DNA of 45,015 nt. It comes from Catajapyx aquilonaris. Its lineage: Eukaryota. How positions within the stretch are numbered: position 1 is the stretch's first letter; every line of letters starts with the position of its first letter. The notes beneath the pieces are model-generated. The model was given only the letters and a program-made list of their open reading frames with translations. It was not told the DNA's origin and did not search any database. Below, piece by piece: positions 1-45,015 of this stretch. The stretch spans positions 1 to 45,015 of the forward strand of contig KZ538842.1 of assembly GCA_000934665.2 (NCBI GenBank), written 5' to 3'. Both the position numbers and the translations under genes were made by a program.

Positions 1-5
1 TATCT

Positions 6-311
6 GGGGGACTTTTTGGAGTGCGTGTAAACAGCATCACTCTTCGCTCATCATTTCGCTTTTTAATTCAGAAGTTATCTACAAGGAAGGGGTAGGATCT
101 GCTATGGGCTTGACAAGAAATGTCATCCATTGCCAATCATTAGTCAGAGTCATACGGGAGTCTCTCGAATGATAGTTGTCGCCTATATCCAATCTTTTGC
201 ACCATCCTATATGACTTGCTTCGTTTTACTACAGTGTATTTAAAACCCCCGAATTTAACAGTGAAATGATAAGAGAAGAGTGATGGTGTTTACGCGCACT
301 CCCAAAAGCCC
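6..311. mobile_element. Degenerate MITE with ~65-bp imperfect terminal inverted repeats
   Basis: 6-71 (gggggactttttggagtgcgtgtaaacagcatcactcttc...) is the reverse complement of 246-311 (...gaagagtgatggtgtttacgcgcactcccaaaagcccc). Confidence 0.65.
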
Positions 312-2521
312 CCCCCCCCCNTACTAATAAGTATTCTCGTGGTCCGTGTAATAACTGGATCACAACTTCAGTGCATTGAGAGGAGTCACAATGGTTTTAT
401 AATCCATCCCATAGATACATACATTGCATCACGACTTAATTCCCATAAAGGGGTAGCTAGCGGTGACCAGGTTATACCTGGCCAACGCATATGATAATTA
501 TATCTATGATCCATCTTTGTAGCAAGCGTTTGAATCCACCGTGATGTCTTGAGCGGTCTCGTGAGCAGTCTTGAGCTCCAAGTATTTTGGACGTAGCCGC
601 CACCACTTATTTCCGCCAGGTGGCGATGTCTGTGCATAGCCATTAATGCATGGTAGTGTACTGGGTTTCTTTTCTCCTCAAACATTAATACAGGTTGCCC
701 TCCGTGTATCTTTGCATGTTTGTATCGGGGCAATTCCACAAAAGAGAAGACATGGGGTGCGGTTCTTACATCTTGACGCAGTTGGAATCTGAGTGACTAA
801 AACCGAAGCATGTGGACCTTGGTTTCCTTAGCCATGTTAGTTTGTGACAGTATCATTCCCAACAACACAGTATTATTCCCAGAGTATCTAAGCGTGCACT
901 CTGTGATATCCGTTCGGCTAATGCGCATTGCCAGCTGGTTATTCGCTGTACCGGATATGTGAAAGGAAGAGAGACAGACGTCTTCATATAATTCAAGGGC
1001 ACAAAATGCAACATCGATCTGTGCAATCACTTTGCTGTATGCATGAATGTGTGACCTTCCACAGCCACACCAAAAGGTATCCACTTGACGTGGTTGTACG
1101 TAACGAAATAATCCGACTAATGCGTTGTATGCATGTGCTGTTTAAAATGGGGTCGTCAAATGCTGGGCCCTTCGTTAGATTAGACTGTTCTAGCTGTGTG
1201 CAAAATATCAGTGTCGTCAGACGTTTCGATCTGGGTGAAAACAGCGTTACGTACCATCCAAACTGAGCACAAGCACCCCACAACATGCAGCTCAGATTAC
1301 GCTCGCCAATGCCAAAAGCAGTGTCTGCTTCTTGTGCCGGGACACTTCTGGATCACAGGTCAGTTGTTTGACAAAAACCGCGTACGCATGTTTATACCCT
1401 TCTTTCGCCAACTTGCAAGCGTCTTTTGTCCGTGAACTTACATAAATGTGCGCGAAAACATCTAAGGAGAGGCAGGCTGACTTTCGCCGCAGACGGAAGG
1501 AGGCTGGGAAATATGAAGTGGACAAGGAAGCATGTAGGATTCGAATTGCTTCCATCCGAAAGAAATATAGTAAGATGCTATTTATATGTTATTTTTGTGC
1601 CTGTTTGTTGTGATGACAGACAGAGAGAGAGAGACTTATGAATATATGTTGTTCCCTTTTTGCAACTGTTCAAAATTGTCATTTAAGTACTAAGTTTCAT
1701 CATGAACAAAATTTAATAAACATATGACGCAAAATGGAATGTTACATTGTTGTGGCCTTTACTTTCATCCTGAAAACTGACCTAGTTCCTATTTCAGTGC
1801 AGAGGAGCCATAATAAGATTATGAATTCACAGACATTCCAATCTCCAAAAATTTATGCTACTCCCAGTAAATCGCTGTAGGTTGTACGTAACAGGTGGAT
1901 AACTCAAGTGTTTTCACGTTCATAATGAGAATCCTCCCAATCTAATGGCATGATGAGGTTCCTCGCACCCTACTGCCCCACTGTTGCTGAGCTGTGGAAT
2001 GTTAAAACACTGCTGGCTCTTTCGACCAATCGGCGTCATTCGATCCCAGCCCTTGCAGGCAGCACTTCCCTCTCACAGCGCTAGTCTTGCAACATGGCGG
2101 CATGCCCCTTGAACTCTCGCAGGCTGGGATCAATGACGTTCAAGGCCTTCTTTCCCCCCGCGTGTCGATGCAGCTCACGGATTCAACCCATTGAATTCAA
2201 GGGGTTGAAACCCCTTGATATTAAGCAGTGGATACCGTCCTTTACACAAAGTGTAGGAAATATTTTCAGGCAGTGGAGTTGGGTCATGCCTTGTCTTCCA
2301 GAGTTATTGACTTAAATTATCTATTTTCATACCCGTACATTTATCAGTTCAGGATCATTGGTACAACTTCACATATTTGCCCATCAAATGTCACATTTAT
2401 TATCATTTCATTTCATTTTCATTTCATTTATTTTCCTCCCTGCCAATGTCACATTTATTATCATCTGGGGACGAAATACTCTGAATAAAGACATTCTTCT
2501 ATGAGAAAATAGAAAAAACAA

Positions 2522-2847
2522 GGGGGAGGCGGAGTGGTGCTGAGGTAACGTATGCGCCCACGGATGTAAAGGTCCCGGGTTCGAACCCAGCCCGTGCAGA
2601 GTTCATTGGGTCACCTCTGGCTTCGTCTCGGGTGGTATTTCCTACAGACTAAACCACCCGGGGAAGATCACTAAAAATGGCCACAAAGACATTGCACTGC
2701 ACCTTGCACATCCCCTCCTGTCATCCTGCCCGTGGGCCCAGGCGCTTCAATAATTAGGTTCCAAATATGTACGTCGTACCAATAAAGGTCCGTGCTACAT
2801 GCCGAGAGGCCAAGCACTACCCGGATATTAATATATATTATATTATA
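2522..2847 (+). mobile_element. tRNA-derived SINE, family A copy 1
   Basis: A-box-like gagtggtgctgagg, B-box ggttcgaaccc, AT-rich tail; homologous to 10378-10713 and 41397-41758. Confidence 0.85.
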
Positions 2848-3233
2848 CAGGGTGGACCAACTTCAAGTGTCGTTTTATAACGGCGATTAATAGCAGTGAT
2901 TTTGCGATGACGTAGCAGCGACGTGTAAAATGTCCCACTTCCGGCGCCATCGAAAATATTAGCTGCCAATAGCAGCACACATGTAATCAACCCTCCTGCT
3001 GGGTTGACCTGGAAAAAAGGAGGTGCACACATGACCTGCGATGCGCCTGGGTGAAATGGGTGACGCCCAACGCACCAGATGGACCTGTAATGCAAGGGGG
3101 AAGCCTGCAAACGAAACAGCTAATATTTTCGTTGGCGCCGAAGTGGGCAATTTTACACGTAGCTGCTACGTCAATCGTAAAGCTCTTCTATTAATAGCCG
3201 TTATAAAACGACACTTGAAGTTGGTCCACCCTG
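2848..3233. mobile_element. Tc1/mariner-type MITE inserted in the SINE tail
   Basis: TA|cagggtggaccaacttcaagtgtcgttttataacgg ... ccgttataaaacgacacttgaagttggtccaccctg|TA; long imperfect inverted arms. Confidence 0.9.
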
Positions 3234-3722
3234 TATATAGAAAGAACAAGAAGAGTAGCCCAACTCTATATTCTTACATTCTTAGCCACCTTGTTTTCAC
3301 CTCCTTAGAGGTGGAGTTGGGTCGTTCTGTTTCTTGGGCGGGTACTTAAAGCCATGCATTATAAGAATCAACGATAAAGTGCATTTTGCAATTTTTTGGA
3401 GTTGGGTCACTTCTCTTCTTGCCTATTCAATTGGTCCACCTCCCATTGGGCAAGGTCACCTGGGCCATGAAAAAGACTCACTAAATCTGAAATTTCTGTT
3501 TTCTGAAGGATACCGGTACATACAGCAGCAGATAGCCTGATTTTGATAATGACCTACTCAAATCCGGCAACGTTCCCCTTCACACTCTCCTCTATCCACT
3601 GAGGACTCGCTATAATTGAGCTCGCTACGGAGCCAATCAAGTTGCACTTATATTTGAAGGAAAGCAGGTATCCAGGGGAAGCAGATGCAATGATTGAAAA
3701 TGACTTTGTGTTAGCCAGCATA

Positions 3723-4680
3723 CGTGGTGCATCTGAAAAGTTCGGTGAATGTTATGATAAAAGCAGCAAAACAGGAGGTACAGTCCCGCTCATAAAGAAT
3801 GGAACGACTCTTTGGAAGAAATGTTTATCCTGATTATCGAGCATAATTCCCAATCTTAATTCGACAAAACCCTATGGACAACCTTTTCTGGACCTCTGGT
3901 GACTCGCATGACCCATCCCGATTTTTAAATAAAAATTTTAATGACCAAAATGTTCAACCCGGTGCAATGCTTACGTAGATTTGATGTGAATTTTCCCCCT
4001 AAAATTTTCCTACTTAGCTTTGTTTTTCTCTTCTCTTTTTTATTTTATTTTGATTCCCTTTTCCCGAACTTCCTTGTGACCTCTAAAAACATGCTGGCGA
4101 CCGCGGCGTTGGGAACAGAATAAAAATTTCGTCCATGTAGAGTCGTACCATTCTTCATGAACGGTACTGTACATAAGAATTACCGCTATTGGCCTTCAAA
4201 GTGCTCTCCATCAGACACAACACACTTTTGAAATCGTTTGTAACACTTCTGAAAAAAGTTAGAAAAATTTATCTTTGGACCCCCCTCCAGATCTGTTGTC
4301 ACCCGGGCCTGAACCTCCACGATGTCCACAAAACGTGATCCATTCATGAATCCTTTGAGGCTCAGTGTAGTATCACTGTTTTGGATCACCCACTGCACTC
4401 CCCTGACCTTTCACCCACACACGTTTTTTTGTTTAATAGCCTTTAATGAAGGAGTCACACTTTGTGGACGTTCAGACCCGTGCATGGCCTTGTGACAACA
4501 GATCTGGTGGAGGGTCCTAAGATAAATTTTTCTAGCTGTTTTCAGAAGCTTTAGAAATGATTTCAAAAATGTGTTGTGTCTAATGGAGAGCACTTTGAAG
4601 CCCAATGAGGGTAATTCCTATGTACCATCTGTTTTGTAGCTTTCATTGTAACATTCACCTAACTTTTTAGACGCACCACG
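3723..4680. mobile_element. Mariner-type foldback MITE inside the hAT transposase
   Basis: TA|cgtggtgcatctgaaaagttcggtgaatg ... cattcacctaactttttagacgcaccacg|TA; the arms continue (4172-4330 vs 4470-4620) past an inner insertion. Confidence 0.85.
3781..4169. mobile_element. Tc1/mariner-type MITE nested in the left arm of 3723-4680
   Basis: TA|cagtcccgctcataaagaatggaacgactct ... agagtcgtaccattcttcatgaacggtactg|TA. Confidence 0.8.
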
Positions 4681-5749
4681 TATATTGCTGATATGTTTGA
4701 AGGGCAAAATGTGCTCAACACTTCTAAGGGGTCAAATCAAGCAACATTTTTTCTTCTCATAAAAAATAAGTGCATTTTTAATAAAGCTCGAACTCTGGCT
4801 GGCATAAAAAAGTGGAGCATAATTTGAAATGTTTCATCGGATGCAAGAGCATATCGAGGACAGTGGCCCAAAATTAAAGGTCGAGTCACCTCCACACATT
4901 TACAAATACTAAAGAAGGATTTCGAGCAATTTTTCGGTGACATTCACATTGCAGAAGTCAAGTAGTTTCGAAATCTCTTCAGTGAGTTTTCAAGGGAAAA
5001 ACTGTCTACTTATGAATGAGAGCAGCCAGCTCATTAATTTGTGCTGCAATCGCATATTGAAAGAGAAATTCCAGGATGGAGAAATGACAAAGTTCTGGCT
5101 GGATGTGCAGAGGAATACCCGGGCTTAAGCTCAAAAGCACTAGGACTAGAAGTACTTCAGCCATTCTCCACTTCATATCTATGTGAAATGGGATTCTCTA
5201 CCACCGTGGCTGTGTGGAAGACCAAATATCGAAACAGGTTCAACTTTGAAAAAGATTTCCGTGTGACAACAATTTCGACATTTGAGCTTCAGTTCATCTA
5301 ACTTACTGTCCTATAACCGTTGGGTTCAACTGTCCCATTAAAAGGCAGCTGGTTAAATTTATCATACTCAATAAGAATATCCTGTATGATAGGTTATCTG
5401 GAAAGAGGACGGTTGTGTAGAATGGGCCAAGGAGAGGGAGGGGGAAGGGGGATGATAGAGGGGGAGGGGCACACATTTATGGATAGGGGATCACAATCCC
5501 TGAAAGGTTGGAAACCACTGCTGTAGTGTGTTTGGACTCCGAAGTGTTGCAGTGACGTGCTTATGCTTAGTATTTTCAAATTTTTCACAAATTTTTTTGC
5601 TTAAAATATTATCAAAGGTAATAATCTTCAAACAGTGTAAAATGGTGCAGTGTAAAACCGCGTTCAAATATAACATTAAAAATATATTCTCTCCCAGATA
5701 TTCAGTGTCTCAAAGTAATACCAGACACAATGACCACTTACTGTGACTT

Positions 5750-6170
5750 GGGGGTGTATTCTCGTAGTACCAGTTGGTTCGTACTAATGAATGCTAATGT
5801 CAAAATGACGCGGACCTATTGGCACTAATTTAACGGGATTGGAACACCCCGCCCCCTACCCCCACTCTTTGTTGCCGGGCCATTTGGTTCCCAAATCGGT
5901 GCTGTAATGTCAATAACAATTCAGTTGCCAAGCAGCTTCGAGTTCAAACGTAGCAATATGGCGGCCAACACGAATGAACCGTACGTTGAGGAAGCAGCAG
6001 GTGATAACGACAATGATAGCGACAATCACTAAGTCAGGAAAAACCAAACAAATTTTCGGGTCTGAAGGGGGCCTACCAATTTCGAACAAGTTCACCATGA
6101 TGCCCCCTCCCCTCAGCTTGCATCATTGTTAGTCACTATGAACCGATCGTTTCTACGAGAATACAACCCC
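5750..6170. mobile_element. Degenerate MITE (PIF/Harbinger-like termini)
   Basis: ggggtgtattctcgtag ... ctacgagaatacaacccc inverted termini; TSD not clean. Confidence 0.65.
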
Positions 6171-6400
6171 AGCACTTAAAACCTTGGAGTATAAATAGCC
6201 TGCATCTGTTTCAAAATAAGAGTAAAGTTTATGTTGTAACAGGCAGATCGAAAGCAACACACTGGTCATACCATGATGGGAATCATACCCAGGTATCGCC
6301 TTTGTCCAGATTACTGCTCTGCCAGTAAGCTCCAGGACATAATGCCCATTTAAGGACCATAAGTAGAATGGTTGAAAGGAAATTCACAACTGCAAGAACT

Positions 6401-8449
6401 CTATGATAACAAAATAACACACCTGAAAAGGCGGCCTCCAGAAATTTCATGAGGGAGAGTGTGATCTCTCTCTGCATTGTCACCCTGAAAGCATTCTGCA
6501 GCTTCCTCAGCACGTGCCAACTTATGTTCCATCTCCACTGGATCAGGAGAAAACCAATTGCGTGAGTGTGTTTGCCACTGCTCATGTAGGGCCTGACACA
6601 GCTGTACCACTTTCTCCATCTCTTTCCTACGTACAAGAGAGATAAAGACATTTGTAAGTAAGCACAGTCCAACCAAGTGATACACAAACCTGATCTTGGC
6701 ACCCTTGATGCTCCCATTAATAAGTTCACTTGGAAAGCCATTTCGATACAGTATTTGCAACCTCTCTCTCAGTTGCAATAGGGGCTGGTTAAAATATGAC
6801 AGTTCTCTTCCCATTTCATCTCGTGCCTTAGACAGCCACTTTCCAGCCTCCACTGCCTCCCTACATGAAAAGTTATGTGAGTTTTTAATCCCTTTCCTTG
6901 TCATGCATCTTCTCACCTCAACCACATTCGAAGCTCGGCATTTTCAGAACTTAGGCTTTGCACTTGGTTTTGAAGATTGGCCAACTCAGAAGACATGCTT
7001 GTGGCACCCTCAAAGAGGAGCAGGTAGTGAGCACAAATATCGTGACCAAAGAGGGATGCCAATTCACGTGCCTTAAGCCCCATGTCATTCTGCAAAAAAA
7101 GGCACCACTTATCCATCATATAATTGCAGACAGAAAACAGGACAGAATTACCTTCAGAGCACCATTAACATCATGGTTAATAAGTAATTGACACGCCTTC
7201 ATGTTTCCTCCTCTAGCTGCTAGATGTAATGGTGTGTTGCCACCAATGTCCCTTTGCTCTAATTCAATCTCTCGCCTCTGCATCTCACCTATGAGCCACA
7301 CCATAATGCTCTCCTGAAATGCAGTTACAAATAAGAAACGCCTTTCAGTTTGATATGAATTAGCTCACCTGATTGTATTTGGCAGCATAATGCAATAGGC
7401 TCCTCTCTCCTTGCCGAGTTCCAAGACTCTCTTGAGCACCAGTGTGCTGCACCAACCACTGAAGGCAGCTCACTTGCCCAGCCTGCTCAAACAAGCAGAA
7501 ATGCTCACTTATCCTAATAACAATCTTCATGCAAAGGTCTGATCCTACCTTCACAGACAAAATAATGGGTGTGAGGCCAGCCTTATTTTCATCATGCAGG
7601 GCACCCTCAAGTTCTTGCCCACATACTGAACACAGCCAACTCAGTGCTTCTTGATGTCCATAAGTGCACAAAATGTGGAGGAGGTTGTTGCCACGATGGT
7701 CAGATAAGTTTCTCACCAGCGTTGATTCCATATCTCTCAGTGCTCCGCGCTGTAGGAGGCAAGACCAATTTGTTTTGCCTGTCATGGAATGTTCCACCCT
7801 TTCAAGAACTCACCAGCTTCTCTACATTTCCCTGCTTGGCAATCTCAAAAATCTGTTGAATCCATTCAGGTGTCTGTCGCCCTTCTTTAGGGCCACTGGT
7901 CCATAATTTGGATGGAGTAGGAGATGATGAGGAGGATGAGCAGGTAGTGGTAGTTGTAGCTGAAGAGGTGGGGATCTTTGGGAGTGGCCTTTGGGGGCGG
8001 GCTGGTAAAGGAGGAGGAATGGGACTTGCAGGCAGCATCTTTGGTGGGAAAAGCATCTCTCCTAAGAGACCTTCTAGAGCAGGGCGAGAGGGAGTAACTT
8101 CCTGTAACCAGGGTGGGCGTCGCCGACCACCACTTCTATCAGCTGCTAGCTCCCCGTCACTCACCGAACCACCCACTCCTCCACCTCCTCCCCATCTTCG
8201 TCCTCTTCCTCGTCTGCCACTTCGTACAGTAACCTGTGCTGTTTGTCCTGCTTGAGCCAGTTCACTTAGGGTTTCCAGTATGGAAACCGTACGCACCCCT
8301 GCTGCTGTAGCTTTGGCCACAGAAGGGAGGGGTGGAAGAGCTCCCCGTCCTGGCTGCTGCTGTTCAGTCTGTCCTTGCCATGGCATTCTTGCCCGACTGT
8401 GATCCATCTGACGACGACGACGTCCCCTCTCCTCAGATCCCTGTGCCAT
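6401..8449 (-). CDS. Ankyrin-repeat plus coiled-coil protein, synphilin-1-like architecture. Exons: ~8449-7814, 7749-7549, 7482-7369, 7313-7152, 7089-6917, 6860-6690, 6626-~6423/6401
   Basis: Ankyrin motifs GNNLLHILCTYGH, GLTPIILSVK, SLLHYAAKYNQ, GNTPLHLAARGG; six phase-compatible GT-AG introns of 55-66 nt; Pro/Ser-rich N-terminus; heptad-like LQNQVQSLSSENAELR. Start and last exon are uncertain. Confidence 0.85.
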
Positions 8450-9462
8450 TCCAAGAAATGAATGCATTAGAAGTGAAAACAATGGGAGAAGAAAAGAATG
8501 CCTCCTGATTACCTCCGTGATGTAGGCTCCATGCTTGAAATTATAGGCCAATGGAGATATGGGCTGGCCTCTTTTGTCTGCAGGGTTATGCCACTGCCTA
8601 GTACCATGGTCCACCTCTTCTGCAATGAATATGTTTGTTATCACCTAGTGCCAGTTACAGCAAATAAATCACAGAAGATTTATGTAATCTGTGATTGTGT
8701 TAAACAAAGCCCAACCTCAAAGAATTAAGTGCAAAATTGAGAGAGCTGTGTAGGCCTGCTACATTACTTTTGAGTCAGATGAAGTGAAAATAATGGACTC
8801 AGAATTCTCAATCTTGAAGTTAAAAGATTGCATATTGTTCCCAGGAATCAGGGGATTCCTCAAGTGCTAAATAATGTACATTAAATGAAGTCCTATTTTT
8901 CTGCCATGATTAATAACCTTGCCATCAACTACTGTAGAATGCCAAACTTCCTGCTGTCACCTTGTCGCACATGTAAGTTGACAACCAACATTCAAGTCAG
9001 GCTCCATGGTTCTTTAAGATGTGACCAAAATAATATAACTTTCCCTGGATTTCGTAAGTTTCAAAAACATTTTCTTACTGTGACCAGTAGTTTTAAATAG
9101 CAGTTCTATAGCATTACTCTTTGACTCCTTGTCAGTTGGAGAAACACCAGTCATCAATAGGCTCATATTACCAGCACACAATACAATAGAGTAAGTTATC
9201 AATTAACAGCACACCAGTTGAGAGATAAAACTGATTACAAGTGAAAACTTCACCATTTATTATGAAAGCAACAGTAACACAGTTTAAATTACAGTACCAT
9301 GCCATCTTTTGTAAGCCCAGTGAAGCCTACGGGGTCATTTACACAGCACCGAGGAAACCGAACCCGTTCAGGAACTGGCACAACAGTATATGGTTAATAC
9401 GGCAGTATTGCCAACACAAATTATAATTCACCTGAATTGAATTCCCGTCTATGTGGATAAAT

Positions 9463-9774
9463 CAACGAGATATAAATAGGATAGAGGCCGTAAAGGTAGG
9501 CCATCTTTGGCGGCCATGCCACTTCACGGCAAGAACACGCGCGAATTTGAATTTGTAGTATTTCTAACCCTGTTCTCCTCTGTATACACTCCTGCCTCCT
9601 GGCGGGGCTGGGAATAAATGGTGACTTTCACCAGACAGCCTTTTATTCCCAGCCCCGCCAGGAGGCAGGAGTGTACGCAGAGGAGAACAGGGTTAGAAAT
9701 AGGACAATTTCAAATTTCTTGCCTGAAGTGTCATGGCCGACCTTTACGGCCTCTATCCTATTTATATCTCGTTG
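9463..9774. mobile_element. Palindromic MITE with 8-bp TSD (P-superfamily-like termini)
   Basis: caacgagatataaataggatagagg ... cctctatcctatttatatctcgttg; GGATAAAT at 9455-9462 and 9775-9782; ~140-bp arms. Confidence 0.85.
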
Positions 9775-10377
9775 GGATAAATCCTGTTCTACTGTGATGT
9801 TCTTTTGTTTAATACCAACGGAACTTCCCCCTATTGACATGGAATCAGATGATCGACAATCTGGGTTGGCAATACTATGCCTAGGATGTTCTGGTTCCGG
9901 TCCGGATAGAAATACGATCATGATCCGATTTCCTCGGTTATGTTTAGATGACACCGACACTTATGCGCACGCTTCCGTGCGCTTCTCGTGAAGCGGTGTG
10001 AAGCAATCAAGCACCATCTTTCATCCAGTATTCCAGTTACATCCACATTATTCCGCGTGTTTCAAAATAATGGTAAGATCACATCTGCATCGGCGAAAAT
10101 GTCCTCCCGGATCCTGTCCTGGGGGGTGGGGGGGGGGGGGNGGCAGAAATTACTGCATAATATGTACAGAGTGATCCCAAATACTTGTCAGACTAATATG
10201 CCGAACGGAATGCATCATTCAAGCTCTGAACCGCTCTGAACTGCAAATTATTTCCAGTTATTAATTGCCCATTTGAACAATTGTCATCTCACGTCAATAC
10301 CAGAACCCACTTTGTGTATGCCAGACTCCCTTTCACGATTTACAAAGGATGAGTACACGTAGCATAATATTAGTAGC

Positions 10378-10713
10378 ACAGGGGACGCGGAGTGGCGCTG
10401 CGGTAACGTATGCGCCCACGGAAGCCCGGTCATTCCCCCTTCATCTCGTGCAGAGTTGGGTCGTCTCTGGCTTCGTCTCGGGTGGAATTTCCGATAGACC
10501 CCGGTGAGTTCACAAAATGTACCGTTACAGACATTGCACTTGCACCTTGCACATCCCCTCCCAGTCTCCCTGCCCCCAGACCCGGGCGCTTCGCTATGAA
10601 GGTTCCAATATGTAGCCTACACTCTGTACACAAGGTCTAACAAAGAGCAGAGGTCCGTGCAATACCTCCGCACTGCACCACCCAAATAATTATTATAAAT
10701 TATTATTATTATT
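10378..10713 (+). mobile_element. tRNA-derived SINE, family A copy 2 (B box deleted)
   Basis: Homology to 2522-2847; 14-bp TSD ataatattagtagc at 10364-10377 and 10714-10727; (TAT)n tail. Confidence 0.85.
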
Positions 10714-10843
10714 ATAATATTAGTAGCTAATACTTTTGATAGCAATTAAGAGGGCTTATAAGAGTGATAAGCAGCTTAGTGCAAACACAAATCCACATTA
10801 GTAGGACAAGTATCTTGGATCACCCTGTATAATTGAAGCTTAA

Positions 10844-11561
10844 AGGGCTCGCGAGAAAAACGTGATTATCGCCGCAAAAAGTTCTCGGCCTGATTTTTTC
10901 CGCGGAAACAAATGAAGTACGGAAGGTGTCCTCTGGTAGGGAGTACCTCCATGAGTATTCGTGTTTTTTCCCACCTGCAGAGAAAGTCAGTCGCTGGCAG
11001 TCAGCCTGAGTGACCGAGGATACTCGGTGGCCGTTGAATTTTCATTTTCCGCGAAAATGACGGAACAAGTTGAACAGGGTACGACCCACGACTCGTCACC
11101 ATTCATCACAGTGTTCACCAAGTCGGGGTCACGCGGTCACCGTTTGAGGAGTCCAGAATATCCTGCGAGACTTGCAGCTCCGTCGCGTCGGTAGGTAGCT
11201 TTGGCACGAATTGAACGACTCAGGAGTAAAACGTGTTAACCCAAGGGGGTAACCACTTCGTGGAACCGGCCTGGAACCTGGTGGAACCACCCGGTTCCAG
11301 GAACTGGTGTAGGGCTACACTTTTTTGGTGAGTGGTTACCTCCTGTGTTAACCGGCACATGGCAGTGGGCTCATATGCTGACTGTTAGTGACTGGTGCTC
11401 TCTGAAGGCGGGAAAATATTCACGAATACTCATGAAGGTACTCTACACCTATACCCACAGAAGGAAATCCGCCGTGGTTCATTTGTTTCCGCGGGAAAAA
11501 ATCAGGCCGAGAACTTTTTGCATTTTTCACTGGCGGTTATCGCGGTTTTCTCCCGAGCCCT
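10844..11561. mobile_element. MITE with long imperfect TIRs (Kolobok-like left end), carrying a nested TGGAACC-repeat element at ~11241-11340
   Basis: ttaa|agggctcgcgagaaaa..aaaaagttctcggcctgatttttt ... aaaaaatcaggccgagaactttttg..ttttctcccgagccct; the inner element resembles 27917-28058. Confidence 0.7.
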
Positions 11562-11957
11562 CCAACTCCCATATTATCAATATTGTATACTGTATAATAC
11601 TAATACTGTAGAATCTGTATAGTGTACGTATGTAGACTGTTAAGTTGGATTATGTTTCTTAAAGAATGCTAGAAAATACGGATGGTAATCTGTAGGACTC
11701 CTTTTGCTCCAAGCACTAAGATTTTTGGCGGAAAAGGTGCATAAGTGTGTGTATGAAAAAGTGAATCTGTAATTGCAAAAAAAAAGTGGCAATCAATTTG
11801 GGTACAAATGATGAAGCTCAATGTTTAAAGGTGCATATTGCTTTTTTTTTTTAAAACGACATTCATTAAAATCAATTATTTCTAAATAAACTTTTTGCAG
11901 TGTAGATAATCCTTCAAATGGAGTAGGCCCTAATGCAATGTGTAACCTGATCAATTT

Positions 11958-12278
11958 CTATTTATTTATTTATTGTGCCCCGTGATGACCCTTACCACCA
12001 TTTTTCCTCAATTGTCCAAGTTAACTTCACTCAGGTGCAGGCAATCAAGGAGATTGGGTAAGGATAGGAATTTTCGGGGAGGGGACACGGGTGCAGGTCC
12101 AATGTCTCAAGTTTGGGCCATGTGCAGTCCCCCAGGAGGTTAGGTTGCCAGGCACATCCAAGGTGTGGGTCAGAGAACCTCCCGACGCAGGTGAAAGGGA
12201 ACTCCCAGGCGGGGATCGAACCTGGGACATTTCATTCAGCAAGCCGAGACGTTACCATCTCGGCCACCGTACCTCCCC
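11958..12278 (-). mobile_element. tRNA-derived SINE, family B copy 1
   Basis: Minus strand ggtggccgagatggtaac (A box), ggttcgatccc (B box), (AATA)n tail; homologous to 19322-19679 and 34103-34476. Confidence 0.85.
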
Positions 12279-13296
12279 ATAGCCTGATCATTATTAAATG
12301 CCTATTTTCGCAAACAAGGTTGGAGCAAAAAAAAAAAAAAAAACTGGGCCCCATTTACCAGTGCTCTAAATATTTGCATTTAAAAACTGACCTTTCCCAT
12401 CACTTCCTACAGCTCTTTAAGTTATAAAAAATTGCAAATGTAATATTTCGACCCATGTAATCTGTATCTCAGTGGATTCTCAGTTGAACCTCTAGCTATA
12501 ACGCTTTTTCATTCATACTATTATGTAAGCTATAGTAGGCTACATTCCCCCCGAAAAACTGACATGTCGAAGGAAAGTAGGCGTATCAGAGATTTCCATC
12601 CTTATTTGCTAGCATTCTTTCTTATTAGTTAGATGAGCACCCGAAATTCTTTGGCTATGAGACGGAAAACATGTTTGGCGTGACGTCTATTGTGACATGT
12701 GGCGACGGCATTGACAGAATGCCTACACAGAAATGTCCGCAATGCAAAGGAGAAACCTCCCATCCTACGTAAACACCATTTAAAAATGTTGATGAGGGAG
12801 AGAGGAGAGGGATAATATTCAAGTATGTTGAGAGCTTATAGAAAAATGAAAGTTATGCATCATCGCAATGCTGTATAATTATGCCTGAATTAAGCACGGA
12901 CTACACCGGACAACAAGATTGGGAAGTGATTCGCTAACGTGACTTCCCAGTGAATTTCTTCATAATTATCGCAATTTTTCCTACTTTTATTTACGAATAA
13001 ATATCACAAAAGGACAACAGCCTGCCTTCTGTAATAAAAAGGGTGAGTACCGGAACATTATTGCGCCACGTCGTAATGCATGAAGATACTTCCAACCCGC
13101 TATAAAATATGATCGCCCGAGGCCCGACAACAGTACCCGAAGTCCTTACGTTGGCCATTCGTCGGCGGACTTACGGTGCGACGATTGTTCCGTTTTCCCC
13201 AAGTCTTTCGAGCACCTGGAGGCGGTCAACTTCAAGGCCAGAATCGCCGACCAGAAGAGTCCTTTTCAATCTCCGCACCATCTTACCCACCCCCCG

Positions 13297-13326
13297 AAGA
13301 AGAAGAAGAAGAAGAAGAAGAAGAAA
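13297..13326. repeat. (GAA)n microsatellite
   Basis: About 10 GAA units. Confidence 0.95.
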
Positions 13327-16300
13327 GCTTGAAAGGCACTCACCCCCACCCTTACCCCACCTGAGTCCCCTTACCCCCATGGCCACCCCATCCAACCTCC
13401 ACTCCACCTGCAAATCATCCGCCACATTCCGCACCCGGCTTCTGGAATTACGCCCCGCCGCCCTGCATACCAAGCACCCACAACGTTGCCAATGCTTACC
13501 CCTACCAATTGTGGGTGTGGAATGCACACATGCTGATAGTTTGGAAAATGCTAATATTTTGGGCTTTAATTTTTTAAATTTTTTATTTTTGCGAGCGTAA
13601 TCACCAGTTTGGAATTTTTATATGCTAGTTCAGTATTGACCACTTCCTGAACTTGTACTTGTTGATACTTCAAATGTAATTTTTTTTTTAAATGCAGGAA
13701 TTAAATGTGCACTGAAGCAGTGGCCCTGAAAAATCAAAACGTAACTAGTGTGAATGGGTTTACATAAGGGCACAATCTGCTGAAATGTTTCACACAAAAT
13801 TTTGTCAATGCAAATGACGCCCCCATACATTTAACATGTTTATATTTGGCTTCAATTTTCTGCCAATATTATATTGAAAAACATGATTGGCGTAATAAGA
13901 CAAGCTGACACAGGTTCCCAGCTTATATTGAAAATATTAGATAAAAAAATTATACCGCTTATCTTATGAGGTCATCTGACAACCCCTATTTTCAACGTTG
14001 GATTTTCACCTGTCAGCGTAAGTCGGGCACTAACTACTAATCTGGCTCGGGTTATCATTTGCGTGCTGACCTTCTATTACAAGTACACCCAATAACTTAT
14101 TCCTGTTGATCACATACTACCGGTAGACTTTACAACGAGTTTCTAGTGACGTGTCACTTATTCCAGAAGCGATGTTACAGCTACTGCCTGATTTATATTA
14201 CTGTACAAATTCAATACACTTCGGTAGCTTTCTCATACAGATGGAGAACGTATAGCTTATCAAATTAGGGCAAGTCAAACTGGCTCAACTTCACGTAGCA
14301 GGCCGCATGACGTCAGGATTAACCCCAGCATTTCCCTCTGTGGGAAACGCTCATGGAACACTGTATCACGAGACAATCCTTTCAAAGATTAAGCACGAAC
14401 CAGTTATTATTCATTCAAGACAACTACATACACTGCATGTTTAATCTCTCATCCGATATTAGCTTTGAGTTCTGATTATTTTATATAGAAAAATTGCGGC
14501 GACTAAATTCCCGTGTACTGTAAACACCAATGTCCCTGAAAGATGAGCGACTCTTCCGGGTGGCCAATACACTGCCATACCGTACTCATCATGTTCGCCA
14601 CAAGGAAGTGGGCCATCAGCAAAACCGAACTTGAGGAGCCCCACCTCCCATAAACTCCAGGTAAATGTTCCTACATACCGTAGGCAGACTGTCCTCCAGC
14701 TGCATGGCTGAGGCAGCTGCAGCTGCTGCCACAAGAAGCCAGTCTTTCCCGAAGAAAATGTGCGCCCAACTGCTCTCTCACCTCATCTTTCCCTGGCCCT
14801 CTGGCTCGCTTTGCTTGCTAGGTTACCTGCCTCAGCGGCCACTTCACCACATTCCCAAAACTCCATGCGTAGTTGCCAACTTTTTTATCAGCCTCGTTAC
14901 GCCTGGTATTGCGTGCTGTACACAATACATACCCCCCCTTTTTGTTTCCAAAGATTGTCTCCGGGCCGGTCATTTTACGGCTCATTGTTTGGTCGAGATT
15001 GCTTAATTGCCTGGCACTATGGATGTCCATTCCTTTGGGAAAAAAAATTGTCAGTGTATCAGGCGGTACAAAAATGTAGAGTAATCAGCACCAGTCACCG
15101 ACGTATTGTCATGGTTGATCCCACCTCAGCAATTAGTTTATGGCCTTTTATGGTCGAGGTGCACAACCGCAAAGGGGATGCCGCCCTTCCAGCTGACATA
15201 ATCGGCATTCCTGGTCCCGCGTGACCAAAAAAGACGGCAACGTGGACAAGCACGTGGTAAGCGCCCCCCCCCCCCNCCCCTCCTCCTCCTCATGATCCAT
15301 CGCCCCACCTTTTACCCCAGAACCCAAAAGCTGGAACCGCCGACCCCGGGCTCAAGGAACCTACCCGGCCCCAGCCTGCGGCGCCTCTTTCCTACCTCAT
15401 ACCTCACTGACTGGAATGTGCCGCGCTAATGCTGCATTGCCACATATCGCCACTAGTGGTCAATGATATTTTATTCCAGGGGGAAGGTGGGGAGGTGGGG
15501 GGTCCGGGTATGGTCGAGGAGTTGCAGTTGTGGTCCTGGAATAGCATTGTGGTACTCACTTGGCAGCCTCCGAGGGATGACCGTCTCCAGGTCATACTCT
15601 TCCGCCTCATCCGGGTTCACCTGTCAACAATGGACCACATCATGTTCAGAGCCGTTTTTCATGCCGTAATAAGCGTGCCACGCCGTACATATCAACGTTT
15701 CGGTGTGGCCTAACGTATCGGACAATACGCATAGATTATGTTACGGATGGGGGTTTGATGTCAGAAGGGTGGTATTGCATTCCAAAAGCGTTAGTATGGG
15801 CAAGTAATGTGGAAAAAACATGCGCATGGAATTAATCTGGCGTCAACTATGCACACAATGTGTTTGTGTCATACATATTCCATAATTATTTTCATCAACA
15901 ATATTTGAGGCGTTTGGTATGGTGTCAAGTGGAGTGACTATGTCATTGTTTGTGGTCAACACATTTCCTCACTCGTTACGTGCGACCGAGAAAAACAAGG
16001 CTTTACATATTTCGCTAGTGTCATGAATTTTTTGAAAATAATGTAAGAAGCCATGTAATCTTATATATTTTCAAACCCTCACACCAGTAAAATGTAACTG
16101 ATTTCGATCTACTTCGTACCAGATCTGTAAGATGTCTCAGCCCGCCTTGATCGTAAAAGTCACAATTGAAAATTTATATTCTAATACTTTTTATTGTTCT
16201 TCAATGTATTATTTGTATCATAAAACAAATCCTGGTGAGAACTTTCAGATAAATTACACATTAGAAATTAATTCCAATGATATCACAATTAAAACACAAA

Positions 16301-16485
16301 TAAACTACAAATTCGCAATTATGTATAATTTTGTCCTGCTTATCGTCATTGCACATTTACTACCCGAAAGTAGAATTGCAGTTTATAATAAATACCCACA
16401 CGTTAGCGAACCGCGCGTGAAACATTCGTCACATGCAAATATATCCTCACACATGTGTGAAATTGTAGTTGTTATACTGTATTAA

Positions 16486-16759
16486 CCCTTAACTAGTGAC
16501 CTGGAAAATCCTAACACTCACGGTGACCTGGGGTGTCAGGGGATTTTTTAAATATAAATTGCATTTAATAATAAATATTTGCTTTTTTATTTTTTTACAC
16601 AACACCTGCAACTGTTTTCTACAATTTGGTTTAATTTTCAACTCTCCAGCTGCCGTAGAACGGAATTTAAAAAATCATATACCTAACTACAATTAAACAT
16701 TTTATAACAAAAAAAATTGCACCTGGGGTGTTGAAAGACCCCAGGTCACCAGTTAAGTG
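16486..16759. mobile_element. piggyBac-type MITE
   Basis: TTAA|cccttaactagtgacctgg ... ccaggtcaccagttaagtg|TTAA. Confidence 0.75.
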
Positions 16760-18775
16760 TTAACAATATTGTAAGTACAGTACCACAATACGCTAAGTAT
16801 ACGTATAAGGAATCATGTGGTACACTCTTATACATTTCAGTTTTTGATAACAATAATAAGTTAATTGAAGGGCGCAAATATTAATGCACCCGGTCAGCCA
16901 TGGCGAGTGTCACCTCCTTGGTCTATAGTCACCCCACTTTACACCTTACGGTACTTGTTTTCCTTGCACAAAACATTGAATGTGTCGTTTATTGGGCAAA
17001 GTTATATTAATGTTTCCGTTATCTTGGTATACCGTATGTTAAGTTCCAAATAATGCATAGTAATGCATGTATAGTCATGTAAATTTATCTGCGCATCAAT
17101 ACTTATTATCGCCAATATGCAAGACACAATGCAAGAATTGCCTTACCTTAACATCTGGCAGCTTCCTATTCATGCAGTGTGAGCAGTGCCCTTGGTCCAT
17201 ATTCTGCCTTGTGTTTTCATCCCTAAAAACAAAACGGGGCTATAAATCACGTGTTTATAACAGCTACTCCGTAATATATCGCGACCACAACATCAAATAA
17301 AATTGGCGGCAAGTTATAAAACTTGATTAGCAAATCCCGTACACTTGAGAATCAGTTTCCGTGACCTAGAAAAGGTCATATTCAGCCAACGACCATTTAC
17401 AAGAAACAAACGGTGAAAGCCTGCACCGCCAATGCTAAAGACGGTTGAAGACATTGGATAGGCAGATAAATGAGCCTGTAGTGTTGTGTACAGTACATAC
17501 CGGCTGAAAGGCTGCTATGCACTGCCGGCATGCGAATCTCCATGCAAGCTTCTTTGGCAACGCTGCCCACGCCCACCAGCCTCTTGCTTGCCCGCCTTTT
17601 CTTCCACCACCACCACCACCTCAGCACTAGCACCTGCAGCAACACTACCACTATAAGTCCTTCTGATCTTCCTTGTCTGCTGTTGCACACTTTTTCCCTT
17701 CCTCACCCCTGACCTGACATGGTTACACTAGGTGCCCACTTGGCGCGGGCTGCCACGCCACTGCTGACTGCCACAGTGCCACTGCCCGCACATTCAACCT
17801 GGACCGACCTGGACAGTTCGTTTCCTTCTGCCACTCTGGTGTCTTTTCTTCGAGGCTACAGGCTAGAGTGGAGATGAGAGTATCGATATATGATATCGAT
17901 GCGACGACGATATATCGATAAGTGTTCCCGGGATTTTTTTTCCTTCTTCTTTGGAAGCGGTGAGCTGAAGTGCTCTCAGGAGCAATTCTGTTTATGTCGG
18001 ATTATGTATTGTGACTATCTACATGGTGATCCTAAATACGTCCGACTAATATGGCTATTTGTTGGCACTAAGATGCTTATTTTGGCAGTTACTTTTGCAT
18101 AGTTTCTTTCAGTATTAGCCTGGTATTAGCCTACGCGGTATCAAAAGTATCCGCTACTAATATTTAAGTGTACCCATCATTTTTAAAGCCTGCAAATAAG
18201 GTCTGGCATGCGCAAATAATTGTAGTTCATGTCCAAAAATAAAATGAATGTCTTCTTTTTCCCACTACAGGCATGTGTACGTCAGAACTATTTCTGAATT
18301 GAATTTTCCATTCCACGTACCGTAAACTATTTCTACGACAGTTGCCTTCTCCAATACCAATAAAATTGTGATGCGTATAATTTTTATCAGCACCAGATGC
18401 AGAGTAGAAATATTATAAAATCGTACATGTAACTCAAAAATATGATTCGAAATTATGCAAAAATATTCTTGAAATATCTGAGTTTTTCAGTTGCAAATAA
18501 AATTACGCTTGCAATTCGAGTACTTGCGGTTCAAATGTTTTATAACAACGACGTCGAACATTTATGCTACAGCCAGCTCTCATAATTTTTAAGACGACGC
18601 AATGTTGCCTACTTTATACGGGATAACTTATGGGATACACTAAAAAAAACCAATGATATTGGGGAAGGCAACTTGTGTTACGTGGAAATTCAGGTTCAGA
18701 AAAGGTCTGATTACACAGACCTTGTTTAATGGGTTGTAGGAAATATAATTACACACTTTTTTTTGAACTGGAAAC

Positions 18776-19219
18776 TAGCTCCAGTCACCAATGAAGGTTT
18801 CAAGCAAAATTCAAGGGTCCAGTTATGTGATTTGACCATTGACACCGTTGTCGGGATTGTCCCGGGATTTTTTTACTTGTAGGCTATTAGACCAATGAGT
18901 ATGCTGGTGGCAGGATCACCCACTTGTAAACAACACACTGTATTGCAATATGTCTAGTGCGATAAGTGTGTGTAAGAACAAAGTACACTGTTCTACTGTA
19001 GCTCCAGTCACCAATGAAGGTTTCAAGCAAAATTCAAGGGTCCAGTTATGTGATTTGACCATTGACACCGTTGTCGGGATTGTCCCGGGATTTTTTTACT
19101 TGTAGGCTATTAGACCAATGAGTATGCTGGTGGCAGGATCACCCACTTGTAAACAACACACTGTATTGCAATATGTCTAGTGCGATAAGTGTGTGTAAGA
19201 ACAAAGTACACTGTTCTAC
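18776..19219. repeat. Direct tandem duplication, two 221-bp copies separated by 2 nt
   Basis: 18776-18996 matches 18999-19219 (tagctccagtcaccaatg...gtacactgttctac); no differences seen by eye. Confidence 0.95.
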
Positions 19220-19321
19220 ATTAAAGACACACATTTTATGTTATTAAATTTATTTAACTTTTATCAAAATACATTATTAGATTATCAGCAGTCACAAGCT
19301 CACAGCACTTGTGGAAGGCCT

Positions 19322-19679
19322 ATTTTTTTAAAAAATGTTAAAAACCCTGTGATAGGGCCATGGGCACTCTTACGGGGGTGGAACACCAACATATTTCCGT
19401 TCAGTTTTTCTGAGATTTTCTTGGAACACCATGCAGGGATGAAAGGATATAGGGTAGGGATGGGGATTTCTGGGGAGGGGACACAGGTGAGGTGCAATGT
19501 CGTTGCTGTGGGCCATGTGCAGTCCCCCAGGAGGTTAGGTTGCCATACACCTCCAAGGTGCAGGTGAGAGACCCTCCCGACACAGGTGAAAGGGAACTCC
19601 CAGGTGGGGATCGAACCTGGGCCCTTTCACTCAGCAAGCCGAGACTTTACCATCTCGGCTACCACCACCACACCTCCCC
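19322..19679 (-). mobile_element. tRNA-derived SINE, family B copy 2
   Basis: Homology to 11958-12278; flanking tgtggaagRcc duplication. Confidence 0.85.
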
Positions 19680-19700
19680 TGTGGAAGACCATTTGAGGTA

Positions 19701-20308
19701 CCGTCAAACGGGGTGAACTTGGTCCAAAATTTCCATTTTACGAAGATATAAGTGTGAAGATATTAACCCACAATTATGAAATTTTTTATTAGGTGTTAGA
19801 CCATGCTGGCCAAAAGGGCGAGTACAAATAAATTTTTTCTGTGCACAATGGTGCGTAGGAAAATTTACGACGTCATGCCCAAGTACCCCAACCAGTGGGG
19901 GTGGACTTGGTCATCTCATTTTCCCCATTACAAATGCACTGTGAGAAACTGTTAGGAATTTTTAAATGTGTATTTAAGGAACGATATTCCTACGCTGTAA
20001 TACATATTACCACAACTGGAAAGGTTCACCTTCGTCTATTAAAAATGGACAATACCCTTGCTTCTCAATCTCTTGATTTGCAAAATAAAGTTTGCACACT
20101 ATGAAAATTGGGTGGTTTCACAGGGTGGACTTTAACATTTATTTCCTTGCTCACCTATGGCGGCACAGGTGAATTTTTTGGTGTACAACATGGTAAGCGC
20201 TGCCGTAATTGCATGATGTGATTGAAAGTTTCATTTTTATAGCAAATGTTACCTTTTTGGAATTGCGGCCAAGTTCACCCTGGCGGCCAAAGTCACCCCG
20301 TTTGACGG
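19701..20308. mobile_element. Tc1/mariner(pogo)-type non-autonomous element
   Basis: TA|ccgtcaaacggggtgaactt ... aagtcaccccgtttgacgg|TA. Confidence 0.85.
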
Positions 20309-21168
20309 TATTGAAAACACATCTCTTCCATAAAATTATAAGCAAAAAATTAACATTAATTACCAACAAACGGGTGAATTTGGTCCAAAATTTCCGTTTT
20401 ACGAAGATATAATAAGTATGAAGATACACAACTGTGAAATTTTTAATTAGGCATTGGACAATGCAGGCCAATATGGCGAGTATAAAAATATTTTTTCCGT
20501 GCACAATACTATGTAGGAAAAATGAATGATGATGAAAAATGATGATGTCCATGGGGAGACTTGGCCATCTAATTTTCCCATTATAAATGCACTGCTCTGT
20601 GAAGGAAAATACTGTAATGGGTTAACATGGCCCTTGCTGCCACATGGGACAACTTTGCCACTCCTCCTAATATGTGCTACCCATAGGGGAGGGACCAAAC
20701 CTTACCAGAAGCATAGAATCTTTGAAATGTGAACTTGGCCACTCAAAGGAGACTCGGGGGTGAACTTGGCCACCTGTTTTGAAACACAAGAAATGCTTAA
20801 TTTGATGGTAGATAAGTGGTTCAGGATATTACAAGTGATAGGCTATTTATTCTGCAGTAGCAGAGGAGCTCGTTCTTCACATGGCCTGTTTCCATGGTAA
20901 TGTAATCAACAACAATCAATCATTGCTGATGCAATGGAAACCTGTTGCCATGATAACCCATTGCTGGAGTAATAATAGTTAAAAAAATATTGATTCACTT
21001 TCGGCACTTACAAGTTAGTTTTGCCCACACTGCCGGACATTACATGGTCACACCTACTGGATCAAGAAACCTGACCCGATAATATGTTACTGTCCCAAAT
21101 CATAACAGAGGTAGATAGGACTCATACCATATCATCTCATGTCCAAGAAACATCATACACATACTATA

Positions 21169-21933
21169 CAGTAAAACCTGTCTATGCTGGACATGATGGT
21201 TCCAAGGAAATTGTCCAACATATTAGGATTTCAATCTCTCGGGTTTCATAATGAGCACAGTAATGTACGAGTAAGTACTGTACAGTAATCAACTTTCAAT
21301 GCACGTTTTCTTATTTTCGATACAGTACAGCACAGTGTAAATGAAATTTCTGAAACGGGACTACTTTTTGGTTTATAAATCTGTAACTCAGAGAAATTTG
21401 GGTTTTCTTTTGGGAAGCAAAATAATGTCGCCAATAGTAAGAGAGGCATGCCAAAGCATAACTTTCAAATTTTTTAATGCACTCAAGGGGCATCCCGATG
21501 AAAAGATGGTTTATTAACGTCCTAACCAGGTTTTATATAGTGTATTCATCTTCTGAAGATTTACTTTGTGTATCCTGCAACACCTGCTCCAGCATCTCAT
21601 CTGCATTGCCACCATATTCATCCTCCGTTGTCAGGATGCTGTTGTCATACAGTTGACAATGTCACTTGAAGACATGCTTCTCAAATTATGTATGCAGAGC
21701 TCAGCATGGTTCAGGTTTTTAGAAAAAAAATGGGAATACACGTAGAGTAAATGTGAAAATTGTACTGCACGTGTCCAACTTAAGAGGGGGGAAAAGTGTC
21801 CAACTTCCAAGATAGACAGGTGTCCAACTAAGCAACATTGCCAGGAATAGGCTTTTCCAACCGTTCCAAAAATAATGTCCAACATAGGGAGATGGCCAAC
21901 TTATTAAGTTGTCCAACTTGACAGATTTTACTG
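21169..21933. mobile_element. Tigger/pogo-type non-autonomous element
   Basis: TA|cagtaaaacctgtctatgctggaca ... tgtccaacttgacagattttactg|TA; subterminal tgtccaac repeats. Confidence 0.75.
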
Positions 21934-21965
21934 TACCACTGAGATAAGATCAGCGTGAGTGGGTA

Positions 21966-22083
21966 CTATCAGTCCAACAAGAATTGTCGCAGCGGCAGCG
22001 CACGAACTACAATCTACGAGCACAGGGACACGAGAGACTGTAGTTCGTGCGCTGCCGCTGCGACAATTCTTGCTGGACAGCAG
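21966..22083. repeat. Short palindromic element (~45-bp arms)
   Basis: gtccaacaagaattgtcgcagcggcagcgcacgaactaca ... tgtagttcgtgcgctgccgctgcgacaattcttgctggac. Confidence 0.9.
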
Positions 22084-22188
22084 GTACTATATCGCTCAAA
22101 AGATAGAGACGATTGGCATTTGATTCAAGTGCAAGTTGCACTTGAGTCAAATGCAAAATCGTCTCTATCTTTTTGGGCGATATAGTAC
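22084..22188. repeat. Near-perfect ~105-bp palindrome with essentially no spacer
   Basis: gtactatatcgctcaaaagatagagacgatt...caagtgcaa-g-ttgcacttg...aatcgtctctatctttttgggcgatatagtac. Confidence 0.9.
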
Positions 22189-23689
22189 ATACATGCGGCC
22201 AGGTTCACCCCGTCTGACACCTCGACCGAGAAACGAGTTCTGCTAGGAATGTTTAAATGAGTTTTTAAGGAACGGCATATGTAAGCTGTAATAAATATTA
22301 ACACCACTGGAAAGGCTCACCTTCATATCCTAAAAATGGACAAGACACTTGCTTCACAATTTCTTGATTTGCAAAATAAAGTTTGCGCACTATGATTTGG
22401 ATGGTTTCATGGGGTAATGTCATGGCGTCATTGAAAGCCTCAGTTTTATGATACATGTTACCTTAAATATTCATTAATTACATTTTTGGAATTGTGGCCA
22501 AGTTCACTCGGCCGTCACCCCATTTGACAGTATTTCTTAATGCCTTGCTCAACTTTCTGAAATATGAATCTCATATTAGCACAACCCAGCCCAGCCAGCT
22601 AGGAGGAGGCATTCAGATTGGTGTGTGGGGCTTCACTTCTACTGCACGATCGCCACAACTGACAAGGGAAGGCCGTGAAGTTGGCACTAACGGATTTGGG
22701 CAAAAATCGCTCAGTGAGTAAATCACATGCGTAGAATTCACTGGTGAACGTAAAAACATGCAATGCGCAGCCAGTTTCGAGATATGAGTGACGTCAGATC
22801 GGGCGCTCTCTATAGTGTATCCGCTTGCTCCCTTTTTAGATTTTTTATAATCGGAAAAAAAGTCTTATAGAATGGCTCTGTCTGTCTGTCCGTCCTTCCG
22901 TCATTCAGCGTTGCCTTATTTTTCCTTCAAAAACTCTAAAATTACCCATGAAAACGTTTTGGAGTTGAAGCTAATTATTATTATTAGCATCATTTAGCTG
23001 CACTACAGTGAAAAACAAGGCATAACCAAGTACGTAATTTGCAAGAGCCCCAAGATATGGCAGCCATCTCTGATATAGATAACAGCAATTAACTTAATGG
23101 TGTAATTTCTAAATTTCGCTAGTTACTTCCTAAATTGTAATGACTGGTCAGGAATTTCTTGACACTCATTGGGCCAATAGTGAACGACTATGAAACACGG
23201 ATGTAGCATTTCTGGACTTTGAATTTGGTGCGTTACAGATGATTAATTGGAGGAAGTCATGAAAAAATGCAATAGATGTTGCCCTATGGCACTGAGTCAA
23301 ATGTTGGCTTTGGGGAAGCTGGCCAGGAGGAAAAAAAGACAGCTGGCTCATCGACATGTGGCCGATGACTAGGGTTGTAAACATAATTAAACCCCACTGG
23401 GAAAAATTCCTTATGGCGGTAACGAAAGGGTTAAAAACGCCCATTGGACAGTTGGTACGTATTTACAGTGTGCCAGGAGATTTTGTCATGACTTCCTCTC
23501 CTGAAAAGTAACATGGTTTCTGTGTGGGATTTTCACTTCTCAGGCTGGGGTGTACATGAATCGCTGACAAAGTGGGCATGGAAGACACTGCTGGTAGCAG
23601 TGGTAGGGTAAAAATTCCTAGCCATGGCCCCTGGACTCCTAGAGTAAAAGAGACCACCCAACATGCTGTTGGAGGACTTTAAATCGGGG

Positions 23690-23725
23690 NNNNNNNNNNN
23701 NNNNNNNNNNNNNNNNNNNNNNNNN

Positions 23726-23763
<38 letters not shown>

Positions 23764-23790
23764 GGGAGAGAGAGGGAGTGAGAGAGAGAA
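23690..23790. repeat. Assembly gap (N run) followed by (GA)n microsatellite
   Basis: N at 23690-23725, then gagaga... Confidence 0.95.
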
Positions 23791-23961
23791 GATGCTGGAG
23801 ACAATAGTAACTCGTTGTAACCACTGAAAAAATTTGACTTTTGATCCTGCGGTGATGTGTGACTTTTTTTTAGGCCAGTAAATGAAGTTATCTTGGTAGT
23901 TATGCTGTCTCTTCTTAGGATGGGTTTGGACTTGTATCCTGAACTGTGCATGTGTAGGGTA

Positions 23962-24174
23962 CAGTCGGCTAAAGGAGTATGTTACCAGACCCCTAACCTA
24001 GAAATTAGCCTCCAACAGAGGTGCTGCCTAGGGGAGTGAGATTTATTGTATCAGGGGGAAGCAGCACCTCTGTTCTTCCCCCTGATACAATAAATCTCAC
24101 TCCCCTAGGCAGCACCTCTGTTGGAGGCTAATTTCTAGGTTAGGGGTCTGGTAACATACTCCTTTAACTGACTG
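23962..24174. mobile_element. Tc1/mariner-type palindromic MITE, 100-bp arms
   Basis: TA|cagtcggctaaaggagtatgttaccagacccc ... ggggtctggtaacatactcctttaactgactg|TA; 13-nt spacer. Confidence 0.9.
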
Positions 24175-24354
24175 TACACATCTGTATCACAGAAGCTACC
24201 AATAACAAAAGCCAACCATCTGGGAGGCACAAAGCATGACACATCTACTGTACTTATAATTGACCATGCCAAAACACACAAGGGTGATATAAATCAATTC
24301 AAATTACATTGGGGTTTTCCTCAGTCTTTACATCTTTCATGCAACCCATACACA

Positions 24355-24570
24355 TAATAATAAGTCATACCCCGTTATCAGCAGCCATTGGCTCTTTAGG
24401 GGGGAAGTTTGTTTTGCCTGGAACTCTTTGCTTTCATTTTACTTTGCTCTTTGGGATAGGATAGGGACGGAAGGAAGCGGCTGTGGCCTACCACGGTCAG
24501 AGTTGCCGGCCCCAGGATTTGATCCCAGGACCTCCCGATTAGCAGTCGGACACCATATCCCCTCCTCCAA
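24355..24570 (-). mobile_element. tRNA-derived SINE (degenerate head) with the shared structured 3' tail
   Basis: Minus strand gggatcaaatcc B-box-like; tail cccccctaaagagccaatggctgctgataacggggta + (TTA)n, nearly identical to 37730-37850. Confidence 0.7.
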
Positions 24571-25599
24571 ACTTCTTCGGTTCATGCAACCCAAACACAA
24601 CCATGCTTTCCACAGAAAAACTGATCTTCAGATATATGATTGAAACCATGTAATTCTCTGAACGAATACTTGCATTTTTCAGGCTGTTAAAAATCCCCCC
24701 CCTGGCCACTACAGCCATCTTATTGGTTTTTATAGGCTCCTTACCAGTTTTCTCAAATCCAGTATACAACAAGTCCCCAGTTTATGAACAACCCGACTTA
24801 TGACATTTCTTACTCACGAACGGGCTCCCTCAAGTCTAATTTAAAATTATATCTCCACTCTCAATGACTTCTGCATATGCTGACTGACAACAAGTTCGGC
24901 ATAAATGCTGTTGTTGGAAACCAGTGTCATTGTGTTATTCATGGAAGGTCAAATGGGGGATAGGTTCAAAGTGGGCTATGTTAGGTGGAAGTTAATTATT
25001 AATTTGGAAATAATTATGTTGAATTATGTTTAAAACAAATTGTTAACAGTTTTTATGTCCTTATGACCCCATATATTTGATATATTCAAGTCGTAAGACA
25101 AATAAAAAAAACCAGTCTATCCTATTTTCTTTTTTACTCTTCGTTTCTGTCTCCATCTGTCCCACCTTTAGTCTTCTAATAGCCAGATAGCCACAGTTGC
25201 TTTGGCTCCTTCTTATTACACCTAAACCTAATAAACCTATACACATTTGCAAAATCACTGACTCAGTGAATCCTGATAATCATTCTACCTAATATTTCAC
25301 CAAGGTGTCTGTCTTCGACCTAGTAGTTGACGCCCCTTCCGCTACGTGCCGCTTCTCCCCACCACCTTCAGTACCCATCCTTTGCAAGTTCCGCATAGTA
25401 CCACTTCGCGCCGCATACGTGCTTACCACCCTGGCCCCGCCTTCCACCTTCACCCCCAGCGTGGCCTCAGCCTTCACCCCCCTCCAACCTCTCACTTGTC
25501 ACCCGACACCACCACCCTGTACCGGGAGGGACTCCATGAGTCACTTCCAGAGTCACTTCCCTCTCCACTTCATGTAGTCCAGTTCATAAACAGCCTAAC

Positions 25600-25852
25600 A
25601 GGCGGCACGGTGGCAGAGTGGTTAGCGCCACAGCCTTCCACCTCCAAGGTCCCGAGTTCGATCCCCAGAGCGGGCAGAGGATACTTATGTGGATAGAGTT
25701 TTGATGGGTTCTCTCTGTGTTCGAATGGGTTTTCTCGGGGTTCTCCCATTTCCTCCCGCAATCAAAATCCATTACAGCGCAGGCAATGATTCAAGATGGT
25801 CAATTAATAGATGATCCCCTAAAAAGCCCAAGGAGGCTTATCACGAGGTATC

Positions 25853-25928
<76 letters not shown>
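25600..25928 (+). mobile_element. tRNA-derived SINE with V-domain-like core and long (TAT)n tail
   Basis: A box tggcagagtgg, B box gttcgatccc, core gggttttctcggggttctcccatttcctcccgca; 12-bp TSD aaacagcctaac at 25588-25599 and 25929-25940. Confidence 0.9.
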
Positions 25929-25930
<2 letters not shown>

Positions 25931-26486
25931 ACAGCCTAACTCCACCTGGATACCCACCCCTTTCACTCAACAGTCTGCACCAAAAAGGTACAAAAAAATT
26001 CAAAAGACGTACAACAGCAAGGCCATATGTAGCTTATGACGCCTGCTCATGTGTGTATGTAAGGCACTCCTCGACTCAACCAACTCAACAATAAACATTG
26101 TATACCACCATTTACTACCACCTTTTCATTCACGTATGGTGGGTATCATACCCATTCGCCTGGGGACTGTTTTCTAAAAGTCAGGCAATTACCATTCACA
26201 GCCCGGAAGTTCAGATTGCGGAGAGGATGGAGTGGACTGGGTCAGAGCGAGGGCAAGGTGCGGTAGAGGGGGGAAGGGACTGATTTGGGGACCCCTCCAT
26301 TTTCATTTACTCAACACCCCCTGCCCTCCAATCCCCAAAATATTGCACTGGGGTCATTATAACTGAGGTGGGCCCAAATGTTGCTCGGCATGTGGTAGGA
26401 TCTTGATGAAACAAATCATATAGAGGTACAAAGGCCTATTAGTCTTCATGATCATTATGGAGTTTCCTAGGTGCGTCAGTCATCAT

Positions 26487-27130
26487 TAGGGGGCGGATAC
26501 TTATGCTCTTAAAAAGGTCAAAATATGCATGCAAATAGTCCCCAAAAAATAGCGAAATATTCTCTCAAATATTCTCTAAAACCTGCATTTAATTCGCGAT
26601 TGATTCTTGCGTTACCCTGAAAAATAAATGCATGCAAATTATGTGCCATGAACTTGAGACTTTATCTCACACAAGAGGTTTATTTCTTACACAACGTCAT
26701 CATTTCATCAATTGTCTTCAGCTTCACTATTGAAGTGACAATGAGAGAATATTTTTTTCCAAATTGGATGCAGTTAATCGCTGCCTTGTCTCACTCAGAG
26801 TGGCCTTGAGTATTGAAAATGACCACTCCACATCACATGTCATTATTGGTGCGTTTCAAAAAGGCAAGCAAATGTCCCAAGGTTCGCAACGTAATAAATA
26901 AAGTACAAAAAAAAAGGTGGATAACAAGATTAACGAAGTAAAAAAGTGTGAAATATTCCAAATATGTCGCTAAAGTCAAAATATGTCGTTAAGCTCGAAA
27001 TATTCTTTTATATGCAAAATAAGACCCACTTTTTTTGACTCCTGATGTCATGATTGAGATTTTCGTACAAATCACGCCCTCCTGCATACAGAGGAAAAAA
27101 CTATGTAAAAACATAACTATCCGCCCCCTA
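26487..27130 (-). mobile_element. hAT-superfamily deletion derivative with a transposase C-terminal remnant
   Basis: TIR tagggggcggata...tatccgcccccta; perfect 8-bp TSD GTCATCAT; minus-strand frameshifted APIMTCDV/WSFSILKATLSETRQRLTASNLEK at ~26750-26860. Confidence 0.85.
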
Positions 27131-27314
27131 GTCATCATTGTCTTTGCTAATACCTTCCCCAATACTCCCCTTGTATATTCTGGACTTATTCAGTGAATTG
27201 CTATAGTCTATTACTATATGGCCGTACCTGCAGTCGCCCGACTCAGGTCGTAAGTGGGTAGGCTAAGGAGTCGTCACCCTCTGCAGGTACACCCAGGTAC
27301 GCCTATCATGTGTA

Positions 27315-27475
27315 CAGTGTTGGTCATAAATCGAGGCAACTGCCAGCGACATTTTCCGAAGCGGCAGAAGAAGGAATCGAAGATAAGCATACTTACAAGC
27401 CGGGCGAGCAAGATTACTTCTTCTGCCGCTTCGGAAAATGTCGCTGGCAGTTGCCTCGATTTATGACCAACACTG
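27315..27475. mobile_element. Tc1/mariner-type palindromic MITE, ~60-bp arms
   Basis: TA|cagtgttggtcataaatcgaggcaactgccagcgac ... gtcgctggcagttgcctcgatttatgaccaacactg|TA. Confidence 0.9.
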
Positions 27476-27916
27476 TACCTCAGGTGCACCCTCCACAAGC
27501 CTGTTTATGCACTGTAGGTGCATTAACAGGCTTGTACCAATAAATTTCTCACAGTATATTAAAGAAATTCAATCCTCAACTTCATATATTTTTTAATCCC
27601 GTATGTTTTTATCCTCACCTTATCTATTTTTACGGGATGCAACTCCTCAACCTGAAATGACTGGAGATTTAGCCATAAACTAAGCAACAGAACTCAAATC
27701 ACAAAATACCTCATCTTTACCTTCTTCATGAGACCTTTTTCCTTTTCCACATCATTCCACATGATGGGTCTTAGGACTAACTCACTCAAAACCCAAGTTC
27801 ATTTACTGCTCGTGATTTCCCTTCTTTGAAGCTTCGCCCTGTAGGAAAAGGAAAAAAGAAATTATAATAGCAGGTTGTGGACCAGCACCATTTGGCTATG
27901 AAATATGGCGCTACAT

Positions 27917-28058
27917 CAAGGGGTTAGCAACTCCCTGGAACCGGTGAACACTGGCCCTGGAACCAGGTGGAACCAGCTTGGAACCGGCCTGGAACCAGCT
28001 GGAACCTCCCGGTTCCAGGATCTGGTGTACACTTTTTTGGGGAGTTGCTAAACCCTTG
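27917..28058. mobile_element. Small hAT-type MITE with internal TGGAACC repeats
   Basis: caaggggttagcaactccc ... gggagttgctaaacccttg; TSD cgctacat/ggctacat (7 of 8). Confidence 0.8.
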
Positions 28059-28430
28059 GGCTACATGTGGATGAGCTTAGCATCATATACTGTATATGCA
28101 AAACATTTAAAAATTGAGTTATGAGATGTGTGTAGTAATCCACCCATTGCACAGTGCCGCAGATTACAAAAAAGGTGGACAAAAATGGAAATACTTACTT
28201 GATAACCTTGAAATTTTTTTACTAAGGGTTTCCATGTCGCTGATTTCAAATCTAGTGACAAAATTATAAAATTCAGCATGGCAGATTCAATATGGCGAAC
28301 AGGTGTCAGGTGTGACTATTTTTCGGCTCTGACGGAAAATATGCAGGAAGGGGATGAGAGTGAAAGTAATTTGTTAAAAAATGAATGAATTTGTAACTCT
28401 GAGAACAGTACCCAGCATTTCTTGAACAAA

Positions 28431-28509
28431 TGAAGGGTCGCCCCGAATAATGTTGTAAGTGTATGTTGTAACCAATGTCACTTACAACATTATTCGGGGC
28501 AACCCTTCA
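28431..28509. repeat. Small palindromic element inside the Transib
   Basis: tgaagggtcgccccgaataatgttgtaagtg ... cacttacaacattattcggggcaacccttca. Confidence 0.85.
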
Positions 28510-28614
28510 AATAGTAGCCTATAAACTAACATTTTCCTTGTATTACGAAGCATTATTTCATACTGTTGAAATACTGCACATGTAAAGGATTATAACAATT
28601 ATAAAATTGTGATG

Positions 28615-29238
28615 TCATTTGGCCTCAATCATTAATGATAAGGCTTCATCTCCCGAGAGAGGTGTCACTTTCGCACTCCCCAAGCATCTCTGGTATGCCT
28701 GACGAATATTTTTGGCCCTTTTTGGAGTAGTCATTGTTGCCTCTTTTACAAATTTAGCGGCATCTTCGTTTCCTGCTTGACGCAGCTTCATTTGCGCAGC
28801 ATAAGTCACTTCTGGGGTGGTTGTAGTTCTGCGGAGTTCTTCTGTCTCCCTCCTCTTTGATCGGTTACTACTCTCTGCAAAGTCTCTGCTGGGACGACCA
28901 CATCTAGCCTCTTGCGTACCATGGCCTGACTTCTGCGCTTTTTCCGGAAGTGTGACTTCCCCCTCTAGCCATGTTCCACATTTTTCCACAAAATAGCTTG
29001 CATTCCTAGTAGAAGATTGCCATTTCTTTTGGAACTTGCTGCAAAATCTAGAGAGTTCTACCTTAATTGTTTTAACCATGGCGTCATAGCCTTCAGCTTC
29101 CGGATCAGGGTCTACCAACTGCATCACTTTCTCTTCCAAAAATGCACGCTGATTGGCGTTGCTGGGTGTCTGCCTCATGATTTCAAATACTCCCCTTTTC
29201 ATAAGTGACAACCCTAATATACGTATAAAAATAGTCAA
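28615..29238 (-). pseudogene. Truncated Transib (RAG1-core-related) transposase, N-terminal DNA-binding region only
   Basis: GRPSRDFAESSNRSKRRETEELR...YAAQMKLRQAGNEDAAK...TPKRAKNIR...LSGDEALSLMIEAK; stops before the catalytic DDE region. Confidence 0.85.
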
Positions 29239-29877
29239 ACGTCGTAGTCAGTATTCCATGTCATGGAAATCGCTTGTTTTCAGGGTTAATGATAAGGACC
29301 TGGCTGTGTGTGTGTGTGTGGGGNGGGGGGGGGGTTCATGTATGCATCAATATCTCACAACCTAGCGGTTTTTAGCAACCAAACTGTCCACCATTAGTAC
29401 GTAATTCTCTCAAATTATCTCAAAGGGGATTTGGGGGGATTTTTAAATAACTCCAATTAATACCAATCATTCACAGTGACTTGAGCAACGACAAAAGTTT
29501 AGAATTTGACATCATTGTGACGTCACTATTTTGATGCCTCAAAATCTTCAGTATGGGTTTAAATTGTAGATCTAACCTTTCTTCGAAGTATCCATTATGA
29601 AAACTTAGCCTCCGATCCCTTCCGCAAGAGCAATGACCTCCACACTGCCACTTTCCCTCTGAGACTGAGTGCAGGTGGGACCGATTTCCTTCAGTGATTC
29701 ACCCATTGCAGGCAGTTTGCCAAGTCATGGCGTCATCCATGGTTTACTTATAGCGCACTTTTATTGCCCCAAAGAATAGGGAACACAATGCACTGTGTTT
29801 CCTGTTAATTGAAGCAATGTGAAAATGTGATTTTTGTCCGGCTCTTTTGCAATCCGTGGCACTGTGCATTGGCAGGT

Positions 29878-30120
29878 AATATGAATACCCCATGATAGGC
29901 CTAATTGGGCCTTTTATGGGACAGTCTTTTCATTTACCAGTTTTTTTCATTGCCTGCGGTGTGATGGATTTGGCTTGTGGGAGAAAACCCACGTGAACAT
30001 GGAGAGAACCCATCAAAACTCTATCCACCTTTTTCATCTATCCATCCTGTCCAATCCAGGGATCGAACTCGGGACCTCAGAGGTGGAAGGGTGTAGCCCT
30101 AACCGCTACACCAGTGGGCC
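29878..30120 (-). mobile_element. tRNA-derived SINE, V-like family copy 2
   Basis: Minus strand gagttcgatccc, ggatagagttttgatgggttctctc; homologous to 25600-25928. Confidence 0.85.
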
Positions 30121-30164
30121 CATCAAACATTTAAATAAAATTATTGCTGGTTCCCAAAGCCTTA

Positions 30165-30615
30165 TGGCCGGTATCGACGTGCGAGTTCATCGTATACAAG
30201 TCCTCTTACACGAGAAATCTTGAACGTCGAGACGGAATCTGCTACGCCTCGCAAGAGGGATACGAGAAATGTTGGAAAATTTCAACTTTCTGCCCAAGCC
30301 TCGTACCACCTCGAACATAGGTCACTTGACTCCCGATAGCCAATCTGGTAAGTGATTTCGCCAGACTCACTCTGGGCGCGACGCGGTATCTGTCTCTTGA
30401 CTCTCCCTCCCTTGGTGCTTGGCCCCTCTCTCAAGTCTCACCTCCCCGCCTTCTTCCTGCCATTGCCCACCGGCTTGCCACTAGCGCCATCTTACCCGAG
30501 CCCGGTTGGGAGGGCATGAAATTTTATCTCGTGTCTCACAGTGTCGCGAAGGCCCTGCGCGGACATGCGCAGTAGGTGTCTCGCATACGAGGAACTCGCA
30601 CGTTGATACCGGCCG
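30165..30615. mobile_element. PIF/Harbinger-type MITE
   Basis: TTA|tggccggtatcgacgtgcgagttc ... gaactcgcacgttgataccggccg|TTA. Confidence 0.8.
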
Positions 30616-30942
30616 TTACACTGCCAATATAAACGTCAAAAAATTTAAACATTCTGACCACTATATCTTCAACTAAGTTCCATCTAACTGCTCAATACTT
30701 CCGGCTGAAAGGCATATCAATGATAAACAAGCCATGGCCTACTTTACTGAATTTAAAGATTCAAAATATAACAGATGCCCTTCAAATTGTTGACACACAA
30801 AGACTGACAACTTCATTGCATTTTGTGTTAACATTTCAACACTGCCCACACATAAAGCAAGTTGAACAACTGAAAAGTAATTTTTAACAAGTATTCTTGG
30901 GTCCACCAAAAAATGAAGCTTAAATATTTTGTCTGCCTAGAG

Positions 30943-31476
30943 CAGTGGTTCCCAACCTGAAGGGTTTTCTAGGGGGTTGAGAAGGAAGTTTTTACATTAA
31001 CAAACACTCAGCTGTGAAGGTAAGTATGTGAGTATGTGTTATGAAGTTATGAAATATAGATTTCCTTTTCTTTACCCTATAAAGATGCATTTTTAAGCAA
31101 ATTGGGGTGGGGGTGGGAGAGGGGGGTCGCAGGTTACTTGGCTATTATAAAAGGGGGTCCGGCGGCATGGTGGTCTAGCGGTTATGCCGCTGGCCTGCCA
31201 AGCGGGAGGCCGGGGTTCAAATCCCGTCCCCGTCACCTCTGCTTGGCTGGGTCTTTTTCCGCTTTTCACCCGACATGCCGGAGCAGAATTGCACTCCCTT
31301 CTCTGCTCGGGGCCAGGAGAAAAGGCCTGGTGTTTAAAAATTGTCAGAAATGGCTATCGCATGGCGCCCTCCCTTGGGAACTTCCCCTTCCCCCCGAAGA
31401 GAGCCACGAACTCTATCACGGGGTAACAAGAAGAGGGGGGGGGGGGTCACGACTTGAAAAAGGTTGGGAACCACTG
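30943..31476. mobile_element. hAT Charlie-type MITE containing a SINE
   Basis: TIR cagtggttcccaacct / aggttgggaaccactg; perfect 8-bp TSD GCCTAGAG. Confidence 0.92.
31155..31430 (+). mobile_element. tRNA-Gly(GCC)-derived SINE
   Basis: gcatggtggtctagcggt...gcctgccaagcgggaggccggggttcaaatccc resembles tRNA-Gly-GCC; ends in the shared tail ...ctatcacggggta. Confidence 0.75.
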
Positions 31477-31758
31477 GCCTAGAGAAGACATATTTCCGTT
31501 ACAATTTTTAAAATGACGCTAGGCGAGATAAAATGCAATCCTCTCAGCAAGTCGATAAGAATGAGACACAATCAGCATTATTATTTTATAGAGATGGAAT
31601 AGGAGAACTGGAATTAATAACTGGATATTAATAATATGGGAAAAGTACCACCAACATGTGAAAGAGAGGTCAGTTGCACTTTCACAGAAAAAATTTCGGT
31701 TCTGGTGTTGTTAGTTAGCGAGAATTTTACTGCCAAATTCTCTTTGTCCCATCCTTAA

Positions 31759-32557
31759 CCCCTTCGGCCCCAGATCGGCCCGAACCACACAGTTTTTGGC
31801 TTATGCGTACTCCGAAGATACGGACAAGATATTTTGCAAATAATAACAGCTATACTTACGAGATCTGGGAAAACCCTATGAATGTGTCTGGAACCATTTT
31901 ACTCGTCTAGAAGTCCCTAAATTAATTTCCAAAAAGGGGCTATAATAACTCGAAATTGGACTACTGCCGCCCAACTTTTAGGCTGATTTGATTATGAAAT
32001 GCGTGAAAATATGCGGAATAACAACCACGAGAACCATGCCAGACGAATTTGCTGAAATCGTCGTACTTTGCGAGAAATAAATTAATATTTATTTGTGGCT
32101 TTCTAGCACTTAGGAAAACTCCTAAATGAGTATGAGGTGAATTTTCTGAAATCGTCGTACTTCATGAGAAACAAATAAATTTGGGAGTTTTCCGAAGTTT
32201 TCCGAAGTGCCAGAAAGCAGCAAATAAGTATTAATTTATTTCTCGCAAAGGACGACGATTTCAGCAAATTCCTCTGGTATGGTTCTCAAAGTTGTTATTC
32301 CGCATATTTTCACGCATTTCATAATCAAATCAGCCTAAAAGTTGGGCGGAAGTAGTCCAATTTCGAGTTATTATAGCCCTTTTATGGAAATTAATTTAGG
32401 GACTTCTAGACGAGTAAAATGGTTCCAGACACATTCATAGGGATTTCCCAGATCTCGTAAGTATAGCTGTTATTATTTGCAAAATATCTTGTACGTATCT
32501 TCGGAGTACGCGTAAGCGGAAAACTGTGTGGTTCGAGCCGATCTGGGGCCGAAGGGG
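31759..32557. mobile_element. piggyBac-type foldback element, ~360-bp arms
   Basis: TTAA|ccccttcggccccagatcgg ... ccgatctggggccgaagggg|TTAA; the arms match almost to the centre. Confidence 0.92.
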
Positions 32558-32953
32558 TTAATGGTCACTATCTGGAGCACAAAACTCGCATTCCAAACCA
32601 AGCCCACAACACCACTGCTATACCGCACAATTAACAACCCTAATTCAAGGGGTGCTTTTTTTCTCATTTGGAGACATCAACTAAAAAAGTAGTGACATGC
32701 AGTTCTTGACATGGAAGGGTCAATGTAAATACCTTTTCTGGATCCTTGTTCTTTTCCTCTTCATCTTCCTGAATACAAAATCTCCAGGGACGTGCATGCT
32801 CTTGCTGTACATTACCACCCTTTTTATTTGCATCCTTTAAAATGTAAGGTGATTGATTTATAAATATGGTGGAAAATGACAACCAACCTAGTCACACTAA
32901 TACCTTATACTTCAATCACAAATCAAATCATTATTTTGTCAGTTATAGCTACA

Positions 32954-33994
32954 CAGGGGCTAGACAAAATAATAGGAACACCTACAAAAAGCGGTTGAAA
33001 CTTAGTGCCTGTTTTATTTGAAAACTGGAAAAGTTACAAAGATTACTTTTACCGGATTTTGAAGCTGAACAATGGACACTAGTCGAGGTATGCAAATGAC
33101 CAAATAATCACGAGAGGGGGAGAGAAACAAAAGACGAACGATACCCCCCCCCATACCCCATTTTTGACCCAAGTGTTCTAGGTTCATCATTTGAAAACGA
33201 AATTAGTTACCAACATGGACTTCACTGGGTTTTGAAACTCTATCGATTTCACTTTGTGAGGTATACAAATGGACCAATAATCACACGAGGGGCGGGGAAA
33301 AAAAAGAGAAACGACACCCCCGCCTTACGGGCACTGCTTTATAGAATATTAGTAATATTTAATCAGAAAACCAAAACTGCTGCAGAAATCATCTGTATTG
33401 GGTTTTGAAGCTCTATTTATGTCACTTTGTGGTATACAGATGGCTAACAAATCTGATATTTTGTCCAACACATAATACAATCATCCTAAAAAATCAGTGC
33501 CGGGGGTGGGGGGTATTGTTTCTTTTTTCCCCCGCCACCCTCATTGGCCCATATGTATATCTCACAAAGTTACATCGATGGGGTGGGGGTGTCGTACGTC
33601 ATTTTGTTTCTCTCCCACTCCCGTGCTTTTGCGTCATCTGCATACCTACACAAATGTACCCCTGCGAGCATAAAGATGGAGACGGCAGGCCCTTTTTTGA
33701 CCTTTCTTTATCCGACTCAAATTAATTAACTATTTTTGGACCGAGTTTGCTGCTTCAGGCATGTATTCGTGTATTTATGACAGTATATTTGATACCGTAA
33801 TTGCTGAGATTGACAGAGCAGCCTGCCGAAGGTGAGGGCCTGCCGTCTCCATCTTTATGCTCGCGGGTGTACATCAACATAGCTTCAAAACCCGGTAAAA
33901 GTTATCTATGTAGCTTTTCAAGTTATCGAATAAAGCAGGGGCTAAGTTTCAACTGCTCTTTGCAGGTGTTCCTATTTATTTTGTCTAACCCCTG
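32954..33994. mobile_element. Tc1-type non-autonomous element with a nested inverted-repeat element (~33657-33872)
   Basis: caggggctagacaaaataataggaacacct ... aggtgttcctatttattttgtctaacccctg|TA; inner gcgagcataaagatggagacggcaggccc and its reverse complement; a related right end sits at ~36410-36574. Confidence 0.8.
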
Positions 33995-34102
33995 TACGTG
34001 TCATTAACACACAGCCAAAGTTTCATCAATAGACCATCTTCCAATCCTGTTTGAAACAATCATTACAATGAAGAACACAATCAGAACTTCACCTATAGTT
34101 TT

Positions 34103-34476
34103 TTTGTGGGTTGTAGTTGTTGTTGTTGTTTTGTTTTTTTTACCCCATTGGAGGGAACGAAGCCCTTTTAGGGGGGTGGATTACCACCATTTGAATAATT
34201 TTCAGTATTTTCTTCGGACTCCGTGCAAGGACAATGAGGGAAATAGGGTAAGGATGGGGGGATTTGGGAGGGGACACTGGTGCAAGTGCAATGTCTGAAA
34301 AGGGTCATGTGCAGTCCCCCAGGAGGCCGGTTGCCAAGACGCATCTTTAGGCGCGGGCCAGAGATCCACTGACGCAGACGAAAGGTAACTCCCGGGCGGC
34401 AATTAGAACCCGGGACCTTTCGCACAGCAAGCCGAGATGTTACCATCTCGGCCACCGCACCTTCCCCACCTCATCT
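34103..34476 (-). mobile_element. tRNA-derived SINE, family B-related copy 3
   Basis: Same head ggtggccgagatggtaacatctcggcttgctg; TSD ctatagttt; (CAA)n tail. Confidence 0.85.
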
Positions 34477-34704
34477 ATAGTTTGTTCAGCTAAAGAATGC
34501 AATGATGTCACTTTCTCTAACAATGAATGACACGCAGGTTGCCTGAAAACTCATTCTGATGGGAATTGTGGGTGGGGGTCATTATTATGAGAAAAAGTGA
34601 TGTCATGGCATTCTTCGCTGAACCAACTATAATCATGAAAATGATGTCCTGTGAGGACAGTCCTATAAACTTCAAAATTCACATACAAAATATTTCAGTC
34701 TTAC

Positions 34705-37700
34705 CTCCACTCGTGTTTCATTTAGTAAAACCTGCAGATAGCTTTCAAGGTTCTCAATTTCTGCAGGTTCACTGCTTGGGCAGCCAACACTTTCTTCTTC
34801 TGAATAATATATATTGACACTGCCAATGTCTGCATGCACTCCACTTGTCTCACCACCATCTCTGCCCTTATCCACCTTATCCAACTTCCTGGAGTCATCA
34901 CGTTCTGATACCTGGCTCTCCAAACTCATGGCTGATTGATTATCATTCACTTTGGCTATCTCCTTCCCTCCCTTCACCTGCCTGCCACTGCTTTCTTCTG
35001 TGCTCTGGGTGAAAACAACAGAATTACAGAGAGATAAAATCATTCTTCCCTTCATCCATGCTCATAAAACAGTTATCTACTCACCAGCTCATCATTTGGA
35101 AGCTCTTCCAACAAGGCAAGGAGGTGTTTATCCATGTCTTCTAATTCAGAAGTGCCCTTATCTGCCTTCGGCCTCCTACACCTCTTGCTTCTCTTGTTTC
35201 GTGGAAAGCTTGCCCCCTTTTCTTCACTGGTTCGCCTCTTTGCACCCTCCAGGCATGGCAAATTGGCAGCTCCACCTGGTTTATCCTCCACAGTCTTCAT
35301 TCCCATCTTACAAGCAGGTACATTATCAGTCTTTCTTTCTTTATCTGAGATATTATTCTTTTCAATTTTCTTTTTCTTTTTCCTAGTTGTTCCTCCTTGC
35401 TTTTCTTCTGTATGCATCTTTTCCTTCTTCCCTTCCCTCTTGTTGGTTCCTCTTCCTTCTTTAGCTTCCCTATTTGTCTTTTTCTTCTGCTTCCTTTTGG
35501 TAGTTGTTCCTTCTTGATTAGCCCCCTTCTTCCTTCCTTTTTTCTTTGATGGTAAGTCAGCATTTCTGCCTTTGCCACTCTCGCACTCCTCATGTGCAGG
35601 GTTCTTTGAGTTCTGGGTATCGATGGTGTTGCTTGGAGCACTTTCCTCATGCACACTGGCACACAGTTCTTCTTGAGCATCTTTGCATGCCAGAATATTG
35701 TGTGCCTTCTGCTCTTCATAAGCTGGAACAAATGTAACAAAATTACCTGTTGGTCATTGCAGACAGGGTATTTTGCATGTTATGAACAGTCCTTCAGGTA
35801 ACTTTTTTAAAGATTATGCTTTGAAAGAAAAGCTCAAACTTACACTTATATCTATGTAAGAAATAAATACAGGGTGTTTCAGAGTCACGGGTCAAGCGCA
35901 CGCAAGGGGGTGGGGAAAAATCGTAGTTGGCAACTACCCGGGTCAGTTTTATTAAACAATTAGAAATACGGCAGTAATCAATTTATTTGTTACGGCCGTA
36001 CGGCGTGACGTCACATCCTACTTTCTGTTCGAACTGAGTGGCGCGGAGTGGCAAATGCAAGGCAATTGCATTGGGTGGAACCTGCATGAACGGGTTTTTA
36101 GCCTTGCGGGCTGCACTGAAAAAGGCGCTCTCATGCTACACCGGTAGAGTACTGTTCATGCAGGTTCCACCCAATGCAATTGCTTTGCATTTGCCACTCC
36201 GCGCCACTCAGTTCGAACAGAAAGTAAGATGTGACGTCACGCCTTATGGCCGTAATAAATTGATTACTGACATATTTCTAATTGTTTTATAAAACCGACC
36301 CGGGTAGTTGCCACCTACGATTTTTCCCCACCCCCCTCGCGTGCGCTTGACCTGTGACTCTGAAACACCCTGTATATGTCATTAAATAAGCTAATTTAGA
36401 TTTTTCCACACTCCTCCTCTCATGCTTTTTGCGTCATTTGCATCCCTGCACACTTTGACAGTGCTTCAAAACCTGGTAAAAGTCATCTTTGTAACTTATC
36501 AAGTTTTCGAATAAAATAGATGTGAAGTTTCAACGGCTTTTTGCAGGTGTTCCTATTATTTTGTCCAACCCCCGTACCTAATCAGTGCGACGTTTGCGCC
36601 TGTTTCAAGTCACATAATTTTTGGATTCGCCCCCCCTCCCCCCTTGCCCCCCCTTCGTGCCCCATCGGTTGAAAACAGATGGTATACACATACAGTCACC
36701 CCTCTGTTGCATCACACAAACATCCTCACACTTACCTGCTGAGTCAAAAGCCAATATTGTTAGATATGGAACATGGATGCAAGGCGTCCTCCTCCTTAAC
36801 GAGACTTCTACATTCTTCACAAATAAGACCTGGGCAGTCGAGTATACTTGATAGGATTGCAGCTCACACTGTATGGATAGAGAATAATACACTAAATGTG
36901 TTACTTCTCTGATGTAAGGCCTTATGGGCACTATAAGTAAACCAAACACTCACACTTTTCAATTACACATTACATTTCATTACACACAGAACTAAAAGTG
37001 AATTTCCTACAAAACAATCACTGAAAATGCAGATGTACTAACCTTCATTCGCACTATATCACCTGGTCCCCACCTTGGGACAGTATTATCCATCACTAGG
37101 TCAAATAAATTCATGGTGAATTTAGTTAGATTCGGTGGCAGCTGCCTTTTCTGGAAATAAATAATTTGCAGGATGACACAGACTCTACTGGGGTCTGGGG
37201 TCAAGTACAAGTATGATATCAAAAGGTATCTAAGTTGTGTTTCAGATAAGTCATGTGATTTTTTGTGCTTATAGAAATTGTACTGTACTGTATAAAATAT
37301 ATTGTACATACTCCACAGAAATTGACAGCTGGTGAACATCCCATTGCAGAGGAAGGAAGGATACACTGTGCCAGAAGAAAACATGCTAACTTGGTTTTCA
37401 CATTCCTCCTCTGTCACCTTTTAGTGAGATTCCTTTGTACTTTACCATCCTTTCCACTTGCCCATTGGATGTGGGTTAGTAGGAAGGTAGAAGAGAGGTT
37501 GCAGGATGAGGGAGAAGAACAGATCAGACACATCCGAGGTGTCAGATCTGGTTCAGAGTTAAGAAGGTTTGAAATACCTCAGAGGTAAAGCCGGATCTAA
37601 GAGCTTAAACCATGGGCTCGAGGATTCCATGGGGAAAGGCATCACAACTCTGATATGATACATTTGGCTGTCAAAACTGACACACACAACCTCTAACCAC

Positions 37701-37726
37701 TTGAAGTAGGCATCTATCACCAGAAG

Positions 37727-37787
<61 letters not shown>

Positions 37788-38180
37788 TCATGCCCCGTTA
37801 TCAGCCTATCGGCTCTTTAGGGGGGAAGTTTTTTTGTTTTGCCTGGAACAAGAATCACAGCTCAAAATCAAACATTTAGCAGCATCGTAATTAAAAAACG
37901 CATGTCTTGTACCAGCAGTTTTCTTTTCACATTCTGAAATGCTATCTTTATGAACTACTTTCCAGTTACATGATACACCTTCAACCCGCAAGCAATGGAT
38001 AGTAAAAGCATTAACCCATGTACAGCAGCCAGTCCGCCCTGATACCCAAAACCCGATAGTAGTCGAACTTCATACCTTAGCTAACTCCTCCAAAGCGTCT
38101 TGCAGTGCATGACCGACAGTCGTGTGGCGGTACATCTCCACCACATTCAACAGGGTAGGAGCAATGCTTCTCTCGGGCAT
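34705..38180 (-). CDS. Divergent TFIIA gamma-subunit-like protein with a long C-terminal extension. Exons 38180-38076, 37150-37043, 36868-36736, 35722-35085, 35004-34705 (at least 428 aa; 3' end unresolved)
   Basis: Spliced N-terminus MYRHTTVGHALQDALEELAK|KRQLPPNLTKFTMNLFDLVMDNTVPRWGPGDIVRMK|CELQSYQVYSTAQVLFVKNVEV...VPYLTILAFDSA is colinear with TFIIA-gamma ([29 protein letters not shown]..|[29 protein letters not shown]); all introns GT-AG and phase-compatible (0,0,1,0). Confidence 0.8.
35870..36372. mobile_element. Tc1/mariner-type foldback MITE, ~220-bp arms, in intron 3 of the TFIIA-gamma-like gene
   Basis: TA|cagggtgtttcagagtcacgggtcaagcgcacgc ... gcgtgcgcttgacctgtgactctgaaacaccctg|TA. 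Confidence 0.92.
37730..37850 (-). mobile_element. 5'-truncated retroposon 3' tail with (TTA)n microsatellite
   Basis: Minus strand gttccaggcaaaac..cttcccccctaaagagccgataggctgataacggggcatg + (TTA)~19; matches 24355-24425. Confidence 0.8.
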
Positions 38181-38645
38181 TTTCAATGCCGCTGGAGACC
38201 TCAGTTTGTCTACTTAGATGACCCAAGCTCCAGACATGTGCAGACCATGCCCAACCGTCGAAGAACGACGTTCCATGCTCGAGGCTCGCTACTATCGCTA
38301 GCGATCGCTAGCATCGGCGATCATCAAATCCGTTCAGAAAATCCTTATAAAGCGAAGCTCAGCATATGACGTCATGTATATCGGCGTGGGATCAAGGAAA
38401 TGTGTATGGAAAGAAGCGGGCGCTGAAACCACAATGACCATTTCCTAAACTAGTAATTACTGACCTCACCCATTGTTAGTCTAATTTACATAAAGAATTT
38501 GTTAATCATACTTTTATTTGTTCTGCAATTTTTACTACCTAATGAACATAATATTTGCAAATAGTTGGTTAAAAAGCTCGAAAATAAATTAGCGGTGACG
38601 TCACGTGTGAATCTGACGCTTTGAGTCAGGAGTTGAGATTCCAGC
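38181..38645. promoter_or_regulatory. Candidate bidirectional promoter with two CRE palindromes and an overlapping E-box
   Basis: 465 bp between divergent ATGs; TGACGTCA at 38367-38374 and 38596-38603, CACGTG at 38602-38607; CpG-rich and free of recognisable TEs. Confidence 0.55.
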
Positions 38646-39537
38646 ATGGCGGAAGCTCGGGAGGACGAGCGGATTGCAATTGCCAGTGGAAGCAGGAACC
38701 TGAAGACTTATGGCAGCACTAGCAAGTATCAGAAAAAGCGTGAATGCTTTCTCAAACACCGGGTGCAAGAAGATGACACGTTGCAAGGGATAGCGCTTAA
38801 GTATGGAGTCACTGTAAGTTGTCCCCCCCCACATTCCAATTTGTTATAGCTGCTTGTCAATGACTGTTGATATTGGTCTGACAGATGGAACAGATCCGGA
38901 GGGTGAACAAGTTGTGGGCCAATGACAGCTTGTTTCTCCGGGAATACCTGCTTGTGCCAGTGCCCACTGACTTTCTTTCAAGTGCGGTGCCGCAGGATTT
39001 GGAGATACAGTTGGTGTCGCCGTCAAGTGAGGAGAACTCTCCGAATGGGCACTGGAGCGGTGGTGGATCGGAGAGTGAACAGGAGCTGGCAGCCGCAGAA
39101 CCATGTGAGAGTCAACGAGCAGAGCGCAGTGCCTCTTTGCCGACACGGTGTTCGTCAGAACCGATGGGTGACAGATCGGAACAGAGTGTTGTGGACTACT
39201 TGGTGAAAATGGATAGCGCTATTGCCAAAACGAGGAGGAGAGTGGAAAAAATGGAGAAGAAGCAATTGTTGAGTATTATGTTTGTTTTTAGTTTGAGGAA
39301 ATGTGGAGTTTTTATTGCATTGTTAGTTGTGAGGTAGCATATTATTCAAGCAAACACTTTGATTTCAGGCCAAGTGAACAAGAGAATAGTACATTTTACC
39401 AGTGTCGACCCCTGCCATACTCATCTGGAGGTCAAGTGTCTCAGGAGCCCAATCTTGTTGTCATGACACAAGGCCGCAGAGTACAAACGTCACTTCGCCA
39501 ACATGAAAAACGTCAAGAGGAGATGTTTGAATTGTAG
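38646..39537 (+). CDS. LysM domain protein, LYSMD1/LYSMD2 family (~239 aa). Exons 38646-38813, 38885-39267, 39369-39537
   Basis: LKTYGST...HRVQEDDTLQGIALKYGVT|MEQIRRVNKLWANDSLFLREYLLVP LysM; DYLVKMDSAI helix; C-terminal EEMFEL; phase-compatible introns (the second donor, GTTGAG, is weak). Confidence 0.92.
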
Positions 39538-41396
39538 CACCTCCTGGAGGTATTCAAACTTTAATTCAGATTTCCTTACTTGAAATTTCACTCAGAATCA
39601 CTCAGTTTCAAACCTGCCATTTCTTGGTTCTGTGATCCAGAAATCCTACACTAGTCTTTTCTTTTCAGGGTGTGGCAGGGTCCAACTTTTAAGATGTCAC
39701 CTAGTCAAAACCAAATGTACTCCTGATGCAAAGTTACCGCATGATGCTTGGAAATTGCTGTGAACTATCAATACTGACGGGTGTCTATTACGAAGAGGAA
39801 AAACACAATGAATATATGCAGTTGTCGGTTTTCGGGTGGTTTCGTATCCTAATTTGCAGTGAATGGTTGTAAGAGATCCTACTCATTATTTTGCAAGTTG
39901 TGAGTAACTGCAGGGATACAGGAATGTTATCACATGGTATTTACTTCCGGAAATGGCTTGCCTTGGTGTGAGTTTCTTCCACAATATATTGTTCTTGTTT
40001 GTTTTACCCTGATAGTTTGACATTAAGTGAGTGTACCTGGCGCTAATATTAGGTTTATATGCAGAGTTATCGAGACAGTGTACGTACCTCTACATATCAT
40101 GACTTTTGTTCTAATTCTTATCACATAAATATGCTTTTTGTTGTAATCTTTCAAGAAAGGTAGTCTCTTTTGGTGACTTCTTTGGCGCCAGTGTGACATT
40201 GGCATTCACTGACTGTTTTGCACTAGAAGCAGTGTTAGCAAGCATTAGTAGAATGTTCTGGTGATCTTCAGTGAAGAGTCATCTTCTAGACAAGACAGTG
40301 AGGGACACGTGTAGGAATCTTACCTTACACTTGTAGCCATTTGTACACTAATGCTAGCTCAGAAGTGCCATTACATGTAACAAGTTCAAGATTGTATATC
40401 TGGCATTGTTAACTCTTGGCTTGTGATAAAAAACAAGTTAGCAATATTGGCATTGAAAAAATAGTGGAGTTGTCATATATGTGAGGATATCTTGTTCACA
40501 AAGCCTTGCAATGCCCACTCTACTGTGACAGTTTGAAAAATGTATATACAGAAGTAAGTGTGAGATACAGAGGCCAAATGTTTGTCTTCTGCACAAGCTT
40601 GCCACAAGGTCACAGCTGTGATGTTGCTGATGAAATACTCGGATCTGCTCCCAGTGGATTCCAATATTTTGTGGGATTCTTTCTATGAAGGCTTGCTGTT
40701 TTGGTAAAAACAACTTGTCTATTATGTTATTTTACAGTTTTTGCATTATTAGATTTTGTCCAGAAATTCTGTTTGTATCTGTAACTTAACTGGTTTGACT
40801 ATCAGTCGCACTGGTGATCTTGGATGCAAATCCTGGGAGGGATTAATATTTCTACCCTCCCTTAATCTTTCTGAAGTTCATGATCTGTAGTAACCTTCAC
40901 TTTTTGTTTACCAGTTTATTATTTTTAGGCATGTTGGGTGCAAAGCAGCATAAAATTGCTACTGCTCAGGGAAGTCAAGTTGTTTGGTCCAGATTGGATT
41001 TAGTTTGATGAATAAGCTGGAATCATAAAGGAATGGAGTGTTTATTCCCATAGGCAAGCATAACGTGTTAATGCTTGTTTCTCTCAATAGCTACATTTAT
41101 TCAGGTATTGTGTTGAAAAATTGTTCTCAAATAAAGCCCAATGTTGAACCCATTGCTCTTTTCAATTTCATATTATTCATAAAGATGGTCGTACAGAATA
41201 TGCCACAGGAAAATGAATGGGATTCATTATGCTCTTGATAATTTTCAGGTTTGTTGCTTGGTACATGTCGGAATTTTTGTGCATTTGGAATGTAACCACC
41301 ACCGTTATGAAGTGAGTAATAGTTTCTGTGAATCCAGACCCAAACTTACCAGCAGTCAATGTTCAGTGTAACAGTTGCCTACTCTGTCATAATTTT

Positions 41397-41758
41397 ATAA
41401 TAATAATAATAATAATTGGGTTAGTGCACTGCCCTAATTGGGCATCTGGCACGGTACCTTTATTTGCTTATGATGTACAAGCTTTTTATTACAGGTGGTC
41501 CTTTTCCGTATCGCCCGGGTACCACGAGCGAAGGGGGGATGAATAGGAGGGGATGTGCAATGTGCAGTGCAATGTCTGAACTTGGTCATTTTGTGAACTC
41601 CCCCGGGTGGCTTAGTCTGTCGGAAATTGCCACCTGAAATGAAGCCAGAGGTGGCCCAACTCTGCACGGATAAAGGTGGGAACCCCGGGTGGGGATTGAA
41701 CCCGGGACCTTAATATCCGTGGGCGCACGCGTTACCGCGGCACCACTTCATCTCCCTC
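41397..41758 (-). mobile_element. tRNA-derived SINE, family A copy 3
   Basis: Minus strand ggttcaatccc B box; 14-bp TSD tctgtcataatttt (41383-41396, 41762-41775); (TTA)n tail. Confidence 0.9.
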
Positions 41759-41952
41759 TATTCTGTCATAATTTTGAAAAGATGTAGCTGTTGCAGGATT
41801 GATTTTACTGTGTACCACAGTAATTTTAATGGAAATTAACAGTTTTTCCTATTTCCAAAGTTGTAAAAGTCTGGCCTTAAAATTTATGGATTTACATTTT
41901 ATGGCTTTTAAAAAATGAAGACAAAAGGTAGTGACTACGGACCACTTAGAAT

Positions 41953-43171
41953 AATGACCCAAAATGGAAAGGGCATAAGTCCACGAGACCTAATTTTCCA
42001 GGAGAGGCAAAAAACTGAAATGCGGCGTTGTAAATTCTTCAAGGTGGTCGGACTCGCGGAAATGTTGATCTAAGTGTCCTTTGGAATCATGTTGAGCACA
42101 GTTAGGTGGAAAACGCGTCATTACAGATGCGTGCGAGCGATTTAAAGGGACGGGACTTACATCCTTTTCATTCTGAATGATGGGAGGATGAGGAAATCTG
42201 TGCCGTTCTGCCACATGATGACATAAGTAACACAAAATAATGCACTCATTGATATACTCAAACAGTCTACTTCAACATTTTTCTGAATACATGTCGGTAT
42301 TTACCGAATAACGACGCATATCTCCCATACGTCCTTGGTTTTGAGAGGGGATATTAGTATCATTTCCCACCAAGGCAGCAACATTATGCCCTCAGTCACT
42401 GTTGCCCTCAGATTCCTCTCCCCCTGTTTTGTCCTTAGTTAGTGACTTATAGAGAGACTGTGCACCACTTGTTAAATACTTCAAGAGTTTCAAAACATCT
42501 GTGAGTTTCAAGGGCCTTATGCTGGGTAATGCCTCCCCATATAGCGCCTCAATTGGAAAGGTTATTTCTTTTACCTTTGGTTTGCAAGTTTTGAGGAAAT
42601 ACGTACGATGGTTCACAATTCATGGCTTCTGAAGTCTTTACCTGAGCACACTCATGAGGACTACTAAAGGTACGTTGCTTGTACTTTCAAATACTGAACC
42701 TATTGTCCTTTTATGTGACAGTCTTTTTGAAGAAGCTCTGCAAGTGCCCCTTGAAATCCCTGAAATGTTTCCCTGTCATGATGGTGACATCGTATTTATC
42801 CTGAACCATGCCATACCAACCATGTTGTACCTCCACCTTCTCCCTCTTGCGTTTCATTTTTTCAATAACTGAGAAACACCTGTCACAAGGTAGAAAGCTG
42901 TGCCCTCTGACAGGTAGACGTCACGATGGACTAATTGCCTTTTCATTCCTAACCAGCAATTTCAGCATGGAAATGGTGTAAGTCCAGGACTTCCGCCTTT
43001 TCCATTCTGGAGGCAAATCTGACATGCTTATTGCTTAAATATAGCATATGGGTGGGAGCTTTTGCTTCCTCTCATACTGGATCTTATGCACTCCATACTG
43101 AAGAGCTTGCTTCTGCGAAAAAGTCATTTTGGCCAAATGGTGGACTTATGCCCTTTCCATTTTGGGTCATT
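41953..43171 (-). mobile_element. DNA transposon deletion derivative, probably Sola1
   Basis: 32-bp perfect TIR aatgacccaaaatggaaagggcataagtccac; minus-strand remnant ALYGEALPSIRPLKLTDVLKLLKYL..AQSLYKSL (42392-42616) resembles Sola1 transposase C-termini. Confidence 0.7.
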
Positions 43172-45015
43172 CTATTATTTTTATGGAAATAGTACGTGAC
43201 GTCACATTTTTAGAGTTGCATATTGTCCACTAAAATTAACCGTAGTTGATGGTGATCAGATGGGATATTAAAACGTCTATTCCGAGGTCGCCACATTATC
43301 TCGAATCCTGATCATAAGCTCTACTTGCCCAACACCAATGAAGTTCGCCTAGCACGAAAATCACCTGCATGTCTATGTTACAAATACAGATTACTTGAGA
43401 ATGAATCATGTTTTAATCACACAACTTATAAGCTAATGAGCCACATGGAAGAGCAATGTTGGGCCGAGATATCAATGCATTTGTCATGAATAGGACAGTA
43501 TTTATGTGGCGCGCCGGGGGCAATGGAGTTCGCCCAGAGTGCTAAACGCGTCCCAAAGTTCGCCCACTGTTAAATACAGACTGATGCGGTTGTCCCAGAT
43601 GGGAAAAAAAGGGCAGGTCTCTTGCCCTGCACCACAATCCCATTACTCATTGCACGCTGTGTCTGAAAATAACAATCACGGGAGATGGTAAGCCCATTCC
43701 TCCAGAGGTGTGCAAGGTGATATGGAAGAGCTCTGAAGAAGGAAAGTCTGCGTATGTGGTTGGACAAGAAGGGCATGTGCCATGCTCCACGGTAAAGGGG
43801 CATCGCATGAAGTAACAAAACCACAAGAACCATCCAGAAAAACCTTATATCAGGGCCTCCAGGGAATTTAGAAGACGATTCAAAATATCCCTAGAAAATC
43901 CTGTAAGTTGTGGTGATGCGCAGGAGGTTTTGGAGAAATAGCAGTCACTTCAATTTTAAATAGCAATATGCAAATTATTATTCACAGGTTTGTTACAGTA
44001 GCAACAGAATTTACAGTAGTACTCTGAGTGTGTTGTTCCAGTCCGGTCTTACTCTCAATGCTGCAGTTGAATGGTGGCCTGCCTCCACCGGAGTAAATCT
44101 GGGTGGTGTGGAGTGTGCATCCTGGTCATCTTTGACGGCCAGAAGACGCTTCCGGTGGTCTTCTTCCTTCTTAGTGATCAAGTCCAGTCCTCTTCTCCAG
44201 GTTGTCCAGCGCGTAGGTGGTGGTCATCTTCACCCAGCCTCACGTGTGCCCGACACTTTCACTTTGAACACGCACTCTTGGTAGGGTGCAAAAACTTCAC
44301 TCGATTCACACCGAACAATCTCACTTGGAGCGGTTTGCCTCACATTTATGCCAACTGATTTGTGTTAAATTTAGGGGAAAAGTTAAAGACCGGAAAATTC
44401 ACCGGAGCGCCACTATTAAGCGGCATGATCTCAAGAGACCCCCCCGATTCGACTGCCCAACTAACTCCACGCCCGGGGCTGGGCATCTGACTCCGTGAGA
44501 AGTAACATCTATTCTGCTCAAGAGTCACAGTCAAAATTTAAGCAACAAAAGCTACATGTTTCCTCTTCAGAGGCTACCCGACGTCTCTCCCTCTCGGGGC
44601 TTCTTTCTCCCTGGTCTCGCTCAAGCTTCGGAGTTATCAGAATGAAATCATTGGTTGAAAATTAAGTACTAAACTAACCTGGTTGGTCACAGATGACCGC
44701 ATCAACTACATCTCTACATTACTAACTCCGATTGGCTCCTGAGCGACACCGAGAAAAGCAAAAGAAAGAATTTACTAGACAGCAACATAGTAGGCCTACA
44801 AGGGTCAACATTCCACTCTGCCTCGCGCTGCACAAAATACCTTACATCAGCAGGAGCAAGGCAAAAAGAAAGGAATGTTGGTTGGGATGGAGCAATGAAG
44901 AAAAAGGATGGAGAGAAAAAATAATCTTTGGAGGGTTAATATGAATTATCACGGGGAAACTACGAATCAGGTCATGACCCAGGCACGGGCGTAGGTATAG
45001 ATTTTCAATGGGGGG

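Follow-up and report, generated by a model that had tools for sequence, protein, structure and literature searches.

Does the minus strand of Catajapyx aquilonaris contig KZ538842.1 carry a working gene in which a small basal transcription factor has been diverted and extended, or the remains of one? The initial annotation of this locus, within a window comprising the whole analysed stretch of 45,015 nt, read three short exons as a hidden TFIIA-gamma domain that runs on into a long tail. Few components of the RNA polymerase II machinery are as conserved as TFIIA-gamma. To our knowledge, work on TFIIA variants has so far concerned altered large subunits (ALF, Moonshiner) or small-subunit duplicates that stay close to the canonical form.

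Gene structure and transcript

Window sequence and an RNA contig together define five minus-strand exons, separated throughout by GT..AG introns, which join into a 438-codon frame:

38181..38248, minus strand: 5′ UTR, minimum extent (RNA contig starts at 38248)
38180-38076, minus strand: exon 1, coding part; 35 codons with ATG at 38180, encoding a 13-residue lead, followed by helix 1 of the helical domain of TFIIA-gamma (profile positions 2-23)
37151..38075, minus strand: intron 1; 925 nt, phase 0, GT..AG, with a 3-nt microsatellite (19.7 copies) at 37729-37787
37150-37043, minus strand: exon 2; 36 codons, completing the helical domain and adding the linker (profile 24-58)
36869..37042, minus strand: intron 2; 174 nt, phase 0, GT..AG
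36868-36736, minus strand: exon 3; 44 codons plus 1 nt (phase 1), corresponding to the beta-barrel half, TFIIA_gamma_C (profile 59-100)
35723..36735, minus strand: intron 3; 1013 nt, phase 1, GT..AG, with a palindromic, MITE-like element of 509 nt (35867-36375)
35722-35085, minus strand: exon 4; 638 nt, 212 full codons, present in the RNA contig
35005..35084, minus strand: intron 4; 80 nt, phase 0, GT..AG
35004-34672, minus strand: exon 5, coding part; 110 codons and the TGA stop at 34674-34672, from the RNA contig and ORF computation
34569..34671, minus strand: 3′ UTR, minimum extent (RNA contig ends at 34569)

The contig, 1488 nt long and assembled from run X1 at a depth of 18.8, covers 38248-38076, 37150-37043, 36868-36736, 35722-35085 and 35004-34569 with 0 mismatches. 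All four junctions (38076/37150, 37043/36868, 36736/35722 and 35085/35004) lie within this single spliced molecule; the first three had been predicted, and the third joins exon 3 to the tail in expressed RNA. The exon coordinates, frames and splice sites of the initial annotation likewise proved correct, both on re-reading the sequence and against the contig. This RNA evidence consists of one contig from one public run and a single sample, the metadata of which give no library type, tissue or organism; we take the run to be RNA-derived because its contigs are intronless across two neighbouring genes, the TFIIA-gamma-like gene and a LysM-domain gene. The gene is real, transcribed and spliced.

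The earlier count of 312 or more tail codons was right in that the frame continues, but the tail is not open-ended. The coding pieces up to 34705 amount to 1284 nt, or 428 codons, free of stops once joined. A GT at 34704 is not used as a donor in the contig, which reads on through 34705 as far as a TGA (34674-34672). This closes the tail at 323 aa, with 322 full codons following the split Ala codon. The unspliced sequence past 34705 could be a retained intron. Two short uORFs lie in the 5′ UTR, one starting out of frame at ATG 38248 and the other in frame at ATG 38237 with its stop at 38216-38214. On the 3′ side, the nearest AATAAA is at 33980, past a SINE-like repeat.

Homology of the first 116 residues to TFIIA-gamma

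Exon 1 alone matched Pfam TFIIA_gamma_N (PF02268) with E 1.4e-7 and 31.9 bits, residues 15-34 aligning to positions 3-22 of the 47 in the profile. This is 1.1 bits under the gathering cut-off of 33 bits, exon 1 supplying less than half of the domain. The best PDB matches of this exon were the human and yeast TFIIA small subunits (E 0.066-0.54). We built a profile from 41 canonical TFIIA-gamma sequences, each with both Pfam domains (PF02268 and PF02751). Exons 1 and 2 joined scored 38.7 bits against its N-terminal half (positions 3-45 of 58), and the joined 116 aa scored 41.0-41.2 bits with HMMER, aligning to positions 2-99 of 101. Shuffling exon 2, exon 3 or the two together reached the real score in 0 of 5000 trials, and swapping them for real ORF fragments of the window did so in 0 of 3000. 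In context, exon 2 contributed about 15 bits and exon 3 about 9 bits, neither contribution being matched in the 5000 shuffles or the 3000 real-fragment swaps. Pairwise phmmer comparisons with named vertebrate proteins gave 25-27 bits, with residues 14-115 aligned.

Taken singly, the later exons are far less conspicuous. Neither exon 2 nor exon 3 had a Pfam match or a PDB sequence match at E up to 10, which for exon 3 includes TFIIA_gamma_C (PF02751, gathering cut-off 27 bits). Exon 3 spans the whole C-terminal domain region (canonical residues 58-99), yet it fails recognition by that family. Alone it scored 4.9 bits against the home-built profile, with 9 of 5000 shuffles as good, and in an ESM Atlas search its best score, 0.78, was noise. 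With hhalign, both exons fell in their colinear places on the canonical alignment A1 (exon 2, P 0.019; exon 3, columns 79-99, P 0.034), at a probability of 1.5-2.4%. A scan of 1950 ORF pieces from the 45-kb window placed the exon 3 ORF at rank 3 (5.5 bits, E 2.3), did not list the exon 2 ORF and revealed no second TFIIA-gamma-like copy there. What supports exon 3 is confined to the intron positions and to profile tests made in context.

The Pfam match of exon 1, the in-context profile score and the controls thus bear out the proposed TFIIA-gamma homology across the whole domain. Calling the domain complete holds for its colinearity over profile positions 2-99 of 101, but not for exon 3 by itself, which neither TFIIA_gamma_C nor PDB searches recognise. 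Judged by these sequence comparisons, the first 116 residues of the product are homologous to canonical TFIIA-gamma, colinearly and over the full length of the latter.

Intron positions and mode of duplication

The three junctions within the domain fall at profile 23/24 and 58/59, both in phase 0, and one nucleotide beyond position 100, in phase 1. Introns at the same places were present in 6 (23/24), 24 (58/59) and 16 (after 100) canonical loci, and all three occurred together in L023, L026, L050 and L066; in other lineages, canonical TFIIA-gamma introns sit elsewhere. This comparison set consists of canonical genes on metagenome contigs. The initial annotation had likened the intron positions to those of human GTF2A2; what stands is that all three positions and phases equal those of canonical loci in the set compared. 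Because they coincide with canonical genes, a DNA-level duplicate, as originally proposed, is favoured over a retrocopy. Canonical genes stop a few codons past the third of these introns.

Uneven conservation and the TBP-contact strand

Divergence is not spread evenly over the domain. Among columns at least 90% conserved in the family, the helical half is identical in 7 of 12 (Y5, R6, G11, L14, L18, F39 and D40) and shows conservative changes in the other 5; the barrel half is identical in 5 of 20 and has lost 15, while retaining a hydrophobic, strand-like pattern. The HMMER alignment pairs YQVYSTAQ in exon 3 with canonical YRFCDNVW, reproducing the pairing first made by eye. According to PMC6499415, residues 67, 69, 71 and 73 of yeast TOA2 touch TBP, human residues 62-69 are the conserved counterpart of this stretch, and the substitutions Y65A and N63A are detrimental to forming the complex or to binding promoters. 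At the four corresponding places (human 63, 65, 67 and 69), the gene has Q, Y, V and S, one of the four being unchanged. Alignment, conserved-column count and these reported contact positions agree with the original view that the TBP-contact strand has been lost.

Identity to any canonical sequence is 19-30%; canonical sequences share about 44-83% within alignment A1, those from different kingdoms about 45-80%, and named animals, plants, fungi and an amoeba have proteins 44-86% identical to the first query. The exact YRFCDNVW motif is present in each of the 116 loci fetched, but by construction of the search. For a tree, 27 named proteins were chosen from 84 matches and 2 were dropped for at least 30 gaps, which left 38 rows: 25 named database proteins, 12 loci and the gene itself. 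The end branch of the gene measured about 10 changes per column (median 0.18), and it took no supported position, the bootstrap being unsettled. We use the tree for one statement alone, that by its sequence the gene is very diverged, and not for dating or placing the duplication. A random frame of 116 codons stays open about 0.4% of the time, (61/64)^116; such a frame with three intact junctions would probably not persist at 19-30% identity without selection.

The 323-residue tail

At 438 aa, the product far exceeds the canonical length of about 100-125 residues. Exon 4 encodes a helix right after the domain, a disordered, lysine-rich block whose basic runs resemble an NLS, and a second helix; the exon 5 product is acidic and mostly disordered, with one weak helix near its end. 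AlphaFold2 on the single sequence of the exon 4 piece gave a mean pLDDT of 57.7, with helices at residues 2-25 (pLDDT 87-89) and 192-206, and for the exon 5 piece, modelled without an alignment, a mean pLDDT of 49.1 and a helix at residues 84-97. The models hint at three helices in an otherwise unstructured tail. The tail is low-complexity. For exon 4, Pfam returned no family above noise, a word-indexed search among proteins of 372-2000 aa found no relative and phmmer against 1.84 billion representatives gave 0 matches at E up to 0.001. Because this purine-rich exon is open for 160 codons in a second frame too, its open frame alone is weak evidence for coding.

Relatives and genomic neighbourhood

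For the 47-aa ORF containing exon 1, a search at E up to 10 of proteins 84-2000 aa long gave no relative. Searches for long database proteins with a TFIIA-gamma domain gave 84 matches, none of them like the 438-aa product. Named ones include a canonical domain merged with neighbouring genes (BNIP2, WD40 proteins, glucan-water dikinase), and P0056, P0064, P0066, P0067, P0083 and P0084 were set aside as unspliced or read-through models. Since no ortholog was found in these database searches, the gene may be young or dying. Rfam gave 0 matches over the whole window.

Upstream, the gene faces a LysM-domain gene on the plus strand, which has its ATG at 38647 and is also spliced in run X1:

38249..38646, no strand assigned: intergenic region, head-to-head with the LysM-domain gene, delimited by the RNA contig 5′ end at 38248 and the spliced plus-strand LysM contig

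This region is a probable bidirectional promoter. It contains two TGACGTCA palindromes (38367-38374 and 38596-38603), a motif found 8 times in the window with 0.33 expected. Elements of this type typify testis genes under CREM control. The neighbouring LysM and ankyrin-repeat genes look ordinary.

Proposed role and alternative explanations

We regard it as probable that the locus is a transcribed, protein-coding and highly diverged TFIIA-gamma paralog, which arose by DNA-level duplication of an animal-type, intron-bearing gene and gained a new tail. The short last exon of the ancestral gene would have been replaced by two exons encoding the mostly disordered tail. In canonical TFIIA, the helical half of the small subunit and the N terminus of the large subunit form a four-helix bundle. 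The paralog probably still pairs with TFIIA-alpha/beta or with a germline variant of the large subunit, because its helical half keeps the invariant residues of the family. Canonical-style docking on TBP is probably not possible for it, because just one of the four reported contact positions is unchanged. The order of elements in the tail (helix, basic NLS-like block, helix, acidic end) would provide nuclear entry and a new interaction surface, and the resulting complex would be a TFIIA variant directed to another partner, or else a competitor that keeps the large subunit from TBP. These features suggest that the core transcription machinery has here acquired a specialised variant. A more specific version has a small chance of being right: a gamma-derived adaptor whose helical half pairs with TFIIA-alpha/beta or an ALF-like protein, which has given up TBP docking and whose tail recruits the TFIIA core to a non-TBP partner, driving or blocking initiation at special promoters, e.g., in the germline.

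A functionless relic, that is, a decaying TFIIA-gamma duplicate or young chimera that the shared promoter still drives and whose RNA is still spliced, has a modest chance of being the correct reading. The lost barrel columns, among them the entire YRFCDNVW motif, the long end branch, a low-complexity tail with no relative in the databases searched, the empty ortholog search and the two uORFs ahead of the start codon would all fit decay. However, no stop interrupts the 438 codons, which are divided by four introns whose splice sites are canonical, and neutral sequence at this level of identity would be expected to gain stops or lose splice sites. Moreover, the loss is focused on one functional surface, the helical half having kept its 7 columns with conservative changes only in the rest.

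It is rather improbable that exons 1-3 form a short TFIIA-gamma-like gene and exons 4-5 a separate downstream one, the contig being a read-through or chimeric isoform that fuses them. The database does hold merged models of just this kind, together with several unspliced read-throughs, and canonical genes end close to where exon 3 does. Against such a fusion, all five exons lie in a single contig of even depth, with no alternative joint reported in the region (contigs drop rare variants, and other isoforms may exist), exon 4 begins with an acceptor that keeps the phase of exon 3 and not with a start codon, and intron 3 showed no short terminal exon. That this is the only TFIIA-gamma gene of the organism, diverged in a fast-evolving lineage, would agree with the lack of a canonical copy in the 45-kb window, but we consider it highly improbable: the factor stays 44-86% identical to the first query from animals to plants, fungi and an amoeba, whereas the product here reaches 19-30% to all, and the adjacent genes look ordinary.

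If the preferred reading is true, a small subunit with its dimerisation half kept, its TBP strand rewritten and a 323-residue tail added would amount to a natural separation-of-function allele, which could reveal roles of TFIIA beyond stabilising TBP on DNA and would represent a new route for diversifying core promoter recognition. Domain scans can miss such genes: before splicing, 20 residues of exon 1 are all that can be recognised.

Comparison with known systems

The gene shares colinear homology, the three intron positions and phases of the animal-type genes, and the helical invariants with canonical TFIIA-gamma (GTF2A2, TOA2, TfIIA-S; PF02268 and PF02751), and departs from it in its 19-30% identity, YQVYSTAQ in place of YRFCDNVW, the length of 438 aa and an exon 3 that fails TFIIA_gamma_C. 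Drosophila TfIIA-S-2 is likewise a lineage-specific duplicate of the small subunit; it is of about canonical length and near-canonical sequence, whereas the gene described here is long and highly diverged. Both rice TFIIAgamma copies are canonical in length and motif, and, unlike the gene here, have no added tail; the plant-like loci that we fetched keep YRFCDNVW, by construction of the search. The duplicated rice genes, TFIIAgamma1 and TFIIAgamma5-xa5, have diverging roles (PMC2887407) and resemble the present case as retained DNA-level duplicates of the small subunit. ALF/TFIIA-tau (GTF2A1L) is described in PMC5006001 as a germline paralog of the large subunit. Like ALF/TFIIA-tau and Moonshiner, the present gene may encode a duplicated basal factor that retains the surface for TFIIA dimerisation but sends the complex elsewhere than to TBP at ordinary promoters; in their case the targets are TRF2 or heterochromatin readers. 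Moonshiner, too, is a germline paralog of the TFIIA large subunit; both derive from that subunit and not from the small one, and the likeness is one of analogy only.

Gene structure and transcript

The TFIIA-gamma-like gene of the window is a spliced and expressed gene of 438 codons, composed of five exons:

38180-38076, minus strand: exon 1, ATG at 38180, 35 codons
37150-37043, minus strand: exon 2, 36 codons
36868-36736, minus strand: exon 3, 44 codons plus one base
35722-35085, minus strand: exon 4, 638 nt, a split codon with the exon 3 base, then 212 full codons
from 35004, minus strand: exon 5, frame to TGA 34674-34672

All its introns are GT...AG on the minus strand, and the five pieces, joined by script, were stop-free across 428 codons; the minus-strand reading and the join reproduced the exons, splice sites and in-frame joining proposed in the initial annotation. 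We placed contigs of X1, the sole public sequencing run with this stretch (one sample), on positions 27500-39600. A contig of 1488 nt (depth 18.8, 0 mismatches) covered 38248-38076, 37150-37043, 36868-36736, 35722-35085 and 35004-34569, with four joints reading CT..AC on the plus strand, i.e., GT..AG on the gene strand. The joint of exon 3 to exon 4, on which the proposed fusion of domain and tail hinged, is present in this RNA. We regard X1 as RNA-derived because this gene and the adjoining LysM-domain gene are both spliced in its contigs, which makes it unlikely that the spliced contig stems from a retrocopy in DNA.

The product had initially been left open-ended at 34705. Its frame does pass exon 3 into the tail, but there is no splice at 34705: the X1 contig reads through, the frame closes ten codons farther on at TGA 34674-34672, and the product is therefore 438 aa long. 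Possibly, the stretch past 34705 in this contig is a retained intron. The first AATAAA follows 694 nt beyond the stop codon.

Homology to TFIIA-gamma

Exon 1 alone matched Pfam TFIIA_gamma_N (E 1.4e-7; residues 15-34 on profile positions 3-22 of 47) with 31.9 bits, under the gathering score of 33 bits, and its best PDB matches were the human and yeast TFIIA small subunits (E 0.066-0.54). Exons 2 and 3, each scanned alone, had no match in Pfam or PDB. For comparison, metagenome contigs were scanned with the back-translated canonical motif YRFCDNVW, yielding 116 loci. An uninterrupted full-length gene or cDNA was present in 47 of them; the 41 distinct sequences, all of which contain both Pfam TFIIA-gamma domains, gave a profile of 101 positions. 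When joined, the 116 N-terminal residues matched positions 2-99 of 101 with about 41 bits (41.0-41.2), compared with 21.6 bits for exon 1, 8.4 for exons 2 and 3 together, 4.9 for exon 3 and 1.0 for exon 2.

Controls for the joined domain against the 41-sequence profile (bits)
Exons 2 and 3 shuffled behind real exon 1: mean 21.5, maximum 33.1; 0/5000 reach 41.2
Exon 3 only shuffled: mean 32.5, maximum 39.3; 0/5000 reach 41.2
Exon 2 only shuffled: mean 26.5, maximum 40.3; 0/5000 reach 41.2
Exon 2 replaced by real window ORF fragment: mean 26.4, maximum 41.1; 0/3000 reach 41.2
Exon 3 replaced by real window ORF fragment: mean 32.2, maximum 37.2; 0/3000 reach 41.2
Exons 2 and 3 replaced by real window ORF fragments: mean 21.2, maximum 30.7; 0/3000 reach 41.2

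When exon 3 was taken in isolation, 9 of 5000 shuffles matched its 4.9 bits. As the profile members had been picked for exact YRFCDNVW, the window protein is penalised at the motif and the exon 3 test is conservative. Single exons aligned by hhalign to the canonical alignment found the correct colinear columns, but with P of 0.019-0.034 and probabilities of 1.5-2.4%. Among 1950 window ORF pieces compared with the profile, the exon 3 ORF came third at 5.5 bits; the ORF of exon 2 was absent.

Intron positions

In canonical genomic loci, introns were placed by the GT/AG pair with the best profile score, and intron C was read from the DNA behind the last conserved lysine:

Intron A, profile 23/24, phase 0: six canonical loci (L023, L026, L050, L066, L071, L098)
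Intron B, profile 58/59, phase 0: 24 canonical loci
Intron C, 1 nt after position 100, phase 1: 16 canonical loci with genomic signs

All three occur together in L023, L026, L050 and L066, while other canonical lineages have introns at profile 15/16, 38/39, 41/42 or 49/50 (L010, L012, L016, L044, L078, L093 and others). The 58/59 intron is very widespread among canonical loci, including plant-like ones. The junctions of the window gene coincide exactly with introns A, B and C, and therefore lend independent support to exons 2 and 3 as counterparts of canonical exons. They likewise show that the gene was duplicated at the DNA level from an intron-bearing gene of animal type and is no retrocopy, which upholds the origin first proposed; presumably, these are also the intron positions of human GTF2A2. 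Sequence homology to TFIIA-gamma is shown for the entire length of the domain, and the intron positions are conserved as well.

Divergence and the TBP-contact strand

Compared over up to 98 columns with canonical loci and named canonical proteins, the window protein is 19-30% identical; within the canonical alignment, identity to the first member is 44-83%. In a maximum-likelihood tree, its end branch measured about 10 changes per column vs a median of 0.18, and its position was without support. The loss is uneven, as conserved columns (≥90%) were retained more in the helical than in the barrel half: 7 of 12 in the former (Y5, R6, G11, L14, L18, F39, D40), the remaining five being L->M, D->E, A->T, L->M and L->V, and 5 of 20 in the latter (L61, Y64, I94, A96, D98).

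According to PMC6499415, yeast TOA2 residues 67, 69, 71 and 73 contact TBP in crystal structures, human residues 62-69 are their conserved counterpart, and Y65A and N63A impair complex formation or promoter binding. In the window protein, these four positions are occupied by Q, Y, V and S, and the motif reads YQVYSTAQ. This bears out the altered strand noted initially; as read from the alignment, the TBP-contact surface is selectively lost.

The tail

The 323 residues behind the domain contain 13.9% Lys and 13.3% Glu, with a strongly basic block at residues 161-300 (six K/R runs of three or more) and an acidic end in the last 140 residues. AlphaFold2, run without alignment, gave low-confidence models of the tail pieces (mean pLDDT 57.7 and 49.1), in which helices were predicted for the exon 4 piece at residues 2-25, directly behind the domain (pLDDT 87-89), and 192-206 and, weakly, for the exon 5 piece at residues 84-97. 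Exons 4 and 5 matched no Pfam family above noise, and no relatives of exon 4 were found among the longer proteins of a word-indexed database or among 1.84 billion representatives. The tail is an orphan and mostly disordered.

A search for long proteins with the canonical alignment returned 84 matches, none resembling the window protein. Among the named ones are canonical domains that have been merged with adjacent genes; the six odd ones that were inspected were unspliced or read-through models. P0035, a 468-aa protein from an ENA record, has a canonical TFIIA-gamma domain at 2-102, then a Gln-rich region and a PF03153 large-subunit match; this could be a natural fusion of gamma with alpha/beta, or else a gene model that merges two genes.

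Genomic neighbourhood

Several further features were observed in the window:

38647-39550, plus strand: LysM-domain gene, ATG at 38647, head-to-head with the TFIIA-gamma-like gene
38286-38316: palindromic 9-nt tandem unit, 3.3 copies, TRF consensus TCGCTAGCGA, just upstream of the RNA contig 5' end
37729-37787, intron 1: perfect trinucleotide microsatellite, 19.7 copies
35867-36375, intron 3: nearly perfect, MITE-like palindromic element of 509 nt, nested arms 91-94% complementary
34100-34480: SINE-like repeat with tRNA-like head, just downstream of the stop codon
12035-12279 and 19415-19663: diverged SINE-like copies, 76-79% identity
28618-29247, minus strand: 210-aa frame
7805-8644: 280-aa frame
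7119-7809, minus strand: ankyrin-repeat exons (Pfam Ank_2 E 5.4e-9, Ank E 2.2e-7)
6916-7164: weak GIT coiled-coil match after the ankyrin exons (E 9.8e-5, under cut-off)

The LysM gene is spliced in X1 at 38813/38885 (intron 38814-38884) and 39267/39369. No more than about 400 bp separate its 5' end from that of the TFIIA-gamma-like gene, a spacing that suggests a bidirectional promoter. Eight copies of the CRE-type palindrome TGACGTCA are present in the window vs 0.33 expected, a count reached in 0/100 shuffles. The putative shared promoter region has two of them (38367-38374 and 38596-38603, the second overlapping a CACGTG box), and the intron 3 palindrome another two, in its arms (36006, 36232); the others lie at 14308, 22789, 29518 and 43197. 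Within the window, there was no further copy of the 509-nt palindrome. RNA contig depth climbs over the SINE-like repeats; the gene contig ends at 34569, breaking ahead of the 34100-34480 copy. The ankyrin-repeat exons and the GIT match belong to a gene of their own, which like the TFIIA-gamma-like gene lies on the minus strand. Between the ankyrin exons and the TFIIA-gamma-like gene, the 210-aa frame, with no Pfam family and no X1 cover, is the second-longest minus-strand frame, after the 280-aa one.

Possible function and known TFIIA variants

The window protein is presumably made and nuclear, and probably still pairs with a TFIIA large subunit via its helical half. Canonical TBP docking is probably absent, and the protein would either use its tail to redirect the TFIIA core or sequester the large subunit. 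The main rival explanation is an expressed relic. At such divergence, the open frame, the intact splice junctions and the conservation pattern speak against it, as an argument rather than an ortholog-based measurement.

A paralog of this kind would be relevant to work on paralogs of basal factors. In word searches of the open-access literature, no paralog of the small subunit came up that combines an altered TBP strand with a long tail; the searches returned large-subunit TFIIA variants, rice gamma duplicates and, in bare mentions, fly TfIIA-S-2.
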